From Treponema sp. (lineage in GTDB: Bacteria; Spirochaetota; Spirochaetia; Treponematales; Treponemataceae): a stretch of 64,000 bases of DNA. A program made the position numbers and the translations under genes. The notes beneath the pieces are model-generated. The model had not been told where the DNA came from. It searched no databases and saw only the letters and a program-made list of their open reading frames with translations. The stretch is from contig JAXJGY010000051.1 of assembly GCA_036300185.1 (NCBI GenBank), positions 44,693 to 108,692 on the forward strand. Reading direction: 5' to 3'. This document shows positions 1 through 64,000 of this stretch, one piece after another (the first letter of the stretch is position 1; every line of letters starts with the position of its first letter).

Positions 1-842
1 TGCTTTGATTTTTGCAGAGAAGATAAGAATTTAGGAATTTTTGATGCCTTTCGTGGTGTTATCATGGAATCGGCAATTAAAGTACCAATATGTCCTGCTC
101 CTACCAAGGCAATTTTATTCAGCTCAATAACCTGAGAACCACAGAGCTCTAAAAATTGATTCATGTGCTTTTTATGGGCAAGAATTCCCAGGTAATCCTC
201 TGCCTGTATTATAGTGGAGCCCATAGGAAGGGAAGCTTCTGTCTTGTTTTCTAGGTATACCAACAAGAAGGGAACATCGATAAATGTTCTCAAGTCTTGA
301 ACCTTTTGCCCGTCAAGACGACTTCCTTTTTCCACCTCTACACGCATAATTTCGTATTCAGAATTCTCAAAGGACAAAACATCGGTAACAGCCCCGTGTT
401 CAATGGCACGGAGAATTGCCAAGGCTGCTTCCTTGTCGGGATACACCATGTAGTCGATGCCGTAGAGGGGACGGACTTCTTTTTCCGCTTCTAGTGCTTT
501 GTGCTTTGCTGTTTTTTTTGCTTTAACGTGGTATTCGTAGTTGCGAACTCGTGCAATTTTCATTACCTCTGGATAGAGTGCTTCTACCAGAGAGCAGGTA
601 ATCATGTTAACTTCATCAGAGTTGGTGAGCATAATCAAGGCATCTGCCTTTGCAATGCCCGCCTCCTCCAATGTTTCTAGGCTATTGCCGTCTGCATGGA
701 TAACCATGCAGTCCAGCTTATTGGATACGTGTCGTACTGTTTCCTCGTCGTTGTCAATGATGACAACATCGTTTTTTTCGGAGATAAGCTTTTTTGCAAG
801 CTCGGTACCAGTAAGGCCCGCTCCTATAATTATTATCTTCAT
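1..842 (-). CDS. trkA: K+ uptake protein TrkA (NAD-binding peripheral subunit); C-terminal part lies outside the window
   Basis: Absent from the ORF track because there is no stop inside the window. Reverse complement from CAT 840-842 reads MKIIIIGAGLTGTELAKKLISEKNDVVIIDNDEETVRHVSNKLD..., a Rossmann GxGxxG TrkA-N domain. Track ORFs 297-494(+) and 604-855(+) are its antisense shadows. Confidence 0.8.
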   Translation of the reverse strand, partial: MKIIIIGAGLTGTELAKKLISEKNDVVIIDNDEETVRHVSNKLDCMVIHADGNSLETLEEAGIAKADALIMLTNSDEVNMITCSLVEALYPEVMKIARVRNYEYHVKAKKTAKHKALEAEKEVRPLYGIDYMVYPDKEAALAILRAIEHGAVTDVLSFENSEYEIMRVEVEKGSRLDGQKVQDLRTFIDVPFLLVYLENKTEASLPMGSTIIQAEDYLGILAHKKHMNQFLELCGSQVIELNKIALVGAGHIGTLIADSMITPRKASKIPKFLSSLQKSK

Positions 843-868
843 AATGAAGCTCTAATTACCCCTAGAAA

Positions 869-1480
869 TTAAGACTCCTGAGACAATTTTGATTTTTTTC
901 CAGCGGTGGCATAAAGTACACCTGTTACTCCACCACAGATGATTCCTGCAGCAATAGCCTCAGAGGCTGCATTAGGCAATAGCAGCAAAATGAAGGCACC
1001 AAGTCCAGCCCCTTCCATCAAGGCTGTTACCTGGGAGCCTGCAAAGGCATAGAGAGCCAAGGCTACAAAGATGGTGTGACAAAGGGTTGCCAATACTGCT
1101 GACAGTGCTGACCCCACTGCCTTGGGGAGATTTACCTTTGTAAGTAGAATAAAGATATAGGCTGCCACCAATCCAAGGAGTACTCGTGGTAATACAGAAA
1201 TCAAGGGATTTACAAAGAGGATATCAAGTCCACCAGCACTTTGAGATGCCTGATAAAGGCTTGTTAATCCAAAGATAAGACCAATACAAGCTCCAGCAAG
1301 GGGACCTGCAATCAATGCACCCAAAATTGTAGGAATGTGCAACAGGGTGATGGCTAGTCCCCAAGGCAGACGAATGTATCCAATAACAGGCAAAAGCCCA
1401 AACAGAACAGTGAGAGCACCTAAGGCTCCGATGATAGCAAGCTTTTTATTTAAGCTATGGTTTGCATTAATAGTATTCAT
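869..1480 (-). CDS. ECF-transporter S-component-like integral membrane protein (substrate unknown)
   Basis: 203 aa with about six hydrophobic helices. Gly/Ala-rich helix HIPTILGALIAGPLAGACIGLIFGLTS is typical of ECF S components; family assignment is from memory only. Confidence 0.55.
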   Translation of the reverse strand: MNTINANHSLNKKLAIIGALGALTVLFGLLPVIGYIRLPWGLAITLLHIPTILGALIAGPLAGACIGLIFGLTSLYQASQSAGGLDILFVNPLISVLPRVLLGLVAAYIFILLTKVNLPKAVGSALSAVLATLCHTIFVALALYAFAGSQVTALMEGAGLGAFILLLLPNAASEAIAAGIICGGVTGVLYATAGKKSKLSQES

Positions 1481-1552
1481 AGTCTTCCACTATAGTTAAT
1501 GGTAAGATATAAAGTCAAGAGGGCAGTATTGAACAGGAGACTAAAAAATGGG

Positions 1553-1558
1553 TATACT
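1553..1558 (+). promoter_or_regulatory. -10 box TATACT placed 6 nt upstream of the ychJ ATG (candidate leaderless promoter)
   Basis: TATACT-cacagc-ATG(1565); no purine-rich SD in the spacer. Confidence 0.35.
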
Positions 1559-1564
1559 CACAGC

Positions 1565-2065
1565 ATGAGTAATGCTAAAACCACTTGTCCCTGCGGTTCT
1601 GGCCGGGACTATTCAGCTTGTTGTGAGCCCATTATTAAGGGAACTAGTCTTGCCGCCACAGCGGAAGAATTGATGCGGGCTCGGTATTCTGCCTACGAAA
1701 AGCAGGAAATCGATTTTATCATCAACACCTGTGAAGCAAATGGTGATAAAACAGACATTGATCGTGATGCCACTAAGGCATGGAGTGAAGAGTCCACTTG
1801 GCATGGTCTTAAGATTCTCCGTACTGAAAAGGGTGGAGCTGATGATACAGAAGGTGTTGTAGAATTTCAGGCTACCTACAGTCGTAAGGGGCTTAAAGAT
1901 GTACATCACGAAACAGGCTACTTCAAGAAGATTGACGGAAAGTGGATGTATTCCACTGGTAGCTTAAAGACCACAACTGTTGTTCGTGAGGGGCGAAAAA
2001 TCGGTCGTAACGAGCCTTGTCCCTGTGGTTCTGGAAAGAAATATAAGGCCTGCTGTGGCAGATAA
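1565..2065 (+). CDS. ychJ: YchJ/UPF0225 family protein with SEC-C metal-binding motifs at both ends
   Basis: [13 protein letters not shown] near the N-terminus and [13 protein letters not shown] at the C-terminus. Start moved from track 1499 to ATG 1565 ([13 protein letters not shown]). Confidence 0.75.
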
Positions 2066-2831
2066 ATATATTTCTGGCTTTCATGCCATTGAAGAACGCT
2101 TGCGAAGCTTTCGTTCAGCTGAAACAACAGGTGAATGGGAGCTTCTCTATGCAAACCCTGGTCCTCGTGTAAAAAAGATTTTGGCTCAGGCTAAGGAAGC
2201 TGGTATTGTTTCCACTCAGGTGGAAAAGAAAGTGCTAGATTCCTTGGTTTCATCCTTGCCTGAAACAGCCCAGGATCACCGAGGACTTTTGTTGCGTCTG
2301 ACAGGTGAATCTGCCGATCCACAAAACTTGGTGGATTTTTCCCAGTGGATTAAAACTTCACGGAATCAGGCCCTTGTACTGGTGCTTGATTCCATTACCG
2401 ATCCCCACAATGTAGGTGCAATTCTCCGTAGCTGTGATCAGTTTGGGGTGGATTTGGTGGTAATGCCCGAACGCAGAAGCCTGAAGGATCCCTTGGAAAA
2501 CGAGGTGGTGGGAAGATCCAGTGCTGGAGCCAGTGCTTGGGTTCCCGTGGCCACTGTTGCCAATCTTGTTCGTGTAACGGAGCAATTAAAGGAAGCTGGA
2601 TTCTGGGTATACGGTGCAGATGCTGGAGGAAGCTCTGCTACCACTGTGGAGTTCCCTGAAAAAACAGTTCTCATTATGGGGAGCGAAGGAAAGGGTATTG
2701 GTCGCCTTCTGGAGGAACAATGTGATTCCATCGTTTCCATTCCAACCTGTGGTCGCTTAGACAGTCTGAATGTATCTGTGGCTACTGGTGTGTTGTTGTA
2801 CGAGGTGAGACGGCAACGTCCAAAATCCTAG
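2055..2831 (+). CDS. rlmB: SpoU/TrmH-family RNA 2'-O-methyltransferase, RlmB-like
   Basis: N-terminal [11 protein letters not shown] substrate-binding domain plus SpoU motifs [27 protein letters not shown] and [22 protein letters not shown]. Start uncertain: track ORF 1980 overlaps ychJ, and GTG 2055 is the first plausible start. Confidence 0.75.
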
Positions 2832-2859
2832 TAATACTGACGGGACTGAGGAGTATTTC

Positions 2860-3723
2860 ATGTCAAAGACAGATACAGAGGTGGGAGTCTCTGAACAGCA
2901 AATAAAAGAAATCAAGAAAGCTGCCAAGAATCGGATTAAGGCGGTAAAGGCTTCTGCAAAGGAAGAAATTCAGCGTATCCAGATGGAGCGCTACGCTGCC
3001 TTAAAGCCTGCTAAGGCTGCAAAAAAAGTAGAAAAGGCTCAGCAAAAAGCTGAACAAAAAGCCTATGAAGCTACCATTCCCAAACGATATTCCATTGGAG
3101 AAGAGATTTTCAACTCAGTAACTCACGGAATCGGTGCGGGGCTGGCAGTGGCTGCCACAGTTCTCTTAGTGGTGAGAGCAGTATTTCTAGCTCCTGCTGG
3201 AGAAATAGGCTTTTACGTTACTAGCTTTGCCATCTTTGGTGCCTCCTTAGTGATTCTGTACCTCATGTCCACCCTGTATCATGCCCTTACTCCCTACGGA
3301 GCAAAAAAGATTTTTGCTATATTTGATCACTCTTCCATCTACCTCTTGATTGCAGGAACCTATACACCTTTCTGTTTAACGACCCTTCGTGGTGCAGTAG
3401 GTTGGACCTTGTTTGGAGTGATTTGGGTTTTGGCTGTGGCTGGCATGACATTCTACGCTATTTTTGGAAGCCGAATGCGGGTGCTTTCTGCTATTACCTA
3501 CATCTTGATGGGTTGGTTGGTGGTTTTTGCCATTAAACCGATGGTGCAGAACCTGAATCCCTTGAGCCTAAAGCTTGTGGTAGCTGGTGGTATTGCCTAT
3601 ACGGTGGGCTGTATCTTTTACGCAATGAAAAAAATCAAGTGGATGCATTGTATCTGGCATCTTTTCGTAATCTGTGGAAGTATTTTCCACTTTTTTGCGG
3701 TGTATTTTTCTTTGCCAGCATAA
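2860..3723 (+). CDS. Hemolysin-III/PAQR family membrane protein with a ~70-aa Lys/Ala/Glu-rich N-terminal extension
   Basis: [16 protein letters not shown] and [17 protein letters not shown] motifs, seven hydrophobic helices, GAGGAG SD upstream. Confidence 0.8.
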
Positions 3724-3745
3724 TTTGATTAATTGAAGTCTCCTA

Positions 3746-6178
3746 ATGCAGGCTTTTACTACTGACTGCTGGCGGAATGGTGTTGCAAATCTTCCCATTA
3801 CTGCCAGCCTTGATTCCATTGTCACTTCTCTCAAAGAATCTCCTTCCAGAAGCCTTGTTCTAACAGCGGAAACTGCCGCAGGTAAGTCCACTGTTGTTCC
3901 GCTCGCTTTGATGGAAGCTTTTTCTGGAAAAATTCTTGTAACAGAGCCTCGTCGTCTTGCTGTGGTGGCTGTGGCATCTCGTCACAGCGAGCTACTGGGA
4001 GAAAAGCTTGGTGCAACTGTTGGGTATCGCTTGCGGTATGATACCTGTGTTTCCTCTGCCACCAAGATTGAAGTGATGACCGATGCCATCCTCACAAGAA
4101 TTATCCAAAATAATCCAGCCTTAGATGGTATTTCTGTCATTGTTCTAGATGAATTTCACGAGGGTTCCTTACATACAGATCTTTCTTTGGCCTTTCTCAA
4201 AGAAATTATGTCCTTGCGGGATGATTTATATTTGGTGGTTATGTCTGCTACCATGGATGCTCAAAAGGTGGCAGAATTTTTAGGTGATGCTGAACAAGCT
4301 CCCATCTTCCATGTGGCAGGAAGGCAATTTCCTGTGGAAATCCAGTACCGTCCTCCTAAAAAATCCCAGAGCGGTTTTGTTGAAAATGCTGTTCTTTTGT
4401 CAGCTTGTGCTGCTGCAATTATGGATGAACTAAAAAATCCCTGGAATCAAAAGGATTGCGGGGCGATTTTAGCATTTTTGCCGGGAATTGGTGAAATCCG
4501 TGAATGTGGCCGCTTGTTGGAGACCCTCGGTGGAGCTGAACTGGCAGAAATTCTTTTGCTACATAGCTCCATTTCCTTGGAAGAACAGAAAAAGGTTTTA
4601 TCCAGTGCTGATTCTGGTCAGCGTCGGGTGATTTTAAGCTCTTCTATTGCAGAAACGAGTCTTACAGTTCCAGATGTAACGGTGGTTATTGATTGTGGAT
4701 TAAGTCGTGTAAGCCGATTTCATCACAACACTGATATGAGTCGTCTGGTGACAGAGGTGGAAAGCTCCTTTTCGGCAGAACAACGGACAGGTCGTGCTGG
4801 TCGTATCCAAGCAGGTTGTTGTGTGCGGCTCTGGTCTCAGGATGAAAGACGTCTTGCAAGTCCTCCTCCAGAAATCACTCGTACTGACTTGCTTCCTGTG
4901 GTGCTGGAATGTGCCCGCTGGGGAGTCTCTAACGTGGATGGTTTAAAGTGGCTGGACAATCCATCTTCTGGTGGCTGGAATGCAGCGGTAGAATTGCTTC
5001 AAACTATGGCTTGCCTTGATTCTCAAGGAAGCATTACTGCATTAGGCTGCAAAGTTCTGGAGCTAGGAGTTCATCCTCGAATTGGTTGTGTGGCTTTAAG
5101 TGGAAAACCAGATGCACTGCGATTAGCTGCATGCTACGGTAGTGCCGATTCAGTGGAGGAAAAGCGTCTTTTTGCTGATTTGCAGCGGAAGGTGAGTCCT
5201 TCTTCCTTGAAAAAGGCTACAGGGGACTCCAAGGAACAATCTCTTTCTTCAGATTCCTCAGATTCATCTCTAGCGCTTTTGTATGGTTTTCCAGATCGAT
5301 TGGCAAAATCAGTGGGTGAGGGGAGTTATCAATTTCCTTCAGGCCGTACCGCACAGCTTGCTTCCCGATCTTCTTCTCAAGTCTCGTTAGGAAACACCTT
5401 CCCCAAATGGATTGTAGGTATAGAAGTTGATGCTGGTTCATCCACTGGCCGTATCCTTCGTTGGGAAGTCCTTGCTTCTGAGTCAGTGGAAGCTTGGTTG
5501 CAAGATCACGCCACAGAAGCGGTGGAGCTAGATGTAGATGATAATTCTGGCAAGGTGGTAAAACATCAAGTGAAGCGATACGGTAAGCTAGAGCTGGAGC
5601 GTAGGCGGCTTGTTCCTGACTCCTGCGATGTGGCTCAGGCTCTTTGTAGCCAGCTGCGACGAAAAGGCTTTGAAAGTCTGCCGCTTTCCCCACAAAGTGA
5701 CTCCTTGTTGCTCCGTTGCAATCTGCTCCGTGAAATTACAGGGAAGGAGAGACTGGAAAAAGCTTTCTTGATGGATGCTTTGGAGCAATGGCTGCTTCCC
5801 TTCCTTGGTTCAAGTACAAAGCTCACTGCCGACGTGGTGTATCAAGGCTTGTACTGGTTTTGTGAAGGTAGTTTAGTAGATCAAGAAATTCCGCTTGTAA
5901 TTAACCTATCCAACGGTAAACGGAGAAAATTAAAATACGAGATTATCGCTGGAAAAACCACACCTGTGCTTGAGGTAATTATTCAGGATATGTTCGGCTG
6001 CTTTGAAACTCCTGTGGTGGCAGGTATTCCTGTTCTATTACGCTTATTGTCTCCTGCAAGCCGACCTTTGCAGGTTACCACAGATTTAGCTGGATTTTGG
6101 GATACCAGCTGGCCTCAAATTTGTAAGGAAATGAAAGGGCGTTATCCCAAGCATAACTGGGACTACAAAAAATCATAA
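3746..6178 (+). CDS. hrpB: ATP-dependent helicase HrpB (DEAH/RHA family)
   Basis: Walker A AETAAGKST, LDEFHE box, SSSIAETSLT and QRTGRAGR motifs, and a conserved HrpB C-terminal domain ending ...GRYPKHNWDY. Confidence 0.8.
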   Translation: MQAFTTDCWRNGVANLPITASLDSIVTSLKESPSRSLVLTAETAAGKSTVVPLALMEAFSGKILVTEPRRLAVVAVASRHSELLGEKLGATVGYRLRYDTCVSSATKIEVMTDAILTRIIQNNPALDGISVIVLDEFHEGSLHTDLSLAFLKEIMSLRDDLYLVVMSATMDAQKVAEFLGDAEQAPIFHVAGRQFPVEIQYRPPKKSQSGFVENAVLLSACAAAIMDELKNPWNQKDCGAILAFLPGIGEIRECGRLLETLGGAELAEILLLHSSISLEEQKKVLSSADSGQRRVILSSSIAETSLTVPDVTVVIDCGLSRVSRFHHNTDMSRLVTEVESSFSAEQRTGRAGRIQAGCCVRLWSQDERRLASPPPEITRTDLLPVVLECARWGVSNVDGLKWLDNPSSGGWNAAVELLQTMACLDSQGSITALGCKVLELGVHPRIGCVALSGKPDALRLAACYGSADSVEEKRLFADLQRKVSPSSLKKATGDSKEQSLSSDSSDSSLALLYGFPDRLAKSVGEGSYQFPSGRTAQLASRSSSQVSLGNTFPKWIVGIEVDAGSSTGRILRWEVLASESVEAWLQDHATEAVELDVDDNSGKVVKHQVKRYGKLELERRRLVPDSCDVAQALCSQLRRKGFESLPLSPQSDSLLLRCNLLREITGKERLEKAFLMDALEQWLLPFLGSSTKLTADVVYQGLYWFCEGSLVDQEIPLVINLSNGKRRKLKYEIIAGKTTPVLEVIIQDMFGCFETPVVAGIPVLLRLLSPASRPLQVTTDLAGFWDTSWPQICKEMKGRYPKHNWDYKKS

Positions 6179-6263
6179 CAATTTTATAAAAAAAACAAAA
6201 AATTATTTGCTAATTTTTAAATTTTCCCATTATAATTATGACAACACAGAAAAGGAGGTGCTG

Positions 6264-7553
6264 GTGATAAAAGAATTAAAAGATGAAACTGTGTCCCGAA
6301 AAACTCAATATTTATTATTATCTGGAATGCCCCTATTTTTTATTATAGCGGGCTTTTTTCTACAACCAATTAATACTATCATTCCAGGTATCTGGACTTT
6401 AATGATAGAACCTGATTTTCTTATTACAGATTATTTTGTGGTAGGTGGTATTGGTTCAGCCTTTATTAATGCAGGCTTAATTACCTTAATGTGTCTTTGG
6501 CTTGCTTATGCCTTGGGGCTAGAAGTGGAAGGGCATACCATTACCTCTGCTTATCTTATGTTTGGATTTGCCCTTTTTGGCAAAAACCTGATGAATATTT
6601 GGTCAATCCTTGCAGGTGTATTTTTATATTCTTGGTATCACAAGACTTCACTTTCTCGTTATCTTTATGTTGGATTTTACGGAACAGCTCTTTCTCCCAT
6701 TATCACCCAGATGATGCATTTAGAAGGGCTTCCTTCCCCAGTATTGATTGCTTTGGGTATCCTTATAGGTATTACCATGGGATTCGTTCTTCCTCCACTA
6801 TCAACTCATGTACACTATTCCCATTTGGGATATTCCTTGTACAATGTTGGTTTTGCCTGTGGAATCATTGCCACGGTGGTGGTTTCCCTGCTTCGGTCTC
6901 TTGAGGTAGAGGTGGGCTATAGATTGTATTGGTATACTGGTGGAAACAAGGTTTTGGCCATTGTTTTGTACACTTTTTTTATCGGTCTCATAATAATAAG
7001 TCTGATTTTCAAGGGAAATCGAACTCTCAAAGGCTATGTGAATATTCTTAAAACCACTGGCATCGGTGGAACAGATTATGTTAAAGCTGAGGGTTTCTAT
7101 GTTTCTGGCTTTAATATGGGAATAAATGGTCTTATTGCCACTACCTTTGTACTGCTTGTAGGTGGTGATTTGAATGGTCCTACCATTGGTGGCATTATGA
7201 CTGTTGTTGGTTTTGGAACCACTGGTAAGCACTTGAGGAATATTTTGCCGGTTATGGTGGGTGTATTGCTTGCTAGCTTACCTACCACATGGACAATAAC
7301 CACTCCTGGCCCTATGCTAGCCCTTCTGTTTTGTACAACCCTTGCTCCTGTAGCTGGTGAGTTTGGTATCATTGCAGGAATTATTGCTGGTATTCTTCAT
7401 TTTGCGGTGGTAATGAATGTAGGGACCGTTTATGCTGGTATGAATTTGTATAATAATGGATTTGCAGGAGGGCTTGTGGCCATCTTTATGGTACCCTTCT
7501 TGAACTCCATTCGAGACCGACGGGCCCGTGCTCGTGGTCACCTGTCCCTGTAG
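6264..7553 (+). CDS. Polytopic membrane protein, DUF1576-like
   Basis: About 12 hydrophobic segments; DUF1576 resemblance is from memory only. Start placed at GTG 6264, 5 nt after AAGGAGG (6252-6258), instead of track TTG 6207. Confidence 0.5.
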   Translation: MIKELKDETVSRKTQYLLLSGMPLFFIIAGFFLQPINTIIPGIWTLMIEPDFLITDYFVVGGIGSAFINAGLITLMCLWLAYALGLEVEGHTITSAYLMFGFALFGKNLMNIWSILAGVFLYSWYHKTSLSRYLYVGFYGTALSPIITQMMHLEGLPSPVLIALGILIGITMGFVLPPLSTHVHYSHLGYSLYNVGFACGIIATVVVSLLRSLEVEVGYRLYWYTGGNKVLAIVLYTFFIGLIIISLIFKGNRTLKGYVNILKTTGIGGTDYVKAEGFYVSGFNMGINGLIATTFVLLVGGDLNGPTIGGIMTVVGFGTTGKHLRNILPVMVGVLLASLPTTWTITTPGPMLALLFCTTLAPVAGEFGIIAGIIAGILHFAVVMNVGTVYAGMNLYNNGFAGGLVAIFMVPFLNSIRDRRARARGHLSL

Positions 7554-7582
7554 TTTGGCTTGCGGAAAGGCTGTTTTTCCAG

Positions 7583-7588
7583 TATGCT
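7583..7588 (+). promoter_or_regulatory. -10-like TATGCT 6 nt upstream of the dnaX ATG (candidate leaderless promoter)
   Basis: TATGCT-tgtttc-ATG(7595); no SD. Confidence 0.3.
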
Positions 7589-7594
7589 TGTTTC

Positions 7595-9373
7595 ATGGCT
7601 TATGAAGTAACGGCAACTCGTCGTCGCCCCCAGGATTTTGATAGTCTTGCGGGGCAGGAATTTGTAGCATCCACCCTAAAGAACGCAATTCAATCTGGAA
7701 AGATTGCCCACGCATATTTATTTTCTGGCCCACGAGGCTGTGGAAAAACCTCCTCTGCACGTATTCTGGCTAAGGCTTTGAATTGTCAGCAGGGGCCTGT
7801 AGCCCAGCCCTGTGGTCAATGTTCTGCTTGTCAGGAAATTACCCGTGGTGCCAGTATGGATGTGATTGAAATTGACGGTGCTTCAAATACTAGCGTCAAC
7901 GATATTCGCCAGATTAAGGATGAAGTGCTTTTTCCACCTAATTCTTATCGTTATAAGATTTATATTATTGACGAAGTTCACATGCTGTCTACCAGTGCCT
8001 TCAATGCCTTGCTTAAAACCATTGAGGAGCCACCGCCATACGTTATCTTTATCTTTGCAACCACGGAATTGCACAAGGTTCCTGCCACAATAAAAAGTCG
8101 CTGTCAGCAGTTTCATTTTCGTCTTGTGGCTGTGGAGCAGCTAAAGGATCTATTAGCTCAAGCTGCAGCGGAAATCGGTTTACAGGCAGAAGATGAGGCC
8201 TTGTATTGGATTGCACGCGAGGCTACCGGTAGCGTTCGTGATGCCTACACCCTTTTTGATCAGGTAGCATCTTTTTCTGCTGGTCACATCACCTTTGAAA
8301 AGATTCGTGAAACCTTAGGCTTAGTAGGTTTAGATACCATGAATCTGCTTTTTGAAACCTGTGTTACAGCTAATACGGCTTCTGCCTTAGAGCAGCTAGA
8401 GAGTCTTTTGCAAAGTGGTGTTTCCATTGAACAATTTATTACTGATTGTAGCAACTATATCAGAAGTCTTTTGCTGATTAAGTCTGGTATTACACGGGAA
8501 TCTCTTCTTGGACAATCTCCAGAACGATATTCTCAGCAGGTGTTAGCAAGCTGGAGTGTGGCCCAGCTGGAACGAGCCTTGTCCTTGTTCTTGAATCTGT
8601 ATCGAGACATTCGATACTCCACAAGTCCACGATATGAGGTGGATTTGGCTCTTTCACGGCTCTGTGGTATTTCTTCTTTTGTGTCACCTCAAGAGGTTTT
8701 CCAGGCTATGGAGTCGGTACGCCAGCTGCTGGGTGGGGCTCTGCCGCAGGCTAAGTCGCAAGGCTCTCCACAGGTACCTCAAAGCCAATCTCTACAACAG
8801 GGGCGTCCAAACCCTTTTGCTAATGGCGGCGCTGTACCGCCTGAACACCGGCATTTTACCAGTGATTTGGGTGGAACTATGGTTTCTCGACCTAAGCCTG
8901 TTCTGCCACAAGTTTCTCCACAGCCCGTTACAGGAGACCGTAGTGGTGTTATGCCAGCTGTAAAACCTGTGGAAAAGGCTGCTCCAGCGGTGATACCTTC
9001 AAGTACTCAAGAAAATTCTACTAGACCAGTTATTTCTAGTGAAGCAAAGCTGTCTCCAGAGAAGCTGAAGGAAAAGCTCGTAGAAGAATTATCCTTGAGT
9101 CATCCTTCTACAGCCTCTGGCCTTTTGAATTCTCAGTGGCAATTTGAAGAAACTCAGTTAAAGGTATTTGTAGCAAGTTCTTTTGCTGTAAATCAGCTAC
9201 AAAAGGATAAGGCCTTGATAATTGACTTGCTCCAGCGTTTTTCTGGAGAAAATTTCCAAGTAGAATTTCAGTTACGACAGGCTTCTCAAAGGCTTGTGGC
9301 AGAAGTCGTTCAATCAAATCAAGTAGATATAATTTGTAAGGTGTTTAAAGGCACCATAGTAGGAGAGTCATAG
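7595..9373 (+). CDS. dnaX: DNA polymerase III subunit gamma/tau
   Basis: GPRGCGKTS Walker A, CGQCSACQEI zinc module, IIDEVHML and ATIKSRCQQF motifs, then a Pro/Gln/Ser-rich linker and C-terminal tau domain. Confidence 0.9.
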   Translation: MAYEVTATRRRPQDFDSLAGQEFVASTLKNAIQSGKIAHAYLFSGPRGCGKTSSARILAKALNCQQGPVAQPCGQCSACQEITRGASMDVIEIDGASNTSVNDIRQIKDEVLFPPNSYRYKIYIIDEVHMLSTSAFNALLKTIEEPPPYVIFIFATTELHKVPATIKSRCQQFHFRLVAVEQLKDLLAQAAAEIGLQAEDEALYWIAREATGSVRDAYTLFDQVASFSAGHITFEKIRETLGLVGLDTMNLLFETCVTANTASALEQLESLLQSGVSIEQFITDCSNYIRSLLLIKSGITRESLLGQSPERYSQQVLASWSVAQLERALSLFLNLYRDIRYSTSPRYEVDLALSRLCGISSFVSPQEVFQAMESVRQLLGGALPQAKSQGSPQVPQSQSLQQGRPNPFANGGAVPPEHRHFTSDLGGTMVSRPKPVLPQVSPQPVTGDRSGVMPAVKPVEKAAPAVIPSSTQENSTRPVISSEAKLSPEKLKEKLVEELSLSHPSTASGLLNSQWQFEETQLKVFVASSFAVNQLQKDKALIIDLLQRFSGENFQVEFQLRQASQRLVAEVVQSNQVDIICKVFKGTIVGES

Positions 9374-9374
9374 T

Positions 9375-9686
9375 ATGAATCCCTTTGATATACTGAAGAA
9401 TGCCCAGAGCTTTAAGGATCAGTTTAACAAGGTTCAGGAAGACCTGAAGTATTTACAGGCAACTGGTTCTGCTGGTGGTAACATTGTAAAGGTTACCATT
9501 AACGGTCAGTTTCAAGTGCAGCGGGTGGAATTAGATCCCATCGCTGTAGACCCACGAGATGTACCTATGTTGCAGGATTTGATTGTGGCTGCCAGCAAAG
9601 ACGCTCATGCACGTATGCTTGAATTGACTCGGGAGCGATTGGGGCCTATGTTGGGTGGACTGAATCTGCCTGGAATGGGACTGTAA
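9375..9686 (+). CDS. ybaB: Nucleoid-associated protein YbaB/EbfC
   Basis: 103 aa with the typical YbaB core (GSAGGNIVKVTINGQFQVQRVELDP), in the conserved dnaX-ybaB-recR position. Confidence 0.85.
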   Translation: MNPFDILKNAQSFKDQFNKVQEDLKYLQATGSAGGNIVKVTINGQFQVQRVELDPIAVDPRDVPMLQDLIVAASKDAHARMLELTRERLGPMLGGLNLPGMGL

Positions 9687-9688
9687 TC

Positions 9689-10276
9689 ATGAACGCATTG
9701 GAGGAACTGGCAGAATCTTTTTCTCGCTTGCCAGGTATTGGGAAAAAGAGTGCCAATCGTATTGCCACCCATCTTCTGAAGGCTGATTCCATTTTTTTAC
9801 AGCGGTTTGCTCATCAGCTTACCACTTTGCAGGAAAGAATTAAGCCCTGTAGCATCTGTGGGGCCTACACAGAGGTTGAACCCTGTGAAATCTGTTCCAA
9901 TCCAGCACGGGAGAGAAATCTCATCTGTGTGGTAGAGCAACCTCAAGATGTGCAAACCATAGAAGCCTCTCGTGAATATCACGGTTTATTCCATGTGTTA
10001 GGTGGAGTAATTTCACCCTTGGACGGCATTGGTCCCGAAAACCTTTCTTTCGGTAAATTGCTAGAACGAATCCATTCTGGCACCGTTACCGAGGTGATTA
10101 TTGCTACAAATCCCACGGTAGAAGGCGATACCACGGCTCTCTATCTTCAGCGTCTTTTAGAGGATTGTGATGTCACTCTTTCTCGCTTAGCTTCGGGACT
10201 TCCTGTTGGTGGTGATTTGGAATATGCAGATCGTCTTACCCTAGCTCGCAGCTTCCGTGGAAGAACCAGTTTGTAA
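9689..10276 (+). CDS. recR: Recombination protein RecR
   Basis: LPGIGKKSANRIA helix-hairpin-helix, C4 zinc finger CSICGAYTEVEPCEIC and a Toprim domain (LICVVEQPQDV). Confidence 0.9.
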   Translation: MNALEELAESFSRLPGIGKKSANRIATHLLKADSIFLQRFAHQLTTLQERIKPCSICGAYTEVEPCEICSNPARERNLICVVEQPQDVQTIEASREYHGLFHVLGGVISPLDGIGPENLSFGKLLERIHSGTVTEVIIATNPTVEGDTTALYLQRLLEDCDVTLSRLASGLPVGGDLEYADRLTLARSFRGRTSL

Positions 10277-10350
10277 AACAAGTCCCTCGTACAAGTTAAA
10301 ACTTTTGCTATATCATCCATATCAGCCGTGCAAAATCAATCAAGGCCAAT

Positions 10351-10385
10351 AAAAAAAAAGCTATCCAGCTTACACTGGATAGCTT
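10351..10385 (-). terminator. Rho-independent terminator of flaB
   Basis: Stem AAGCTATCCAG / CTGGATAGCTT (10358-10385) with a 6-nt loop, followed on the minus strand by a run of 9 T. Confidence 0.75.
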
Positions 10386-10408
10386 CTTGAAAGAATATAT
10401 AGAAAAGC

Positions 10409-11269
10409 TTAGCGGAGCAAGCTCAATACATTCTGTGTGGACTGATTTGCCTGGGCAAGAATTGCCATACCAGACTGCTGCAGAACCTGATTCTTTGTAA
10501 AGTCAACCATTTCCTTAGCCATGTCTGTGTCGCGGATTCTTGATTCAGCAGACTGCAAGTTTTCTGCAGCAACATCGATTCCACGGATAGCATGCTCCAA
10601 GCGGTTGTAATAACCACCCAAGTCTGCTCTCTGCTTGTTGAGCTTCTTCAAAGCTTCATCAAGAGTTCCGATAGCACGGTTTGCTTCAGCAGGAGATTCA
10701 AGGGTCATGATTGTCTCATCGCCCAAGTTTCTCAAGTTAAGAGCAGTAGCAGTCATTGTTCCAATGTATACCTGCATTCTCTGATCCATGTTAGCACCAA
10801 TGTGGAACCACATAGAAGCAGTAACAGCATTTGTTCCCTCGTCACGGGCAAAGCGACCTGTCAACATGTTCATTCCGTTGAACTGAGCCTGGCTTGCAAT
10901 GCGATCAACTTCGGCGATAAGCTGAGAAACCTCAACCTGGATCTGCATTCTGTCTTCTTCTGTGTAAATACCGTTGGAAGACTGTACTGCCAACTCACGG
11001 ATGCGCTGAATAACATCAGTTGTTTCCTGCAAATAACCTTCAGTGGTCTGGATGAAAGAAAGACCGTTCTGAGCATTTTCAGAAGCCTTGTTCAAACCAC
11101 GAATCTGGCTACGCATTTTTTCTGAAACAGCAAGGCCGGAGGCGTCATCGCCAGCCCTGTTGATCTTCAGTCCAGAAGACAACTTCTCCATGTTCTTCTG
11201 GGCTGCCACATTGGTAAGATTTGTTGAGCGCTGAGAATACATAGCACTCATGTTGTGATTAATTACCAT
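10409..11269 (-). CDS. flaB: Flagellar filament core protein FlaB (flagellin)
   Basis: [18 protein letters not shown]...[31 protein letters not shown]-terminus and ...[19 protein letters not shown]-terminus, typical of spirochaete FlaB. AAGGAG SD; monocistronic with its own terminator. Confidence 0.92.
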
Positions 11270-11463
11270 AGTGTATCTCCTTCTTTTTAGCCGGCATTGC
11301 TACTTTTGCACACAAGATTCCAAACCTCTGATTGCGGATAGAATAAGCAATTGTCCACCTGTAATGCCTTGCGGCACTTCCCCACAACCAGCAACCGGAA
11401 CAATCCAGCTGTTTGTTTCAGCCTACGCTGATAGTAAATTCTCGGAAGAAGAAAATAAATACT

Positions 11464-11913
11464 TTACAGTTTTTTATGACATTCTGTACAACCAATGATG
11501 TGAACATGTCTTCTGCCTGATTTTTGCATAGTCATGCGGGCAACTAAGGAACCTGTCATGGGAACGGGACGTCCACAAACTGGGCAGCTACGTCGTTTTT
11601 TCTTTTGTCCATCTTTACTGTAGCAAAAGGGGCAGCCTTGTATAGTACAGTGCTGATCATCATCTAATTGGGATGATAAGGGGCGATATATCTTTGAAAA
11701 CAGATTTATTCCTGGTGTTAAGGTTGAATCACACAGGGGGCAATAGGTCTTGGTGGGTGAGTTGCTCTTTTGTGGTTTTTGCTCCTCTTTCTTTGGCTTC
11801 TTATTTTTTCCATCATAATAGTTTTTTGCCATTTCTACATATTTGCTGAAAAGAAAAAGAATTAAACCTATGAGAGCCCCAATGGCAATAATGATAAATA
11901 AATCGCTGCCCAT
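11464..11913 (-). CDS. Hypothetical membrane-anchored Cys-rich (multi-CxxC, zinc-ribbon-like) protein
   Basis: N-terminal TM helix (LFIIIAIGALIGLILFLF), a Lys-rich linker, then CPLC...CTIQGCPFC...CPVC...CTEC. Starts 4 nt after the ALDH stop. Confidence 0.5.
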   Translation of the reverse strand: MGSDLFIIIAIGALIGLILFLFSKYVEMAKNYYDGKNKKPKKEEQKPQKSNSPTKTYCPLCDSTLTPGINLFSKIYRPLSSQLDDDQHCTIQGCPFCYSKDGQKKKRRSCPVCGRPVPMTGSLVARMTMQKSGRRHVHIIGCTECHKKL

Positions 11914-11917
11914 ATTT

Positions 11918-13327
11918 CTATTTCAAAAACAATTTAATGAATTTAAGCTTACCCTCTTTATAAGGTGGGTATCTTAAGGATATATCGAATTTAGCAGGTC
12001 TAGAAAGGATAGCCTTCTGATAGCTAAAGGTGTCGAATCCTGCCTTTCCGTGATAATTACCCATTCCACTGTGGCCACTTCCACCAAAGGGAAGCTGAGA
12101 AGAAGCTCCATGAAGAAGGGTATCGTTTATACAACCACCACCATAAGGAAGGGTTTCTGTAACAAGTTTTTTTGTATTCTTGTCGGTACTAAAAAGATAC
12201 AATGCTAAGGGCTCTGGTTTTTCTTGAATGTAGCTCAAAGCCTCCTCTATGGTGTTGTAAGGGAGGATTGGCAAAATGGGGCCAAATATTTCATCCTGCA
12301 TAACAGGCGCATCTCCTTCTGGAGAATCCAATAGTATGGGTTTAATCTTCAAGGCTTCTCTGTTATAGCTTGCACCAGTAGGATTATTTGTTGTTACAAC
12401 TCCATTGGCAGGGTTATTGCCATTTGCTAGGTTTAAAAGACGGAAGAAATGACGTTCGTTCACAATGGAAGAAAGTGTACTATCTGGTGCCACAGGATTA
12501 TCTCCGTAAAACTCTTCCATACAAAAACACATTTTTTCCATTAATTCCTTGTGCTTGCTTGAGTCTACTAGCACATAATCTGGAGCAATGCAGTTTTGTC
12601 CGCTATTAATAAGCTTTCCCCAGATAATTCTTTTTGCAGCTGAATCTATATCAGCTGTAGCATCCACGATACAAGGATTTTTGCCACCTAACTCCAAGCA
12701 TACAGGAGTGAGATTTCTAGCAGCTGCTTCCATCACCTTTTTTCCAGCAGTGGCTCCACCAGTATAAAAAATAAAATCATACTTTTGAGTTAATAAGGAG
12801 TGGTGAATTTCGTTGCCACCTGTTACTATAGCTACTTGTTCTGAAGAAAAGGCTTCTTGGATGATAGTTTTTAAGAGTCGTTCTGATTCTTGTGCATGAT
12901 GAGAAGGCTTTAGAATAACACAATTTCCTGCACTTAATGCTGCAGCCAATGCCATTAAGGGTATTTGAAAAGGAAAATTCCATGGAGTAATTACAAGGGC
13001 GCAACCATAGGGCTGGGAAAGAGTCTTACTTATTCCTGGAAAGCTATGGAGTGGTGTTATGCGAAATTTAGGTTGTGCCCACCAAGTAAGTCGCCTTCTT
13101 AAAAAGTCGATTTCTTTTATGACTAGAGAAAATTCTGTAATATATGCTTCTGCAGTGGATTTTTGTAAATCCTTTGCCAGTGCTTCCAATATTTCATTTT
13201 GATATTTAAGCAGAATATTTTTGAGGCAAGCTAACTGTTCCTTGCGAAATTTTGTATCTTTTGTTTTACCTGTTAAAAAAAAAGCCCTCTGTGTGGCCAC
13301 TAACTCAGAAAGATCAGTTGAAATCAT
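11918..13327 (-). CDS. NAD(P)+-dependent aldehyde dehydrogenase (class-3-like)
   Basis: Catalytic Glu/Cys motifs CLELGGKNPCIV and INSGQNCIAPDYVLV. Start moved from track 13363 to ATG 13327 (MISTDLSELVATQRAFF). Confidence 0.85.
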   Translation of the reverse strand: MISTDLSELVATQRAFFLTGKTKDTKFRKEQLACLKNILLKYQNEILEALAKDLQKSTAEAYITEFSLVIKEIDFLRRRLTWWAQPKFRITPLHSFPGISKTLSQPYGCALVITPWNFPFQIPLMALAAALSAGNCVILKPSHHAQESERLLKTIIQEAFSSEQVAIVTGGNEIHHSLLTQKYDFIFYTGGATAGKKVMEAAARNLTPVCLELGGKNPCIVDATADIDSAAKRIIWGKLINSGQNCIAPDYVLVDSSKHKELMEKMCFCMEEFYGDNPVAPDSTLSSIVNERHFFRLLNLANGNNPANGVVTTNNPTGASYNREALKIKPILLDSPEGDAPVMQDEIFGPILPILPYNTIEEALSYIQEKPEPLALYLFSTDKNTKKLVTETLPYGGGCINDTLLHGASSQLPFGGSGHSGMGNYHGKAGFDTFSYQKAILSRPAKFDISLRYPPYKEGKLKFIKLFLK

Positions 13328-13365
13328 GACAAAAATTATACCTAGAAACAGTAAAATACACAATG
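13328..13365. repeat. 38-bp direct repeat, copy 1 (37/38 identical to 14663-14700)
   Basis: gacaaaaattatacctagaaacagtaaaatAcacaatg; lies immediately upstream of the ALDH start. Confidence 0.9.
13335..13363 (-). promoter_or_regulatory. Sigma-70-type promoter TTGTGT-N17-TATAAT, 7 nt upstream of the ALDH ATG (candidate leaderless)
   Basis: Minus strand reads TTGTGT attttactgtttctagg TATAAT ttttgtc ATG. Confidence 0.45.
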
Positions 13366-13469
13366 AGGAAATTAAGAGGTATGGTAGAGTTTCCGATTCG
13401 AGCAGTTTTAAAAAAAAAGAGCCACCTTTTCAGATGGCTCCCACTAGAAGGTTTAATGTGCTTTATGAA

Positions 13470-14201
13470 TTAGAACTTGAGGGCGTACCCCACAGAGATG
13501 TTGAAGTTGCGGCGGGTGAACAGCTCCATGGATTCACCTTCGGAGGCAATTGTCACGTTGGTGAAATCATTCACATACCGCAGGTCGGCAACGAGGGAGC
13601 CAGGACCAAGGGGCAGTCCTACCTCAACACCGGCAACAATGCCGGGGATAAATCTGGGGTCAATGTCAAACTCTTCTGTAAACTCTTTTTTCTCTTCCCC
13701 ATAGCCCTCTATTTTTGCGGTGTACTCCATCTTATATTTGAGCTTTCCCAGGGGGATGGAGAAATTCACACCAACCATGGGAGTAATCACCACGGGACCA
13801 GCAGAAATGTCGTAAGTTACAATTAGGGGGATATCCATGGAAAGATAGGTGCCGGAAGCGTTTCCTGTCACGTTGATTATACTTACATTGTCACGAATGT
13901 AACCATCGACCTCTAATGCTACTCCGTTGTTTGCAAATATGCCCAGCTCCAGCTGCACACCCAAGGGAGCGTGGGAGGGCATGTTGTAGCGGCCGTAGAT
14001 GGAGCCGCCACCGCCAACCACCAGCTTGCCAAATGAGGTGGTGCCAATGAAGTTTTCCATGCTGGCAACTGCTCTCCCTTCATCTGTAGTCGTTGAGCCC
14101 CAGTTCATTCCAAATGTTCCCTTTGCACCCACGGTAATCTGGGCACAAACCATGCTCACTGTAACTGCGGCCACCACGGCCATAGCAACAATCTTTTTCA
14201 T
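13470..14201 (-). CDS. Predicted outer-membrane beta-barrel protein
   Basis: Signal peptide MKKIVAMAVVAAVTVSMVCAQ, alternating amphipathic strands, C-terminal ...VGYALKF (terminal Phe), AAGGAG SD. Confidence 0.6.
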   Translation of the reverse strand: MKKIVAMAVVAAVTVSMVCAQITVGAKGTFGMNWGSTTTDEGRAVASMENFIGTTSFGKLVVGGGGSIYGRYNMPSHAPLGVQLELGIFANNGVALEVDGYIRDNVSIINVTGNASGTYLSMDIPLIVTYDISAGPVVITPMVGVNFSIPLGKLKYKMEYTAKIEGYGEEKKEFTEEFDIDPRFIPGIVAGVEVGLPLGPGSLVADLRYVNDFTNVTIASEGESMELFTRRNFNISVGYALKF

Positions 14202-14214
14202 TAGAAATCTCCTT

Positions 14215-14240
14215 TAGTTGTTACGTATAAGTAACAACTA
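14215..14240. promoter_or_regulatory. Perfect 10-bp inverted repeat TAGTTGTTAC-N6-GTAACAACTA (candidate operator) between the divergent OMP and XRE genes
   Basis: Seen directly; abuts the OMP ribosome-binding site. Confidence 0.45.
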
Positions 14241-14283
14241 AAATGTATACTTACTTAAAATAAACAAATAATCAAGTGTCAAT

Positions 14284-14303
14284 TACGTTTTTTAACGTAT
14301 TAT
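14284..14303 (+). promoter_or_regulatory. Inverted repeat TACGTT-N4-AACGTA overlapping a TATTAT -10 box 6 nt upstream of the xre ATG
   Basis: tTACGTTttttAACGTATTATatctccATG; no SD. Shares the TTACGT/ACGTAA core with the 14215-14240 repeat. Confidence 0.4.
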
Positions 14304-14309
14304 ATCTCC

Positions 14310-14636
14310 ATGGGATTCAGAGAAAACTTGAAGGCTGAGCTTGCATATCAGGATATACTTGTCAAGGAACTAGCAGAGTTGTCTGGTGTAAACAAACGGA
14401 CGTTAGACAATTATCTGCGAGAAAAGTCCAATACACCACCTGCTGATGTGGCTGTGAAGATTGCTCATGCACTCAAAGTTTCTGTTGAATACCTTGTCAC
14501 TGGAGTGGATTCAGTGGTAACAGAAAAACCAAGTGAAACGGTGGAGTTGTTGTCTATTTACTCGAATCTCTCTGTCATAAATAAGAGAAATTTATTGGCT
14601 ATTGCCCGTATTCTTCATGGTAATGGTTCTAGTTGA
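14310..14636 (+). CDS. XRE-family helix-turn-helix transcriptional regulator
   Basis: 108 aa with N-terminal HTH_3-like segment LKAELAYQDILVKELAELSGVNKRTLDNYL. Confidence 0.75.
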   Translation: MGFRENLKAELAYQDILVKELAELSGVNKRTLDNYLREKSNTPPADVAVKIAHALKVSVEYLVTGVDSVVTEKPSETVELLSIYSNLSVINKRNLLAIARILHGNGSS

Positions 14637-14662
14637 TTGCTTTTTTTATGGCTTGTTATTTA

Positions 14663-14700
14663 GACAAAAATTATACCTAGAAACAGTAAAATGCACAATG
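14663..14700. repeat. 38-bp direct repeat, copy 2 (carries a second copy of the TTGTGC-N17-TATAAT promoter on the minus strand)
   Basis: gacaaaaattatacctagaaacagtaaaatGcacaatg. On the minus strand it points into the 3' end of xre (antisense) and toward the OMP gene. Confidence 0.9.
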
Positions 14701-14866
14701 GAAAAAGGAAAGCGGTGTAGAAGGTTTGTAGCTCTTTTAGTGGGGGTTGAAAAAGTGAATTCTTCTTTACACCAATAGGAATTTTGTTGAAATAAGTGGA
14801 AAATCGTGTTGTTTTCTTCTTATCCCTCTTGCATATATTGCGTTTAAATAGTATAAATAGGAACCA

Positions 14867-15088
14867 CTATTCTACGAAAGTGGAAATGAAGATACAATCT
14901 TCGGGTTCTTTTAGAGTTAAGCAGACATTGGAGCGTCTGGCGAAACCGTAAAATTTCTTGTAATACAAGAAATAGGATGTTCGCAACCCTTTGATTGTGG
15001 TTTGTCCTAGGACAAAACGTGAGCGGTGAAAGGGCCTAATGATGTAAATTGCTCCTGGCTTTAGTGTACCAAACCGTTCATCAAACAC
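14867..15088 (-). pseudogene. Possible remnant of a GIY-YIG-type nuclease domain (very tentative)
   Basis: Track ORF contains GAIYIIRPFHRSRFVLGQTTIKGLR, which has the spacing of GIY-X10-YIG-X8-R. There is no ATG, no SD and no C-terminal half. Confidence 0.15.
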
Positions 15089-15299
15089 GGATTTGATGGT
15101 GATAGGTGGTCCGGCCGAAACAGTCCGAATAGATGGGCTGTCACGCAGAGAAGAAGTTCTTCTCTATCCCTCCTTATCTACATCCATGTAAATCCGTTTC
15201 TATAGTGCTTGAGAATGCAGTGTATTTTACGTTGTGTTCTATATAATATGGCAATTATTTTTTATTTTTATACCTGAGTATCTGGTATAGGAGGATTAC

Positions 15300-16487
15300 A
15301 TGGCAAAGGAAAAGTTCGAAAGAACGAAGCCCCACATGAACGTAGGAACCATTGGTCACGTTGACCATGGTAAGACAACTCTTTCTGCTGCTATTACTCA
15401 GCACTGCGCCAAGAAGTTTGGTGACAAGGCTTTGAAGTATGATGAAATCGACAATGCACCAGAAGAGAAGGCTCGTGGTATTACAATCAATACCCGTCAC
15501 TTGGAGTATCAGTCAGAAAAGCGTCACTATGCACACATCGACTGCCCCGGTCACGCAGACTATATCAAGAACATGATTACTGGTGCTGCTCAGATGGACG
15601 GTGCTGTTCTCGTAGTATCTGCACCTGACTCTGTTATGCCTCAGACAAAGGAGCACATCCTGTTGGCTCGCCAGGTAGGTGTACCTGGAATTATCGTATT
15701 CTTGAACAAGGTTGACTTGGTTGACGATCCTGAGTTGTTGGAGTTGGTTGAGGAAGAAGTACGCGATGTTCTTACATCTTATGGCTTCCCTGAGGATACT
15801 CCTATTATCAAGGGTTCTGCATTCCATGCTCTTAAGGATGATGCAACTGCTGATGATACAAAGTGTATCGATGAGTTGCTCGACGTAATGGATTCATACT
15901 TCAAAGATCCAGATCGTGCTGCTGACCTCCCCTTCTTGATGCCTGTTGAAGACGTATTCACCATTTCTGGACGCGGTACTGTAGTAACAGGACGTATCGA
16001 GCGTGGTATCATCAAGTTGAACGAAGAAGTTGAAATCGTTGGTATTCGCCCCACACAGAAGACCGTTATTACCGGTATCGAAATGTTCAACAAGTTGTTG
16101 GATCAGGGTGAAGCTGGAGACAACGTAGGTCTCTTGCTCCGCGGTATCGACAAGAAGTCTGTAGAACGCGGACAGGTTTTGGCAAAGCCAGGATCAATCA
16201 CTCCTCACACAAAGTTCGAGGGACAGATTTACGTATTGTCAAAGGAAGAAGGTGGACGCCACAGCCCATTCTTCTCTGGATATCGCCCTCAGTTCTATTT
16301 CCGCACCACCGACATCACAGGAACAATTACTCTTCCTGATGGTGTAGACATGGTTAAGCCTGGTGACAACACCAAGATCATTGGTGAGTTGATTCACCCT
16401 GTTGCTATGGACAAGGGTCTTAAGTTCGCTATTCGCGAAGGTGGACGCACAATTGCTTCTGGACAGGTAACAGAGGTTAAAGACTAA
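15300..16487 (+). CDS. tuf: Elongation factor Tu
   Basis: [28 protein letters not shown]..., [12 protein letters not shown]; AGGAGG SD. Confidence 0.98.
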
Positions 16488-16502
16488 TTTAATTGGCTGG
16501 AA

Positions 16503-16540
16503 GGCTACCTGAGGTGCCTCAGGTGGCCTCCATATTTTCC
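16503..16540 (+). terminator. Hairpin plus T-tract between tuf and rpsJ (partial terminator/attenuator)
   Basis: GGCTACCTGAGG-tg-CCTCAGGTGGCC followed by tccatatttt. Confidence 0.4.
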
Positions 16541-16550
16541 AGGAGGAATA

Positions 16551-16859
16551 ATGGCTACCGAAAAGATTCGTGTCAGACTTAGAGCATTTGATGTTAGTCT
16601 GATCGATCAGAGTGCAAAGTCCATCGTGCAGACAGTTCAGCAGGCTGGTGCAAAGGTTTCAGGACCTATCCCACTGCCTACTAGAATTAATAAGGTGACT
16701 GTATTGCGTTCTCCTCACGTAAACAAGAAATCACGTGAGCAGTTCGAAATGCGTACACATAAGCGCCTTATTGACATTATTGAGCCATCAGCTGATGTAA
16801 TGGATTCACTGATGAAGCTTGAGCTGCCAGCTGGCGTTGATGTAGAAATTAAGCAGTAA
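16551..16859 (+). CDS. rpsJ: 30S ribosomal protein S10 (uS10)
   Basis: [10 protein letters not shown]...SGPIPLPT...[24 protein letters not shown]. Confidence 0.97.
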
Positions 16860-16948
16860 GTCGTTGACTTATTGTAGTAGCTACTGATTACAGTGCTACA
16901 AACAGTACGGTTCCCCGGATCAGGGAATGGCGGCTGAGAAAGAAATGA

Positions 16949-16966
16949 GAGGAAGTTTGCTTCCTC
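16949..16966 (+). promoter_or_regulatory. Perfect 7-bp hairpin GAGGAAG-tttg-CTTCCTC just upstream of the rplC SD
   Basis: Seen directly, inside an unusually long (126-nt) rpsJ-rplC spacer. Confidence 0.3.
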
Positions 16967-16985
16967 AATTAAGGAGAATATCAGA

Positions 16986-17606
16986 ATGAAAGGTCTGATT
17001 GCAACAAAAGTGGGAATGACCCAGGTGTTCGACGAAAACGGTAACCTCACACCGGTTACTGTGATCCGCGTTGATCCTAATGTGGTTGTAGCCCGAAAAA
17101 CAAAGGAAACTGCAGGTTATGACGCTGTTGTTCTTGGTCTCGGAGAGCTCAAGAGCAAGAATGTTACAAAGCCTTATGCAGGACAGTTTCCTGAGGGAAT
17201 CACCCCTAAGCGGCATCTTAAGGAATTTCGTGATTTTGAATCCGAGCCAGCTGTAGGTGATGAAATTGGTATCGAGCTTTTTGAAGGTACCAGATATGTA
17301 GACGTTACCGCTACCTCAAAGGGTAAGGGCTTTCAGGGTGTAATGAAGAGGTGGGGTTTCCACGGTGGACGTGCAACACACGGTTCAAAGTTTCATCGTG
17401 AAGCCGGTTCAACAGGAATGTGTACCTCTCCCGGACGCAGCTTTAAGAATATAAAGATGCCCGGTCACATGGGTAATGAGCGGGTTACCGTACAAAACCT
17501 GAAGGTTGTAAAGGTTGATCCTGAGTTGAAGGTTGTGATGGTTCGTGGGTCTGTACCCGGGAATAAAGACTGTACGCTGATCATCAAGTCCGCGGTAAAG
17601 AAATAA
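16986..17606 (+). CDS. rplC: 50S ribosomal protein L3 (uL3)
   Basis: MKGLIATKVGMTQVFDENGN...KGKGFQGVMKRWGFHGG. Confidence 0.97.
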   Translation: MKGLIATKVGMTQVFDENGNLTPVTVIRVDPNVVVARKTKETAGYDAVVLGLGELKSKNVTKPYAGQFPEGITPKRHLKEFRDFESEPAVGDEIGIELFEGTRYVDVTATSKGKGFQGVMKRWGFHGGRATHGSKFHREAGSTGMCTSPGRSFKNIKMPGHMGNERVTVQNLKVVKVDPELKVVMVRGSVPGNKDCTLIIKSAVKK

Positions 17607-17621
17607 CGGCAGAGGAAGACG

Positions 17622-18254
17622 ATGGAAAAGAAAGTCTATTCAGTCGATGGTAAAGAGCTTAGGACTATTACTCTTGATGATAAGGTGTTCGGACTCCCTG
17701 TTAACGAAGACGTTATCTATTATGCCATCACTAACGAGTTAGCAAATAAGCGCGTAGGTACAGCCTGTACAAAAGATCGTTCTGAGGTGCATGGTAGCAA
17801 TGCCAAGCCCTATAAGCAGAAGGGAACAGGTCGTGCTCGTCGCGGTGATAAAAAATCCCCTCTTACACGGGGTGGCGGTGTGGTTTTCGGACCCAAGCCA
17901 AGGGATTTCAGTTTTGCATTGCCCAAGAAGGTTAAGCGCTTGGCAATGAAGTCAATTTTGAGTATGAAGGCTCAGAATGATACATTGACTGTAATCGAAG
18001 ATTTTACTGTAGAAAGCGGAAAGACAAAGGATTTAGTGTCCATTTTGAAGAATTTCCCTGCAGAAGGTCGTGTAGTAATCGTTTTGAAGGACGATGATGC
18101 AAAGATTAAGCAGGCAGGACGCAACATTCCTACCGTATCCTTCCTTTCTTATAACAGACTTCGTGCTCATGACCTCTTCTACGGAAGAAAGGTTATCATG
18201 TTGGAGTCTGCTGCAAAGAACCTTTCTGGCTTTTACAATACGGAGGCTGAATAA
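17622..18254 (+). CDS. rplD: 50S ribosomal protein L4 (uL4)
   Basis: KQKGTGRARRGDKKSPLTRGGGVVFGPKPRDF; S10-operon order. Confidence 0.96.
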   Translation: MEKKVYSVDGKELRTITLDDKVFGLPVNEDVIYYAITNELANKRVGTACTKDRSEVHGSNAKPYKQKGTGRARRGDKKSPLTRGGGVVFGPKPRDFSFALPKKVKRLAMKSILSMKAQNDTLTVIEDFTVESGKTKDLVSILKNFPAEGRVVIVLKDDDAKIKQAGRNIPTVSFLSYNRLRAHDLFYGRKVIMLESAAKNLSGFYNTEAE

Positions 18255-18538
18255 TGGTGTACGAAGATATCCTTATCGAGCCTGTTCTGTCAGAAAAAGC
18301 AACTTTTTTGCGGGAAGAGAATAAGTACGTATTCAAGGTAAGTCCCTTTGCTGGGAAGATCCAGATTAAGGAAGCTGTACGCAAGCTCTTTGGTGTAAAA
18401 GTTGTGGACTGCACAGTGATGAATGTTGGTGGAAAGAAGAAGCGTGTTCGCTATCGAGCAGGTAAAACCTCCAACTGGAAAAAGGCTATCGTCAAGCTTG
18501 CGCCTGGCGAAACCATCAAGGTGTTCGAAGGCGTTTAA
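18254..18538 (+). CDS. rplW: 50S ribosomal protein L23 (uL23)
   Basis: 94 aa with IKEAVRKLFGVKVVDCTVMNV...KKAIVKL; position after rplD. Confidence 0.95.
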   Translation: MVYEDILIEPVLSEKATFLREENKYVFKVSPFAGKIQIKEAVRKLFGVKVVDCTVMNVGGKKKRVRYRAGKTSNWKKAIVKLAPGETIKVFEGV

Positions 18539-18575
18539 GCCTTTGGCCACATGATAGTAAGGGGAACCAATAACT

Positions 18576-19403
18576 ATGGCTCTTAAAGTATATAAGCCGA
18601 TAACCGCAGGTACACGTACACGTATCGACTTGCGGAAAGATGAACTGACTACGGAAAAGCCTGAGAAGAGCTTGACCCATGGTCGCACAGCGCGAGGTGG
18701 ACGCGGTGCTGGTGGACGAATTTCTGTTCGTCATCAGGGTGGTGGACACAAGCGCAAGTACCGTGAAATCGATTTTAAGCGGGATAAGCATGGTATTCCT
18801 GGTACAGTAAAGACCATCGAGTACGATCCAAACCGCAGTGCCAATATTGCATTGATTTTCTATGCAGATGGTGAAAAGCGCTACATCATTGCTCCTAAGG
18901 GACTTGTTGTAGGCCAGAAGATCGTATCTGGACAGGATGCAGCTCCAGTAGTTGGAAATGCACTTCCTTTGGAAGCAATTCCTGTTGGATTTACTGTTCA
19001 CAATATCGAATTGACCCTGGGTCGTGGTGGTCAGCTGGTTCGTTCAGCTGGTGCAAGTGCTTTGGTTGCAGCTAAAGAAGGTGATTATGTAACAATCAAG
19101 TTGCCTTCCAGTGAAATGCGCCGTGTGCACAAGAAGTGCTACGCAACAATCGGTGTTGTAGGAAACGAAGATAGAATGAACACCCAGCTTGGTAAAGCTG
19201 GTCGTAGCAGATGGCGAGGTGTTAGACCTACTGTTCGTGGTATGGCCATGAACCCTGTTGATCATCCGCTTGGTGGTGGTGAAGGCGCCGGAAAGGGACG
19301 TAACCCAGTTACTCCTTGGGGACAGCCTTGCCGTGGATACAAAACCCGCAACAAGCGGAAGGTGTCAAGCAAGTTTATTGTTTCACGCCGGAAGAAGAAG
19401 TAG
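18576..19403 (+). CDS. rplB: 50S ribosomal protein L2 (uL2)
   Basis: [18 protein letters not shown]...[29 protein letters not shown]. Confidence 0.97.
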
Positions 19404-19420
19404 CAGGATAGGAGATAACC

Positions 19421-19699
19421 GTGTCAAGATCTGTTAAGAAGGGCCCTTTTATCGAAAAGAGCCTGTACAAGAAGGTTATTGAGATGAACAAGGCCGAGGA
19501 TCGTAAAATGATTAAGACGTATTCTCGCTGTTCAACAATTATACCTGAAATGGTTGGAAATACTATTTCAGTCTATAATGGTAAGTCATGGGTGCCAGTT
19601 TATATTACAGAAAACCTTGTAGGTCACAAGCTTGGTGAGTTTGCTCCTACTCGTATTTTCCGTGGTCACGCTGGTTCTGATAAGAAGTCTGGAAGATAG
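19421..19699 (+). CDS. rpsS: 30S ribosomal protein S19 (uS19)
   Basis: [14 protein letters not shown]...[28 protein letters not shown]; GTG start. Confidence 0.96.
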
Positions 19700-19704
19700 G
19701 TGGT

Positions 19705-20064
19705 ATGATGTCTGAGAAAACTGGATATAAAGCCGTTTCAAAATTCTTGATAGCATCCCCCACTAAGGTTCGTCCTGTGGCTAATGTAGTCAAGCGGAAG
19801 ACTTGTTCAGAGGCTATGGCTATTCTTGAGAATATGCCTCAGAAGGGTGCTGAGTTGATTCGTGAGACCTTGAAGTCCGCAATTGCTAACGCACTGTATG
19901 CTAACAAGCAACTCGATGAAGATATGTTGTATGTAAAGGAAATTCGTATTGACGAAGGTCCACGATTGAAGCGTGTATGGTTCCGTGCCCGTGGCCGTGC
20001 TGATATGCTTCTGAAGCGTATGTGTCATATCACTGTTGTTGTAGACGAAAAGGCGGGGGAATAA
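19705..20064 (+). CDS. rplV: 50S ribosomal protein L22 (uL22)
   Basis: [33 protein letters not shown]...[20 protein letters not shown]. Confidence 0.95.
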
Positions 20065-20065
20065 G

Positions 20066-20812
20066 ATGGGACAGAAAGTACATCCTATCGGACTGCGACT
20101 TGGAATTAACAAGACATGGCAGTCACGCTGGTATGCAGATTCCAGAGAATATGCTGATCTGGTGTTGGAAGACCTGAAGATTAGAAAGATGATTGATAAT
20201 TTGCCTGAGTGTAAGAATGCTGATATTTCTCATATCGGAATCATTCGTCATCCTCAGCGAGTTACTATCATGATTCACACAGCTCGTCCTGGTGTGATTA
20301 TTGGTCAGAAGGGTGCCAATATCGAGAAAATCGGTGCTGAGATTCAAAAGCAGCTCACCAAAAAGGTTCAGATTAAGGTAAGCGAGATTAAGCGCGGCGA
20401 AGTAAACGCTTCCCTTATTGCACAGAACGTTGCACGCCAGTTGGCAAACCGCGGTTCTTTCCGCAAGGCTTTGAAGCAGGCTGCAGGAAACGCCATGAAG
20501 GGCGGAGTTCAGGGAATCAAGATTCGCATTAGCGGTCGTCTTGGTGGTGCTGAAATGTCACGTACAGAGGAACACAAGGAAGGTAGAACACCACTCCATA
20601 CTCTGAGAGCTGACATCGATTATGGTTTTGCAGAGGCCCATACAACCTTTGGTAAAATTGGTATCAAGGTATGGGTATATAACGGAACAAAGTTTAGTCA
20701 TGAGCAGAATGAGGATGCAGGTCAGGTTGAAAGAAAGCCTCGTCGCGATCGTTCTGAGCGTGGTGAGCGGTCTTCTCGTGGAGATCGTGGCGCTAAAGCT
20801 TCAAGGAGTTAG
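20066..20812 (+). CDS. rpsC: 30S ribosomal protein S3 (uS3) with a short Arg/Ser/Asp-rich C-terminal tail
   Basis: [24 protein letters not shown]...KH domain...[31 protein letters not shown]. Confidence 0.97.
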
Positions 20813-21234
20813 TGATGGCACTTGCACCTAAAAGAGTAATGCACCGTAAGGTGCAGCGCAGTAGAATCAAGGGAAATGCAACAAGAGGAAATAACATCGA
20901 TTTCGGTGAAATTGCCTTGGTTGCTTTGGAGCCTATTTGGTTGTCTGCACGTCATATCGAGGCTGCCCGTGTTGCGATGAATCGTAAGATCAATCGTAAG
21001 GGACAGGTTTGGATTCGTGTATTCCCAGATAAGCCTATTTCCAAGAAACCTGCTGAAACCCGAATGGGTAAGGGAAAGGGTTCTCCAGAGTTCTGGGCTG
21101 CTGTAATTAAGCCAGGTCAGATTCTGTTTGAAATTGGTGGTGTTGATTTGGAATTGGCCGCAAGTGCTATGAAGCTTGCTGGTAGCAAATTGCCAATCAA
21201 GACTAAGATTGCGTATCGCCCCACGATTGACTAA
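20812..21234 (+). CDS. rplP: 50S ribosomal protein L16 (uL16)
   Basis: [18 protein letters not shown]...[21 protein letters not shown]. Start is GTG 20812 (overlapping the rpsC stop) or ATG 20815. Confidence 0.96.
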
Positions 21235-21244
21235 GGAGTAAAAG

Positions 21245-21445
21245 ATGGCAAAGAAAGAAAAAGAACTGTCCTATTCCGAATTGATTGTGAAGCGGAACGA
21301 GTTGAAGAAGAAATACATGGATTTGAGATTCCAGATGGTAATCGGCCATGTAGATAACCCCATGCAGAAACGTACAATGCGCCGAGAAATCGCACGCATT
21401 AATACGCTGATTCGGCAGAAAGAGATTGCCGGTCAGGACCAGTAG
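21245..21445 (+). CDS. rpmC: 50S ribosomal protein L29 (uL29)
   Basis: 66 aa with LKKKYMDLRFQMVIGHVDNPMQKRTMRREIARINTL. Confidence 0.94.
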   Translation: MAKKEKELSYSELIVKRNELKKKYMDLRFQMVIGHVDNPMQKRTMRREIARINTLIRQKEIAGQDQ

Positions 21446-21454
21446 GAGTGACCC

Positions 21455-21730
21455 GTGGAAGAGCAGGTTGTTCAAACTAATAAGGCTGCAAAACGTTCTT
21501 TTGTTGGTATTGTTACCAGTGACAAGATGGACAAGACTATCGTAGTGTCTGTTACAACAAAGAAGTTGCATCGGCTTTATAAGAAGTATGTTACCCGTGT
21601 TAAGAAGTGCAAGGCTCATGATGAGTTGAACGATGCCCACATTGGTGACAAAGTTCGTATCGTTGAGTGCCGGCCCCTTAGTAAGGAAAAGTGCTGGCGT
21701 CTTGCCGAGATTATCGAACGAGCAAGATAA
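21455..21730 (+). CDS. rpsQ: 30S ribosomal protein S17 (uS17)
   Basis: [19 protein letters not shown]...[29 protein letters not shown]; GTG start. Confidence 0.95.
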
Positions 21731-21745
21731 GCAGGAGAGTAAAGA

Positions 21746-22114
21746 ATGATTCAGATGCAAACAAATTTGAACGTTGCTGACAACTCCGGTGCAAAGCTCG
21801 TTCAGTGTATTAAGGTACTTGGTGGTTCACACCGCCGTTATGCAAGTATTGGTGATGTAATCGTAGTAGCCGTAAAAGATGCTATTCCTACATCAAATAT
21901 TAAGAAGGGATCTGTGGAAAAGGCTGTAATCGTACGCATTTCCAAGGAATATCGCCGTCCTGACGGAACTTATATTCGCTTTGATGACAACGCTTGCGTT
22001 ATCATCGATGCAAATAAGAACCCCAAGGGAAAGCGTATTTTTGGTCCCGTGGCTCGTGAGCTTCGTGACATGGACTACATGAAGATTGTGTCACTGGCCC
22101 CAGAAGTTCTGTAA
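21746..22114 (+). CDS. rplN: 50S ribosomal protein L14 (uL14)
   Basis: [28 protein letters not shown]... Confidence 0.97.
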
Positions 22115-22129
22115 GGAGAATTGGATAGT

Positions 22130-22444
22130 ATGAATAAGAAATTCAAGATCCGCAAGGACGACTTGGTAGAGATCATTGCCGGAAAAGACAAGGGAAAGCG
22201 TGGGAACGTTGTTCGTGTTGTTCGTGAGAAGGACAGAGTTATCGTTTCTGGCTGCAACATTGTTAAGAAGGCAATGAAGAAGCGGAGTCAGCAGGATGCA
22301 GGTGGAATTGCTGAAATTGAAGCTCCTCTGCACATTTCCAATGTAGCGATCGTATGCAAAAAATGCGGTCCTACTAGAATCGGTTATAAACTCGACGGCG
22401 ACAAGAAATATCGTGTTTGCCGTAAATGTGGAGACACACTGTAA
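22130..22444 (+). CDS. rplX: 50S ribosomal protein L24 (uL24)
   Basis: [30 protein letters not shown] (KOW motif). ATG 22130 preferred over track TTG 22121. The C-terminal part carries CKKC...CRKC. Confidence 0.94.
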
Positions 22445-22995
22445 TGAGTAATTACGTACCCCGGCTTAAGAAAGTCTATAATGACACTATCGCCCCAGAG
22501 TTGTTTAAGGAACTCGGTTATAAGTCCGTGATGCAGGTTCCTGCAATTAAGAAGATTGTAGTGAGCATGGGCGTGGGTGAAGCACTTAGTAATAAGAAAC
22601 TCCTTGATGCCGCAGTTACTGATATTACGGCAATTACCGGTCAGAAGGCTGTGAAAACAAAGGCAAAGAAGAGTATTGCTAACTTCAAGTTGCGTCAGGG
22701 CAATGAGGTTGGTGTAATGGTAACATTGCGTGGAGCTCAGATGTATGAGTTCCTTGATCGCTTGATCAATGTTGCATTACCTCGTGTAAAGGATTTCCGT
22801 GGAATCAAGGCAACTGGTTTTGACGGACACGGAAATTTCTCCCTTGGTATTACAGAGCAGATTATCTTCCCCGAAATCGACTTTGATAAGATCGAAAGAG
22901 TAGCTGGAATGAATATCTCTATCGTAACAAGTGCAGAGACTGACAGTGATGCTCGTGCTCTGCTTACCAAGTTTGGAATGCCTTTTAGGAAGTAA
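22444..22995 (+). CDS. rplE: 50S ribosomal protein L5 (uL5)
   Basis: [20 protein letters not shown]... Start moved to ATG 22444 (TAATG overlap with the rplX stop). Confidence 0.96.
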
Positions 22996-23006
22996 GAGAG
23001 GAATTC

Positions 23007-23192
23007 ATGGCTAAGAAATCATTGATTATTAAAGCTGCCCGGCCTGCCAAATACAGTACACGTAAGTACAATCGGTGTCAGGTTTGCGGTCGTCCCCGTG
23101 GATATCTTCGGAAATACAAGATGTGCCGTCTTTGTTTCCGCAAGTTGGCTAGTGAAGGCTTGTTGCCTGGTGTAACAAAATCCAGCTGGTAG
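23007..23192 (+). CDS. rpsN: 30S ribosomal protein S14 type Z (zinc-binding, 61 aa)
   Basis: [22 protein letters not shown] Cys4 motif and ...KSSW end. Confidence 0.96.
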
Positions 23193-23206
23193 TTTAGGAG
23201 AAGAGA

Positions 23207-23605
23207 ATGAGCGTTTCAGATCCAATAGCAGATATGCTTACAAAGGTAAGAAATGCGGCAATGGCCCGCCATGAGAAGGTTGACGTTCCAGCTTCTAAGC
23301 TTAAGTTGGAAATTGTCAAGATCATGAAGACTGAAGGTTACATCAAGAACTTTAAGAAGTTGACTCAGGATGGAGCTAACAGTATTCGCATTTATCTGAA
23401 GTATGACGATTCAAATGCACCAGTAATTCACGGTCTCAAGAAGATCTCTACACCTGGTCGTCGTGTATACTCAGGATACAAGGATCTGCCCCGTGTTCAC
23501 AATGGATACGGTACAGTAATCGTGTCAACCAGCCAGGGTGTTACCACTGGTAAGCGTGCTGCAGAGCAGATGGTTGGCGGTGAGTTGATCTGCACAATTT
23601 GGTAA
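23207..23605 (+). CDS. rpsH: 30S ribosomal protein S8 (uS8)
   Basis: [14 protein letters not shown]...GELICTIW. Confidence 0.96.
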
Positions 23606-23617
23606 GAGGAGGAATAC

Positions 23618-24157
23618 ATGTCTAGAATTGGAAAGCTTCCTATTACCGTTCCTGCAGGTGTTAAAGTTGACATCCAGGGAAATTCAATCTGTGTAGAAGG
23701 TCCTAAGGGAAAATTGTGCCAGGACTACACTGCTAATGTTAAGGTTGAGTTGAATGACGGAGTTCTTACCGTTAATCGTGTAGATGAGTCCAAGGCATCT
23801 AATGCTGCTCAGGGATTGTATCGCAACTTGATCAATAACATGGTTGTAGGTGTAACAACTGGTTTTACAAAGAACCTGATTATTACTGGTGTTGGTTTCC
23901 GTGCTGAGGTTCAGGGGAATCTTTTGGTTTTGAACCTTGGTTACTCAACAGACTTTATTGCTCTGATTCCTGAGAATTTGACAGTAACTGTTGAAGGACA
24001 GAACAAGGTATGTGTTTCTGGAATCGACAAGCAGGTTGTTGGTGAGTTCTGCGCACAGATTCGTAAGCTTCGGAAGCCTGAACCCTACAAGGGTAAGGGT
24101 ATTCGGTATGAAACTGAGACCATTAGAAGGAAGGTCGGTAAATCCGGCGTTAAATAA
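23618..24157 (+). CDS. rplF: 50S ribosomal protein L6 (uL6)
   Basis: [22 protein letters not shown]...[11 protein letters not shown]. Confidence 0.96.
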
Positions 24158-24169
24158 GGGTAAGGCGAT

Positions 24170-24532
24170 ATGTTGAAGAAACTTAATGAAAAAGACAGAA
24201 AGCGTCTGAAGAGAAAGATTCATATCCGAAAGCGAGTTTCTGGTACTCCAGAACGGCCTCGAATGACTGTGACTCGCAGTAACTGTAACCTGTATGTACA
24301 GGTTATCGATGATACTGTTGGAAAGACATTGGCTTCTATTTCCACATTGGAAAAGGAGTTTGCTTCATTAAAGCCTACCGTTGCTGATGCAGAGAAGCTT
24401 GGAGAGGCAATGGGCAAGCGTCTTATCGAAAAGAATATCAAGACTGTGGTTTTTGACCGAAATGGTTACTTGTATCACGGTGTTGTAAAGGCTCTTGCTG
24501 ACGGTGCTCGCAAGGCTGGAGTTGAATTCTAG
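24170..24532 (+). CDS. rplR: 50S ribosomal protein L18 (uL18)
   Basis: [20 protein letters not shown]...[26 protein letters not shown]. Confidence 0.96.
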
Positions 24533-24540
24533 GAGAAGCT

Positions 24541-25053
24541 ATGGAACACCAGAAGAATTTTGATAGAGATCAGCCTAAAGAGTTTGTAGAAAAACTGATT
24601 AAGTTGAATCGTACTGCAAAGGTTGTAAAGGGAGGACGTCGTTTCTCCTTCTCAGCCTTGACTGTAGTAGGCGATCAGAAAGGTCGGGTTGGCTTTGGTT
24701 TTGGTAAGGCCAACGATGTTACAGAGGCTATTAGAAAGAGCATTGATAAGGCCAAGAGAAATTTGGTAACTGTACCTATTAAGAACGGTACAATTCCTCA
24801 TGACATTCTTGGAAAGTACAAGAGTTCTTCTGTACTCCTTAAGCCTGCTTGTTCTGGTACCGGTATTATTGCTGGTGGCCCTGTACGTGCCGTGCTTGAG
24901 GCTGCTGGAGCTACTGACGTTTTGGCAAAGTCCTTGGGTTCAAACACATCTGTAAACGTAGTACGTGCTACTTTTGATGCTGTTACCAACTTGATGGATG
25001 CCCGTACAGTTGCAAAGAACAGAGGTAAAACTCTGAAGGATCTGTGGGGGTAA
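24541..25053 (+). CDS. rpsE: 30S ribosomal protein S5 (uS5)
   Basis: [39 protein letters not shown]. Confidence 0.96.
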
Positions 25054-25056
25054 GGT

Positions 25057-25242
25057 ATGGCTAAGAAGGTCAAGATTACACTCGTACGAAGTACAATCGG
25101 ACAGAAGCCTGCTAAGAAGGCAACTGTACGTAGTTTGGGTCTAAAGAAGATTAACTCTGTAGTTGAACAGGAAGCTACTCCTTCTATTCTGGGAATGGTT
25201 GCTTCCGTTGCTCACTTGGTAAGAGTTGAGGAGATGAACTAA
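25057..25242 (+). CDS. rpmD: 50S ribosomal protein L30 (uL30)
   Basis: 61 aa with KITLVRSTIGQKPAKKATVRSLGLKKIN. Confidence 0.94.
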   Translation: MAKKVKITLVRSTIGQKPAKKATVRSLGLKKINSVVEQEATPSILGMVASVAHLVRVEEMN

Positions 25243-25694
25243 TGTCAGAATTAATTCTTAAGGCACCTTTTGGTGCAAATAAAAAGAAGAGAATTGTTGG
25301 TCGTGGTTCTTCCTCCGGTCGTGGTACAACAGCTGGTCGTGGAAATAAGGGACAGCAGTCCCGTTCCGGTGGCAAGGTGTATATCGGATTTGAGGGTGGA
25401 CAGATGCCCCTGTTCCGTCGTATTGCCCAGCGTGGTTTTTCAAATTATCCTTTCAAGAAGGAATTTGATATTGTAAACCTGTGCGATATTGAAGCAAAGT
25501 ACGCAGATGGCGAAACTGTGAACAAGGAGTCCTTGGTTGCTAAGGGCCTTGTAAAGAATTCCGCTGTTCTGATTAAAGTGCTGGGTAATGGTGACCTGAC
25601 AAAGAAGGTTACTGTAGCTGTAGATAAGGTTTCCGCCTCTGCTAAAGAGAAGATCGAAAAAGTCGGTGGAACGGTAACTGTAGCTAATAACTAA
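25242..25694 (+). CDS. rplO: 50S ribosomal protein L15 (uL15)
   Basis: RVGRGSSSGRGTTAGRGNKGQQSRSGG...FEGGQMPLFRRI. Confidence 0.96.
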   Translation: MSELILKAPFGANKKKRIVGRGSSSGRGTTAGRGNKGQQSRSGGKVYIGFEGGQMPLFRRIAQRGFSNYPFKKEFDIVNLCDIEAKYADGETVNKESLVAKGLVKNSAVLIKVLGNGDLTKKVTVAVDKVSASAKEKIEKVGGTVTVANN

Positions 25695-25711
25695 ACGGAG
25701 CGAAAAACGAC

Positions 25712-27031
25712 ATGGCAAACAATCCTATTGTAAATATGTTTAAGGTAAAGGAACTCAGAGAACGAATCTTCTTTACCTTAGTAGTGCTAGCCGTTTTTCG
25801 CCTTGGTAGTGTTCTCACAATTCCTGGAATTAATCCTCAGGCTTTAACAGCCTATTTTGATTCCTTGACCCGTGGTAATGCGTTCGTGGATTACATGGAC
25901 TTTTTTGCCGGTGGAGCCTTCTCTAATTTTTCTGTATTTATGTTGGGTGTAATGCCCTACATTTCAACACAGATTATTATGCAGTTGGCTCTTATCATCT
26001 TCCCTAGCTTAAAAAGAATTGCTCGGGAAGATGGTGGTCAGAAAAAGGTTCAGGCTTGGACTCGAATTGGAACAGTTTTTGTCTGTTTGATTCAGTCCTT
26101 GGCTGTAACTGTGTATGCTACCAGCATTCCTGGCGCAGTTGTTCTGGAAAGCTCCTTGGCATTCAAGTTGATTGCCATGATCAGTGTTACAACCGGAACA
26201 ATGATTACTATTTGGTTGGGTGAGCAGATTACAGCTTGCGGAATTGGCAATGGTATTTCCATGTTGATTTTTGCTGGTATTGTTGCTCGCTTGCCTTCCG
26301 CTGTATGGGAGTTGGGATCAGCTGTTGCAGATGGTTCAATCAACCCTGTATTTGTAATTGTAGTTTTGTGTATGTTTATTGGAATTATTATTCTTGTTGT
26401 TTTCGAACAGCAGGGACAGAGAAAGATTCCTGTGCATTATGCAAAGCGTGTTGTTGGACGGAAAATGTATGGTGGACAAAGCACATATATTCCATTCAAG
26501 ATTAATCCATCTGGAGTAATCCCTGTAATTTTTGCTTCTTCATTTTTACAGTTCCCACTCCAAATTGCTACCAGTCTTGGACCTGACGTTCGTTGGCTCA
26601 ACAGATTGGCTGCATTTTTAACACCCACAGGTTTGTGGTACAATATTTTCTTAGTATTGCTGATTATTTTCTTTGCATATTTCTACACACAAGTGCAGTT
26701 TAATCCCGCTGAAATTGCAAAGAATATCCGGGAGAATGGCGGCTCAATCCCCGGAATCAGAACTGATAAAACAGAAGAATATCTGCAGAAGGTATTGAAC
26801 AGGATTGTGCTACCTGGTTCTTTGTATCTTGCAGGAATTGCTGTTTTGCCTACAATCATTCAGAGTTTGTTTGGCTTCCCTCAGTCAATTGCAATGTTGA
26901 TGGGTGGAACCTCACTGCTGATTATTGTTGGTGTAGATCTTGATACAATGAGTCAGATTGAGGCATTGTTGAAAATGCATCATCATGATGGATTGGTCAA
27001 GAAGGGTAAGATTCGGTCACGGAATCTGTAG
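25712..27031 (+). CDS. secY: Preprotein translocase subunit SecY
   Basis: 439 aa with 10 TM helices. Motifs: FFAGGAFSNFSVFMLGVMPYISTQIIMQL, ITIWLGEQITACGIGNGISMLIFAGI. Confidence 0.97.
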   Translation: MANNPIVNMFKVKELRERIFFTLVVLAVFRLGSVLTIPGINPQALTAYFDSLTRGNAFVDYMDFFAGGAFSNFSVFMLGVMPYISTQIIMQLALIIFPSLKRIAREDGGQKKVQAWTRIGTVFVCLIQSLAVTVYATSIPGAVVLESSLAFKLIAMISVTTGTMITIWLGEQITACGIGNGISMLIFAGIVARLPSAVWELGSAVADGSINPVFVIVVLCMFIGIIILVVFEQQGQRKIPVHYAKRVVGRKMYGGQSTYIPFKINPSGVIPVIFASSFLQFPLQIATSLGPDVRWLNRLAAFLTPTGLWYNIFLVLLIIFFAYFYTQVQFNPAEIAKNIRENGGSIPGIRTDKTEEYLQKVLNRIVLPGSLYLAGIAVLPTIIQSLFGFPQSIAMLMGGTSLLIIVGVDLDTMSQIEALLKMHHHDGLVKKGKIRSRNL

Positions 27032-27068
27032 ATTTTGTGAGAAAACTCTAGTATAAGGTAAGGAAGTG

Positions 27069-27077
27069 TGTTATAAT
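27069..27077 (+). promoter_or_regulatory. Extended -10 promoter TGtTATAAT upstream of rpmJ (internal alpha-operon promoter)
   Basis: gTGtTATAAT at 27069-27077, followed by a ~70-nt leader containing the hairpin CCGGAT...ATCCGG. Confidence 0.4.
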
Positions 27078-27154
27078 CCTTGAACCCGGATTGTAATCAT
27101 TGCGATTTGCTAGGATCCGGCTATGTGAACACACTTCTTTACAGGGGGATTTTT

Positions 27155-27268
27155 GTGAAAGTACGAACCAGCGTAAAGCCCATTTGTGACAAATGTAAGG
27201 TAATCAAACGTTTTGGCGTTGTCAGAATCGTTTGTTCTAACCCTAAGCATAAGCAGAGACAGGGCTGA
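27155..27268 (+). CDS. rpmJ: 50S ribosomal protein L36 (bL36), zinc-binding form
   Basis: GTG start at 27155 after AGGGGG. Reads [37 protein letters not shown] (37 aa). The track ORF 27080 N-terminal extension is rejected. Confidence 0.93.
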
Positions 27269-27278
27269 GGAGTAACAG

Positions 27279-27644
27279 ATGGCTCGAATTGCGGGAGTTG
27301 ACCTCCCTAACAAGCATGTCAATATTGCATTGACATACATCTATGGTATTGGACGTTCTTCTGCCAATGAAATTTGTAAGAAGACAAAGGTAAATCCTGA
27401 TGTACTTATCAACGATTTGTCTCAGGAAGACTTGGCTGCTCTCCGTGCAATTATTGACACAGAGTACAAGGTAGAAGGACGACTTCGTTCTGAAATTGGT
27501 CTGAACATCAAGCGCTTGATGGATATCGGTTGTTATCGTGGATTGCGCCACAGAAAGGGATTGCCTGTTCGTGGTCAGCGTACTCGTACCAATTCACGTA
27601 CACGCAAGGGTAAGAAGAAGACCGTTGCAGGTAAGAAGAAGTAG
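27279..27644 (+). CDS. rpsM: 30S ribosomal protein S13 (uS13)
   Basis: [25 protein letters not shown]...[19 protein letters not shown]. Confidence 0.97.
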
Positions 27645-27661
27645 GATGGAGGTGAGATAAC

Positions 27662-28042
27662 GTGGCAACCGTGAAGAAACGTAAGGAAAAGAAAAGCGTT
27701 TATGAAGGTAACGTATATATTCAGGCAACCTTCAATAATACAATCGTAACAATCACAGACCTGAAAGGCAATGCATTGTCTTGGGCCTCTTCTGGTGGTT
27801 TGGGATTCCGCGGAGCAAAGAAATCAACTCCGTTTGCCGCTCAGTCTGTTGCTGAAACAGCTGTTCAGAAGGCAGCAAGCTATGGCTTGCGGGAAGTTCA
27901 TGTGTTTGTAAAAGGACCTGGAGTTGGACGTGAGTCTGCTGTTCGCTCCTTGGGTGCTATGGGTCTTAAGGTTAAGTCAATTTCTGACGTAACACCTATC
28001 CCTCACAATGGATGTAGACCCCGCAAAACACGCCGTATGTAG
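27662..28042 (+). CDS. rpsK: 30S ribosomal protein S11 (uS11)
   Basis: [45 protein letters not shown]; GTG start. Confidence 0.96.
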
Positions 28043-28060
28043 TAGAGGAGTACAGGAAGA

Positions 28061-28696
28061 ATGGCTAGATATACAGGTCCTGTTTGTAGACTTTGTAGAA
28101 CAGAACAGAAGAAATTGTTCCTGAAGGGCGAGCGCTGTAACAGCGATAAGTGTCCTATCAACAAGAAGCGTGGAGCTCCTGGAAAGGATCCTAAGGGACG
28201 TGTTGGTAAGAAGAGCGAGTACGGCCTTCAGCTGCGCGAGAAGCAGAAGATTAAGAGAATGTATGGAATGCTGGAAAAGCAGTTCCATTTGACCTTTGAA
28301 CGTGCACAGAGAATGGGCGGTGTAACAGGTGAAAACCTGATTAAGTTGCTTGAGTGTCGCTTGGATAATGTTGTATACCGAATGCACTTTGCAGCAACTC
28401 GTTCTCAGGCTCGTCAGCTTGTTTCCCACAGACATTTCTTGGTAAATGGAAAGTCTGTAAACATTCCTAGCTACGAAGTAAAGCCAGGTGATGTTATTGA
28501 AGTTCGGGAAAAAAGCAAGAAGTTGACTACGATCATGGATGCTCTTAGTGAGGTGTCTAAGTCTGGAAACATGCCTTGGGTGAGTGTAGATGTAGATGCA
28601 CAGAAGGGAACCTTCTCTGCATATCCTCGCCGAGAAGAAGTGCTGGATCTTGCTGACATTAAAGAGCAGCTCGTAGTTGAGCTCTATTCTAAGTAA
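28061..28696 (+). CDS. rpsD: 30S ribosomal protein S4 (uS4)
   Basis: [26 protein letters not shown]...[18 protein letters not shown]...S4 RNA-binding domain. Confidence 0.97.
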
Positions 28697-28707
28697 GAGG
28701 AGTTTCG

Positions 28708-29760
28708 ATGGCCCGTAAAAATCTGCTTAAAAGTTTTAAGATGCCAAGAGGTATTAACTTTGAACAGGAAGTAACTACTGAGGAATATGGAAAGGTTATT
28801 GCTTATCCATTTGAGCCTGGTTTTGGTACTACTGTTGGTAATACATTGCGTCGAATTCTGTTGTCTTCTGTACAGGGATATGCAATTTCTTCTGTACGAA
28901 TTGCATCTTATGATGCAGACAATGTTGCACACGTAATTTCCAGTGAGTTCGAGACAATTCCTAACGTTGTTGAAGATACTCTCGAGGTGTTGAACAGCTT
29001 AAAACAGATCCGATTACGGTTGACCGGAGACGCTGAGCAGGAAACCTTCCTCTTTGAATTCAAAGGGCCAGGAACAATCACAAGCAATGATTTTGCTCGT
29101 GAAAACCTGCAAATCTTTTCCAAGGACTTGCCTGTTCTTACCATGATGGCTGATTCTCACTTGGAAATTGAGATTCAGGTTGATTGTGGTAAGGGATACG
29201 TACCTGCAGAAGATAATGAGCATCGAATTGAAGTTGTTGGAACAATGGCAATGGATGCGATTTATACTCCTGTACTGAAAGTAAAGCATGCAATTGAGCC
29301 TTGTCGTGTCGGTCAGCGTAATAATTATGAGAAGCTCGTTATGGAAATCTGGACAGATGGAACGACTTCTCCTGAAGATGCACTTGCAGAAGCTGCAAAG
29401 ATTGCAAAGGAATACTTTGCTGTCTTTATCAACTTCAATGATAGTGACATTGGACATGACAGGGATCTGGACGAAGGGGATGAAAAGATTCGCAAGATTC
29501 TTAGCACTCCTGTTGATGAATTGGAATTATCTGTCCGGTCTTCCAACTGTCTTAAGAATGCCAATATCCGAACAATCGGTGAGTTGACAAAGAAGACAGA
29601 GGATGACATAGCTAAAACACGTAACTTTGGTAGAAAGAGTCTTACAGAAATCAAGGAAAAGCTCATGGAATGGGGCTTGAACTTGGGTATGACTGATTAC
29701 AGCCATCTGAAAGATACAGAAAAACTGCCAAAGCAGAAGGAAGAATCTGATGAATCATAA
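28708..29760 (+). CDS. rpoA: DNA-directed RNA polymerase subunit alpha
   Basis: [18 protein letters not shown]-terminal domain; alpha-[26 protein letters not shown]. Confidence 0.97.
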
Positions 29761-30295
29761 GAATGGATTTAACCCTCTTTCTAGGACAACTGCACACCGT
29801 CGTGCAATGTCCCGGAACATGGTAACTTCGCTCTTCCGTTATGAGCGAATTACTACAACTAAGGCCAAGGCACTTGAAGTTAGAAAGGCTGCTGAAAAAT
29901 TGATTACACGAAGCAAGGTTGACACCGTGCACAATCGTCGTCAGGCAGCACGCTACATTCAGGATGAAACTATTCTGGCTAAGCTGTTTACAGACATTGG
30001 TCCTAGAATGAAGGATCGTGCTGGTGGATATACCCGTGTTGTAAAGCTGGGATTCCGTCAGGGTGATGCAGCTGACATGGTTATCCTTGAGCTTGTAGAT
30101 TACAAGCTTGATTCTGGTGAAAATACCGAGAAGAAGGAAACAAAGAAGGCCAAGGCTCCTGCTGAGAAGAAGGCTTCTGCTGAAAAAAAGGCAACTTCTG
30201 AAAAGAAGGCACCTGCAAAGAAAGCAACTACAGCTAAGTCTAAGGCAAAGACAGAGGCACCTGCAGAGGAATCTGCTGAAAAGGCTTCTGAGTAA
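29750..30295 (+). CDS. rplQ: 50S ribosomal protein L17 (bL17) with a ~60-aa Lys/Ala/Glu-rich C-terminal extension
   Basis: [36 protein letters not shown] core, then ...[45 protein letters not shown]... Confidence 0.95.
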
Positions 30296-30325
30296 GACCG
30301 CAGGTTTTCCTGCAGAGGAGTTACG

Positions 30326-30502
30326 ATGTCTAAATCTCATCGCGGAAAAGGAATTCACGATTTGGCTGCCCACGGACGTGGTGTATGTGCACGTTGCAAG
30401 AAGGAAAGCATCAAGGTTCTGTATGAACAGGAGATTGATGGCCAGAAGGCAAAGATTTGCAAGTATTGCAAGGCAGCAATCAAGAATGGTAAGTCTGTCT
30501 AA
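30326..30502 (+). CDS. Small (58 aa) basic zinc-ribbon protein, unannotated in the ORF track
   Basis: ATG 30326, 5 nt after AGAGGAG. Reads MSKSHRGKGIHDLAAHGRGVCARCKKESIKVLYEQEIDGQKAKICKYCKAAIKNGKSV (CxxC-N20-CxxC). Followed at once by the operon terminator. Confidence 0.55.
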   Translation: MSKSHRGKGIHDLAAHGRGVCARCKKESIKVLYEQEIDGQKAKICKYCKAAIKNGKSV

Positions 30503-30522
30503 GTTTTAAGAAGACAGCGTAG

Positions 30523-30551
30523 GCCGTCCTAGTTACAGGACGGCTTTTTTT
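30523..30551 (+). terminator. Rho-independent terminator closing the ribosomal super-operon
   Basis: GCCGTCCT-agttac-AGGACGGC followed by TTTTTTT. Confidence 0.85.
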
Positions 30552-30653
30552 GTTAAAACGTTTGGTTCAGATAGGTTAGATTGATATTTCTTAAGTGATA
30601 GACAAAAAACTTAAGTTTTATTAAAATAACGCAAATTGTAATGGAGGTTACAA

Positions 30654-31802
30654 ATGAAAAATTTTGCAAAAAAAGCACTTGTTGTTCTTTTTGTAGTAAT
30701 GATTGCAGGGATGATGTTTACAGGTTGTAGCAAGAAAACATCAGATACAATTAAGATTGGTGGAATTTTCCCCTTGTCTGGTAGCGTTGCTGTTTATGGA
30801 ACAGAGTGCCGCAATGGCGTAGAAATGGCTATTAATGAGATTAATGCCGCTGGTGGTATCAACGGAAAGATGCTGGAGTTGATTGCTGAAGATGATGAAG
30901 GAAGTCCTGAAAAATCAGTAAACGCATACAAGAAGTTGGTTACAAAGGATAACTGTAGCATTATCATTGGTTCTTTGACATCAGGTTGTACTGCTGCAAT
31001 TTCTTCCTTGGCACAGGCTCAGAAGGTATTGCTGCTTGCACCTGCTGCAACTCAGACAGATATTACTGATGCTGGTGACTATGTATTCCGTGCTTGCTTT
31101 ATCGACCCCTTCCAGGGAACTGTTGGTGGAAAGTTTGCTCTTGAAGATTTGGGTGCTAAGAATGCAGCTGTTCTGTACGATGTTCAGAACGACTATTCCA
31201 TCGGATTGTATGAGAACTTCAAGGTTGCATTTGAGCAGGGTGGTGGAACTGTTGTTGCAGAGGAATCCTACAGCACTGGTGACAAGGACTTCAATGCTCA
31301 GTTGACAAAGATTAAGACAACAAATCCTGATGTAGTATATCTTCCCGATTACTACGGAACTGTTGCTTTGATTGCAAAGCAGTTGCGTGCCCAGGGAATC
31401 AATGCTCCTATCGTAGGTGCTGATGGATGGGACGGAATCATTGACAACGCTGGTGATGAAGTTTTGAACGGTTTCTATTCAAACCACTATGCAGCTGACT
31501 CCACAGACGAAAAGGTTGTTACCTTCGTAAATAGCTACAAGGGTAAGTATGGTTCAACACCTGTTTCCTTTGCTGCACTGGGTTATGACTGCGTATATCT
31601 GTTGAAGGATGCCATGTCTGCTGCAAATTCTGCTGATTCAACTGTATTGAAGGATCAGTTGATGAAGACAAATGGTGCTTATGTAACAGGTAACTTGACC
31701 TTTGATGCAAAGCGCAACCCTGTTAAATCTGCTGTAATGTTGGAGATTGTAAAGCAGGGAGATAAGTTGACCCCTGTATACAAGACAACAGTTAATCCCT
31801 AA
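30654..31802 (+). CDS. Branched-chain amino-acid ABC transporter substrate-binding lipoprotein (LivJ/K-like)
   Basis: Lipobox MMFTGC at the signal-peptide end; type-I periplasmic binding fold (GGIFPLSGSVAVYG...); first gene of a Liv-type operon. Confidence 0.85.
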   Translation: MKNFAKKALVVLFVVMIAGMMFTGCSKKTSDTIKIGGIFPLSGSVAVYGTECRNGVEMAINEINAAGGINGKMLELIAEDDEGSPEKSVNAYKKLVTKDNCSIIIGSLTSGCTAAISSLAQAQKVLLLAPAATQTDITDAGDYVFRACFIDPFQGTVGGKFALEDLGAKNAAVLYDVQNDYSIGLYENFKVAFEQGGGTVVAEESYSTGDKDFNAQLTKIKTTNPDVVYLPDYYGTVALIAKQLRAQGINAPIVGADGWDGIIDNAGDEVLNGFYSNHYAADSTDEKVVTFVNSYKGKYGSTPVSFAALGYDCVYLLKDAMSAANSADSTVLKDQLMKTNGAYVTGNLTFDAKRNPVKSAVMLEIVKQGDKLTPVYKTTVNP

Positions 31803-31821
31803 GTAGTAGTAGAGTAAAAAA

Positions 31822-31862
31822 AAACCGGGTGCTTCTCCTTGAAGTATCCGGTTTATTTTTTT
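31822..31862 (+). terminator. Hairpin plus T-tract after the binding-protein gene (partial terminator)
   Basis: ACCGGgtgCTTCtccttGAAGtatCCGGT followed by TTATTTTTTT. Confidence 0.55.
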
Positions 31863-32007
31863 AAATTATAATACAAAATATTGAATATAATTGAAGTTAT
31901 GTCTTTCAAAAACCGTAGAAATCGTGTAATATACTTAGGCTAAAATTATAAATAAAAAGTTTTTGGAACTTATCCTTATAAAAGAACTGGAATGTACGGA
32001 GTGTATC

Positions 32008-32907
32008 ATGGATGCGGGAAGTCTTTTTCTTCAGCAATTGATAAACGGTTTGTCTCTAGGTAGTGTGTACGCATTGATTGCCCTAGGATATACCATGGTT
32101 TATGGAATTGTAAAGCTCATCAATTTTGCCCACGGTGATATTTTGATGTTGGGGGCATATTCTGGGTATTTTGTATTGCGTCAATTTGGAACAACACCAG
32201 TAGGTATGTTTTTGGCTTTTATCTTTGCTATGGTAGTTTGTGCGGTTATTTCAATTTTGATTGAGCGATTTGCTTATCGTCCTCTCCGTTCAGCTCCACG
32301 ATTGAATTCCTTGATTACAGCTATTGCTGTTTCATTGATTTTGCAAAATGGAGCTCGTGTATTGCCCTTTATTGGACCTAATCCACGTCAGTACCCAACC
32401 ATGGAGACAATAAACATTAATTTGGGAGTTGTATCCATTTCAAATATCCAGTTGATTGTTATTGCCTTGTCTGCAATCTTGATGATTATCTTGAACTACA
32501 TTATCAACTACACAAAAACTGGTAAGGCAATGCGTGCTGTATCCTACGATATGCAGGCTGCAAGCTTAATGGGAATTTCTGTTAATAAAACAATCGCCTT
32601 TACCTTTGCCTTAGGTGCAGTTTTGGCTGCTGCAGGTGGTGTGTTGTATGCTACAGCCTATCCTCAGATTGAACCAACTATGGGAACCATGCCCGGACTG
32701 AAAGCCTTCGTTGCAGCTGTTTTGGGTGGAATTGGTTCTGTGCCAGGTGCTATGTTGGGCGGTTATATTTTGGGTGTTGCTGAAACCATGACAAAGGGAT
32801 CCATTGACTCACAGTATGCTGATGCAATTTCATTTTCAATCCTCATCATTATCTTGTTGGTAAAGCCCACAGGAATTCTTGGTGAAAAGATTAGGGTAAA
32901 GGTGTAG
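32008..32907 (+). CDS. livH: Branched-chain amino-acid ABC transporter permease (LivH-like)
   Basis: LQQLINGLSLGSVYALIALGYTMVYGIVKLINFAHGD; start moved to ATG 32008 from track 31963. Confidence 0.88.
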   Translation: MDAGSLFLQQLINGLSLGSVYALIALGYTMVYGIVKLINFAHGDILMLGAYSGYFVLRQFGTTPVGMFLAFIFAMVVCAVISILIERFAYRPLRSAPRLNSLITAIAVSLILQNGARVLPFIGPNPRQYPTMETININLGVVSISNIQLIVIALSAILMIILNYIINYTKTGKAMRAVSYDMQAASLMGISVNKTIAFTFALGAVLAAAGGVLYATAYPQIEPTMGTMPGLKAFVAAVLGGIGSVPGAMLGGYILGVAETMTKGSIDSQYADAISFSILIIILLVKPTGILGEKIRVKV

Positions 32908-32909
32908 CC

Positions 32910-33932
32910 ATGAAAAATAAGGTTCTTCGAGACATGCTGATTCCTGGCTGCGTGGCAGTATTGGCAATTGTGGTGCCATATTTGTTGATTTCAATAGGTA
33001 TAATTGATGCATACACTGCACAAATTATTACCCTTGGTGGCGTTAATGCCATTATGGCCATCAGTGTTAACGTAATTTGTGGTATTACTGGTCAGCTTTC
33101 CTTGGGTCAGGCTGGATTTATGGCCATCGGTTCATACACAACAATTATTTTGACTCAGACCGTTGGAATGCCACTACCAGTAAGTGTTATCATTGCTGCT
33201 TTGGTAACAGTAATTTTTGGTATTTTAATTGGATTTCCTACCTTAAAGTTACAGGGTGACTATTTGGCTATTGTTACTCTAGGCTTTGGTGAAATTATTC
33301 GTGTTTTGCTGGTAAACTTTAAATCTATAACTGGTGGAGCTAACGGATTGCGATTTACAACAATTTTTGTAGCCCGTGCTGATTATGCCTACCTTGCAGT
33401 TATTGGAATGCTTGTTCTGGTAATTATCTTGCTGCAGAACTTTGTTCGTTCAACCTATGGTAGAGCAATTCTTGCGGTACGCGAGGATGAAATCGCTGCC
33501 AATTCCAACGGAGTTTCTGTATTCAAGTATAAGATGATTGGTTTTGCAGTGGCATCCTGTATTGCAGGAATTGGTGGTGCCTTGTATGCACCATTTATCG
33601 GATTTGTTAAGCCTGATCTGGCATCTTTTAATAGAAGTATCGATTACTTGATTTTCGTTGTGCTTGGTGGAATGGGTTCAGTAACAGGTTCTGTAATTGC
33701 AGCCTTTGTACTGACTTATTTGCAGGAGTTCTTAAGATTCTTACAGGATTATCGCTTGTTGATTTATCCTTTGATTCTTATCTTTGTAATGCTCTTTAGA
33801 CCACAGGGCTTGCTGGGAATGAGGGAAATTTCCTTTGTAAAGCTTTGGGATTCGCTAATGGCAAAAATCGGTTCAAAATCAGCTGGAAAATCCACTAAAA
33901 AAGCTGGCAGTGGAAAAGGAGAGGCACAATGA
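32910..33932 (+). CDS. livM: Branched-chain amino-acid ABC transporter permease (LivM-like)
   Basis: GQLSLGQAGFMAIGSYT...LKLQGDYLAIVTLGFGEIIR. Confidence 0.88.
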   Translation: MKNKVLRDMLIPGCVAVLAIVVPYLLISIGIIDAYTAQIITLGGVNAIMAISVNVICGITGQLSLGQAGFMAIGSYTTIILTQTVGMPLPVSVIIAALVTVIFGILIGFPTLKLQGDYLAIVTLGFGEIIRVLLVNFKSITGGANGLRFTTIFVARADYAYLAVIGMLVLVIILLQNFVRSTYGRAILAVREDEIAANSNGVSVFKYKMIGFAVASCIAGIGGALYAPFIGFVKPDLASFNRSIDYLIFVVLGGMGSVTGSVIAAFVLTYLQEFLRFLQDYRLLIYPLILIFVMLFRPQGLLGMREISFVKLWDSLMAKIGSKSAGKSTKKAGSGKGEAQ

Positions 33933-34744
33933 GAGATAATTCCACTTTGTTGCTACAGGCAAATAATATTTCCATTGTGTTCGGTGGATTACGTGCGGTA
34001 AGTGATTTTAACTGCGAGCTTCATGCAGGAGAGCTTGTTGGTTTAATTGGACCAAACGGTGCAGGAAAAACCACCGTATTCAATATGCTTTCTGGAATTT
34101 ATACTCCCACAGAGGGTGAAATCAATTTCTGGGACAGAAATGGTCATGTTCACGTGGCATCAAAAAAGAGCCCAGCCCAGCTGAATCGCATCGGTATTGC
34201 CCGAACCTTTCAGAATATTCGTTTGTTCAATAAGCTGACGGTGGCAGATAACGTGCGAATTGCGTTGCATTCTCAGCGAAGGGTAAAGCCTTGGGACGTG
34301 TTGTTACGGACTCCTCGATTTAGACGAGACGAGCAACAAATGACAGAAAAGGTTGAAGAGTTGCTGCACTTGTTCAAGATTGATAATAAGAAGGACGAAA
34401 TTGCGGCGAATCTTCCCTATGGTGAGCAGAGAAAGCTTGAAATAGTACGAGCATTGGCTGCAAATCCTTCTATTTTGCTGTTGGATGAGCCTGCTGCAGG
34501 AATGAATCCCCAGGAAACAGATGAGTTAATGAAGCTTATTGCTTTTATCCGCAAGGAATTCAATCTCACCATCCTTTTAATTGAGCACGATATGCATCTT
34601 GTTATGGGAATTTGTGAACGACTGATGGTGCTTGATTATGGAAGAATTATCGCCAGCGGAATACCAGATGAAATTAAGTCTAACCCTGATGTTATTAAGG
34701 CATATTTGGGTGCAGATCATGCTGGTGGGGAGGATAGTTTATGA
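33929..34744 (+). CDS. livG: Branched-chain amino-acid ABC transporter ATP-binding protein (LivG-like)
   Basis: Walker A GPNGAGKTT, signature LPYGEQRKLEI, Walker B ILLLDEPAAGM; ATGA overlap with livM. Confidence 0.9.
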   Translation: MRDNSTLLLQANNISIVFGGLRAVSDFNCELHAGELVGLIGPNGAGKTTVFNMLSGIYTPTEGEINFWDRNGHVHVASKKSPAQLNRIGIARTFQNIRLFNKLTVADNVRIALHSQRRVKPWDVLLRTPRFRRDEQQMTEKVEELLHLFKIDNKKDEIAANLPYGEQRKLEIVRALAANPSILLLDEPAAGMNPQETDELMKLIAFIRKEFNLTILLIEHDMHLVMGICERLMVLDYGRIIASGIPDEIKSNPDVIKAYLGADHAGGEDSL

Positions 34745-35448
34745 TGTTACAAGTGAAAGACTTGGAAGTTTCCTATGGAGCTATTAAGGCTCTCCGTGGC
34801 ATTAGCTTTGAGGTTAATCAAGGGGAAATTATCACCTTGATTGGTTCTAATGGTGCCGGAAAAACCACAACTCTCCATGCAATTTCAAACATTATCAAAA
34901 AAGCTAGTGGAAATGTGATTTTTGAAGGGGAAGATATTACTTCTCTGTCTCCAGATGCAATCGTTCGGAAGGGCTTGATTCAGGTACCTGAAGGAAGACG
35001 AATTTTTGCAAATCTTTCTGTTCGTGATAACCTGGAAATGGGAGCCTTTACTCGAAAGGATAAGGCTGGAATCAAGACTGATCTGGAAATGGTTTACGAA
35101 ATGTTCCCTCGGTTGAAGGAACGAATTCGTCAGATTGCAGGAACACTTTCTGGTGGTGAGCAGCAAATGTTGGCTATGGGACGTGCATTGATGTCAAAGC
35201 CACGACTTTTGTTGTTAGATGAACCTTCCATGGGATTGGCACCAATTCTTGTTGATGAGATTTTTTCTATAATTCAGAGAATCAATCAAGCTGGAACCAC
35301 TGTATTGTTGGTAGAGCAAAATGCATATAAGGCACTTTCTATTGCAAATAGAGCCTATATTTTGGAAACTGGTTTGGTAACAAAGTCTGGTAACGCAGAT
35401 GAGTTGGCAAAGGATAATGCAGTAAAAGCCGCATATCTTGGCGGTTAA
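34741..35448 (+). CDS. livF: Branched-chain amino-acid ABC transporter ATP-binding protein (LivF-like)
   Basis: Walker A GSNGAGKTT, LSGGEQQMLAMGRAL, LLLLDEPSMGLAP. Confidence 0.9.
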   Translation: MMLQVKDLEVSYGAIKALRGISFEVNQGEIITLIGSNGAGKTTTLHAISNIIKKASGNVIFEGEDITSLSPDAIVRKGLIQVPEGRRIFANLSVRDNLEMGAFTRKDKAGIKTDLEMVYEMFPRLKERIRQIAGTLSGGEQQMLAMGRALMSKPRLLLLDEPSMGLAPILVDEIFSIIQRINQAGTTVLLVEQNAYKALSIANRAYILETGLVTKSGNADELAKDNAVKAAYLGG

Positions 35449-35473
35449 ACCAATAGATGCCTGAGGAGGGAAC

Positions 35474-36112
35474 ATGATTATTGCAAATGTGATGACACGG
35501 AATCCGATTTTTGTTTCGCCCGATATGTCTGTAAATGATGCCCGGGCGCTGATGACAAGGGAAAAAATCGGAAAGTTACCAGTTTTGGACAAGAACAATC
35601 GCTTGGTTGGAATTGTTACCAAAAAGGACTTGGTAAAGGCAGGACCTTCTGCTGCAACTACCTTGGATATGTATGAAATCAGCTATTTGCTTACCAAGCT
35701 GAAGGTTGAAACAGTAATGGTAAAAAATGTAATTACTGTTCAGCAGACAGAGGTTGTAGAAGAAGCTGCTCGTATTATGGCAGACTCAGACGTTGGTTGT
35801 CTTCCTGTAATGAAGGGGGAGCTGCTGGTAGGAATTATTACAGAAACTGACCTGTTCAGAACCTTTGTTGATATGTTTGGGGCTCGCCATGATGGAATTC
35901 GTGCCACATTCCAGGTGGAGGAAAAGCCAGGAATGATTGCAAAGCTTTCTAACGCCATTGCAGATGCTAACGGAAATATTGTTTCCTTGGTAACCTTTGA
36001 CGTGGATGATGCTGCTCAACGACGATGTACTGTTAAGGTAACTGGTATCGAACGTGATAAGTTTGAACAGATTCTAAAAGAATCAACCTTAGAGGTGGAG
36101 GATATTCGTTAG
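35474..36112 (+). CDS. CBS-pair plus ACT domain protein (AcuB-like)
   Basis: Two CBS repeats (VMTRNPIFVSPD...; VMVKNVITVQQT...) and a C-terminal ACT-like segment (IRATFQVEEKPGMIAKLSNAIADANGNIVSL). Confidence 0.7.
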   Translation: MIIANVMTRNPIFVSPDMSVNDARALMTREKIGKLPVLDKNNRLVGIVTKKDLVKAGPSAATTLDMYEISYLLTKLKVETVMVKNVITVQQTEVVEEAARIMADSDVGCLPVMKGELLVGIITETDLFRTFVDMFGARHDGIRATFQVEEKPGMIAKLSNAIADANGNIVSLVTFDVDDAAQRRCTVKVTGIERDKFEQILKESTLEVEDIR

Positions 36113-36140
36113 GCTTGATTTTACATCAAGAGTTTATCGA

Positions 36141-36190
36141 AATAAAGCGAGGCTAACGAGGGGGATTCCCAAGGTAGCCTCTTTATTTGG
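36141..36190. terminator. Bidirectional terminator between the convergent CBS/ACT gene and hsp20
   Basis: AAATAAAGC-GAGGCTA...TAGCCTC-TTTATTT (A-tract / stem / T-tract). Confidence 0.6.
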
Positions 36191-36223
36191 TAAGGAGGAA
36201 GTTAAGAATAAACTGCTAGAAGT

Positions 36224-36658
36224 TTATTTAACGGTGATGGCAATTTGCTTAGGCTGAGGTTCTGGCTTACGGGGGATATCCACAGAAAGGACACCGTGTT
36301 TAAACTCAGCAGTTACCTTTTCTGCATCAATATCCTGGGGTAAGGTAAAGCGACGAGAGAAGCAGCTGGAACGCCGTTCCTTAATGAGCCATTCTCCCTC
36401 TTTTTTTTCTTCCTTCTTTTCTTCCATCTTTGATGAAATAGAAAGTACTCTATCTTTTAGGTTGATTTCCACGTCCTTTTCGGTGAAGCCTGGCAGATCC
36501 ATGTCAAGAATATATGCAGCAGGTGTTTCTCGAACATCTACCTTTGGTGTTACAACTGGTGTTGAAGCCTGAGAAGGTACCAAATCGCTGAGATTTCTGT
36601 CAATTACATCGAAAAGATCAGATGTAAACCGTGGGTTAAAAAAAGCTAAAGAATTCAT
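36224..36658 (-). CDS. Small heat-shock protein, Hsp20/alpha-crystallin family
   Basis: 144 aa with alpha-crystallin domain (PKVDVRETPAAYILDMDLPGFTEKDVEINL...FSRRFTLPQDIDAEKVTAEFKHGVLSVDIPR); GGAGG SD. Confidence 0.9.
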   Translation of the reverse strand: MNSLAFFNPRFTSDLFDVIDRNLSDLVPSQASTPVVTPKVDVRETPAAYILDMDLPGFTEKDVEINLKDRVLSISSKMEEKKEEKKEGEWLIKERRSSCFSRRFTLPQDIDAEKVTAEFKHGVLSVDIPRKPEPQPKQIAITVK

Positions 36659-36722
36659 GTGTTACCTCCATTGGTAATAAATTAAAAAGTGATGTGTAAG
36701 TTTTGCCTTACACTATAAATAT

Positions 36723-36739
36723 TGCAATTAACGTGCCAA
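36723..36739 (-). promoter_or_regulatory. Canonical sigma-54 (RpoN) -24/-12 promoter upstream of hsp20
   Basis: Minus strand reads tTGGCACgttaaTTGCAa, i.e. TGGCAC-N5-TTGCA with exact consensus spacing, about 65-80 nt upstream of the ATG. Confidence 0.55.
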
Positions 36740-37007
36740 CTTTTCAAAAAATAAAAGAAAAATTAAGTTAAAATTATAATTCAATATTATATAATAAATT
36801 AAATAGAATTGACAAAATTGCTCAAAAGGTCTGTTAGAAATAAAATACAATCCAGTAGGGGACAAAAAAACACGTTCGTAAAAAATAGAGTAAAATATGT
36901 GTCAAAACAACACGTTTGACTGTGTCATTTTAATATAACTGTGACAAAAGGAAGAGGTAATTATAGATAAAGCTTTGTTTAAAGACCTTCTCTTGATTTT
37001 TGACTAG

Positions 37008-38528
37008 TTGCATTATATGATATGGAGGATGACACCTGTTATTGAAAACCTATTAATGGATTTTATTCGCATTCAAACTGAAGAATTTTCTGCACAAGAT
37101 ATTCAAGAAGGTTTTTCCCATATTGGTGTAAATATGTCTACTGCAGAAATAGAGGCATATCTTGGAATGAATCCTTTTGTATTCTCTCTTGAAGGCGGTA
37201 CTTTTTTAACCCGAGCAGGAGCCTTTACAGGGGCTACCTTTACTATAAAGCCTACTACAAAAGAAATTGAAGGTGGCTACTTGTTGGTGGGCCATCGTTG
37301 TATTCCCTTTGTAGATTCAGAGCAATCATCTGGAGCTTTACGTTTTTCCTTTGATAACCAGATTCTTCCTCGAAAAATAATGGATTTTCCATTGCGAGAA
37401 GTGTTGCCATTTTTTTCCCTGTTTGGTGAGGAATATGCTATTCAGTTTATTCTTTCTGACCCTGCGGCTCGAGATAGTATGCTCCGTTCCTTTGAAGAGG
37501 AGCTCCCTCAAAGTGTAAGCTTAACGGTTATTGATTGTTCTAAGATTTTTAAAGACTGGAACTTTAAGCGGGGAGATTTGCTGTTAGCAGAAGTTATAGA
37601 TTGGCGCGGTGGAATTGTAAAAATTCATCCTCTCTGTAGCCACAAGGAAAATCCCTTTCAGCAGCAGCCTGTAGATCAACAACGAAACGACTGGTATAAG
37701 CTTTTTGAAAAAAGATTGCTGGAAAGCTTTGACGCTTATGGCCCCTGCGGAACTATAGAAGAACAGCTAGCACGAGTATTCTTTGTGTATCAAAAGGAAC
37801 TGTGCAAGGACATAGCTGGAACCATTGAAGAAGGCATCAAGCACTCTAAGGTTATTAGTATGGAGCCCTATGGAGTGGAAAGTCGTTTGTGGTTTAAAGG
37901 ACAGGAGGTGCCTGCAGTGGGCCCCTGGTTACAGCCAACTGATAGTGTAGAAGAAGGTGAGACTGCGGCATGGAGCAATGAGCAGCTTAATACTGAAATG
38001 ATGCTATGGCCTAGGGTAATCTTTGATTCTTGGATTGTTGATGGCTTATACAATAAAAAAAATAATGAAGAAACTCTTGTAAATTTGATTTTAGGGGAGT
38101 CAACTTCACCTTTAGATGTACTCAAAAGAAAGCGTCTCCAGGGAACAATACGATCACGAAGAAGCAAGCTGGAAGAAACATATAATTGGTTTGCGGATTT
38201 TGAGCGAGGACCAGTTCGTCATCGTTTATTAGAGCTGCATACAAAGGTTTTTGCTCTGGTGCTGGAGCTAGACGATGTGGATGACCAGCTAGAAGGATTT
38301 CCTCAGCAGCCCTTGGTAATTCTCTCTCAGCTTTCAACTCATATTCAATATATGTTGGAAAGCCTGTTACGTGACATAAATCTCAAGGATGAGGATGTCC
38401 GAGCAATGGCTGCTTCCTTGGAAGGTATGGAATATAATTTTGAGGAAGTGTCTGCAGAGCTAAAGTCAGCATTGGCAGCAAGCTATAAGAGTCGGTTTAC
38501 TGTCATTAAAGGTGATAAAAAACAATAG
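37008..38528 (+). CDS. Hypothetical protein (~500 aa), no recognisable domain
   Basis: Long uninterrupted ORF, acidic, no motif I can assign. Start uncertain (TTG 37008, ATG 37017 or 37029). Confidence 0.5.
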   Translation: MHYMIWRMTPVIENLLMDFIRIQTEEFSAQDIQEGFSHIGVNMSTAEIEAYLGMNPFVFSLEGGTFLTRAGAFTGATFTIKPTTKEIEGGYLLVGHRCIPFVDSEQSSGALRFSFDNQILPRKIMDFPLREVLPFFSLFGEEYAIQFILSDPAARDSMLRSFEEELPQSVSLTVIDCSKIFKDWNFKRGDLLLAEVIDWRGGIVKIHPLCSHKENPFQQQPVDQQRNDWYKLFEKRLLESFDAYGPCGTIEEQLARVFFVYQKELCKDIAGTIEEGIKHSKVISMEPYGVESRLWFKGQEVPAVGPWLQPTDSVEEGETAAWSNEQLNTEMMLWPRVIFDSWIVDGLYNKKNNEETLVNLILGESTSPLDVLKRKRLQGTIRSRRSKLEETYNWFADFERGPVRHRLLELHTKVFALVLELDDVDDQLEGFPQQPLVILSQLSTHIQYMLESLLRDINLKDEDVRAMAASLEGMEYNFEEVSAELKSALAASYKSRFTVIKGDKKQ

Positions 38529-38586
38529 CTGTTTTCAGTTTACCTTCATCTTCCTTTCGATTTTCTGTGATTTCGTAGTTTTTCGA

Positions 38587-38615
38587 TTGAAAATAATAAA
38601 TTCTCTTGGTATAAT
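38587..38615 (+). promoter_or_regulatory. Near-consensus sigma-70 promoter of tkt
   Basis: TTGAAA-N17-TATAAT with a TGg extended -10 (cttGGTATAAT); ~70-nt leader, then the GAGGAG SD. Confidence 0.55.
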
Positions 38616-38691
38616 TTATAAAATACCTGCTACGTAAGCTAGCGTAGATTTAATTGATGGCTTGGCTTTGTAGCAAAACGAGGAGTACGAT

Positions 38692-40656
38692 ATGAATATG
38701 AAGGGCTTGGAGGCCACTGCGCTCTCTATCCGCAGTTTATCTATGGACGCAATTCAAAAGGCTAAGTCTGGTCACCCTGGACTTCCTCTTGGTTGTGCAG
38801 AATTGGCAGCTGTATTGTATGGTGAAGTGATGAAGCATAATCCTGCCGATTCAAGCTGGGTAGACAGAGATCGTTTCTTGCTTTCTGCTGGACATGGTTC
38901 CATGCTTTTGTATTCTATTCTTCATATTAGTGGTTACAAGGTAACCATGGATGATGTAAAATCCTTCCGCCAGATTGGTTCCCATTGTCCTGGACACCCT
39001 GAGTTTGGTGACACAGACGGTGTTGAATGTACCAGTGGTCCTCTGGGACAGGGAATTGCAGTGGCTGTTGGTGAGGCTATGGCAGAAACAATGCTTGCTG
39101 CTCGTTTTAACACTGCTGAACACAAGGTTGTTGATCACTACACCTACGCCTTAGTTGGTGAAGGCTGCTTGATGGAAGGTGTTTCTGCAGAAGCTTCCAG
39201 TTTGGCTGGTCACTTAAAGCTGGGCAAATTGATTGTATTCTACGACGAGAACAAAATCAGTATTGATGGTTCCACAGACATTACCTTTACCGAGGATATT
39301 GCTGGCCGCTACAAGGCTTACGGTTGGCAGGTTTTGGCTGGCGATATGTACGATATGGCTGGAATTGCCAAGCTGGTAGAAGAAGCCAAGGCTGAAACTG
39401 ACAAGCCTACCTTGATTATGCTGAAGTCTGTTATTGGAAAGGGTTCTCCTGTAGCTGGAACTTCTACTGCCCACGGTGCTCCTTTGGGAGATGAAAATAT
39501 TGTAAAGGCAAAGAATGAGTTGGGACTGGATCCTGAAAAGACCTTCTACGTAGTGCCAGAAGCCTATGACTATTTCAAGGCTCGTGGTGCTGAATTTGCT
39601 CAATCTCAATCTGACTGGAACAAGACCTTTGAAGCTTGGTCTGCTGCAAATCCAGACCTGAGAAAGCTGTGGGACGATATGCATTCTTGGAATGTGGCTA
39701 ACATGGAGCTGCCTAGCTACAAGGTGGGAGATTCCTTGGCAACACGTGCAGCCTCTGGAAAGGCTCTGCCTGTTATGGCAAAGGCTTGTCCTGCTTTGGT
39801 TGGTGGTTCTGCTGACTTGGAAGGCCCCAATTCCACAGCATTGAAGGATTACGGCGTATATACCGTTGATAATCGAGAGGGACGTACCATCCGCTTTGGT
39901 ATCCGTGAGTTCGCCATGGCAGCTATTAGTTCTGGTATTACCCTCCACGGTGGATTGCGTGGATTCTGTGCCACCTTTGCTGTTTTTGCTGACTACGAGC
40001 GACCAGCTCTCCGTGTAGCTTCCTTGATGAAGCTGCCCGTTATCTATATCTTGACCCACGACTCCATCTTTGTTGGTGAAGACGGACCCACCCACCAGCC
40101 TATTGAAACATTGGCTTCCTTGCGGGGAATTCCTGGTGTACAGGTTTTGCGTCCTGCTGATGCAGAGGAAACCAACGAAGCCTGGAAGATGGCAATGGAA
40201 TCAAAAGACCATCCCGTTTGCTTGTTGTTGAGCCGCCAGAATCTGACTGTATTTGAAAAGGCTGATGCCGACTGGAAGAACACCATTAAGTGCGGTGGAT
40301 ATGTTGCACGAAAGGGTGCTGACACACCAGATATTACCATTGTAGCTACTGGTTCCGAGGTGGAAATGGCTTTGAAGGCAGCCGACATGGTAGAAGGAAA
40401 GAGAATTCGTGTTGTTTCAATTATGGACAGAGAGCTGTTCTTGAGCCAGCCTAAGGCTATCCGTGACACCATCCTTGGTAATGCTCCTCGTGTGGTGGTG
40501 GCAGAGGCTGGAATTAAGATGGGCTGGGAAGCTGTGGCTACCAGTCAGGAGGACTTGTTCTGTTTGAATGGCTTTGGTGCTTCTGGTCCTGCTGCAAAGG
40601 TTGCCGAGCACTTTGGCTTTACTGCAGAAAAGCTTGCTGAAGTTTTGAAGAAATAA
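38692..40656 (+). CDS. tkt: Transketolase
   Basis: 654 aa with SGHPGLPLGCAE, ThDP motif GEGCLMEGVSAEASSLAGHL, and GEDGPTHQPIE. Confidence 0.96.
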   Translation: MNMKGLEATALSIRSLSMDAIQKAKSGHPGLPLGCAELAAVLYGEVMKHNPADSSWVDRDRFLLSAGHGSMLLYSILHISGYKVTMDDVKSFRQIGSHCPGHPEFGDTDGVECTSGPLGQGIAVAVGEAMAETMLAARFNTAEHKVVDHYTYALVGEGCLMEGVSAEASSLAGHLKLGKLIVFYDENKISIDGSTDITFTEDIAGRYKAYGWQVLAGDMYDMAGIAKLVEEAKAETDKPTLIMLKSVIGKGSPVAGTSTAHGAPLGDENIVKAKNELGLDPEKTFYVVPEAYDYFKARGAEFAQSQSDWNKTFEAWSAANPDLRKLWDDMHSWNVANMELPSYKVGDSLATRAASGKALPVMAKACPALVGGSADLEGPNSTALKDYGVYTVDNREGRTIRFGIREFAMAAISSGITLHGGLRGFCATFAVFADYERPALRVASLMKLPVIYILTHDSIFVGEDGPTHQPIETLASLRGIPGVQVLRPADAEETNEAWKMAMESKDHPVCLLLSRQNLTVFEKADADWKNTIKCGGYVARKGADTPDITIVATGSEVEMALKAADMVEGKRIRVVSIMDRELFLSQPKAIRDTILGNAPRVVVAEAGIKMGWEAVATSQEDLFCLNGFGASGPAAKVAEHFGFTAEKLAEVLKK

Positions 40657-40730
40657 GCAGGGAAAAGGCTCTGGGAACTGGTTTTATGAGCTGGTTCTCA
40701 GAAATTGTTTCCGAGACTAAAACCAAAAGA

Positions 40731-40775
40731 AAACACCTGTTAAACTACATGTGAGTTTAGCAGGTGTTTTTTTTG
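40731..40775 (+). terminator. Rho-independent terminator of tkt
   Basis: AAACACCTGTTAAACT-acatgtg-AGTTTAGCAGGTGTTT followed by TTTTTTT. Confidence 0.85.
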
Positions 40776-40823
40776 AATCCAAGAAGCTGGAAAATGATTT
40801 ATGCTTGCGACTTTTTTGTTAAG

Positions 40824-41549
40824 CTATAGCTCAGGCATAAAGCTCGGCATAAGCAGCAGCTTAAATTGATTGATTTTGTGTAAATGGTCAATGCGAGCCT
40901 TGGTGGCTTGGTTTTCGATGACACCAGTGCGGATGTATTTATCTAGCTCGGCATAGGTAAAGCCTAGGTTGTCTTCGTCGGTTTTGCCACAAAGCCCGTC
41001 GATGGGAACCTTTTCTACCAAGTCTTGAGGTAAGCCTGCTGCTTGGCCCACAGCCTTTACCTCCTGTACTGTAAGGTTGCACAAGGGACTAAAGTCACCA
41101 GCTGCATCGCCGTAGCGGGTAGAATAGCCAACCCAGTCCTCCGAAAGATTACAGGTATTGGCAACTCTTCCGTTAAAGCTTTGGGAAACGGCATAAAGAG
41201 TTGTCATGCGGAGGCGGGGAAAGAGATTTATGGTGCTTTGCTGAGAAAGTTCAAAGGGAATCTGTTTTTTAAGTCCTTCTGCTGCATCTTGAATATTTAC
41301 TTCAAAGTGGCGGATTCCCAGATGGTGTACTAGCTTGTAGGCCATGTCAATGTCATGCTGCTGGCCACAGGGCATAAGTACTCCAATAACCCGCTCCTTT
41401 CCAAGAGCTTCTACACAAAGGGCTGCAACAACGGAGCTGTCCTTTCCTCCAGAAATGCCAACAACAGCATTACAATCCTTGCCGTTTTCTTCAAAAAACT
41501 TACGAATCCATGCAACACAATCGTCTTTTATTTTTTGTGGGTCAAACAT
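40824..41549 (-). CDS. nadE: NH3-dependent NAD+ synthetase
   Basis: PP-loop GISGGKDSSVVAAL; 241 aa. Confidence 0.88.
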   Translation of the reverse strand: MFDPQKIKDDCVAWIRKFFEENGKDCNAVVGISGGKDSSVVAALCVEALGKERVIGVLMPCGQQHDIDMAYKLVHHLGIRHFEVNIQDAAEGLKKQIPFELSQQSTINLFPRLRMTTLYAVSQSFNGRVANTCNLSEDWVGYSTRYGDAAGDFSPLCNLTVQEVKAVGQAAGLPQDLVEKVPIDGLCGKTDEDNLGFTYAELDKYIRTGVIENQATKARIDHLHKINQFKLLLMPSFMPEL

Positions 41550-42525
41550 CTACTTTCCTTCCTTTTTTGCTGCGAATCCATGAGAATAGCATCAACAAAA
41601 ATCCACCAGCAATCATCAGCAAACAAAGAATTTGCCCTGTGGAAATATTGAACCAAGAGGTATTCATGTAGGTTGGTGTTCCAGAAACTGCCTGAATTCT
41701 GTAGCCAAGATCAATATCTGGTTCACGAAAATATTCGATGAAAAACCGAAATAATCCGTAGCCAATGGTGTAAAGAGCTGTGATAAAGCCTGTAAAAGGC
41801 TTGTGTTTTCTAAGGCTCCACAGGATGAATCCAAGAATAATTCCTTCAAATAGGGCTTCGTAAAGCTGGCTGGGGTGGCGGGGTAAATTGACTAACTTTT
41901 GTCCTTCTTCAAGAACCATTCCTGCTTTTGTGGCAAATTCCTGTACCCAAGGAAGTGAGACTGAAAATTGCTGTGCTTGGGGAAAAACCATTCCCCAGGG
42001 CATGGTGGTAATGCGACCAAAAAGCTCTCCATTCAAGAAATTTCCCAAGCGGCCAAAGGTATAGCCAAAGGCAACTGCAATGGCCATTGCATCTACCCAT
42101 TGGAGAATAGGGCGTTTTTTTCGTAGACACCAAAAAATCAAGCCGATAAAGCCACCAATAAATCCACCGTGGTAGGACATTCCAGCAAGGCCAGTGAATT
42201 GTCCAGCTTCGTTAAAGGGCCAAAAAATAAGCCAAGGCTTTTTCCAATACAAGCCAGAGGTGTCATACACCAAGGTGGAAAAAACTCTTGCTCCAATCAG
42301 CAAAAAGATAATGCCTGTAGCAATGAAGCTAAATAAATCATCTTCATTGGCAGTGTAGTCGGAAGTGTTTAATGCTCCTTCCTTCATAAGTCGCTTCAAT
42401 AGGAGGTAGGCTGTTCCAAAGGCAAAGATATACATCAAGCCATACCAACGAATAAGGCCAAGAACAGGAACACCAGGGAAAATTTCTGGATGAATCCAAG
42501 AGGGATAGTTCAAGTAAAGTGGCAT
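41542..42525 (-). CDS. lgt: Prolipoprotein diacylglyceryl transferase
   Basis: IRWYGLMYIFAFG, GMSYHGGFIGGFIG, FGRLGNFLNGELFGR. Confidence 0.9.
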   Translation of the reverse strand: MPLYLNYPSWIHPEIFPGVPVLGLIRWYGLMYIFAFGTAYLLLKRLMKEGALNTSDYTANEDDLFSFIATGIIFLLIGARVFSTLVYDTSGLYWKKPWLIFWPFNEAGQFTGLAGMSYHGGFIGGFIGLIFWCLRKKRPILQWVDAMAIAVAFGYTFGRLGNFLNGELFGRITTMPWGMVFPQAQQFSVSLPWVQEFATKAGMVLEEGQKLVNLPRHPSQLYEALFEGIILGFILWSLRKHKPFTGFITALYTIGYGLFRFFIEYFREPDIDLGYRIQAVSGTPTYMNTSWFNISTGQILCLLMIAGGFLLMLFSWIRSKKGRKVDV

Positions 42526-42537
42526 GTATAAAATCCT

Positions 42538-43671
42538 TTACAGTTTAAAACCCTGAGCGGCTGCCTTTAGCAGTTTAGACTTCAGTAGCTGATTTTCCTT
42601 GCGAAGCTGAGTTAAATCATATTGCTGAGACTTGATGATTTCTGTTAAGTCTCCAGTGGTAAGAGCTCCACTTCCCAGTAGATCTTCCACGTAAGACATC
42701 TTTGTTTCCAAATCCTCGGCGGCTTCTGCTTCTGCCTGTTCAAAGCTATCTACGGCATTGTCAAAGGTTAAGGTTTGAGAAGCAATTATTTTGTCTGCAA
42801 TGCGGTAGATTGACTGTGCCAACAGGGATTGAGGCTTGTACACGATGATGGGAAGCCGTGATTCCAGTGCCTTATCCTGTAAGCTGTCACGATAGATAAT
42901 ACCAAGATGCTCCAGCTCTAGTCCCAGATATTCGTTACAGGATCGGCGAATTTTCATGGATTTGTCTGCATCACGTGGCTCGTCAATCATGTTCAGTACA
43001 AGCCGTGGTCTAAATTGATTCATACGATGCTTGAACAAGGCGGCACTTTGTGGGTCAATGGCGGCGATATTTTCCACCAGCTTGGGAATATAGAGCCGCT
43101 GCAAGGAGGTGGCATCTGATTTCAGCTGCTCCAAATAATTGTAAGCCTTGGAATTTTTCTTGAAGGTGTTGTACATCATGCGGAATACTGCATTTTTCAA
43201 GAAGAGGTAGCCGTTCAAGGTGGCGGTAACGGTGGGAGCTGTCACTACAATTCCCTGGGGAGAAAGAAGGAATAAATCCAAAATAGTAAGATGGGTTCCA
43301 GCTCCCAAGTCTAAAATCAAATAGTCTGCATCAAGCTTCTGGAGCTTTTTAATTAAGTCGTTCTTCTGGCTGATTTTTAAGGCAGTAAGTCCAGGAATTT
43401 CAGAGTCTCCAGGAATAAAACGTACGTTCTTGTATTCCGACTCCAGAATAATGTCCTCAAACTTTGCCTGTCCAGACAAATATGTTCCTATACCTTGCTT
43501 GGGAGCCTGATGGCCAATAACAAGGTGCAGGTTTGAGGCACCTAAATCCAAGTCTGCCAGAATAACCTTTTTATCGGCCTGGCCGAGGGCAATGGCTAAG
43601 TTTGCTGAGATAAGGCTTTTGCCCACACCACCTTTACCACTGGCTATTGGAATTATCTGCATGAATTTCAT
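42538..43671 (-). CDS. MinD/ParA-family P-loop ATPase with a ~90-aa coiled C-terminal extension
   Basis: Deviant Walker A IASGKGGVGKS and DLDLGASNLH. Start is 43671 or 43662 (MQIIPIASG); overlaps the upstream membrane-protein gene. Confidence 0.75.
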   Translation of the reverse strand: MKFMQIIPIASGKGGVGKSLISANLAIALGQADKKVILADLDLGASNLHLVIGHQAPKQGIGTYLSGQAKFEDIILESEYKNVRFIPGDSEIPGLTALKISQKNDLIKKLQKLDADYLILDLGAGTHLTILDLFLLSPQGIVVTAPTVTATLNGYLFLKNAVFRMMYNTFKKNSKAYNYLEQLKSDATSLQRLYIPKLVENIAAIDPQSAALFKHRMNQFRPRLVLNMIDEPRDADKSMKIRRSCNEYLGLELEHLGIIYRDSLQDKALESRLPIIVYKPQSLLAQSIYRIADKIIASQTLTFDNAVDSFEQAEAEAAEDLETKMSYVEDLLGSGALTTGDLTEIIKSQQYDLTQLRKENQLLKSKLLKAAAQGFKL

Positions 43672-44095
43672 CTCCCTGGTCTTGCTGTGATTCTTCTTCC
43701 TTATCTTTATCTAAAAGGAAGATTAATCCTAGTATAACATCTATCAGTAAAAATATCAGTAAAATTCCCATTCGTTTCAAGGAATAATAACCGGTAAGTT
43801 TAGCATGCTCAAAGGCAGGAACAAGGGCCACCTTCATAAAGGGAAAAAAGCCTGCAATAGAAAGAAATTTACTATAGGCATAGATTCTACCGTAGACTTT
43901 TTTTTCTTCTTCTTGTTGTGCTTGGTAGATAAAAAAGACTAAAACCAAGGGAAGAATCAACAATGGGGCTGCCATATACCAAGAGGCAGGGAGCATATCA
44001 ATGTTGAATTCTGGACGAAAGGTAAAGATAAAAAAGAGTCTCAAGATTTCGTAACAAATGAACAGAAATCGTTTTAGAGGAATAGTTTCTTTCAT
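43634..44095 (-). CDS. Hypothetical four-TM membrane protein with an acidic tail
   Basis: 153 aa with four hydrophobic segments and C-terminal DKDKEEESQQDQGDE; overlaps the MinD-like gene by ~30-40 nt. Confidence 0.45.
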   Translation of the reverse strand: MKETIPLKRFLFICYEILRLFFIFTFRPEFNIDMLPASWYMAAPLLILPLVLVFFIYQAQQEEEKKVYGRIYAYSKFLSIAGFFPFMKVALVPAFEHAKLTGYYSLKRMGILLIFLLIDVILGLIFLLDKDKEEESQQDQGDEIHADNSNSQW

Positions 44096-44138
44096 ATTAA
44101 AAAAGTGTACGGAAAGGAAGAATAATAGTCAAGGTAGA

Positions 44139-44987
44139 CTAATTGATAGTAATGATGCTCCGTGGCGGCACCGATTCCGTTACCCAAGTATTACCACCGA
44201 TAATGCTGCCTTTCCCAATGACAGTATCGCCTCCAAGAATGGTTGCTCCTGCATAGATGGTAACATTATCCTCGATGGTGGGGTGACGCTTACAGCAGCG
44301 TTGTTCCTTGTGCACACTTAATGCTCCCAGGGTAACTCCTTGGTACAGCTTTACATTGTTGCCAATGATGGTGGTTTCACCCACAACCACACCAGTTCCG
44401 TGGTCAATAAAGAAGGCCTCGCCAATGGTGGCTCCTGGGTGAATGTCGATGCCAGTTTTACCGTGGATATATTCACTCATAATGCGAGGAATAATGGGAA
44501 CACCGTTTTGGTGTAGCTCGTGGGCAATGCGGTGTACAGCGATGGCTTCGATTCCAGGGTAGGAAAGAATGATTTCCTCTGTGGAACCAGCGGCAGGATC
44601 ACCCTTAAGGGCAGAATCAATATCCAGAATAATCTTTCTGCGAATTTCTGGAATCTGTTCAACTAAGGCGATGGCAGTTTTTTCCGCCAGCTTTGTACAA
44701 GCAGACTGCTCCAGTCCCCGCTGACGGCACAGGTACAGGGTTGCCTTTTTAATTTCTCCTGTAAGTCCGGTAATAATTCTGTTTACTCTAGCACCTGTTA
44801 CATACCGAAGGTTATCTTCTGCCAGCTGCTCCACGGTTCTAAAGCCGGGAAAAATCAAGGTAAGGATTTCCACAAGCACATCGATAACGTTCTGCCGATT
44901 GGGAAAGCTCTGGGCATTGCTCAGATTGATGCAGCCATATTCATTGTATGAAGCTAATATATTAGAAATGAGATTGTCAGTTGTCAT
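44139..44987 (-). CDS. cysE: Serine O-acetyltransferase (long-N-terminus type)
   Basis: Hexapeptide-repeat core DIHPGATIGEAFFIDHGTGVVVGETTIIGNNVKLYQGVTLGA; ATG 44987 preferred over track TTG 44999. Confidence 0.85.
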   Translation of the reverse strand: MTTDNLISNILASYNEYGCINLSNAQSFPNRQNVIDVLVEILTLIFPGFRTVEQLAEDNLRYVTGARVNRIITGLTGEIKKATLYLCRQRGLEQSACTKLAEKTAIALVEQIPEIRRKIILDIDSALKGDPAAGSTEEIILSYPGIEAIAVHRIAHELHQNGVPIIPRIMSEYIHGKTGIDIHPGATIGEAFFIDHGTGVVVGETTIIGNNVKLYQGVTLGALSVHKEQRCCKRHPTIEDNVTIYAGATILGGDTVIGKGSIIGGNTWVTESVPPRSIITIN

Positions 44988-45047
44988 AATCTGGTACAAA
45001 TATAACGGATTTCGGGAAGTTGGACAATGAGCCTGTTACAAACAGAG

Positions 45048-45914
45048 TTATTTTTCCCAAGGAGCAAAATCAGCGATGGCTTGAACCTTTTCGCAAGCAT
45101 CGTTATAACCAGCTTCGTAGAGTCGTTGCAGGGCTTGCTGATTTTTTGACAGACGGCCAATTACCACCTCTGGTGCGGGGCGGAATACAAAGGCTTTTCC
45201 TTCCTGCTCCAGTTGCTGAATGTAGTCCAAGGTTTCGTTGTATTTTTGCCAGCGCTGCAGGTTTGTTTCGATGAGGGCAGGATATTTTTTGTACATGAAC
45301 CGCAGTGCTTTTTCCGTGGAACTGGAAACAGGCTTTTTTCGATAGCCTGCTGGTTGGGTCAAGATGATAATGTGCTTGGTGTGGCCATCCTTTTCTGCCT
45401 GACGAACAGGAATTGAATCTGAAATGCCTCCGTCGAACCAGTCAACGCCGTGGATGGTAACAGGCTTACCGATGATGGGCAGGGAAGATGAGGCTTCTAG
45501 CCACAGAAGGGCTGCTTCTGGGGAATCGGGGCAGATATAGTGGGCTTCTCCTGTGGTGGCCTTGGTGGATACCACGTAGAATTTGCGATTTTCGTTCTGA
45601 TTCTGGAAAAAGGTATACCAATCTACACAATCGTTGGCGGGAATGGTGCGGAAGATGTAGTCAAAGCCAAAGTAGGTACCATGACGAAGGAGACACAGAG
45701 GGCCTGAATAACTAGCTTTTTCTACGTGATTTACATTGACCCGTCGGGCCCTGTCAAACTGACGAGAAATATAGGATAAGGCATGACAAGAGCCTGCACT
45801 GACGCCGTAAGTGTTGTTCCAGTACATGTTCCGCTGGATAAAGCAATCAAGGATGCCGGCTGCATACATGCCACGCATTCCGCCACCCTCTACGATAACT
45901 GAAATTTTTTCCAT
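45048..45914 (-). CDS. Patatin-like phospholipase
   Basis: Oxyanion GGGMRGMY, nucleophile elbow GVSAGS, and a catalytic Asp region (WFDGGISDSIP). Confidence 0.85.
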   Translation of the reverse strand: MEKISVIVEGGGMRGMYAAGILDCFIQRNMYWNNTYGVSAGSCHALSYISRQFDRARRVNVNHVEKASYSGPLCLLRHGTYFGFDYIFRTIPANDCVDWYTFFQNQNENRKFYVVSTKATTGEAHYICPDSPEAALLWLEASSSLPIIGKPVTIHGVDWFDGGISDSIPVRQAEKDGHTKHIIILTQPAGYRKKPVSSSTEKALRFMYKKYPALIETNLQRWQKYNETLDYIQQLEQEGKAFVFRPAPEVVIGRLSKNQQALQRLYEAGYNDACEKVQAIADFAPWEK

Positions 45915-45920
45915 GGGAGT

Positions 45921-45929
45921 ATTGTATCA
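45921..45929 (-). promoter_or_regulatory. Extended -10 TGaTACAAT 6 nt upstream of the patatin ATG (candidate leaderless promoter)
   Basis: Minus strand reads gTGaTACAAT-actccc-ATG; no SD. Confidence 0.4.
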
Positions 45930-46002
45930 CAGGACGGGAAGGAAGTCACCCTGTTGCCAGTAAGACCCTTGGGGGCTCCCGCACTTTTGCAGGGGCAAAA
46001 GT

Positions 46003-46217
46003 GAGACTCGCTAAAATTGCTCAATATATCGCAATTTTCCGGCTTTACAGCCGTCGCTCCCTATCTACCCAGAGTATAGCCCACTGAACGAAAGAGTGGG
46101 TGGAGGATGCCAGCGGGTGCCTACCGATGCCGCCCTCTGAGCGAAGCGAAGTGTAAGGCAGCGGTGGGCTGCTGGCAACCTCCACCGCTTTTAATTTCAT
46201 TGAACCTATGCTATACT
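46003..46217. repeat. ~215-bp structured direct repeat, copy A (~95% identical to 46817-47030)
   Basis: gagactcgctaaaattgctcaatatatcgcaattttccggc...ggtggagg...cctccaccgcttttaatttcattgaacctatgctatact. Contains at least 4 hairpins and ends in a promoter. Confidence 0.9.
46209..46217 (+). promoter_or_regulatory. Extended -10 TGcTATACT 6 nt upstream of the antitoxin ATG (candidate leaderless promoter)
   Basis: aTGcTATACT-ttaccc-ATG(46224); no SD. Confidence 0.45.
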
Positions 46218-46223
46218 TTACCC

Positions 46224-46439
46224 ATGGAGTACAATGTAAATTTCACTTGGGATGAAGAAGCCTGTGTCTGGATTGCCCAAAGCGATGATATTCCCGGATT
46301 AGTTCTGGAAAGTGGTTCTTTGGATGCACTTATTGAGCGTGTCCGTTTTGCAGCTCCAGAATTAATTGAACTCAACAAAACTCCTCCAATTCACTCATTT
46401 TTCTTCAGTGTTCAACGACACGAAACGGTATTAGCATAA
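46224..46439 (+). CDS. DUF1902/HicB-like antitoxin candidate
   Basis: MEYNVNFTWDEEACVWIAQSDDIPGLVLESGSLDALIERVRFAAPELIELN matches my memory of DUF1902. The track ORF 46107 N-terminal extension lies in the repeat and is rejected. TAATG overlap with the next gene. Confidence 0.6.
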   Translation: MEYNVNFTWDEEACVWIAQSDDIPGLVLESGSLDALIERVRFAAPELIELNKTPPIHSFFFSVQRHETVLA

Positions 46440-46633
46440 TGGCAGAATACGAAAAACGTGTTCGAGAAATTCTCCTTCTAAATGGGTGCTATTTTGTACG
46501 CCACGGTAAAGGTGATCACGACATTTATTATAGTCCAATTACAAACCGCAATTTTACTGTAGATTCAAAGATAAAATCACGCCATACCGCCAATGCCATC
46601 ATGAAGCAAAGCGGTATCAATCATCATTTTTAA
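46439..46633 (+). CDS. HicA-family mRNA-interferase toxin candidate
   Basis: 64 aa; ...GCYFVRHGKGDHDIYYSPITNRNFTVDSKIKSRHTANAIMKQSGI follows the HicA pattern G-x-H...P...TVP...K.aGl. Confidence 0.6.
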   Translation: MAEYEKRVREILLLNGCYFVRHGKGDHDIYYSPITNRNFTVDSKIKSRHTANAIMKQSGINHHF

Positions 46634-46683
46634 TATTATCTTTAGGGGGAGGGAACCCCTCTACTGGTCAGCGGGGTTTTCCC

Positions 46684-46876
46684 GCGGTTTCGCAGGGGCA
46701 AGGCGTGCAAGCACGCACCGAGACTCGCTAAAATTGCTCAATATATCGCAATTTTCCGGCTTACAGCCGTCGCTCCACAGGCGGTTTCGCAGGGGCAAGG
46801 CGTGCAAGCACGCACCGAGACTCGCTAAAATCGCTCAATATATCGCGATTTTCCGGCTTGTAGCCGTCGCTCCCTA
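46684..46876. repeat. Tandem duplication, 2 x 97 bp
   Basis: Units start at 46684 and 46781: gcggtttcgcaggggcaaggcgtgcaagcacgcaccgagactcgctaaaatYgctcaatatatcgcRattttccggctt..agccgtcgctcc. Confidence 0.85.
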
Positions 46877-47030
46877 TCTATCCAGAGTATAGCCCACTGA
46901 ACGAAAGAGTGGGTGGAGGAGGCCAGCGGGTACCTACCGATGCCGCCCTCTGAGCGAAGCGAAGTGTAAGGCAGCGGTGGGCTGCTGACATCCTCCACCG
47001 CTTTTAATTTCATTGAACCTATGCTATACT
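46817..47030. repeat. ~215-bp structured direct repeat, copy B
   Basis: Aligns end-to-end with 46003-46217 with one indel and ~10 substitutions. Confidence 0.9.
47022..47030 (+). promoter_or_regulatory. Extended -10 TGcTATACT 7 nt upstream of the DTW-gene GTG
   Basis: aTGcTATACT-ccatccc-GTG(47038). An in-frame TGA at 47014 excludes upstream starts; no SD. Confidence 0.4.
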
Positions 47031-47037
47031 CCATCCC

Positions 47038-47772
47038 GTGGCAGAAAAATGTCTTCGTTGTTTTAGACCCCTTTCCACCTGTTATTGCCCCCATATCACG
47101 GCTATAGATACTGGTATCAAGTTTGTTTTTCTCATGCATCCAAAGGAAGCCTATCATCAGCATACGGGAACAGGCCGACTGGCAAGCTTGTCCTTGGTGG
47201 ATTCGGAAATCATTGTTGGAATTGATTTTACTCAAAACAAGCGGTTGAACCAGCTGTTGTCTGATTCAGCTTATTTTCCTGTGGTGTTGTATCCTGACGA
47301 TGATGCCTTTACCGCCCAGTCGCCTCAGTTAAAGGAAGCTTTGGATCCTGTTGCTGGGGGAGAAAAGCGGAAATTGCTGGTAATTGTGGTGGATGCCACT
47401 TGGTTCTTTGCCAAGAAAATGCTTCGGCTTTCTCCCAATGTGCGAGCTTTGCCTAAGCTCTCTTTTCAGCAGCTGTATACCTCGGAGTTTACCTTCAAAA
47501 GGCAGCCAGCAGAAGGCTGCGTTTCCACCATTGAGTCCTGCTATCATCTGATTCGTGAAATGCAAGTTGCCACCCTTGTGTCAGCTCAGATAGATGCAAG
47601 TCCCCTCATGATGGTGTTTCGCCGAATGGTAGATTTTCAGCTAGAGGCAGAGCAAAATCGTATTGCCTTGGGAATTCCAGGCCGTCATTCCTATGATGCA
47701 GAACGAGATGTAAATAGAAAAAAACGGAAACGGCGACAACGGGTGGAAAATCCTACTTCCTCAGAATCTTAA
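47038..47772 (+). CDS. DTW-domain protein (tRNA acp3U aminocarboxypropyltransferase family, TapT/TuaA-like)
   Basis: N-terminal CLRCFRPLSTCYC cluster and VVDATWFFAKKM (DTW motif). Confidence 0.75.
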   Translation: MAEKCLRCFRPLSTCYCPHITAIDTGIKFVFLMHPKEAYHQHTGTGRLASLSLVDSEIIVGIDFTQNKRLNQLLSDSAYFPVVLYPDDDAFTAQSPQLKEALDPVAGGEKRKLLVIVVDATWFFAKKMLRLSPNVRALPKLSFQQLYTSEFTFKRQPAEGCVSTIESCYHLIREMQVATLVSAQIDASPLMMVFRRMVDFQLEAEQNRIALGIPGRHSYDAERDVNRKKRKRRQRVENPTSSES

Positions 47773-47823
47773 CTCCCTCTCAAAAAATCCGATAATCATG
47801 TATAGTCAGGAGAAATATATTCA

Positions 47824-50800
47824 ATGAAAAAATCTGAAAAGATAAGTGCTCTTTCTGGGATTAGTCTGCTGATCATTGCAGCTTTGTTTCTTGTTGCCCT
47901 ACTGCTTCAGTTGATTCCCTTTGGAAATAAGGCATCTGCTCCCTTCCTTAGCGGTTTGGGAGGACTTTTATATGGCGCCTATGGGTATTCTAGCCTTTTA
48001 ATTCCTGCTTTTTTCTTTGCAGCTGGTTTAGGATGTTTTCTTTTTCCTTGGAACGAAAGAATTGGTGTATTGTATGCCTCCTCTTGTATTCCCTTTTTTA
48101 CCGTTGTTATTTGTGAAAAAGTTTGTGCTGAAATGTTAGCCCTCGGAAATAGCCCTTTGGTGGGTATTCAGGTATCTGTTGCAATAATCGTTTGTATTCT
48201 AGTGCTGGGGATTGAATATTTTGCCGCTTCCTATGTAGGTGGATATATTCTGAATAAATTACGAGCAGGAACACCAAAACCTGCTGCTCCAAAAACAGAA
48301 GCCTATCCACCAATTTTCCCTGAAGGAATCATTCAAGAAGATATCGTAGATTTTGCTGAAGATGATGCGCTTGCTATTGAGTCTGAAACTGCCACGGATG
48401 ATGCTTCAGTGGAGGGTGTTGCCCTTGAAGCACTAGATAACGGTGAAGAGGTTGCCTTTGAGGAAAGAGAATTTAATGCCGAGGAGCAGTTTCATTCAGA
48501 GGCTAACTTTCTTCTAAAAGAAGAGCTACCAGAAGAAAATAAATTTCTAGAGGAAACTAAAATTCCAGTGGAAAATGATTTTCCTCTAGAGGATGAAGTG
48601 TTGGAGGAAGAATATTTTCCTGTTGAAGCAACTTTAGATTCTGAATTAGAAGAAGCCTTGGCAATCGAAAAGGTTTATGTTCAGGATGAGGAGCCCATTC
48701 GTAAGCCCTTATCCAGTCCAATACAATTAGAAGCTCAGCAGGATGAGCCTGAATTGAATCAAACTTTTCAGAATCAGGTTGAGTTAGAGGAGCTGGAGCA
48801 AATATCTTCTACCGAATCAGCAAATGAAGCAGACCTTACGGCAGAATGTCAGGAAGAAGTGGTAGAAGATGTGTTTGGAGCGGATTTTTTTGCCACAGCA
48901 CCCGTTCCCGAAGAAGATGTATTTTCTAAGGAATACATTGAAGAATTTCAGCTACAAAAAAAAGCCAGTCAAAAGGAAAATCTGGAAGCTGTAGCCTATG
49001 AGGTCCCTGCCCAAGTGCCAGAAAAGGACGAGCTTCAGGCTCAAGAAGAGGCTGAAGAAGCTGTTTCTGAGGAAGAAGGTGTTGCTTCTGTACATTTTCA
49101 GCCCATTCCCCAATATTCCTTGGATCCTACACCTGTTGCCATTGAAAGGAATTTGGAGTTTGATTCCCCTGAGCTAGAAAATCCTGGGGAAGCAGCATTT
49201 TTTGAGGATCCCTTTGGAGACAATTCTGGTACTATGGATAACTCTGTTGTTACTCAAGCTTCCCATTTGGAAGATGAGTCATTGCAACTGTCGGAATCAA
49301 TCTATGAAGATGATTTTATCGTGAATGAGGAGCATCATGTTTTAGATGATTCCATTGTTCGACAGTCTCTTGAAGCAAAAGAGTCTTCTGAGGATGATTT
49401 CTGTGAAAGTCCTTCCCCTGAGAGCGATGATTTTGATATTCAGCTTGAAGAACAGGAGGATGATTCTAAGGAAGAGCTCCTTGTTGAAGCAGATTTTGGA
49501 GAGGAAGACTTAGACGATGGTGAAGACCAAGTAGCTTCTGTGGAAGAGGAAGCCATAGATGATGATGAAGATCAAGAAGTTTCCATGGAAGATGTAGATG
49601 TTCTTGATGATGAAGCTGAAGAAACAGAGCCTTTCGTAGAGGCTGTCCAGATTCAGCAGCCAGTGGTGGAGCGTGCCGTGCCTCATCCTGTGCGGGGCCC
49701 CTACAATGTGCCTGCTAATGAGCTTTTGACCTCCTATCCTGATGGTGAATATTGGATTATCGATGAAGAAACAGTGGCGGCCTCTCATCAGTTAAAAGCA
49801 ACCCTCAGTGAATTTAAGATTGAGGCTGAGGTAACTGGTATCCGCAAGGGACCAGTAATTACCATGTTTGAGATTTTGCCTGCTCCCGGTGTAAAACTCA
49901 GTAAGATTGTGGCTCTGCAGGATAACATTGCCCTGCGTCTTGCTGCATCCAGTGTTCGTATTGTGGCTCCCATTCCCGGTAAGCATGCAGTGGGAATCGA
50001 AGTGCCCAACAAGGAGCGGGCCATCGTAAGCTTTAAGGAATTGATTGATACCGAGCATCCAGCCTTCCGCAAGCAGGCCGTCCCTGTGGTTCTTGGAAAG
50101 GATATTACTGGTGAGGTCCAGGTTATTGACTTGGCCAAGACACCTCACCTGCTGATTGCTGGTTCCACTGGTTCTGGAAAATCTGTTTGTGTTAACTCCT
50201 TAATTCTTTCAATCTTGTTCAAGCGTTCTCCCCAGGAAGTTCGCATGATTTTGATTGACCCAAAAATCGTTGAGCTTAAGCTGTATAACGATATTCCTCA
50301 TCTGCTGACTCCAGTTATCACTGAGCCCAAGAAGGCTTTTCAGGCTCTGCAATATTGCTTGTGCGAGATGGAGCGGCGGTATGCCCTGCTGGATGGCATG
50401 GGTGTGCGAGAAATCACCAGTTATAACAAGCGGATTGTGGAGCGGAACATCGCCACAGAAAAGCTTCCCTACATTGTGGTAATTATCGATGAGTTTGCAG
50501 ACTTAATGGCCACTACTGGCAAGGAATTGGAGTCCACTGTGGCTCGTCTTGCTGCCATGAGTCGTGCCGTGGGAATCCATCTGGTGTTGGCAACCCAGCG
50601 TCCTTCCATCGATGTAATCACTGGTCTTATTAAAGCAAATATTCCTTCTCGAATTGCCTTTATGGTGGCCTCCAAAATGGATAGCCGTATCATCATTGAT
50701 CAGGTTGGTGCAGAAAAACTTTTGGGCAAGGGTGATATGCTCTATGCCTCTGCCTCAGATCCCTTCCCAGTGCGTATTCAAGGAACCTTTGTGTCTGACA

Positions 50801-51108
50801 ACGAGGTAGAAAATGTAGTGGAATTCGTAAAGCAATACGGTGAGCCCGATTATATCGACGATGAGATTTTCGTTGATGACGAGGAGCCCGAAATTGGCCC
50901 CAGCTTGTTTGGGGAGGGAGACGATCCTCTCTATGATCAAGCTGTGGAAATCGTTATGCAGGCGGGAAAGGCTTCTGCGTCTTACATTCAGCGGCGGCTC
51001 AAAATTGGTTACAACCGTGCAGCTCGCTTGGTAGAAGAAATGGAAGAAAAGGGCCTTGTTGGACCAGCCAATGGTTCCAAGCCTCGTGAAATCATCCATA
51101 TGCCCTAA
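47824..51108 (+). CDS. ftsK: DNA translocase FtsK with a ~480-aa hyper-acidic linker
   Basis: N-terminal TM helices; motor domain with Walker A GSTGSGKS and Walker B VVIIDEFADL; C-terminal gamma winged helix SASYIQRRLKIGYNRAARLVEEME. Confidence 0.93.
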   Translation: MKKSEKISALSGISLLIIAALFLVALLLQLIPFGNKASAPFLSGLGGLLYGAYGYSSLLIPAFFFAAGLGCFLFPWNERIGVLYASSCIPFFTVVICEKVCAEMLALGNSPLVGIQVSVAIIVCILVLGIEYFAASYVGGYILNKLRAGTPKPAAPKTEAYPPIFPEGIIQEDIVDFAEDDALAIESETATDDASVEGVALEALDNGEEVAFEEREFNAEEQFHSEANFLLKEELPEENKFLEETKIPVENDFPLEDEVLEEEYFPVEATLDSELEEALAIEKVYVQDEEPIRKPLSSPIQLEAQQDEPELNQTFQNQVELEELEQISSTESANEADLTAECQEEVVEDVFGADFFATAPVPEEDVFSKEYIEEFQLQKKASQKENLEAVAYEVPAQVPEKDELQAQEEAEEAVSEEEGVASVHFQPIPQYSLDPTPVAIERNLEFDSPELENPGEAAFFEDPFGDNSGTMDNSVVTQASHLEDESLQLSESIYEDDFIVNEEHHVLDDSIVRQSLEAKESSEDDFCESPSPESDDFDIQLEEQEDDSKEELLVEADFGEEDLDDGEDQVASVEEEAIDDDEDQEVSMEDVDVLDDEAEETEPFVEAVQIQQPVVERAVPHPVRGPYNVPANELLTSYPDGEYWIIDEETVAASHQLKATLSEFKIEAEVTGIRKGPVITMFEILPAPGVKLSKIVALQDNIALRLAASSVRIVAPIPGKHAVGIEVPNKERAIVSFKELIDTEHPAFRKQAVPVVLGKDITGEVQVIDLAKTPHLLIAGSTGSGKSVCVNSLILSILFKRSPQEVRMILIDPKIVELKLYNDIPHLLTPVITEPKKAFQALQYCLCEMERRYALLDGMGVREITSYNKRIVERNIATEKLPYIVVIIDEFADLMATTGKELESTVARLAAMSRAVGIHLVLATQRPSIDVITGLIKANIPSRIAFMVASKMDSRIIIDQVGAEKLLGKGDMLYASASDPFPVRIQGTFVSDNEVENVVEFVKQYGEPDYIDDEIFVDDEEPEIGPSLFGEGDDPLYDQAVEIVMQAGKASASYIQRRLKIGYNRAARLVEEMEEKGLVGPANGSKPREIIHMP

Positions 51109-51125
51109 GAAATCTGCGTAGCTAC

Positions 51126-51186
51126 AAAAAAAGCCTCCAACCAGAAGCTTCCATTTTTGAAAGGTTCTGGAGGGAGGCTTTTTTAT
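51126..51186. terminator. Bidirectional terminator between convergent ftsK and the symporter gene
   Basis: AAAAAAA-GCCTCCAACCAGAA...TTCTGGAGGGAGGC-TTTTTTATT. Confidence 0.8.
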
Positions 51187-51197
51187 TGCTTTGTTTC

Positions 51198-52427
51198 CTA
51201 GATAAAGTGCTTCATGTCGTAATGATTGATTGACTTTGTTTTGAAGGCTACAAAGTAGGATCCAAACATAGCGGTGGCTGCATCAATAGCGGTAGCAAAG
51301 GCTCCGAGAATGGCTGCAACTGGCTTCAGCAACAGGTAGCCTGCTTCAAAGCCTCGTCCATAGGTGGTACACATAATGGTAAGGGCAATAAAGGTTCCTC
51401 CCACAGGTATACCTCCCAACAGGAATGAAAGGCAAAGGGAGGTGGCTCCAATCCACATAATATCAGCAAAGGAAATGGAAAGGCTTGAGTAAGAGCGAAG
51501 AATTACAATAAAGCAAATTGCTGTTACCAAGGCAGAACCACTGCGAGCAAAAATTGCAAAGACAGGATAGGAGACGGAATTTACCCGTCGCTTGATACCA
51601 AGACTTTCTGATCCATGACGCATAGCTACAGGCAGGGTCAGGTTGGAATCACCAGAAAAGAATGCTACCAAAATGGGAGTAATGCTTGCATACAAAACTC
51701 GAACGGAACGTGTTCCCTGACAGAAAAAGCGAAGGGCAAAGGGGTAAATAACGCAAACGATTAGTACAAATAGTACAAAGAGCATGATGATGAGAGGTAG
51801 GTAGATTCCTGTTTTGAATACCGACAGCGCATCCACCATCCAATAACAAGAAATTGCAATCATGCCTACTGCCAACATGTCAACAAAAAAGCCCATGACA
51901 CTGTAAGAGACACGTGCAAGGGAGTCGAACAGGGAGACAGTGGCCTTTGAGTCACCTAAATCAACGGAACAACCAGCTCCTGCTAAGCCTGCAAAAACAA
52001 ACACTGGCAACAAGTAAACTCCATCCAACAATGACTGGAAGCTGGAGAAGGGAAGGAGCTTTAGAATCAGTTCTTTTATGCTGATAGAAGGAATCTCCGT
52101 TACCTTACCAGTGGGAATTGGAATACGAGGTAGCTGGACAATTAAAATGGAGAGTAAGCCCAAAAGGGTGAGCATAAGAGCAGTTACTACCAAAACAGCT
52201 AAAATCCAGAAGGAAACAGACAATATACGGTTATTAAGCCTTAACTTGTATACAGAAATTGCTATTCCAAAGAACAGTGTGGGCAGCAATGTATATCGTC
52301 CAAATCGAATCGCCAATTCCGTTAGGAAATTCAACACATCGGAGGCTGAACGACTTTCCATTGGAATAATTATTGCCGCCAGAACTCCCAAGGTAATGCC
52401 AATAAGGTACTTGATCCAAAGTTTCAT
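51198..52427 (-). CDS. Dicarboxylate/amino-acid:cation symporter (DAACS) family transporter
   Basis: 409 aa, polytopic. SGDSNLTLPVAM resembles the SSxxTLP motif of the family, with a typical N-terminus. Confidence 0.6.
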   Translation of the reverse strand: MKLWIKYLIGITLGVLAAIIIPMESRSASDVLNFLTELAIRFGRYTLLPTLFFGIAISVYKLRLNNRILSVSFWILAVLVVTALMLTLLGLLSILIVQLPRIPIPTGKVTEIPSISIKELILKLLPFSSFQSLLDGVYLLPVFVFAGLAGAGCSVDLGDSKATVSLFDSLARVSYSVMGFFVDMLAVGMIAISCYWMVDALSVFKTGIYLPLIIMLFVLFVLIVCVIYPFALRFFCQGTRSVRVLYASITPILVAFFSGDSNLTLPVAMRHGSESLGIKRRVNSVSYPVFAIFARSGSALVTAICFIVILRSYSSLSISFADIMWIGATSLCLSFLLGGIPVGGTFIALTIMCTTYGRGFEAGYLLLKPVAAILGAFATAIDAATAMFGSYFVAFKTKSINHYDMKHFI

Positions 52428-52473
52428 AGTGCAAGCATATAGTATGAAACGGCTTTAATCAACATGGTATTTA

Positions 52474-52482
52474 TGGTACACT
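52474..52482 (+). promoter_or_regulatory. Extended -10 TGgTACACT 6 nt upstream of the xth ATG (candidate leaderless promoter)
   Basis: aTGgTACACT-ggcccc-ATG(52489); no SD. Confidence 0.4.
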
Positions 52483-52488
52483 GGCCCC

Positions 52489-53265
52489 ATGAAAAGAATT
52501 ATTTCCTGGAATGTAAACGGTATTCGTGCAGCTGAAAAAAAGGGTTTTATAGATTGGATTGGTGCTTCTGGTGCCGATGTGGTGTGTATTCAAGAAACAA
52601 AGGCTCGAAAGGAGCAGCTTTCTCCAGAGTTATTGTCTCCCGCTTGGGAGGGTGGTACTTATTTTTCCTATTGGGCCAGTGCCCAGAAGGCTGGTTATTC
52701 TGGTACTGCAATTTATAGCCGAACAGAGCCCGATTCCGTAGAGATTATGAATGTACCAGAATACGACCATGAAGGCCGTGTGTTGGTGGCAAAATTCGGC
52801 AAGCTGGCAGTTATCAGTGCATATTTTCCCAATAGCCAGGATGCCGGTGCTCGGTTGGATTACAAGCTGGGCTTTTGCGGTGCTATGAAGGAATTCTGCG
52901 ACAAGCTAGTGGCAGAGGGCTTTAATCTGGTGTTGTGTGGAGATTATAACATTGCTCACAAGCCCATGGATTTGGCAAATCCCAAGTCCAACGAAAAGAA
53001 TGCAGGTTATTTACCAGAGGAACGGGACTGGATGGAATTCTTTACCACCAACGGCTATTGCGACACCTTCCGCAAATTCTGCCAAGAGCCAGGAATGTAT
53101 ACCTGGTGGAGCTATCGCTTTAAGGCCCGAGAAAAGAATATTGGATGGCGTATTGACTATCAGTGTGTAAATAATTCCTTTGCAGATAAAGTACTGTCTT
53201 CAAAAATCCTTGCTGATGTTTTGGGATCTGATCACTGTCCTGTAGTGGTGGAAGTTGAGGACTAG
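52489..53265 (+). CDS. xth: Exodeoxyribonuclease III
   Basis: MKRIISWNVNGIRAA...VVCIQETK...GDYNIAH...WRIDY...GSDHCPV. Confidence 0.93.
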   Translation: MKRIISWNVNGIRAAEKKGFIDWIGASGADVVCIQETKARKEQLSPELLSPAWEGGTYFSYWASAQKAGYSGTAIYSRTEPDSVEIMNVPEYDHEGRVLVAKFGKLAVISAYFPNSQDAGARLDYKLGFCGAMKEFCDKLVAEGFNLVLCGDYNIAHKPMDLANPKSNEKNAGYLPEERDWMEFFTTNGYCDTFRKFCQEPGMYTWWSYRFKAREKNIGWRIDYQCVNNSFADKVLSSKILADVLGSDHCPVVVEVED

Positions 53266-53268
53266 TTC

Positions 53269-54102
53269 ATGGCAAAAAAAAAGAAGGCAAAGCTCAAGAT
53301 TGTCTATAATGCTCCAGTTACCCTGACTTTTTCTCTTGCTACAGTGATTTTGCTAGTGTTGAATCAGTTTGCTCTTAATGGACTGATTGATACCTTCTTT
53401 ACGGTATCAGGGAAAATTGGTTCAGAAATGGCCTTTAACTGGAGTAATCCCTTGGATTACATCCGTCTTTTTACCCACGTGCTGGGTCATGGGGACTGGA
53501 GTCATCTGCTTAGCAATCTGTCCTTTATTCTACTTTTAGGGCCTTTGCTGGAGGAACGGTATGGTTCTCCCATGCTGGTGCTGATGTTGAGCATTACTGC
53601 CTTGGTAACTGGTGTGGTAAACGTGTGCTTTTTTTCTCGCCCCATGGTGGGAGCCAGCGGCATTGCCTTTATGATGATTTTGCTATCATCCTTTACTGCC
53701 ATTAGCAAGCATCAGATTCCTTTAACCTTTCTTTTGGTTTTTGTTTTGTATGTGGGGCGAGAATTAGCTTCTAGCTTTGTGGATGAAAATGTATCCTACG
53801 TGGCTCATATTGCTGGAGGCTTGTGCGGAAGTCTTTTTGGTTTTCTTACTGCCCATTCTCCTAAAAACAGCAGAAAAAGTGCTACTTCCAAGGAACAGGC
53901 TTCCCAGGAACAGCCTTCCCAGGAGAAAGCTTCTCCAGCAAAACCTGCTCAAGCAAAAGCTGCCCCAGAGCAGGGTGCTGTAAAAAAGGCTGCTGTTACA
54001 AAATCTTCTCCCAAGAAGCCTTCTAAAAAAGCTTCCAATGATGAAGCCTTTGATATTTATGAACAGGAAGCTACCATTCTTTTTGGAGAGGATGATTTTT
54101 AA
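53269..54102 (+). CDS. Rhomboid-family intramembrane serine protease with a Lys/Ala/Pro/Gln-rich C-terminal tail
   Basis: HGDWSHLLSNL, catalytic GASGIAF and HIAGGLCG. Confidence 0.8.
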   Translation: MAKKKKAKLKIVYNAPVTLTFSLATVILLVLNQFALNGLIDTFFTVSGKIGSEMAFNWSNPLDYIRLFTHVLGHGDWSHLLSNLSFILLLGPLLEERYGSPMLVLMLSITALVTGVVNVCFFSRPMVGASGIAFMMILLSSFTAISKHQIPLTFLLVFVLYVGRELASSFVDENVSYVAHIAGGLCGSLFGFLTAHSPKNSRKSATSKEQASQEQPSQEKASPAKPAQAKAAPEQGAVKKAAVTKSSPKKPSKKASNDEAFDIYEQEATILFGEDDF

Positions 54103-54121
54103 AGAAAATATTGCTGTCTTT

Positions 54122-55489
54122 CTAGCGAATTTTTTCTAGGCTATCAGTAGTAAGAATTGTTTTGATGTTTACCAAAAACAAGATGGTGGCAACGGTGGCA
54201 GAGGTAATATCGGAAATAGGCTCTGAAAGATAGATGCCCCAGGGGCCAAGGAATTTTGGGAGAATGATAGCGAGGGGAATCAAAAGAATGATTTTTCGTA
54301 AAACCGCTATAAAAAGAGAAATCTTTGCCTGTCCCAGGGCCATGAAGGTGGGCTGAATTCCCATTTGCAGGCCAAATACTAGCATTCCTGTCATAAACAA
54401 TGGCAGATTTTCACCACATAATTCAATTAATTCTGCTGAATTAGTAAAAAGCCCTGCAAAAAACCGTGGAAACAGCATAAAGGAAGCTGCAACAATTACG
54501 GAAAAGGCAACACAGAGAGAAATCATGGCCCGATAGGTTTTTCTAACCCGCTGAAAATTTCCTGCTCCATAGTTGTAGCTAATAATGGGTTGTACTCCCT
54601 GTGTAAATCCTCCTAGGGGAGCTGCAAAAAATTGAAGTAAACTAATCATTATTGTGATAGAGCCTACATACAGGTCTCCACCGTAGTGCTGCATTCCGCT
54701 GTTTAGGGCGATTCCCACCATGCTTTCCGTGGAACGCATCATAAAGGGGGAAACTCCCAGGGCGGCAATACTTTTAATAACCTGCCAATCTGGTGGTAAA
54801 TGGCGTAATCGAATTTTCAGGAGGGCTTTTTTTCCCGTCAGAAACTTGAGAATCCACAGGGCACTGGCCAGCTGGGACAGCACCGTTGCCCATGCAGCTC
54901 CAGCTACTCCCATGTTTAATACAAAGATAAAGATTGGATCTAGGATAATATTCAGCAGGGCACCGATTATGACGGAAATCATACCGATTTTTGCCGCCCC
55001 CTGATTGATGATGTAAGGGTTCAGTCCCAAAGAAAGCTGTACAAATAATGTTCCTATCAAATAGATGGAAATATAGGTTTTTCCGTAGGAAATGGTGGTA
55101 TGACTGGCTCCGAAAAGAAAGAGCAGTGGTTCCATTAGGAGGTATAAAATCACCATCAAGAACAGGCTAAAACAGAGAAGCATGGAAACTCCATTGCCTA
55201 AAATCTGCTCTGCCCGCTCCTTGTCTCCCTTTCCCAGCCAAATAGCAGAAAGTGGTGCTCCACCTGCTCCCACAAAGGCAGAAAAGGCAGCCACAAAGAT
55301 AATGATGGGAAAGGTAACGCCTACACCGGTTAGGGCGTGGGCAGAAGCATTGGGAATATGTCCAATGTAGATGCGATCCACCACGTTGTACAAAATATTG
55401 ATAAGCTGGGCAATTACCGAGGGAATTGCCATCTTTACCATAAGCTTGCCAATAGGCTTGCTTCCCAGTTCATCATCTTTGAGTGTCAT
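54122..55489 (-). CDS. MATE-family efflux transporter
   Basis: 455 aa, 12 TM helices, N-terminal MVKMAIPSVIAQLINILYNVVDRIYIGH. Confidence 0.88.
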   Translation of the reverse strand: MTLKDDELGSKPIGKLMVKMAIPSVIAQLINILYNVVDRIYIGHIPNASAHALTGVGVTFPIIIFVAAFSAFVGAGGAPLSAIWLGKGDKERAEQILGNGVSMLLCFSLFLMVILYLLMEPLLFLFGASHTTISYGKTYISIYLIGTLFVQLSLGLNPYIINQGAAKIGMISVIIGALLNIILDPIFIFVLNMGVAGAAWATVLSQLASALWILKFLTGKKALLKIRLRHLPPDWQVIKSIAALGVSPFMMRSTESMVGIALNSGMQHYGGDLYVGSITIMISLLQFFAAPLGGFTQGVQPIISYNYGAGNFQRVRKTYRAMISLCVAFSVIVAASFMLFPRFFAGLFTNSAELIELCGENLPLFMTGMLVFGLQMGIQPTFMALGQAKISLFIAVLRKIILLIPLAIILPKFLGPWGIYLSEPISDITSATVATILFLVNIKTILTTDSLEKIR

Positions 55490-55495
55490 ATATCA

Positions 55496-55504
55496 AATAT
55501 ACCA
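55496..55504 (-). promoter_or_regulatory. Extended -10 TGgTATATT 6 nt upstream of the MATE ATG (candidate leaderless promoter)
   Basis: Minus strand reads cTGgTATATT-tgatat-ATG; no SD. Confidence 0.4.
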
Positions 55505-55521
55505 GTTTTATGCTGTAACTA

Positions 55522-56274
55522 CTACTGGGGATTTTTCTGATTTAAGTAATCCTGCCCCACCTGCTCCTGTTCCCAGCTACAGACAATCTTGTAGCCCAGA
55601 CCAGAAAAAAGTACCTCGCACAGCAATTCCCACACCGCTTGAATCAGGGCACAGACAATAACTTGAGTCCAAGTCCAGCCAAAGAAGATTTTTGACACGG
55701 TGGTGGTGAAAATCAGGTTGTCCACCAGCTGGGCTAGGGCAGTGGAAACGTATGAACGCAGGGCAAAGGCCTTAAAGCCTGCCAGTTTTGTGGTGGCTCC
55801 AATCCAGCTGTTGAGGCCAGCGTTCACCAAAGAAGAAATGAGAAAGGCCAGAGAAGATCCTAGTACTACGTACCAGGATCCACCAAAGGTGGCATTCAAG
55901 GCAATATTCACTTCTTCCAAGCCGCTGTCGTAAAAGGAACCCCACATACCAGGGGCCAATGACAGCAGGGCAAAGGAAAGGCATACTCCCAGATTGATGA
56001 CCAAAGCTAGCACTGAAACCTTCAGCGAAGCCTTGCCGCCCCATCGCTTGCAGATTACATCCATGCACAGGAACATAATCCAGCTAAAAACGGTGCCGCA
56101 GTCCAAAGCCACATACTTGTAGTTGATTAATTCCTTGTTTGCCATGAGGTTGGCGCAAACAACGGAAAGAACAAAGAGGGTGATGGTCAGGGAAGGAATG
56201 CTTCGCATCAAAAGCTTAAAGTCATCATATTCCCGTCTCATCCACATACAGGGATTTGAAAGAAATTTTTTCAT
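55522..56274 (-). CDS. yhhQ: Queuosine-precursor transporter (YhhQ/DUF165, VUT family)
   Basis: 250 aa, polytopic. ...ALDCGTVFSWIMFLCMDVICKRWGGKAS... and ...ALAQLVDNLIFT... are typical of YhhQ. Confidence 0.75.
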   Translation of the reverse strand: MKKFLSNPCMWMRREYDDFKLLMRSIPSLTITLFVLSVVCANLMANKELINYKYVALDCGTVFSWIMFLCMDVICKRWGGKASLKVSVLALVINLGVCLSFALLSLAPGMWGSFYDSGLEEVNIALNATFGGSWYVVLGSSLAFLISSLVNAGLNSWIGATTKLAGFKAFALRSYVSTALAQLVDNLIFTTTVSKIFFGWTWTQVIVCALIQAVWELLCEVLFSGLGYKIVCSWEQEQVGQDYLNQKNPQ

Positions 56275-56345
56275 AGCTCCTCCTTAAGGATTTTAATTTC
56301 TTATGCGCAGGAGTTTTTGAGGAATCATAAACTGCGCAGCATGGA

Positions 56346-56373
56346 GAATATAGGCTTGGGAGAAATCTGTCAA
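56346..56373 (-). promoter_or_regulatory. Possible sigma-70 promoter of yhhQ
   Basis: Minus strand reads TTGACA-N15/16-TATATT(C). The spacing is short, hence low confidence. Confidence 0.3.
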
Positions 56374-56441
56374 GTTCCTCTACCATAAACTATTTTTCAG
56401 ATTCTTAGACAAACTTCTTGTCCGCTCCAGTGAAGTTTTTC

Positions 56442-56470
56442 TTGACTTATTCGATAATAATTTATAGAAT
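56442..56470 (+). promoter_or_regulatory. Sigma-70 promoter of the hydrogenase cluster
   Basis: TTGACT-N17-TAGAAT, ~18 nt upstream of the ATG at 56489, with AAGGA as SD. Confidence 0.45.
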
Positions 56471-56488
56471 ATTCAAAAGGATTTTAGT

Positions 56489-56728
56489 ATGATTACGGTT
56501 ACAATTTGTATGGGAAGCTCTTGCTTCAGTCGTGGTAATGCAGGAACAGCGGAGGCCATACAGCGGTATGTTGCTGAAAATGGTCTACAGGATAAGGTTG
56601 CCGTTCGTGGTTGTCTCTGTGAAGGTGAATGTAAGAATGGTCCTAATATCCGTGTTGACGACACCTTGTATGAAAATGTATCTCCCGATATGGCAGTAGA
56701 CATTATCAGTCGTCAGTTGGAGGATTGA
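56489..56728 (+). CDS. Thioredoxin-like [2Fe-2S] mini-ferredoxin (NuoE/HydC-C-terminal-like), 79 aa
   Basis: Cys pattern CMGSSC...CLCEGEC with GPNIRVDD. Confidence 0.7.
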   Translation: MITVTICMGSSCFSRGNAGTAEAIQRYVAENGLQDKVAVRGCLCEGECKNGPNIRVDDTLYENVSPDMAVDIISRQLED

Positions 56729-56730
56729 AC

Positions 56731-58485
56731 ATGACCTTGCAGCCTCCTATTCATACAGAACCTACTCAGTGTCAAGACTGCTACAAATGTATCCGCCATT
56801 GTCCAGTAAAGGCCATCCGTGTAGAAAACAATCACGCCAAGATTATCCCTGAGCTTTGTGTCTATTGTGGACAATGCGTTATTGATTGTCCTCCCCATGC
56901 AAAACAAACACGAGGAGACGGACAGTGGGCACGCCATCTTTTGGCTACAAAAAAACAGGTTTATGTTTCCTTGGCTCCCTCCTTTGTATCAGAATTCTCC
57001 GATTATACTCCCCAACAGCTGATTGCTGCTCTAAAACGCCTTGGCTTTGCAGGTGTATCTGAGACAGCTCTCGGTGCAGACTTTGTTTCTGCCCAACTAG
57101 CCAAGGACTTGGCTCTGGCTGTGGAAGATCCCCAGGGACAAAAGCTCTTCCTTTCCTCTGCCTGTCCTGCAGTGGTGGAATACATTAAGCTGTATCAGCC
57201 TGAGCTTGCTCCCTGCATTACAGACCGTGCTTCTCCCTTGTTGGCTCATGCCCGCTATCTGCGCAAGGTATACGGCAATGACATTGGCTTGGTTTTTGTG
57301 GGCCCTTGTATTGCAAAAAAACGTGAGGCCGACGCTTGGGACGAAATCGATGTAGCCCTTACCTTTCAGGAGCTCAGAGAATGGCTTGAAGAAGAAGGTC
57401 TGCGTCCAGATACTGCAATTCCTGTGGGGCAAGAAAATCAGCAGGATTTTGTGCCTCGTCGGGCTGCAAAGGGTGTTTTGTATCCCATTGACGGTGGAAT
57501 GATTGCCACCTACAAAAAATATGACCGTCTTGGAAAAGTTCGCTCCATGGCAATTTCTGGACTTGAAGAAGTACAGCGTGCCTTGGAGGGCTTTGACCCA
57601 GAGAATCTCACGGCTCCCGTGTTTATGGAGCTTTTGGCCTGTCATGGTGGCTGTATCAACGGGCCTGGAACCTCCGTTCATTCTCCCGGGGCTCTGAGGC
57701 GGGTTTTGGTGGAAGAATATGCCCAAGATGTGGATCTGGTACTGGATGAATCTACCGTGGCACAATCTCCTGTAATGGAGGGCACCCTACCAGTTTTTGT
57801 CGGTGAGAACAAGAGATATAGCGAGGAGGATATTAAGACAGCCCTTCGCTCTGTAGGTAAATATACCTTAGAGGACGAGGTAAACTGTGCCAGCTGTGGT
57901 TACGATACCTGTCGCTCCTTTGCAAGAGCCGTTTTGGAGGATCGAGCAGAAAAAACCATGTGCGTTTCCTACATGAGAAAGCTGGCTCAGAAAAAGGCCA
58001 ATGGTCTTATCCAGGCTATTCCCAGCGGTGTTGTCATTGTAGACAAGAACCTGCAGATTGTGGAATGTAACATGAACTTTGCCCGTCTTATGGGAAGCGA
58101 TGTGGTGGATATGTATCAGCTAAAGCCGGGCTTGGAGGGTGCAGATTTAACTCGCCTTACCTTTGCCGCCAAGCTTTTTGCCGATGTACTGAGTCGTAGT
58201 GGGCCTGATGTTATTGAGCGAGACGTGCGGGAAGGCAAGAAAATCTTCCACGTAACGGTTTTCGAAATTGAGCGGGAAGAAATCGCTGCTGGTGTTTTAG
58301 AGGATATTACTGTGCCTAAAAACCAGCGGGAAAGAACTATTACTCAGGCACAAAAGGTTATCGAAAAGAACCTTTCCGTAGTGCAAAAAATCGCCTTCTT
58401 GTTGGGAGAAAATGCTGCAGAAACAGAATCAATGCTGAATTCCATCATCGAATCCTACAGTGATGGGGAGGAGGCTTCTCCGTGA
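56731..58485 (+). CDS. hydS: Sensory-type [FeFe]-hydrogenase (HydS-like, group C): 2x[4Fe-4S] + H-cluster domain + Cys4 motif + PAS
   Basis: CQDCYKCIRHCP and CVYCGQCVIDCP. H-cluster motifs FLSSACPAV, FVGPCIAKKRE, ELLACHGGCINGPG. CASCGYDTCRSF...C. PAS-like LIQAIPSGVVIVDKNLQIVECNMNFARLMG. ATG 56731 after GGAGGA. Confidence 0.8.
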   Translation: MTLQPPIHTEPTQCQDCYKCIRHCPVKAIRVENNHAKIIPELCVYCGQCVIDCPPHAKQTRGDGQWARHLLATKKQVYVSLAPSFVSEFSDYTPQQLIAALKRLGFAGVSETALGADFVSAQLAKDLALAVEDPQGQKLFLSSACPAVVEYIKLYQPELAPCITDRASPLLAHARYLRKVYGNDIGLVFVGPCIAKKREADAWDEIDVALTFQELREWLEEEGLRPDTAIPVGQENQQDFVPRRAAKGVLYPIDGGMIATYKKYDRLGKVRSMAISGLEEVQRALEGFDPENLTAPVFMELLACHGGCINGPGTSVHSPGALRRVLVEEYAQDVDLVLDESTVAQSPVMEGTLPVFVGENKRYSEEDIKTALRSVGKYTLEDEVNCASCGYDTCRSFARAVLEDRAEKTMCVSYMRKLAQKKANGLIQAIPSGVVIVDKNLQIVECNMNFARLMGSDVVDMYQLKPGLEGADLTRLTFAAKLFADVLSRSGPDVIERDVREGKKIFHVTVFEIEREEIAAGVLEDITVPKNQRERTITQAQKVIEKNLSVVQKIAFLLGENAAETESMLNSIIESYSDGEEASP

Positions 58486-59726
58486 TGCCCTTAGACAATC
58501 AGCAGTCTCAAAATGAACAGCCTTCTCTAGGCAGGGAAACCTTCGTTGAAGTTGGCTATTACCAGCTCTGCAAATATAATCAGCGGGCAGAAGGCGATGT
58601 TTTTCTGTCTCAAAAAAATCCCAGCGACGGGCGTGTTATTACCACCCTGTCCGACGGCTTGGGCTCTGGAATCAAGGCGGGAGTGTTGGCTACATTGACC
58701 GCCACCATGGCTACAAAGTTCATTGCCAACGACATCTCCATTCGGCGGGCGGCGGAAATCATTATGAATACTCTGCCTGTTTGTAAGGACAGAGGTATTA
58801 GCTATGCTACCTTTACCTTGGTAGACATTGAGCCCGATGCTACGGTTCGTATTATAGAGTATGACAATCCGCCCTACGTGCTGGTGCGGCAGGAAACGGT
58901 AATCGATCCCATCAAGGACATTACTCCCATTCAGCGAAAGGACAAGACCACCGCCCCAAAACGAGAGGCCTTGTTGCATTACTCCCGTTACGAAGCCCGC
59001 CCAGGAGACCGATTGATTTTCTTCTCCGACGGTGTAACTCAGTCTGGAATGGGTAGTCCTTGCCATCCCTTTGGCTGGGGAAGCAACAATGTACAGGATT
59101 TTATTCTGGAAGAAATCAAGGGAAATCCTCTTATTAGTGCCCGTGAGTTGGCTCGCAGGGTAGTGCAGGAGGCAAGTCTCCACGACGGATACAAGCCCAA
59201 GGACGACATCACCTGTGGTGTTGTCTACTTCCGAAATCCACGAGACCTGCTGATTATTACTGGGCCTCCGCTGCACAAGGAGCGGGATGTGGAATTAGCC
59301 ACCCTCTTTAACCTCTTTGATGGCAACAAGATCATTTGCGGTGGAACTACCGCCAACATCCTTTCCAGAGAGCTGAATCGGCCTATTACCGTGAACCTAA
59401 AGGACTTTGATCCCAAGGTTCCTCCCTGCTCACAGATGGAAGGAGCAACCATGGTAACAGAGGGAATCATTACCATGGGTGCTGTGTCGGAGATGCTGGA
59501 AAAAGGCGGTGATATAGACAGCCTCAAGCCCAATGCAGCTACCCGCATGGTGGAACAATTTTTGAACTGCGACAGAATTTGGTTTGTGGTGGGAACAAAA
59601 ATCAACGAAGCCCACCAGGACCCAAATATGCCAGTGGAGTTGGAAATTCGGCGTAACGTGGTAAAAAAGATTGCCTCGTTGTTGCAGGAAAAATATTTGA
59701 AGGAAACCCATATTCAATACTTCTAA
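58485..59726 (+). CDS. PP2C/SpoIIE-family serine phosphatase
   Basis: GDVFLSQKNPSDGRVITTLSDGLGSGIKAGVLATL and RLIFFSDGVTQ. ATG overlaps the hydS stop (TGATG). Confidence 0.7.
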   Translation: MPLDNQQSQNEQPSLGRETFVEVGYYQLCKYNQRAEGDVFLSQKNPSDGRVITTLSDGLGSGIKAGVLATLTATMATKFIANDISIRRAAEIIMNTLPVCKDRGISYATFTLVDIEPDATVRIIEYDNPPYVLVRQETVIDPIKDITPIQRKDKTTAPKREALLHYSRYEARPGDRLIFFSDGVTQSGMGSPCHPFGWGSNNVQDFILEEIKGNPLISARELARRVVQEASLHDGYKPKDDITCGVVYFRNPRDLLIITGPPLHKERDVELATLFNLFDGNKIICGGTTANILSRELNRPITVNLKDFDPKVPPCSQMEGATMVTEGIITMGAVSEMLEKGGDIDSLKPNAATRMVEQFLNCDRIWFVVGTKINEAHQDPNMPVELEIRRNVVKKIASLLQEKYLKETHIQYF

Positions 59727-59782
59727 TCTGGTACGAATAGGGTATAATAATACTGATCCGAATAATTTTATGGAGGAATACA

Positions 59783-60037
59783 ATGAAAAAGATTAAGGTT
59801 TCAATCTGTACAGGAACAGCTTGCTTTGTAATGGGTGCTTCTGAAATTATGTTGCTGGAAGATGAGCTTACTCCAGAGCTGAAGGAAATTGTGGAGATTG
59901 AAGGTGTAACCTGTCTTGAGTTGTGCAAGAACTCTGAGTACGGTAAGGCTCCCTTTGTTAAGATTAATGATGAAGTCGTGAGCCAAGCAACATTGCCTTT
60001 GGTTGTGGAAAAAATTCGCCAGTTGGCAGCAGAATAA
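59783..60037 (+). CDS. Thioredoxin-like [2Fe-2S] mini-ferredoxin, 84 aa (paralogue of 56489-56728)
   Basis: CTGTAC...CLELC Cys4 pattern with the same fold signature (APFVKINDE); GGAGG SD. Confidence 0.65.
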   Translation: MKKIKVSICTGTACFVMGASEIMLLEDELTPELKEIVEIEGVTCLELCKNSEYGKAPFVKINDEVVSQATLPLVVEKIRQLAAE

Positions 60038-60080
60038 TTTTTGTAATCTTGGCTTTTAGTTTTTAGGAAGGAGATTCGTT

Positions 60081-61550
60081 ATGCTTAATATAAATAATCA
60101 GGCTGCCCATTTGAAAAGGGAGATCCTTGTTCGTATTGCCAAGCTTCAGTTGGAAGGAAAGCTAGAGGAGGGAGTTCACTATATTCCTCGGGAAATGGCA
60201 CCTCTAGGAAAGGAGCCCCTGCGTTGCTGTATCTATCATGATAGAGAAATTTTGCGAATGCGAGTTATGGCTCGTCTTGGTCATAGTGTTGAAGATTACG
60301 ATGATGAAAAGAAGCTGTCAGAATTTGCAAAAGAGGCTCTAGAGCGAGAAAAGCCTACCTGGCCCATGCTTACTGTTTTGCACGAAGCCTGTAATGCCTG
60401 TGTTAAGGCTCACTACATGGTAACAAATGCCTGTCAGGCCTGTCTTGCCCGTCCTTGTATGACAAACTGTGGCAAGCACTGTATCGAAATCAAAAACGGA
60501 CGTGCCCACATTGACGAAGAAGCCTGTGTAAACTGCGGTCTTTGTATGCAGAACTGTCCCTATCACGCCATCATCAAGATTCCCGTTCCCTGCGAAGAAT
60601 CCTGCCCAGTAGGTGCAATTACAAAGGATGAGACTGGAAAGGAGCAGATTGATTATCACAAGTGTATTTTCTGCGGAAACTGCATGAGAGAATGTCCCTT
60701 TGGCGCTATGATGGATAAGAGCCAGCTGGTGGATGTTATCAAGCATATTATGAATGGCCGAAAGGTTGTGGCTATGTATGCTCCTGCCGTTGCCGCTCAG
60801 TTTAGAGTTGCTCCTGGTCAGCTGGAAGGTGCTTTGAAGGAATTGGGATTTTCTCGCATTTGGGAGGTTGCTATTGGTGCAGATATTACCTCCGACAATG
60901 AGGCCAAGGAATTTGAGGAGCGCATGGAAGCAGGTCACAAGATGATGACCACCTCCTGCTGTCCTGCCTATGTACGAGCCGTTCGCCGTCACGTACCTGA
61001 GCTAGAATCCTGTATTTCTGAAACCCACACTCCCATGCATTATACTGCAGAGCTGGCTCGCAAGGCTGACCCAGATGCTGTTACTGTATTTATTGGGCCT
61101 TGTCTTGCCAAGCGCCGAGAAGGAATGGACGATGAGTTTGTAGACTATGTTCTTTCTGTGGAAGAGATTGGTGCCTTCTTGATTGCCAAGGATGTAGATG
61201 TAGCCAAGGTTGCTGCTGCTCCTGATGCAACCGTTCCTACTGCTTCTGGTAGAGGCTTTGCTGCTAGTGGTGGTGTTGCAGAAGCAGTACGTATCCGTCT
61301 CAAGCACCCAGAAAAGCTTCGGGCAGCAGTTATCAACGGACTTACTGGCAACGGTATGAAGCAGTTGGCCACCTTCGGTAAGATGAACGCAGGAACCCTT
61401 CCTTACACCGACCAAAGCCCCAACTTGGTGGAGGTTATGGCTTGTGAAGGCGGTTGTATTGCGGGGCCATCGGTAATTACCAACCCCAAGGTTGCTAATA
61501 TGCAGCTGAAAAAGTACATGGAAGCAGGTGTTTCAAATCCTGCAAACTAA
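60081..61550 (+). CDS. hydA: [FeFe]-hydrogenase, catalytic type (group-B-like architecture with Cys-rich N-terminal domain and two ferredoxin motifs)
   Basis: CVNCGLCMQNCP and CIFCGNCMRECP. Canonical H-cluster motifs MMTTSCCPAY, FIGPCLAKRRE, EVMACEGGCIAGP. Confidence 0.85.
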   Translation: MLNINNQAAHLKREILVRIAKLQLEGKLEEGVHYIPREMAPLGKEPLRCCIYHDREILRMRVMARLGHSVEDYDDEKKLSEFAKEALEREKPTWPMLTVLHEACNACVKAHYMVTNACQACLARPCMTNCGKHCIEIKNGRAHIDEEACVNCGLCMQNCPYHAIIKIPVPCEESCPVGAITKDETGKEQIDYHKCIFCGNCMRECPFGAMMDKSQLVDVIKHIMNGRKVVAMYAPAVAAQFRVAPGQLEGALKELGFSRIWEVAIGADITSDNEAKEFEERMEAGHKMMTTSCCPAYVRAVRRHVPELESCISETHTPMHYTAELARKADPDAVTVFIGPCLAKRREGMDDEFVDYVLSVEEIGAFLIAKDVDVAKVAAAPDATVPTASGRGFAASGGVAEAVRIRLKHPEKLRAAVINGLTGNGMKQLATFGKMNAGTLPYTDQSPNLVEVMACEGGCIAGPSVITNPKVANMQLKKYMEAGVSNPAN

Positions 61551-61644
61551 AATATAAATTACGTCTTTCTTCAGTAATATGAAAGTAGGAGCAGGTGGGG
61601 TGTGGCTCCTCCATATCTCACCTCTTTTACTTTTGCTGGAGCTA

Positions 61645-61653
61645 TGGTATACT
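61645..61653 (+). promoter_or_regulatory. Extended -10 TGgTATACT 6 nt upstream of GTG 61660
   Basis: aTGgTATACT-gactag-GTG. The CTATGgTATACT context resembles the promoters at 46209 and 47022. Confidence 0.35.
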
Positions 61654-61659
61654 GACTAG

Positions 61660-62520
61660 GTGAATACATCTCTATTTCCTGCCAATAATAAGCTCCCTAC
61701 AGGTAAGCTTCCTGCAAAAATCATGGCAATCGATCTGGACGATACCCTCTTGCGGGAGGATTTGACTATTTCAGATTACACCATTCAGACTCTGCAAAAG
61801 GCCACCGCTGCTGGTATCTATGTTACCCTTTGCTCTGGCCGCACCGACAATGCAATTTTGCCCTTTGTTCGCCAATTGGAAATTGCAGGCTTGGAGCAGG
61901 GACGTTTTATCATAGCCCAAAACGGAGCGGTGATTTACGACCTGCACCTGCGTCGGGAAATCCTATATCGCACTGTGGATGTAGATGTTTTGTTAGAGGC
62001 CAACAAAATAGCTGCTGCCTATGGTCTGTTTCCAGAGGTATACAATCCCACTACCATCTTCACCACCCAGGACAATAAGTGGACTCAGGTAGACGTGGGG
62101 CTTACGGGGCTCCAGATGGAAGTGGTACCAGATTTTCCAGCCTTGCTACGAAAGGGCCACCCCAAAATGGTTATTCCTGGCGAGCCAGAGGTTTTGTTAC
62201 GACTCCAAGATGAGCTCCGTGAAAAAATCGGTTCTCGTTGCGTTATCTTTATCAGTAAGCCCTATTTCTTGGAAATCATGCCCTACAATTGTGGCAAGGG
62301 AGAAGCGTTGCAATGGCTTTGTCAGCGTTTGGCCATTCCCAATGAGCAAGCCATGTCCTTTGGAGACAGCATGAACGACGAGTCCATGATTCAGCTAGCA
62401 GGATTAAGTGTTTCCATGATAAACGGACTGGATGTCATTAAGGATCAGGCTCGCTACGTAACTGAATTTTCCAACAACGAAGACGGCCTTGCTCGCTTTG
62501 TAGAAAAATACGTTTTGTAG
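61660..62520 (+). CDS. Cof-type HAD-IIB phosphatase
   Basis: IMAIDLDDTLL (DxD motif), LCSGR, FGDSMNDESM. Start is GTG 61660 or ATG 61723. Confidence 0.82.
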   Translation: MNTSLFPANNKLPTGKLPAKIMAIDLDDTLLREDLTISDYTIQTLQKATAAGIYVTLCSGRTDNAILPFVRQLEIAGLEQGRFIIAQNGAVIYDLHLRREILYRTVDVDVLLEANKIAAAYGLFPEVYNPTTIFTTQDNKWTQVDVGLTGLQMEVVPDFPALLRKGHPKMVIPGEPEVLLRLQDELREKIGSRCVIFISKPYFLEIMPYNCGKGEALQWLCQRLAIPNEQAMSFGDSMNDESMIQLAGLSVSMINGLDVIKDQARYVTEFSNNEDGLARFVEKYVL

Positions 62521-62712
62521 GGGAATGGTTAAGGTCCCCTACAAAATGAGCTGGGAAAGTGCTAGCTACTTACGACATTGTTCAAATGCTGCAAGTGGCT
62601 GTCTCATGTCCGTTGTGAGCCATCCAAATGATGCTGCCATAGATTCTGCACCTTTTACCCCTTCTGAATGGCATGGAGTCTCCTTTCCAATTAGTATACC
62701 ACAGCTCTTTAC

Positions 62713-62752
62713 AAAAAAAGGCTGCAAAGGAAGCTCCTTCACAGCCTTTTTC
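62713..62752. terminator. Bidirectional terminator between the convergent HAD and acyl-CoA ligase genes
   Basis: AAAAAAA-GGCTG-caAAGGAagcTCCTTca-CAGCC-TTTTT. Confidence 0.75.
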
Positions 62753-62770
62753 ATCTTTAGCAAGAAAATC

Positions 62771-64000
62771 TTACTTCTTGTTGTAGGTTCGCTTTACCTT
62801 CTTGGTGGTAGTCATTTCCAGAGCTTCCTTCAGAAGGGTTATACGAGAAATGCGAGCGTAGGGCTGCAATTTCTTGTTTACCTCTGCCACAATTCCTTCA
62901 ATAGTTTCTCGAACTACAGCTGAGCCTTCCACGTCGCCACGCTGAACTTGGAGTCGGTTCAAAAGATCATCTGCGGGATAAATCAATGCCTCGATTCCCT
63001 CTGACTTAGTAGCTTCATCCATGATGTAGCCCTGAACGGTAATCTGCTCAATGTCGGTAATCAGCTGGAACTGGTTTTCAATTTCCTCTGGGTACACGTT
63101 CTTGCCACCCTCGGTAACAATCAAGTTTTTGGCACGACCAGCCAGGTACAAGTAGCCCTCGCTATCCAGCTTTCCCAGGTCTCCAGTCTTGAACCAGCCA
63201 TCATCAGTAAAGACTTCTGCTGTTTCTGCTGGCATGTTGTAGTAGCCCTTCATAACCATGGGACCCTTAACAACTACCTCACCAATACCCTCTGCATCTG
63301 GATCCAAAATCTTCATTTCCATGTGGGAAACAAAATAACGTCCAACGCTTTCAACCTTAAATTTATCCACTGGATTCAATGCAATGATGGGAGAGGTTTC
63401 TGTTAATCCGTATCCCTGGATAAAGTTGATTCCCAGCTCGTTATATACCTTGAATACGCTGGCAGCCAAGGGCCCACCACCACAAATTGCAATTCGTAGG
63501 GTAGAAATACTTGCCTTTTCTAGCACAGCCTTGAACAATTTCTTTCCAGGATTTACCTTGAATACCTTCTTGATAAAGTAGGAAACTCCCATCAAGAAAT
63601 GCATGATACCATTTACAACAGGGCCCTTGTCTTTGATTCCCTTCAAGATACCTGCCAAAAGCTTGTTGAATAGCAAAGGAACGCCCAAAAGAATGGTAAT
63701 CTTTCCCTCTCGTAGCTCCTTCAGCATACGGGTAACGGCCATTGTCTTTCCAAATACAACCTCTGCACCAACAGACATAGGTTCAATAAATGCCGCCTGC
63801 ATGGTATAGGCGTGGTGAATGGGCAACAAGGCATAGAATACGTCGGTGTATACCAACTCCAAGTGGGTCTGGGCAATGTAGCAGTCAGAAACCAGGTTGC
63901 GATGAGAAAGCATTACACCCTTTGGAATACCAGTTGTTCCTGAGGTAAAGAGAATTGCTGCTGTATCCATTTCCGTGGCAGGAGTGATGGTGGCAGTAGC
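62771..64000 (-). CDS. Long-chain fatty-acid--CoA ligase (AMP-binding family); N-terminus outside the window
   Basis: ILFTSGTTGIPKGVMLSH AMP-binding signature sits right at the track ORF start, so the frame must continue past 64000. Also has GYGLTETS and FKTGDLG motifs. Confidence 0.85.
   Translation of the reverse strand, partial: ATATITPATEMDTAAILFTSGTTGIPKGVMLSHRNLVSDCYIAQTHLELVYTDVFYALLPIHHAYTMQAAFIEPMSVGAEVVFGKTMAVTRMLKELREGKITILLGVPLLFNKLLAGILKGIKDKGPVVNGIMHFLMGVSYFIKKVFKVNPGKKLFKAVLEKASISTLRIAICGGGPLAASVFKVYNELGINFIQGYGLTETSPIIALNPVDKFKVESVGRYFVSHMEMKILDPDAEGIGEVVVKGPMVMKGYYNMPAETAEVFTDDGWFKTGDLGKLDSEGYLYLAGRAKNLIVTEGGKNVYPEEIENQFQLITDIEQITVQGYIMDEATKSEGIEALIYPADDLLNRLQVQRGDVEGSAVVRETIEGIVAEVNKKLQPYARISRITLLKEALEMTTTKKVKRTYNKK

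Follow-up and report, generated by a model that had tools for sequence, protein, structure and literature searches.

How a toxin-antitoxin (TA) gene pair came to lie between two nearly identical, hairpin-rich repeats, and what those repeats are, is the question raised by one locus in the 64-kb stretch of Treponema DNA analysed here (the window). Livestock and non-industrialised human populations harbour gut Treponema in abundance, yet to our knowledge these bacteria are almost uncharacterised genetically. The repeat pair consists of copies of a hitherto undescribed structured intergenic repeat family in gut Treponema; literature searches on Treponema intergenic repeats and on leaderless genes yielded no description of the family within the literature covered. 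Repeat copies and their structure were assessed by nhmmer profiles and by RNAalifold with pair counts, and relatives are represented by 8-kb locus fragments from public assemblies, designated by L-numbers (L001 etc.). The locus comprises the following features, in which the repeat modules are termed mod5 and mod3:

45048-45914, minus strand: patatin-like phospholipase gene (Pfam), divergent from the cassette
45977-46060, plus strand: mod5 copy A, a REP/BIME-like multi-hairpin repeat module
46061-46217, plus strand: mod3 copy A, a family member 95% identical to copy B
46224-46439, plus strand: antitoxin-like gene, 71 aa, PF08972 (DUF1902, HicB N-terminal-like; 75.6 bits, residues 2-55)
46439-46633, plus strand: HicA-family toxin gene, 64 aa, PF07927 (31.2 bits, cutoff 27)
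46634-46683, plus strand: post-toxin G/C hairpin segment (GGGGGAGGGAACCCCTC...GGGGTTTTCCC), a 5' extension often ahead of mod5
46684-46780, plus strand: mod5 copy B1, leading unit of a tandem duplication (97 nt), with an extra palindrome GGCGTGCAAGCACGC
46781-46873, plus strand: mod5 copy B2, with the hairpin 2 variant AAAATCGC/GCGATTTT
46874-47030, plus strand: mod3 copy B, putative resident promoter module of the DTW gene
47038-47772, plus strand: DTW-domain gene, 244 aa, PF03942 (159 bits, from residue 3), GTG 7 nt past TATACT

Two separable repeat modules

The end-to-end repeat pair reported in an earlier note was recovered by blastn, with 46003-46217 and 46817-47030 aligning over 215 nt at 95.3% identity and a single indel, and all four hairpins attributed to the repeat were found by direct reading of the sequence. 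In copy A, the CCCACT hairpin is formed by CCCACT (46080-46085) and AGTGGG (46095-46100), while the long hairpin is closed by GGTGGAGG (46099-46106) and CCTCCACC (46179-46186) and followed by GCTTTTAATTT; the predicted folding energy for the plus strand of this copy is -108 kcal/mol, with z = -5.0 relative to shuffles. Two copies do flank the TA pair, as had been counted, but a third, partial copy at 46684-46776 had been overlooked. Nor is the 215-bp repeat the single element that it was taken to be: it is made up of mod5 and mod3, each of which occurs independently elsewhere. The similarity also extends 5' of 46003, to about 45977, and takes in one more hairpin with a compensatory change of its own (GCA..TGC versus GCG..CGC).

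The three hairpins of mod5 copy A are formed by CACTTTTGC (45982-45990) and GCAAAAGTG (45995-46003), by AAAATTGC (46013-46020) and GCAATTTT (46031-46038), and by CGGCT (46040-46044) and AGCCG (46049-46053). The double change previously noticed in the second of these stems, AAAATTGC/GCAATTTT versus AAAATCGC/GCGATTTT, is real and is confirmed by further mod5 copies, among which pairing in hairpin 2 reaches 98% and two pairs are compensatory. Three copies of mod5 lie within the window, and 19 unique copies were collected from Treponema loci, with or without an adjoining mod3. Two of those in the window form a tandem pair (46684-46776 and 46781-46873, 96% identity by repeat search and alignment). 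The module is a REP/BIME-like multi-hairpin unit, often placed 5' of mod3 and duplicated in tandem at the DTW locus. The post-toxin G/C segment is kept after hicA in L002 and L009, and segments resembling it precede mod5 in L015, L063, L068 and L108.

The mod3 module is about 150-155 bp long. Copy A consists of a 5' box or left inverted repeat (AGAGTATAGC, 46071-46080), a long hairpin (46099-46186), a U-rich tail (46187-46201) and a 3' box (CCTATGCTATACT, 46205-46217) that includes the extended -10 sequence TGCTATACT (46209-46217); in copy B the left inverted repeat lies at 46884-46893, the hairpin arms at 46912-46927 and 46984-46999, and the 3' box at 47018-47030. In the predicted fold the TATACT box pairs with the upstream AGAGTATAGC at 46071-46080, and mod3 therefore carries terminal inverted repeats, which are 10 bp long (GCAGTATAGC and GCTATACTGC).

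The mod3 family comprises 43 unique copies. In its hairpin alignment 94.6% of cells are paired; shuffled alignments give 83.8% (0/500), and registers that have been slid give 30-43%. Double-sided changes occur at 16 of the 29 pairs, G.U cells outnumber A.C cells by about 10 to 1 in a manual tally of the pair table, and the plus strand folds better than the minus strand in 37/43 copies. Selection on structure, as proposed from the two copies alone, is thus borne out by compensatory changes that keep pairing across the wider set. The hairpin occurs as several stem "alleles", which differ at orthologous sites between relatives, and its apical sequence is conserved across unrelated stem alleles; the idea that this loop forms a K-turn or some other named motif was considered and dropped, being inconsistent across alleles in a by-eye check. 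Hairpins are broken and chimeric, with swapped arms, in 6/43 copies, and mini copies in L005, L006 and L008 have no hairpin yet retain the 3' box and the 6-nt spacing, so that at least some copies can do without the hairpin. Truncated and nested copies also exist. A leftward ORF or promoter starting from the 5' box (reverse complement TATACTGCTGGGTAGATGGGG) was likewise dropped, since the frame is not conserved among copies.

The 3' box pattern was found at no fewer than 14 loci in Treponema sp. MAG007 and at 5 or more in each of four further Treponema MAGs, while in other taxa its matches stayed at the estimated chance level. With many copies in at least five Treponema species representatives, the earlier description of a REP/MITE-like structured dispersed element holds. 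Copies occupy orthologous positions in different species (hisIE, DTW, xseA, pepT, GH3, DUF1295), the genes downstream are unrelated and of housekeeping type (hisIE, DTW, xseA, pyrF, rsgA, pepT and others), and insertion sequence (IS) elements adjoin or interrupt some copies (L003, L008). Rfam returned no match at gathering score in the 64-kb window, only chance-level hits at permissive E-values in 45900-47100 (E >= 0.28), and no match for repeats with other alleles in 11 further loci. Plasmid and phage collections searched by blastn held no match to the 1.1-kb unit, which gives no link to a known mobile replicon.

Spacing between mod3 and start codons

The distance from the end of TATACT to the ATG or GTG of a long ORF is 6 or 7 nt in 43 of the 45 mod3 copies included in this count; in the other two (L023, L075) the spacer is 20 nt long and includes, downstream of the repeat, a GGAGG Shine-Dalgarno sequence. 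This geometry persists when copies are found by a profile without the 3' box. At the present locus, TGCTATACT ends 6 nt before the ATG at 46224, with TTACCC as the spacer to the antitoxin start, and 7 nt before the GTG at 47038. No purine-rich motif, and hence no ribosome-binding site, is present in the spacers of 6-7 nt (TTACCC, CCATCCC, GCMYCC), while Shine-Dalgarno sequences are in use in the same genome (AGGAGA ahead of the FtsK ATG). The extended -10 TGCTATACT is perfect and invariant in all mod3 copies and the -35 region is weak; lacking a good -35, it was not flagged by the consensus promoter scan. The same arrangement, TGnTAnnnT-N6-start, is found at the patatin gene and at three other non-repeat genes in the window. 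For patatin, the promoter scan and the geometry indicate a putative leaderless-type promoter (TGATACAAT, 45921-45929, followed by 6 nt and ATG) that is conserved in L123, whose synteny with the window stops at about 45948. Public gene calls run the DUF1902 and DTW ORFs through the repeat.

A promoter at the end of each repeat, as had been suggested, fits the constant 6-7 nt to the start codon in all full-length copies. From this geometry, the extended -10 TGCTATACT would set transcription to start at or within 1-2 bases of the start codon and yield a leaderless mRNA. We infer that mod3 has the layout of a leaderless promoter, and the start of the antitoxin-like gene at 46224 would then be leaderless. 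The mod3 hairpin is followed by GCUUUUAAUUUCAUU or CCCCUUUCACUUUCAAUUU, and together with its U-rich tail it may terminate or insulate transcription arriving from upstream; a rule-based scan found no terminator there, as the length and irregularity of the stem fall outside what it accepts and the U tract is not continuous. Termination of read-through cannot account for all copies, because the hairpin, although conserved as a plus-strand structure, lies upstream of the proposed promoter and about one third of the copies have a divergent gene upstream.

Origin of the flanked cassette

The TA pair combines a HicA-family toxin with an adjoining HicB-type antitoxin fold according to Pfam, as in type II HicAB systems, and the hicA start overlaps the antitoxin stop at 46439. 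Within its 71 aa the antitoxin contains DUF1902 alone, with no DNA-binding domain detected by Pfam and no NCBIfam match. The identical HicA protein occurs in 167 blocks of public assemblies and in at least four genomic contexts (patatin/DTW, FGE-sulfatase/DTW, FGE-sulfatase/AraC and CoA-binding/hisIE), several of which come from short-read metagenome assemblies, where mis-joins at repeats are possible, each being found in at least two independent assemblies. In every context, mod3 or its 3' part lies directly upstream of the cassette. The block 45977-46633 is 98-99.4% identical to L002, compared with 88-92% for the flanking genes; against L113, hicA is 100% and DTW 90% identical. On such sequence comparisons, the hicBA cassette seems to be mobile and to move between mod3/mod5 sites. 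Exact-protein look-ups added little: there was no record for the DTW protein, and that for patatin was a single contig whose end falls within the repeat region, 153 nt upstream of the gene, and which is therefore uninformative.

An association of the repeat with cassettes, also foreseen in the earlier note, is seen at hisIE, where two unrelated TA families are flanked by mod3 and an empty site exists. L021 has flankX-mod3-hisIE with no cassette, L023 has flankX-mod3-[YefM-like + YoeB]-debris-mod3-hisIE, and L001 has mod3-hicBA-mod3-hisIE. At DTW, the proposal that insertion of the TA module caused the duplication fails, since the DTW-proximal copy is a resident module: L088 carries a single mod3 before DTW and no TA pair. 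In L002, L004 and L010 the DTW-proximal mod3 has a different hairpin allele and is just 70% identical to the upstream copy, and the DTW mod3 of L113 also has a different hairpin allele. The comparison with TA-free relatives thus provided the mod3-DTW junction of L088, but no true empty patatin/DTW site; a metagenome scan with patatin for a TA-free patatin-DTW junction produced one relative, L123, with a different neighbour gene.

The reading preferred here, to which we assign a probability of roughly 0.6, is that the repeat is a composite of two dispersed modules, that mod3 is a portable promoter, and that a hicBA cassette has come to lie beside DTW's own mod3 through recombination between copies. 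Under this reading, many housekeeping genes, among them DTW and hisIE, would have mod3 as their native upstream module, and so would the hicBA cassette. The mobile cassette would bring its own mod5-mod3 and be positioned directly before DTW's mod3, and it is this abutment that would make the TA pair appear bracketed. The most likely route of exchange would be homologous recombination or gene conversion, acting between copies of mod3/mod5; a unit of mod3 plus TA, for instance, might integrate at a resident mod3 and leave mod3 on either side. The arm-swapped chimeric hairpins and the differing alleles at orthologous sites point to such recombination between mod3 copies.

Two other readings give mod3 a different nature. 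It could be a transcribed 5' leader, either a cis-regulatory RNA or an sRNA, with transcription starting upstream of the hairpin and TATACT not acting as a promoter; a factor would bind the hairpin with its conserved apical loop, and AGAGUAUAGC-GCUAUACU pairing would occlude the region before the start codon and so control translation. Strong plus-strand covariation with many G.U pairs, an apical sequence constant across unrelated stem alleles, and an inverted-repeat helix predicted in both the full fold and the consensus fold all agree with an RNA of this kind. That helix shows weak covariation at its outermost pair (CG 26, GC 5, GU 4) but is otherwise invariant and so provides no covariation evidence. 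We consider a leader unlikely, given that reading of the 5' box gave no convincing promoter upstream of the hairpin, that no Shine-Dalgarno sequence stands between hairpin and start codon in a genome that uses them, that the hairpin-less mini copies keep the 3' box and 6-nt spacing, that non-repeat genes of the window share the extended -10 and 6-nt geometry, and that no Rfam family matches. Alternatively, mod3 and mod5 could be classical MITEs moved in trans by a transposase, with the TA pair caught between two independent insertions and the promoter incidental. Small size, multiple copies and a long hairpin are classic MITE traits (PMC3184786), and mod3, at about 150 bp with at least 14 copies in one MAG and a long hairpin, has them; it also has 10-bp terminal inverted repeats (GCAGTATAGC/GCTATACTGC), IS elements beside or inside some copies (L003, L008), and truncated and nested forms. 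However, a test for target-site duplications was negative (the best flank match averaged 3.02, and mismatched flanks gave 2.69 +/- 0.18), and the existing similarity of the flanks is a family-wide C-rich consensus. All full-length copies share one orientation and one distance to the start codon, which disfavours random transposition, copies stand at orthologous positions in different species, and no cognate transposase was identified in the 64-kb window or the 8-kb locus fragments. A MITE origin is accordingly given a small chance. Neither the sRNA nor the classical transposing MITE named as candidates in the earlier note is thus favoured, there being no Rfam match, no upstream promoter noticed and no copy-specific target-site duplications.

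A layout of TA cassettes between similar structured repeats, each some 150 nt long, recalls the arrays of chromosomal integrons. An integron-like (CALIN) reading, in which mod3 copies are attC sites folded as single-stranded DNA and an integrase moves the TA pair, draws on this likeness, on structure being better conserved than stem sequence and on different cassettes occurring at one site. It was rejected as highly improbable: the core sites RYYYAAC / GTTRRRY are absent (mod3 copy A has no GTT, and the conserved ends are GCAGTATAGC/GCTATACTGC), the repeats are dispersed before single-copy housekeeping genes with no array, they lie upstream of and fused to start codons, and pairing rich in G.U points to RNA and not to DNA. 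That the two copies stem from a local duplication in one strain or from an artefact of assembly, with no wider significance, has next to no probability; the 97-nt tandem mod5 at 46684-46873 does resemble a local event, but the reading is refuted by the same architecture in independent assemblies (L002, L113) and by the presence of the modules in several species, at dozens of further loci.

Returning to the portable promoter module, a bolder form of this reading is possible but distinctly tentative: mod3 might serve as a self-contained, insulated leaderless-mRNA promoter for at least a dozen co-controlled genes of gut Treponema and also as an integrase-free homology docking site for small TA cassettes that share its promoter (hicBA, yefM-yoeB) within and between species, with the apical loop as a handle for a trans-acting factor or a preferred crossover point. 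If the reading is true, it would give dozens of genes a promoter and leaderless-start signature by which they can be recognised, and correct a systematic mis-annotation of start codons, as in DUF1902 and DTW. It would also offer a simple route for TA cassettes between genomes, as in the 98-99% block within flanks of about 90%, and make mod3 a ready promoter part for genetic tools in gut Treponema. The module would then be a natural leaderless counterpart of Neisseria REP2, and the spread of modules to precise positions would become testable.

Comparison with described repeat families

The closest analogues of mod3 appear to be Neisseria REP2 and the Borrelia IR repeats, both likened here by description. 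REP2 is about 120-150 bp long, is present in roughly two dozen copies, carries a promoter and is fused to the translation start, and its co-regulation was shown experimentally (PMC3184786, citing Parkhill 2000 and Morelle 2003). REP2 and mod3 are alike in size, copy number, position directly upstream of unrelated genes, fusion to the translation start and internal stem-loops toward the 5' end (in mod3 the long covarying hairpin); the promoter is putative in mod3, and for both repeats one may ask whether a regulon is shared. REP2 has a ribosome-binding site and no terminal inverted repeats, whereas mod3 lacks a ribosome-binding site and has a candidate -10 box at 6-7 nt before the start codon, terminal inverted repeats of 10 bp and a single long hairpin with several covarying alleles. 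The IR-A and IR-B repeats of Borrelia burgdorferi, which lie on plasmids, are some 180 bp in length, stand upstream of genes and bring along a promoter, a translation start and inverted repeats (PMC3184786, citing Dunn 1994). They resemble mod3 in belonging to a spirochaete, lying directly upstream of genes and having internal inverted repeats, but they are plasmid-borne, of low copy number and equipped with a ribosome-binding site, while mod3 is chromosomal, multi-copy and apparently leaderless in type.

Pneumococcal BOX elements are modular boxA/B/C mosaics of intergenic repeats with predicted RNA structure, and a BOX insertion upstream of yefM-yoeB gave this TA operon an extra promoter (PMC4803016, PMC6212727). 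Their modularity is comparable to that of mod5/mod3, but BOX elements are reported to be scattered in intergenic regions whereas mod3 is locked to start codons, and the BOX promoter is additional to the autoregulated one of the TA operon whereas mod3 appears to be the sole promoter of an antitoxin without a recognisable DNA-binding domain. In mod3, features of two further types would be combined, those of the Neisseria Correia elements (CREE), which are MITE-sized with terminal inverted repeats bearing functional outward promoters, and those of pneumococcal SPRITE, a repeat family with a Rho-independent-terminator-like hairpin (PMC3184786). Correia elements have target duplications and a variable position relative to genes, unlike mod3 with its fixed orientation and distance and no copy-specific target duplications, and SPRITE is biased towards convergent genes' 3' ends, whereas mod3 is fixed before start codons. 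Enterobacterial REP/BIME are intergenic mosaics or tandem arrays of short G/C-rich palindromic units (PMC3184786); with no sequence relationship to them, mod5 and its extensions are similar in their mosaic and tandem build.

Repeats at the toxin-antitoxin locus

The earlier note had placed a toxin-antitoxin (TA) pair, hicBA, between near-identical repeats of about 215 nt, and pairwise alignment of 46003-46217 with 46817-47030 agreed (95.3% identity over 215 nt, one indel); all four hairpins it described were found where it had placed them, and its gene identities were borne out by Pfam.

Features of the window locus
45048-45914, minus strand: patatin gene (62.9 bits, cutoff 27.7)
45977-46060: mod5, a multi-hairpin REP/BIME-like module
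46061-46217: mod3 copy A
46224-46439, plus strand: DUF1902 antitoxin-like gene (75.6 bits)
46439-46633, plus strand: HicA toxin gene (31.2 bits, cutoff 27)
46684-46780 and 46781-46873: mod5
46874-47030: mod3 copy B
47038-47772, plus strand: DTW gene (159.2 bits)

Repeat similarity starts at about 45977, 5' of the boundary first drawn, and a third, partial copy (46684-46776), previously overlooked, is the first unit of a 97-nt tandem repeat whose second is 46781-46873; this mod5 duplication (46684-46873) carries an additional palindrome, GGCGTGCAAGCACGC, absent from copy A. On the plus strand, copy A folds at -108 kcal/mol (z = -5.0 against shuffles), and its 3' TATACT box is an inverted repeat of AGAGTATAGC (46071-46080), the two pairing in the predicted fold. 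In hicBA (46224-46633) the antitoxin gene comes first; its 71-aa product is DUF1902 alone, without a recognisable DNA-binding domain, so this pair may lack the autoregulation that an antitoxin usually exerts. ORFs crossing the mod3 hairpin (46107-46439, plus; 46825-47235, minus; also in the Treponema loci L002, L004, L007, L009 and L010) are artefacts, and public gene calls read through the repeat, giving DUF1902 a length of 104-110 aa and DTW one of 264-269 aa. Downstream, FtsK (47824-51108) contains a linker that is acidic, of low complexity and very long, about 74% identical among relatives versus 90-92% for its C-terminal region.

When the repeat pieces were mapped onto ten public contigs coding for identical HicA, the 215-bp unit split into mod5 (about 60-100 nt, ...GAGACTCGC..CGTCGCTCC) and mod3 (about 155 nt, CTATCTACCCAGAGTATAGC through CCTATGCTATACT). 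In all of these contexts the antitoxin gene is immediately preceded by mod3, whole or as its 3' part, and mod5 occurs in only some, so the proposed unit stands as a repeat but not as one element. Profile searching yielded 19 unique mod5 copies, some beside mod3 and some alone, with hairpin 2 in four fully compensated forms:

Form 1: AAAATTGC/GCAATTTT
Form 2: AAAATCGC/GCGATTTT
Form 3: AAAGTTGC/.CAACTTT
Form 4: AAAGTCGC/GCGACTTT

Where only one side has changed and pairing persists, the intermediates are G.U, and the compensatory stem change first noticed between the window copies therefore belongs to a wider pattern, for which diversity is low and formal support modest.

The mod3 family and its hairpin

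The earlier note had called for copy number to be established across genomes. A search for the 3' box in a single genome from each species revealed a dispersed repeat, with matches clustering in gut Treponema MAGs (at least 14 mod3 loci in Treponema sp. MAG007, at least 5 each in four others) and, outside Treponema, equalling the number estimated for chance. Across 43 unique Treponema copies the 5' box (CCCCATCTAYCCAGCAGTATAGCCCGATGAACGAAAG) is conserved, the 3' box invariant and a U-rich tail shared; the long hairpin has stems in several unrelated sequence alleles around a conserved apical region (CTSTGAGCGWAGCGAAGYG).

Consensus structure scored on the 43-copy mod3 alignment
Cells paired: observed 94.6%; shuffles 83.8% (0/500 as high); slid registers 30-43%
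Covariation score: observed 0.362; shuffles 0.183; slid registers 0.104 or less

Two-sided changes occur in 16 of the 29 pairs. By our tally G.U cells outnumber A.C cells by about 160 to 16, and the plus strand is the better fold in 37/43 copies; the G.U excess and strand folds, from copies that are not independent, favour structure at the RNA level, in the sense of the downstream gene. The helix formed by the terminal inverted repeats hardly varies and is therefore uninformative in either direction. Six chimeric copies join the 5' arm of one allele to the 3' arm of another and fold weakly, and mini copies keep the 3' box with the hairpin wholly missing. Set beside the covariation, these forms point to a hairpin that is selected in most copies yet not indispensable, and to mod3 copies that recombine with each other, mostly at the conserved apical region.

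Truncated mod3 5' halves joined to other modules were seen in L023 (reverse strand, about 5160-5415), L038, L011, L055, L028 and L092, one such junction, between GCCGCCCT and AGTACCAGC, recurring in two loci/species. In L003 (4824-5717) an IS (HTH and rve integrase) has inserted into the TA-proximal mod3, at its 5' end, a Transposase_mut gene adjoins the TA pair in L008 (896-2143), and two deletions at short microhomologies (CCTC, GC) in L009 (about 2361 and 2875) have removed most of both TA-flanking copies. A ZMP/ZTP riboswitch match that reaches the Rfam gathering score lies in L015 (6168-6244) and has no relation to the repeats.

Start-codon geometry of the 3' box

The end of TATACT lies exactly 6 or 7 nt before the ATG/GTG of a long ORF in 43 of 45 mod3 copies, the two exceptions having a 20-nt spacer with GGAGG. 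Because the 3' box had itself been used to collect these copies, a second search relied on a profile limited to the 5' box and hairpin: in every full-length mod3 that it recovered, the 3' box matched the consensus or nearly so and a start codon followed at 6-7 nt, the other matches being truncated 5' halves beside other repeat modules or reverse-strand echoes. The genes that follow are unrelated housekeeping genes (GH3, MFS, DNA methylase, SlyX, DUF1295, XseA, PyrF, RsgA, PepT, HisIE, DTW), and mod3 precedes the same genes in different species. Four window genes that have no repeat, patatin among them, likewise carry an extended -10 (TGnTAnnnT) whose end is exactly 6 nt ahead of the earliest potential start codon, against about 0.1 cases estimated by chance:

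45921-45929, minus strand: patatin motif
52489, plus strand: gene start
61660, plus strand: gene start
55489, minus strand: gene start

The patatin motif is kept in an 85%-identical relative (L123), where synteny with the window breaks off some 34 nt 5' of the patatin start codon and the neighbour is a putative PD-(D/E)XK/Rpn-like ORF (3010-3876; read by eye). Given the fixed spacing and the same geometry at repeat-free genes, we read the 3' box as a probable promoter for leaderless mRNAs, which the repeat-free genes suggest to be common in this genome.

Probable exchange of TA cassettes

The earlier note had offered two origins for the bracketed pair, duplication of the repeat by TA insertion or a repeat that itself carries cassettes. 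Against duplication, L088 has one mod3 ahead of DTW without TA or mod5, and in L002, L004, L010 and L113 the mod3 next to DTW carries another hairpin allele, sharing about 70% identity with the window's mod3. DTW thus has a mod3 of its own, independent of the TA pair, and the window's 95% identity is one state among several:

Window: v1-TA-v1
L002: v1-TA-v2
L113: v2-TA-v2

Genes for identical HicA lie in several settings, flanked by patatin and DTW, by an FGE-sulfatase region and DTW, by the FGE-sulfatase region and an AraC gene, or by a CoA-binding gene and hisIE; at least two independent assemblies show each of these settings. Window positions 45977-46633 (mod5A, mod3A, hicB, hicA) are 98-99.4% identical to L002, versus 88-92% for flanking genes; against L113, hicA is 100% and hicB 98.6% identical, DTW and FtsK about 90%. 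These comparisons argue for a mobile hicBA cassette. The cassette-carrying alternative gains support upstream of hisIE:

L021: flank X - mod3 - hisIE
L023: flank X - mod3 - [74-aa YefM-like gene + YoeB toxin] - repeat debris - mod3 - hisIE
L001, L003: mod3 - hicBA - mod3 - hisIE

With YoeB at 124 bits in L023, and L075 arranged similarly, two unrelated TA families thus share one mod3-flanked arrangement at a site that is empty in L021. TA cassettes probably moved by recombination between mod3 copies.

No Rfam family matched the repeats of the window and other repeat-bearing loci, and the unit was not found in known plasmids and phages. An integron attC reading of mod3 was rejected as core sites are absent, and a MITE reading failed the target-duplication test. 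The closest described analogues are Borrelia IR-A/IR-B (PMC3184786) and Neisseria REP2, of 120-150 bp, with 23-26 copies, internal stem-loops, and promoter, RBS and ATG directly 5' of 14 co-regulated genes (PMC3184786). Further analogues are Correia elements, whose inverted repeats bear promoters, and terminator-like SPRITE repeats (PMC3184786, PMC6212727), as well as pneumococcal BOX elements, one of which made a promoter for yefM-yoeB (PMC4803016). Unlike these, mod3 lacks an RBS, shows leaderless geometry, has terminal inverted repeats and contains a long hairpin in multiple covarying alleles. The original observation is thus upheld and its interpretation partly supported: the repeat family is new and undescribed, its general kind already known, and what seems unusual is its leaderless-promoter geometry and its probable link to TA cassette exchange.

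Follow-up and report, generated by a model that had tools for sequence, protein, structure and literature searches.

Whether a compact hydrogenase locus of Treponema sp. encodes an H2-sensing switch, and whether such a switch would be a new system, are the questions raised by the 64-kb stretch of DNA analysed here (hereafter the window). Between positions 56442 and 61633 of the forward strand lie a promoter, five close-set co-directional genes and a terminator, and ORF coordinates together with Pfam searches gave the gene order small [2Fe-2S] protein, HydS, PP2C, small [2Fe-2S] protein and 489-aa hydrogenase (Table 1). All five ORFs were found where an earlier note on this DNA had placed them. 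The promoter that it described was also recovered: CTTGAC and TTATA.A.T were invariant at this position in five Treponema species, with diverged flanks, and the promoter scan by itself was within chance (13 sites found versus 8.8 expected). The promoter ends 18 nt upstream of the g1 ATG, indicating a very short 5' leader. The stretch from the promoter at 56442 to the terminator at ~61630 is likely one operon, with the hairpin as its end. The locus sits amid housekeeping genes, including a block of ribosomal-protein-like ORFs, which suggests a chromosomal rather than a plasmid location.

Table 1. Coordinates of the promoter, genes, domains and terminator-like hairpin of the locus within the window
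Feature	Positions	Strand	Evidence
Promoter, sigma-70-type, TTGACT-N17-TAGAAT	56442..56470	+	10/12 consensus positions
g1, thioredoxin-like [2Fe-2S] protein, 79 aa, C-x4-C ... C-x3-C	56489..56728	+	PF01257, 36.1 bits (cut-off 24.8)
g2, HydS, putative sensory [FeFe]-hydrogenase, 584 aa, group C (M2f) architecture	56731..58485	+	Pfam, motifs, R. albus alignment
HydS N-terminal domain, two CxxCxxCxxxCP [4Fe-4S] motifs	56758..56901	+	Fer4, Fer4_10
HydS H-domain, SSACP / GPCIAKKRE / ELLACHGGC	56953..57666	+	Fe_hyd_lg_C, 4e-48; alignment with g5
HydS C-terminal Cx2Cx4Cx16C, accessory [4Fe-4S] cluster motif	57880..57966	+	PF04060, 33.3 bits
HydS PAS domain	58006..58314	+	Family profile; 33/39 orthologues match PAS_8
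HydS helical tail, ~50 aa 3' of PAS, ..VQxIAxLLGENAAETE..	58327..58482	+	Q, A, G, E and L invariant across 39 orthologues
g3, PP2C/SpoIIE-family Ser/Thr phosphatase, 414 aa	58482..59726	+	SpoIIE, 60.5 bits (cut-off 25)
g3 C-terminal alpha/beta domain, aa 252-414, GGTTA, TEG, VGT.IN.AHQDP, RR	59235..59723	+	Conserved; homologues
g4, second thioredoxin-like [2Fe-2S] protein, 84 aa	59783..60037	+	PF01257, 31.1 bits (cut-off 24.8)
g5, monomeric [FeFe]-hydrogenase, 489 aa, group B / HydA2-type	60081..61550	+	TIGR04105, 546 bits (cut-off 450)
Intrinsic-terminator-like hairpin, 13-bp stem, then CTTTTACTTT	61593..61633	+	T-run 3' of g5

Two starts are available for g2, TTG at 56725 and ATG at 56731. 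The ATG, which gives 584 aa, was preferred because it lies 6 nt after GGAGGA and fits the 584-aa orthologues. Pfam detected two Fer4 motifs, Fe_hyd_lg_C and the PF04060 FeS motif in g2, in agreement with the two ferredoxin motifs, the H-cluster motifs and the extra Cys4 motif that had been read from the letters. When g2 and g5 were aligned, g2 showed SSACP, GPCIAKKRE and ELLACHGGCINGP, and g5 showed the canonical TSCCP, GPCLAKRRE and EVMACEGGCIAGP, confirming that HydS keeps four of four H-cluster cysteines and has Ala in place of the proton-relay Cys. Among 71 PP2C-linked HydS proteins, 68 carry another residue in place of the relay Cys, 63-67 retain the H-cluster ligands, and the four cysteines of Cx2Cx4Cx16C, a motif defined for group C/D enzymes (PMC8163306), are invariant in all 71. 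In its domains and motifs, HydS shows group C (M2f) architecture. The downstream enzyme yielded Fer4 motifs and Fe_hyd_lg_C (1e-55); its assignment as a prototypical group A hydrogenase was rejected on the TIGR04105 score (Table 1).

A C-terminal PAS domain had likewise been proposed for HydS. The match on g2 alone (E 0.0035) is under the Pfam cut-off, and it was the family-level profiles that bore the domain out: among 39 orthologous C-termini, 33 matched PAS_8 and 28 matched PAS (E <= 0.01), and a profile of the 39 matched the Aer2 PAS (4hi4, E 3.3e-4) and the YtvA LOV domain (2pr5, E 2e-3). The helical tail behind it is a candidate output or docking helix.

The small protein g1 is likely a redox partner or subunit of HydS, and in 67 loci HydS has a small 2Fe-2S ORF ahead of it. 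Such a dedicated, nearly always co-encoded partner would suit a HydS that senses cellular redox (the reduced ferredoxin or NADH pool, via g1 and the [4Fe-4S] chain) instead of H2, in which case the H-cluster would mainly be an electron sink or source setting the state of the accessory clusters, and PP2C would report reductant pressure. The NADH sensor Rex adjoins the fdx-HydS-PP2C trio in 7 loci and is present in the Ruminococcus albus cluster, the HfsB PAS has been described as possibly responsive to redox potential (PMC11837493), and the C-terminal cluster of TamHydS, a group D and not a group C enzyme, is not reduced by H2 (PMC13104023), which, for H2 sensing, counts against a simple redox relay through that cluster. 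However, the retained H-cluster ligands would be a costly upkeep unless H2 chemistry matters, regulation in R. albus follows the H2 level (PMC6776011), and TamHydS combines a high H2 affinity (PMC8163306) with an H2-induced change of secondary structure (reference 48 in PMC13104023). We consider redox sensing in place of H2 sensing unlikely.

At the junction of g2 and g3, ccGTGATGcc, the hydS stop TGA (58483-58485) overlaps both candidate PP2C starts, GTG at 58482 and ATG at 58485, and the Shine-Dalgarno sequence GGAGGAGG lies upstream. Among related loci, a 4-nt overlap occurs more often than any other arrangement (21 loci). The stop/start overlap that had been pointed out is thus present; the 1:1 stoichiometry drawn from it is what such an overlap might suggest. 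In g3 the motifs that bind metal (GD, DGLGSG, SDG and DD) are conserved, the catalytic Asp/Gly motifs being invariant or nearly so, and the fold matched 3pu9, SpoIIE, the RsbU domain of Rv1364c and RsbX. The C-terminal alpha/beta domain (~160 aa) is always present in this phosphatase, and homologues of ~390 aa align end to end. Searches of Pfam families and PDB sequences gave no match for this domain, nor did its AF2 model (pLDDT 88) match any PDB fold at E <= 1e-3. The model predicts a nucleotide/phosphate-binding-like alpha/beta fold with a GGTT loop, with weak similarity to the methylglyoxal synthase (MGS) fold (TM 0.41-0.43; hhalign probability 12-17%).

Kinase, STAS and anti-sigma genes were absent from the scanned parts of the window (1-14.2, 30.6-40.7 and 45-64 kb), and none recurred beside 81 related loci. 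This absence and the predicted fold of the conserved extra domain would both fit an output of the same H2 sensing that is directly post-translational, where PP2C removes phosphate from the co-encoded hydrogenase, from its ferredoxin or from AdhE, or the C-terminal domain binds a phosphorylated metabolite, with no partner-switching or transcriptional relay; so would the enzyme-activity changes in hfs mutants that adhE transcript changes leave partly unexplained (PMC5707799). The weak MGS similarity speaks against it, as does the 111-fold change of cluster transcripts in R. albus (PMC6776011). Moreover, the attached hydrogenase varies by lineage (group B or HydABC), making one conserved direct PP2C substrate among hydrogenases unlikely. 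We regard a direct output as highly improbable.

PP2C proved to be a conserved neighbour of hydS. Among the 72 loci with enough upstream sequence, 70 had a HydS-like gene immediately 5' of PP2C on the same strand, and the loci span Spirochaetota, Acidobacteriota, Bacteroidota, Desulfobacterota and other phyla. Judged by gene order, the trio is a near-invariant core across phyla that is coupled to differing hydrogenases. A group B hydrogenase follows it in 21/69 loci, with a small ferredoxin between PP2C and the hydrogenase in 20 of the 21; bifurcating HydABC (HydB/HydC) adjoins it in about 30 loci, and AdhE in 7. In the window, the intervening g4, which shares 28% identity with g1, is likely the electron-transfer partner of g5.

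The tight packing and overlap of the genes could also be taken to mean that the five proteins make up a single catalytic hydrogenase of several subunits (the original 'Hfs hydrogenase' view), with HydS as a second, slow subunit for catalysis or electron input and the PP2C-like protein as a structural or assembly factor without signalling output. Hydrogenase activity falls when the entire hfs operon is deleted (PMC5707799), and HfsABC without HfsD has been raised as a possible functional hydrogenase (PMC13277313). However, 48/69 loci have the trio but no group B hydrogenase, the trio also lies beside the unrelated HydABC, its PP2C keeps invariant metal-binding motifs, as a scaffold would not be expected to, deletion of hfsB raises hydrogenase activity (PMC5707799), and the widespread loss of the relay Cys does not suit a catalytic role. 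A single catalytic complex is very unlikely indeed.

We favour, with a probability of roughly 0.72, a module made up of a putative H2 sensor and a fermentative hydrogenase thought to be governed by it, in which PP2C signals via a partner encoded elsewhere. When H2 binds or is slowly turned over at the H-cluster, HydS would change its redox state or its conformation, and it would exchange electrons via its N-terminal clusters and g1. The PAS domain and tail would pass this change to bound PP2C and switch its activity towards a phospho-Ser/Thr protein encoded elsewhere, the nearest structural relatives acting on STAS-type partner-switching proteins. In this way the cell might adjust how strongly the HydA2-type hydrogenase and enzymes of the ethanol branch, for example AdhE, are expressed, and perhaps how active they are, so that reductant disposal as H2 or ethanol would track the ambient H2 level. 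The sensor reading is supported by architecture, R. albus orthology, synteny, PP2C fold, relay-Cys loss, promoter conservation and the published results on R. albus, on hfs mutants and on TmHydS and TamHydS, and HydS showed neither loss of H-cluster ligands, nor a non-PAS C-terminus, nor an unconserved PP2C neighbour. Weighing against it are the lack of a kinase, STAS or anti-sigma gene in the scanned parts of the window or as a recurrent neighbour of the 81 loci, the behaviour of the TamHydS C-terminal cluster and the hfsD result described below. We infer the regulatory role of the module in Treponema as in other organisms; no experiment in any organism has shown an H2-dependent phosphatase activity or its substrate (PMC13277313, 2026).

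As to novelty, the locus is a copy, from a gut Treponema, of a five-gene operon that has been described before, a version of the hfs / hydS-PP2C-hydA2 module whose layout is known. HydDB lists the class as group C3, 'phosphatase-linked (putative)' (PMC5037454), and papers up to 2026 call the mechanism unknown (PMC13277313, PMC13104023), in line with the state of knowledge given in the earlier note. Its description of a poorly described system holds for the mechanism but not for the gene set, which has been studied genetically and transcriptionally as hfsABCD (PMC5707799, PMC11837493) and in R. albus (PMC6776011). A phosphatase on a protein of its own is thus usual in this class, and the 'split' module is no peculiarity. 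What is added here is the conservation of the trio, its two types of attachment, the C-terminal domain of the phosphatase and the lack of a conserved kinase or STAS neighbour.

The closest counterpart is the pRUMAL01 cluster of Ruminococcus albus 7, rex-adhE-kinase (phosphotransferase)-fdx-fdx-hydS-PP2C-hydA2 (PMC6776011; Zheng et al. 2014, as cited in PMC10055695), whose expression falls 111-fold once H2 is taken away by a partner organism (PMC6776011). Each of the five window proteins has its counterpart in this cluster as best match: HydS with 32% identity over its full length (residues 14-580), PP2C with 32% over its full length including the C-terminal domain, g5 with 36% to HydA2 (also TIGR04105, 577 bits) and g1 with 33% to the first of the two ferredoxins. 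The order hydS-PP2C-hydA2 and the tight spacing are common to both, whereas R. albus has tandem small ferredoxins before hydS and the spirochaete has one ahead of each hydrogenase. The Treponema cluster has no adjoining rex, adhE or kinase-like gene, and the R. albus kinase-like gene had no homologue in the window or in any of the 81 related loci.

The hfsABCD operons of Thermoanaerobacterium saccharolyticum and T. thermosaccharolyticum, compared by published description, share the layout: small HfsA precedes the PAS-bearing [FeFe]-hydrogenase HfsB, the Ser phosphatase HfsC and HfsD, a ferredoxin-linked hydrogenase resembling R. albus HydA2, and genetics indicate a regulatory role for HfsA and HfsB (PMC5707799, PMC11837493). 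They have four genes, whereas Treponema has five, with a second small [2Fe-2S] gene before the catalytic hydrogenase. Deletion of hfsA or hfsB, but not of hfsC or hfsD, leads to higher adhE transcript, hydrogenase activity and ethanol yield (PMC5707799). In a delta-hfsABCD strain of T. thermosaccharolyticum, hfsD by itself is enough to restore the ethanol phenotype (PMC11837493), so part of the hfs phenotype may be metabolic and not signalling.

The C3 / M2f enzyme of Thermotoga maritima, TmHydS, likewise has two N-terminal [4Fe-4S] motifs, Cx2Cx4Cx16C, a C-terminal PAS and an adjoining Ser/Thr phosphatase gene (PMC5037454, PMC8163306, PMC10055695), and both TmHydS and TamHydS work slowly and with high affinity (PMC8163306, PMC10055695). 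Neither the Treponema nor the Thermotoga H-domain has the C299 relay Cys, and both carry Gly at M353; at M497 they differ, with Leu in Treponema HydS and Ser in TmHydS.

PP2C phosphatases of the RsbP / RsbU / SpoIIE type (structures 5ucg, 3ke6 and 3w40) serve partner-switching systems, and RsbP also couples a PAS domain to PP2C. By fold and motifs g3 belongs to the same subfamily; however, the Treponema PAS is on a separate protein, g3 has a unique C-terminal alpha/beta domain in place of an N-terminal regulatory domain, and no gene for a STAS substrate or anti-sigma kinase lies near the locus. A further parallel is the [NiFe] HoxBC-HoxJ-HoxA system of Cupriavidus/Ralstonia, in which, according to PMC5707799, H2 is sensed by a crippled hydrogenase coupled to a PAS signalling partner that controls hydrogenase genes; the proteins are unrelated, and Hox signals through a His kinase and a response regulator where the Treponema module has a Ser/Thr phosphatase.

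The five genes that the earlier note had described as co-directional and tightly packed behind a TTGACT-N17-TAGAAT promoter were present from 56442 to 61550, and with this promoter and a terminator made of a 13-bp hairpin and a T-run they form one compact unit. The ORF listing reaches further upstream for hydS, with an alternative TTG start at 56725; the ATG start was preferred because GGAGGA lies 6 nt upstream of it and the orthologues are 584 aa. The overlap between the hydS stop and the start of the PP2C phosphatase gene was seen again at the junction ccGTGATGcc, where the stop codon TGA overlaps both possible starts of g3, and a Shine-Dalgarno sequence, GGAGGAGG, lies upstream of the g3 start. 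The promoter scan returned 13 sites versus 8.8 expected by chance, which is not above chance. Despite this, the promoter call is well supported, since an alignment of upstream regions revealed that neither CTTGAC and TTATA.A.T nor their distance from the start codon varied among five Treponema species, while the surroundings had diverged. An inverted repeat touching the -35 box, AGACAAACTTC-N14-GAAGTTTTTCT, was considered as an operator, and this reading was dropped because the repeat is not conserved past the closest relative.

Features of the operon and its surroundings in the window, with identity of the products to their R. albus pRUMAL01 counterparts
Feature	Position	Strand	Product	Identity to R. 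albus counterpart
Whole unit	56442 to ~61633	+		
Promoter TTGACT-N17-TAGAAT	56442-56470	+		
g1, small [2Fe-2S] protein	56489-56728	+	79 aa	small ferredoxin, 33%
g2, HydS	ATG 56731 to 58485	+	584 aa	HydS, 32% (residues 14-580)
Post-PAS tail of HydS (aa 535-586)	58327-58482	+	~50 aa	
g3, PP2C/SpoIIE phosphatase	58482-59726	+	414 aa	PP2C, 32% (C-terminal domain included)
g4, small [2Fe-2S] protein	59783-60037	+	84 aa	
g5, HydA2-type hydrogenase	60081-61550	+	489 aa	HydA2, 36%
Terminator	61593-61633	+		
Inverted repeat (rejected as operator)	56407-56442			
Upstream intergenic region	56275-56488			
Promoter-like site	56373-56345	-		
Vut_1-family gene	55522-56274	-		
Aldehyde dehydrogenase family gene	11918-13363	-	481 aa	
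ORF without Pfam family	37008-38528	+	506 aa	
ORF without Pfam family	13470-14201	-	243 aa	
ORF without Pfam family	11464-11913	-	149 aa	

The operon shares its upstream intergenic region with a divergent Vut_1-family gene (vitamin/queuosine-precursor transporter-like), and a promoter-like site lies on the minus strand of this region. Considering the Vut_1/queuosine-precursor type of the transporter, a riboswitch was looked for in the intergenic region, and the Rfam search gave no match. A search of the whole 64-kb window for tRNA genes found none, and no Rfam family reached the gathering threshold there. Genes in the flanks have functions unrelated to the operon (FtsK, a dicarboxylate symporter, a rhomboid protease, MatE, the Vut_1 transporter, a HAD hydrolase and an AMP-binding enzyme), and ~15-30 kb is a block of ribosomal-protein-like ORFs. 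An aldehyde dehydrogenase family gene (Aldedh 8e-79, with a weak match to LuxC acyl-CoA reductase) lies 43 kb from the operon; for its product, a role in the ethanol branch as an acetaldehyde/CoA-acylating dehydrogenase is possible. Three further sizeable ORFs were without a Pfam family at E ≤ 1e-4.

The motifs that had been read from the 584-aa product were all recovered. Its H-domain matched Fe_hyd_lg_C (4e-48), and two CxxCxxCxxxCP motifs, CQDCYKCIRHCP and CVYCGQCVIDCP, fell within Fer4 and Fer4_10 matches. Alignment with g5 and PDB hydrogenases revealed all four H-cluster Cys, in SSACP, GPCIAKKRE and ELLACHGGC, where g5 carries TSCCP, GPCLAKRRE and EVMACEGGC. The proton-relay Cys (CpI C299) is thus Ala in the PAS-bearing copy (SSACP), whereas it is kept in g5 (TSCCP), and Ala occupied this position in 37/40 members of the close family of HydS. 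The extra Cys4 motif is CASCGYDTC-x16-C at aa 386-414, with a PF04060 'FeS' match of 33.3 bits; exactly this Cx2Cx4Cx16C spacing is given in the literature as the hallmark of putative sensory enzymes of groups C and D (PMC8163306, PMC13104023).

On the single HydS sequence the PAS call was weak, with matches below the cut-off (E 5.7e-4 to 3.5e-3), and the domain was therefore examined across the family. The C-termini of 39 HydS orthologues were combined into a profile, which in a search of the PDB matched the PAS domain of Aer2 (E 3.3e-4) and the LOV domain of YtvA (E 2e-3). Of the 39 orthologues, 33 and 28 matched PAS_8 and PAS, respectively, in support of the PAS-like segment of the earlier note. 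A PAS domain beyond the C-terminal cluster is the feature that separates group C from group D. The best full-length match of g2 was R. albus HydS (282 bits), whereas only the H-domain matched HydA2 (119 bits). Architecture and this match support the assignment of g2 as a group C (M2f) putative sensory HydS. A PDB search with g2 returned group A enzymes only, at 1e-21 or weaker, and no solved group C HydS structure. Behind the PAS domain lies a helical tail with the consensus ..EVIxKNLxTVQxIAxLLGENAAETExxLNSII.., of which five residues were invariant across the 39 orthologues from several phyla. No mention of it was found in the literature on these systems; the tail may form a surface that the phosphatase contacts.

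g3 is a phosphatase of the SpoIIE/PP2C family: it matched PF07228 with 60.5 bits (cut-off 25), the metal-binding motifs GD, DGxGxG, SDG and DD were conserved, and a Foldseek search with its AF2 model (pLDDT 84.6) returned 3pu9 at 1e-13 and SpoIIE at 1e-12, as well as RsbX and, in Rv1364c, the RsbU domain. No sequence identical to the window PP2C was on record, and relatives were used instead. Both g1 and g4 exceeded the PF01257 cut-off of 24.8 (36.1 and 31.1 bits, respectively), matching the C-terminal half of the profile alone; they carry the ligand set C-x4-C ... C-x3-C, share 28% identity, and are short thioredoxin-like [2Fe-2S] proteins. g5 matched TIGR04105 'monomeric [FeFe] hydrogenase, B1' over profile positions 2-461 of 462 with 546 bits (curated cut-off 450), and is of group B / HydA2-type, not group A.

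The nearest relatives of g3 were Treponema proteins, and the best-matching locus among the matches listed was from a Treponema MAG of water-buffalo colon (96% identity). The same five genes were present in T. brennaborense in a different neighbourhood. At E ≤ 1e-30 the PP2C family comprised 344 clusters (50% identity), nearly all of ~390 aa and aligned end to end, and a scan of species-representative genomes gave at least 592 confirmed relatives, of which the best 80, plus T. brennaborense, were analysed as 81 loci. Conservation of PP2C as a neighbour of hydS held: a HydS-like gene lay immediately upstream on the same strand in 70/72 loci with at least 2.1 kb of upstream sequence, and 67 of these loci also had a small [2Fe-2S] gene ahead of HydS. 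A 4-nt overlap was the commonest geometry of the HydS stop and PP2C start (21 loci). Where 2.2 kb or more of downstream sequence was available (69 loci), a group B-type hydrogenase was located within 900 nt in 21 loci, and a second small ferredoxin stood between PP2C and hydrogenase in 20 of these 21. About 30 other loci, mostly of Bacteroidales, had a NuoF-like HydB and a NuoE-like HydC nearby together with group A-type large subunits, indicating bifurcating HydABC. AdhE (7 loci), Rex (7) and a HydE/G-like radical-SAM gene (5) were also among the neighbours. The conserved unit is ferredoxin, HydS and PP2C, not the hydrogenase, and this trio is portable between hydrogenase types.

Within the 71 PP2C-linked HydS proteins the C-terminal four Cys were invariant (71/71), the relay Cys was replaced in 68 (Ala in 40, Asn in 24), and the H-cluster ligands were kept in 63-67, one or more Cys ligands being missing in 4-8. 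HydS keeps its H2-binding cofactor site with the proton relay disabled, and its obligatory genetic partners are a small [2Fe-2S] protein and a PP2C that appears active. A variant group of 30 PP2C-linked proteins of ~620 aa, mostly from Bacteroidota (L030, L036, L042, L047 and L050 among the related loci, and others), has Phe at the M497 position and, in 24/30, Asn at the relay-Cys position; these proteins may not bind a normal H-cluster. Lys358 was replaced in 30/71, a number that was counted over all 71 proteins and equals the size of the variant group. In Marinifilum spp. (L044, 4439-10709; L055, 4432-10709) tandem HydS-PP2C modules, one Ala-type and one variant-type, were separated by a small 2Fe-2S gene.

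In homologous systems, loss of the sensor alters adhE expression and hydrogenase activity, the R. albus cluster responds strongly to H2 removal, and HydS enzymes, once purified, work slowly and with a high affinity for H2. Two rival readings are that redox is sensed instead of H2 and that the proteins form a purely catalytic holoenzyme. In the H2-sensing reading, the state of the H-cluster would be passed via the C-terminal cluster, the PAS domain and the tail to PP2C, which would then dephosphorylate a protein encoded elsewhere. This output would tune expression of the HydA2-type hydrogenase and the ethanol-branch enzymes, with direct post-translational control as the rival at this step. In structure, the nearest relatives of the PP2C all target STAS-type proteins, which favours a partner-switching output, although no such partner is encoded nearby. 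Unlike a partner-switching module, the locus is not accompanied by a STAS substrate or an anti-sigma Ser kinase: the larger window ORFs scanned (1-14.2, 30.6-40.7 and 45-64 kb) included neither a kinase, STAS or anti-sigma gene nor hydEFG, and no kinase, STAS or anti-sigma neighbour recurred among the 81 loci.

The phosphatase also carries an extra C-terminal domain (residues 252-414) that is conserved family-wide, with the motifs GGTTA, TEG, VGT.IN.AHQDP and RR. No Pfam family matched it, whether on its own or in the 47 orthologues searched, a PDB sequence search gave none, and neither a mention in the literature on these systems nor a database description was found. Modelled by itself (AF2, pLDDT 88.2), the domain takes a three-layer alpha/beta fold, for which Foldseek returned no match at E ≤ 1e-3. 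The single high-probability match was methylglyoxal synthase (MGS) of T. maritima (1vmd, E 5e-3, TM 0.41/0.43), a weak resemblance to a phosphate-binding fold. In view of this match and of the resemblance between GGTTANILSR and GTTGNLISR, the domain was compared with MGS genes, namely E. coli mgsA and nine others of diverse origin. The hhalign probability was 12-17% over just 25-29 columns around the GGTT loop, and Pfam MGS matched none of the members; homology was not established, and the domain is left without an assignment. It is conceivable, if improbable, that this always-present domain is a second input module binding a phosphorylated metabolite or nucleotide, so that the trio would integrate H2 and metabolic state with no dedicated kinase, possibly acting directly on a metabolic enzyme. 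If true, this would be a signalling logic without a described precedent among PP2C phosphatases or hydrogenases.

In gut and rumen fermenters, sensory [FeFe]-hydrogenases are regarded as setting the H2/acetate/ethanol balance, and hence the H2 supply of methanogens, and the window adds a spirochaete example of such a module. The class is already known and genetically studied. The mechanistic question is real, but the Treponema copy is no more tractable for it than the R. albus and Thermoanaerobacterium models. The question is sharpened by useful leads, namely the conserved trio, the lack of a kinase or STAS partner travelling with it and the undescribed phosphatase domain; these comparative leads leave the kind of system unchanged.

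The interpretation as a sensor/phosphatase module is supported, and clusters of just this type have been published. HydDB recognises 'C3, phosphatase-linked (putative)' and 'B, colonic-type (putative)' classes (PMC5037454), in line with the phosphatase-linked subgroup named in the earlier note; like C3, g2 is encoded with a Ser/Thr phosphatase, its stop overlapping the phosphatase start. In Thermoanaerobacterium, the [FeFe]-hydrogenase HfsB bears a PAS domain, HfsC is a Ser phosphatase, and HfsD, a hydrogenase linked to ferredoxin, resembles HydA2 of R. albus (PMC11837493). The window shares the hfsABCD order of small FeS protein, PAS hydrogenase, phosphatase and ferredoxin-linked hydrogenase, the Hfs proteins being compared by description and the sequence check made via R. 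albus. Deletion of hfsA or hfsB raised adhE transcript, hydrogenase activity and ethanol yield, whereas deletion of hfsC, hfsD or the whole operon gave no such rise (PMC5707799).

The R. albus locus was taken straight from the pRUMAL01 plasmid record, where the order is rex, adhE, phosphotransferase, 2Fe-2S, 2Fe-2S, HydS, SpoIIE, HydA2. Among the eight genes of this cluster are adhE and those for a group C sensory hydrogenase, a phosphatase subunit and the ferredoxin-only hydrogenase; the cluster was 111-fold down on H2 removal (PMC6776011). The 'phosphotransferase' (6040-6789 of L083, the pRUMAL01 locus) is kinase-like, APH/Bud32-like and TIGR02172-related below the cut-off; it had no homologue in the window or any of the 81 loci, and is therefore not a conserved part of the module. 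Unlike R. albus, where the two small ferredoxins are in tandem, the window has one before each hydrogenase, and its cluster is without an adjacent rex or adhE and without the kinase-like gene. Nevertheless, each window protein best-matched its pRUMAL01 counterpart, and R. albus HydA2 is also in TIGR04105 (577 bits), indicating that the window locus is a spirochaete member of the known class.
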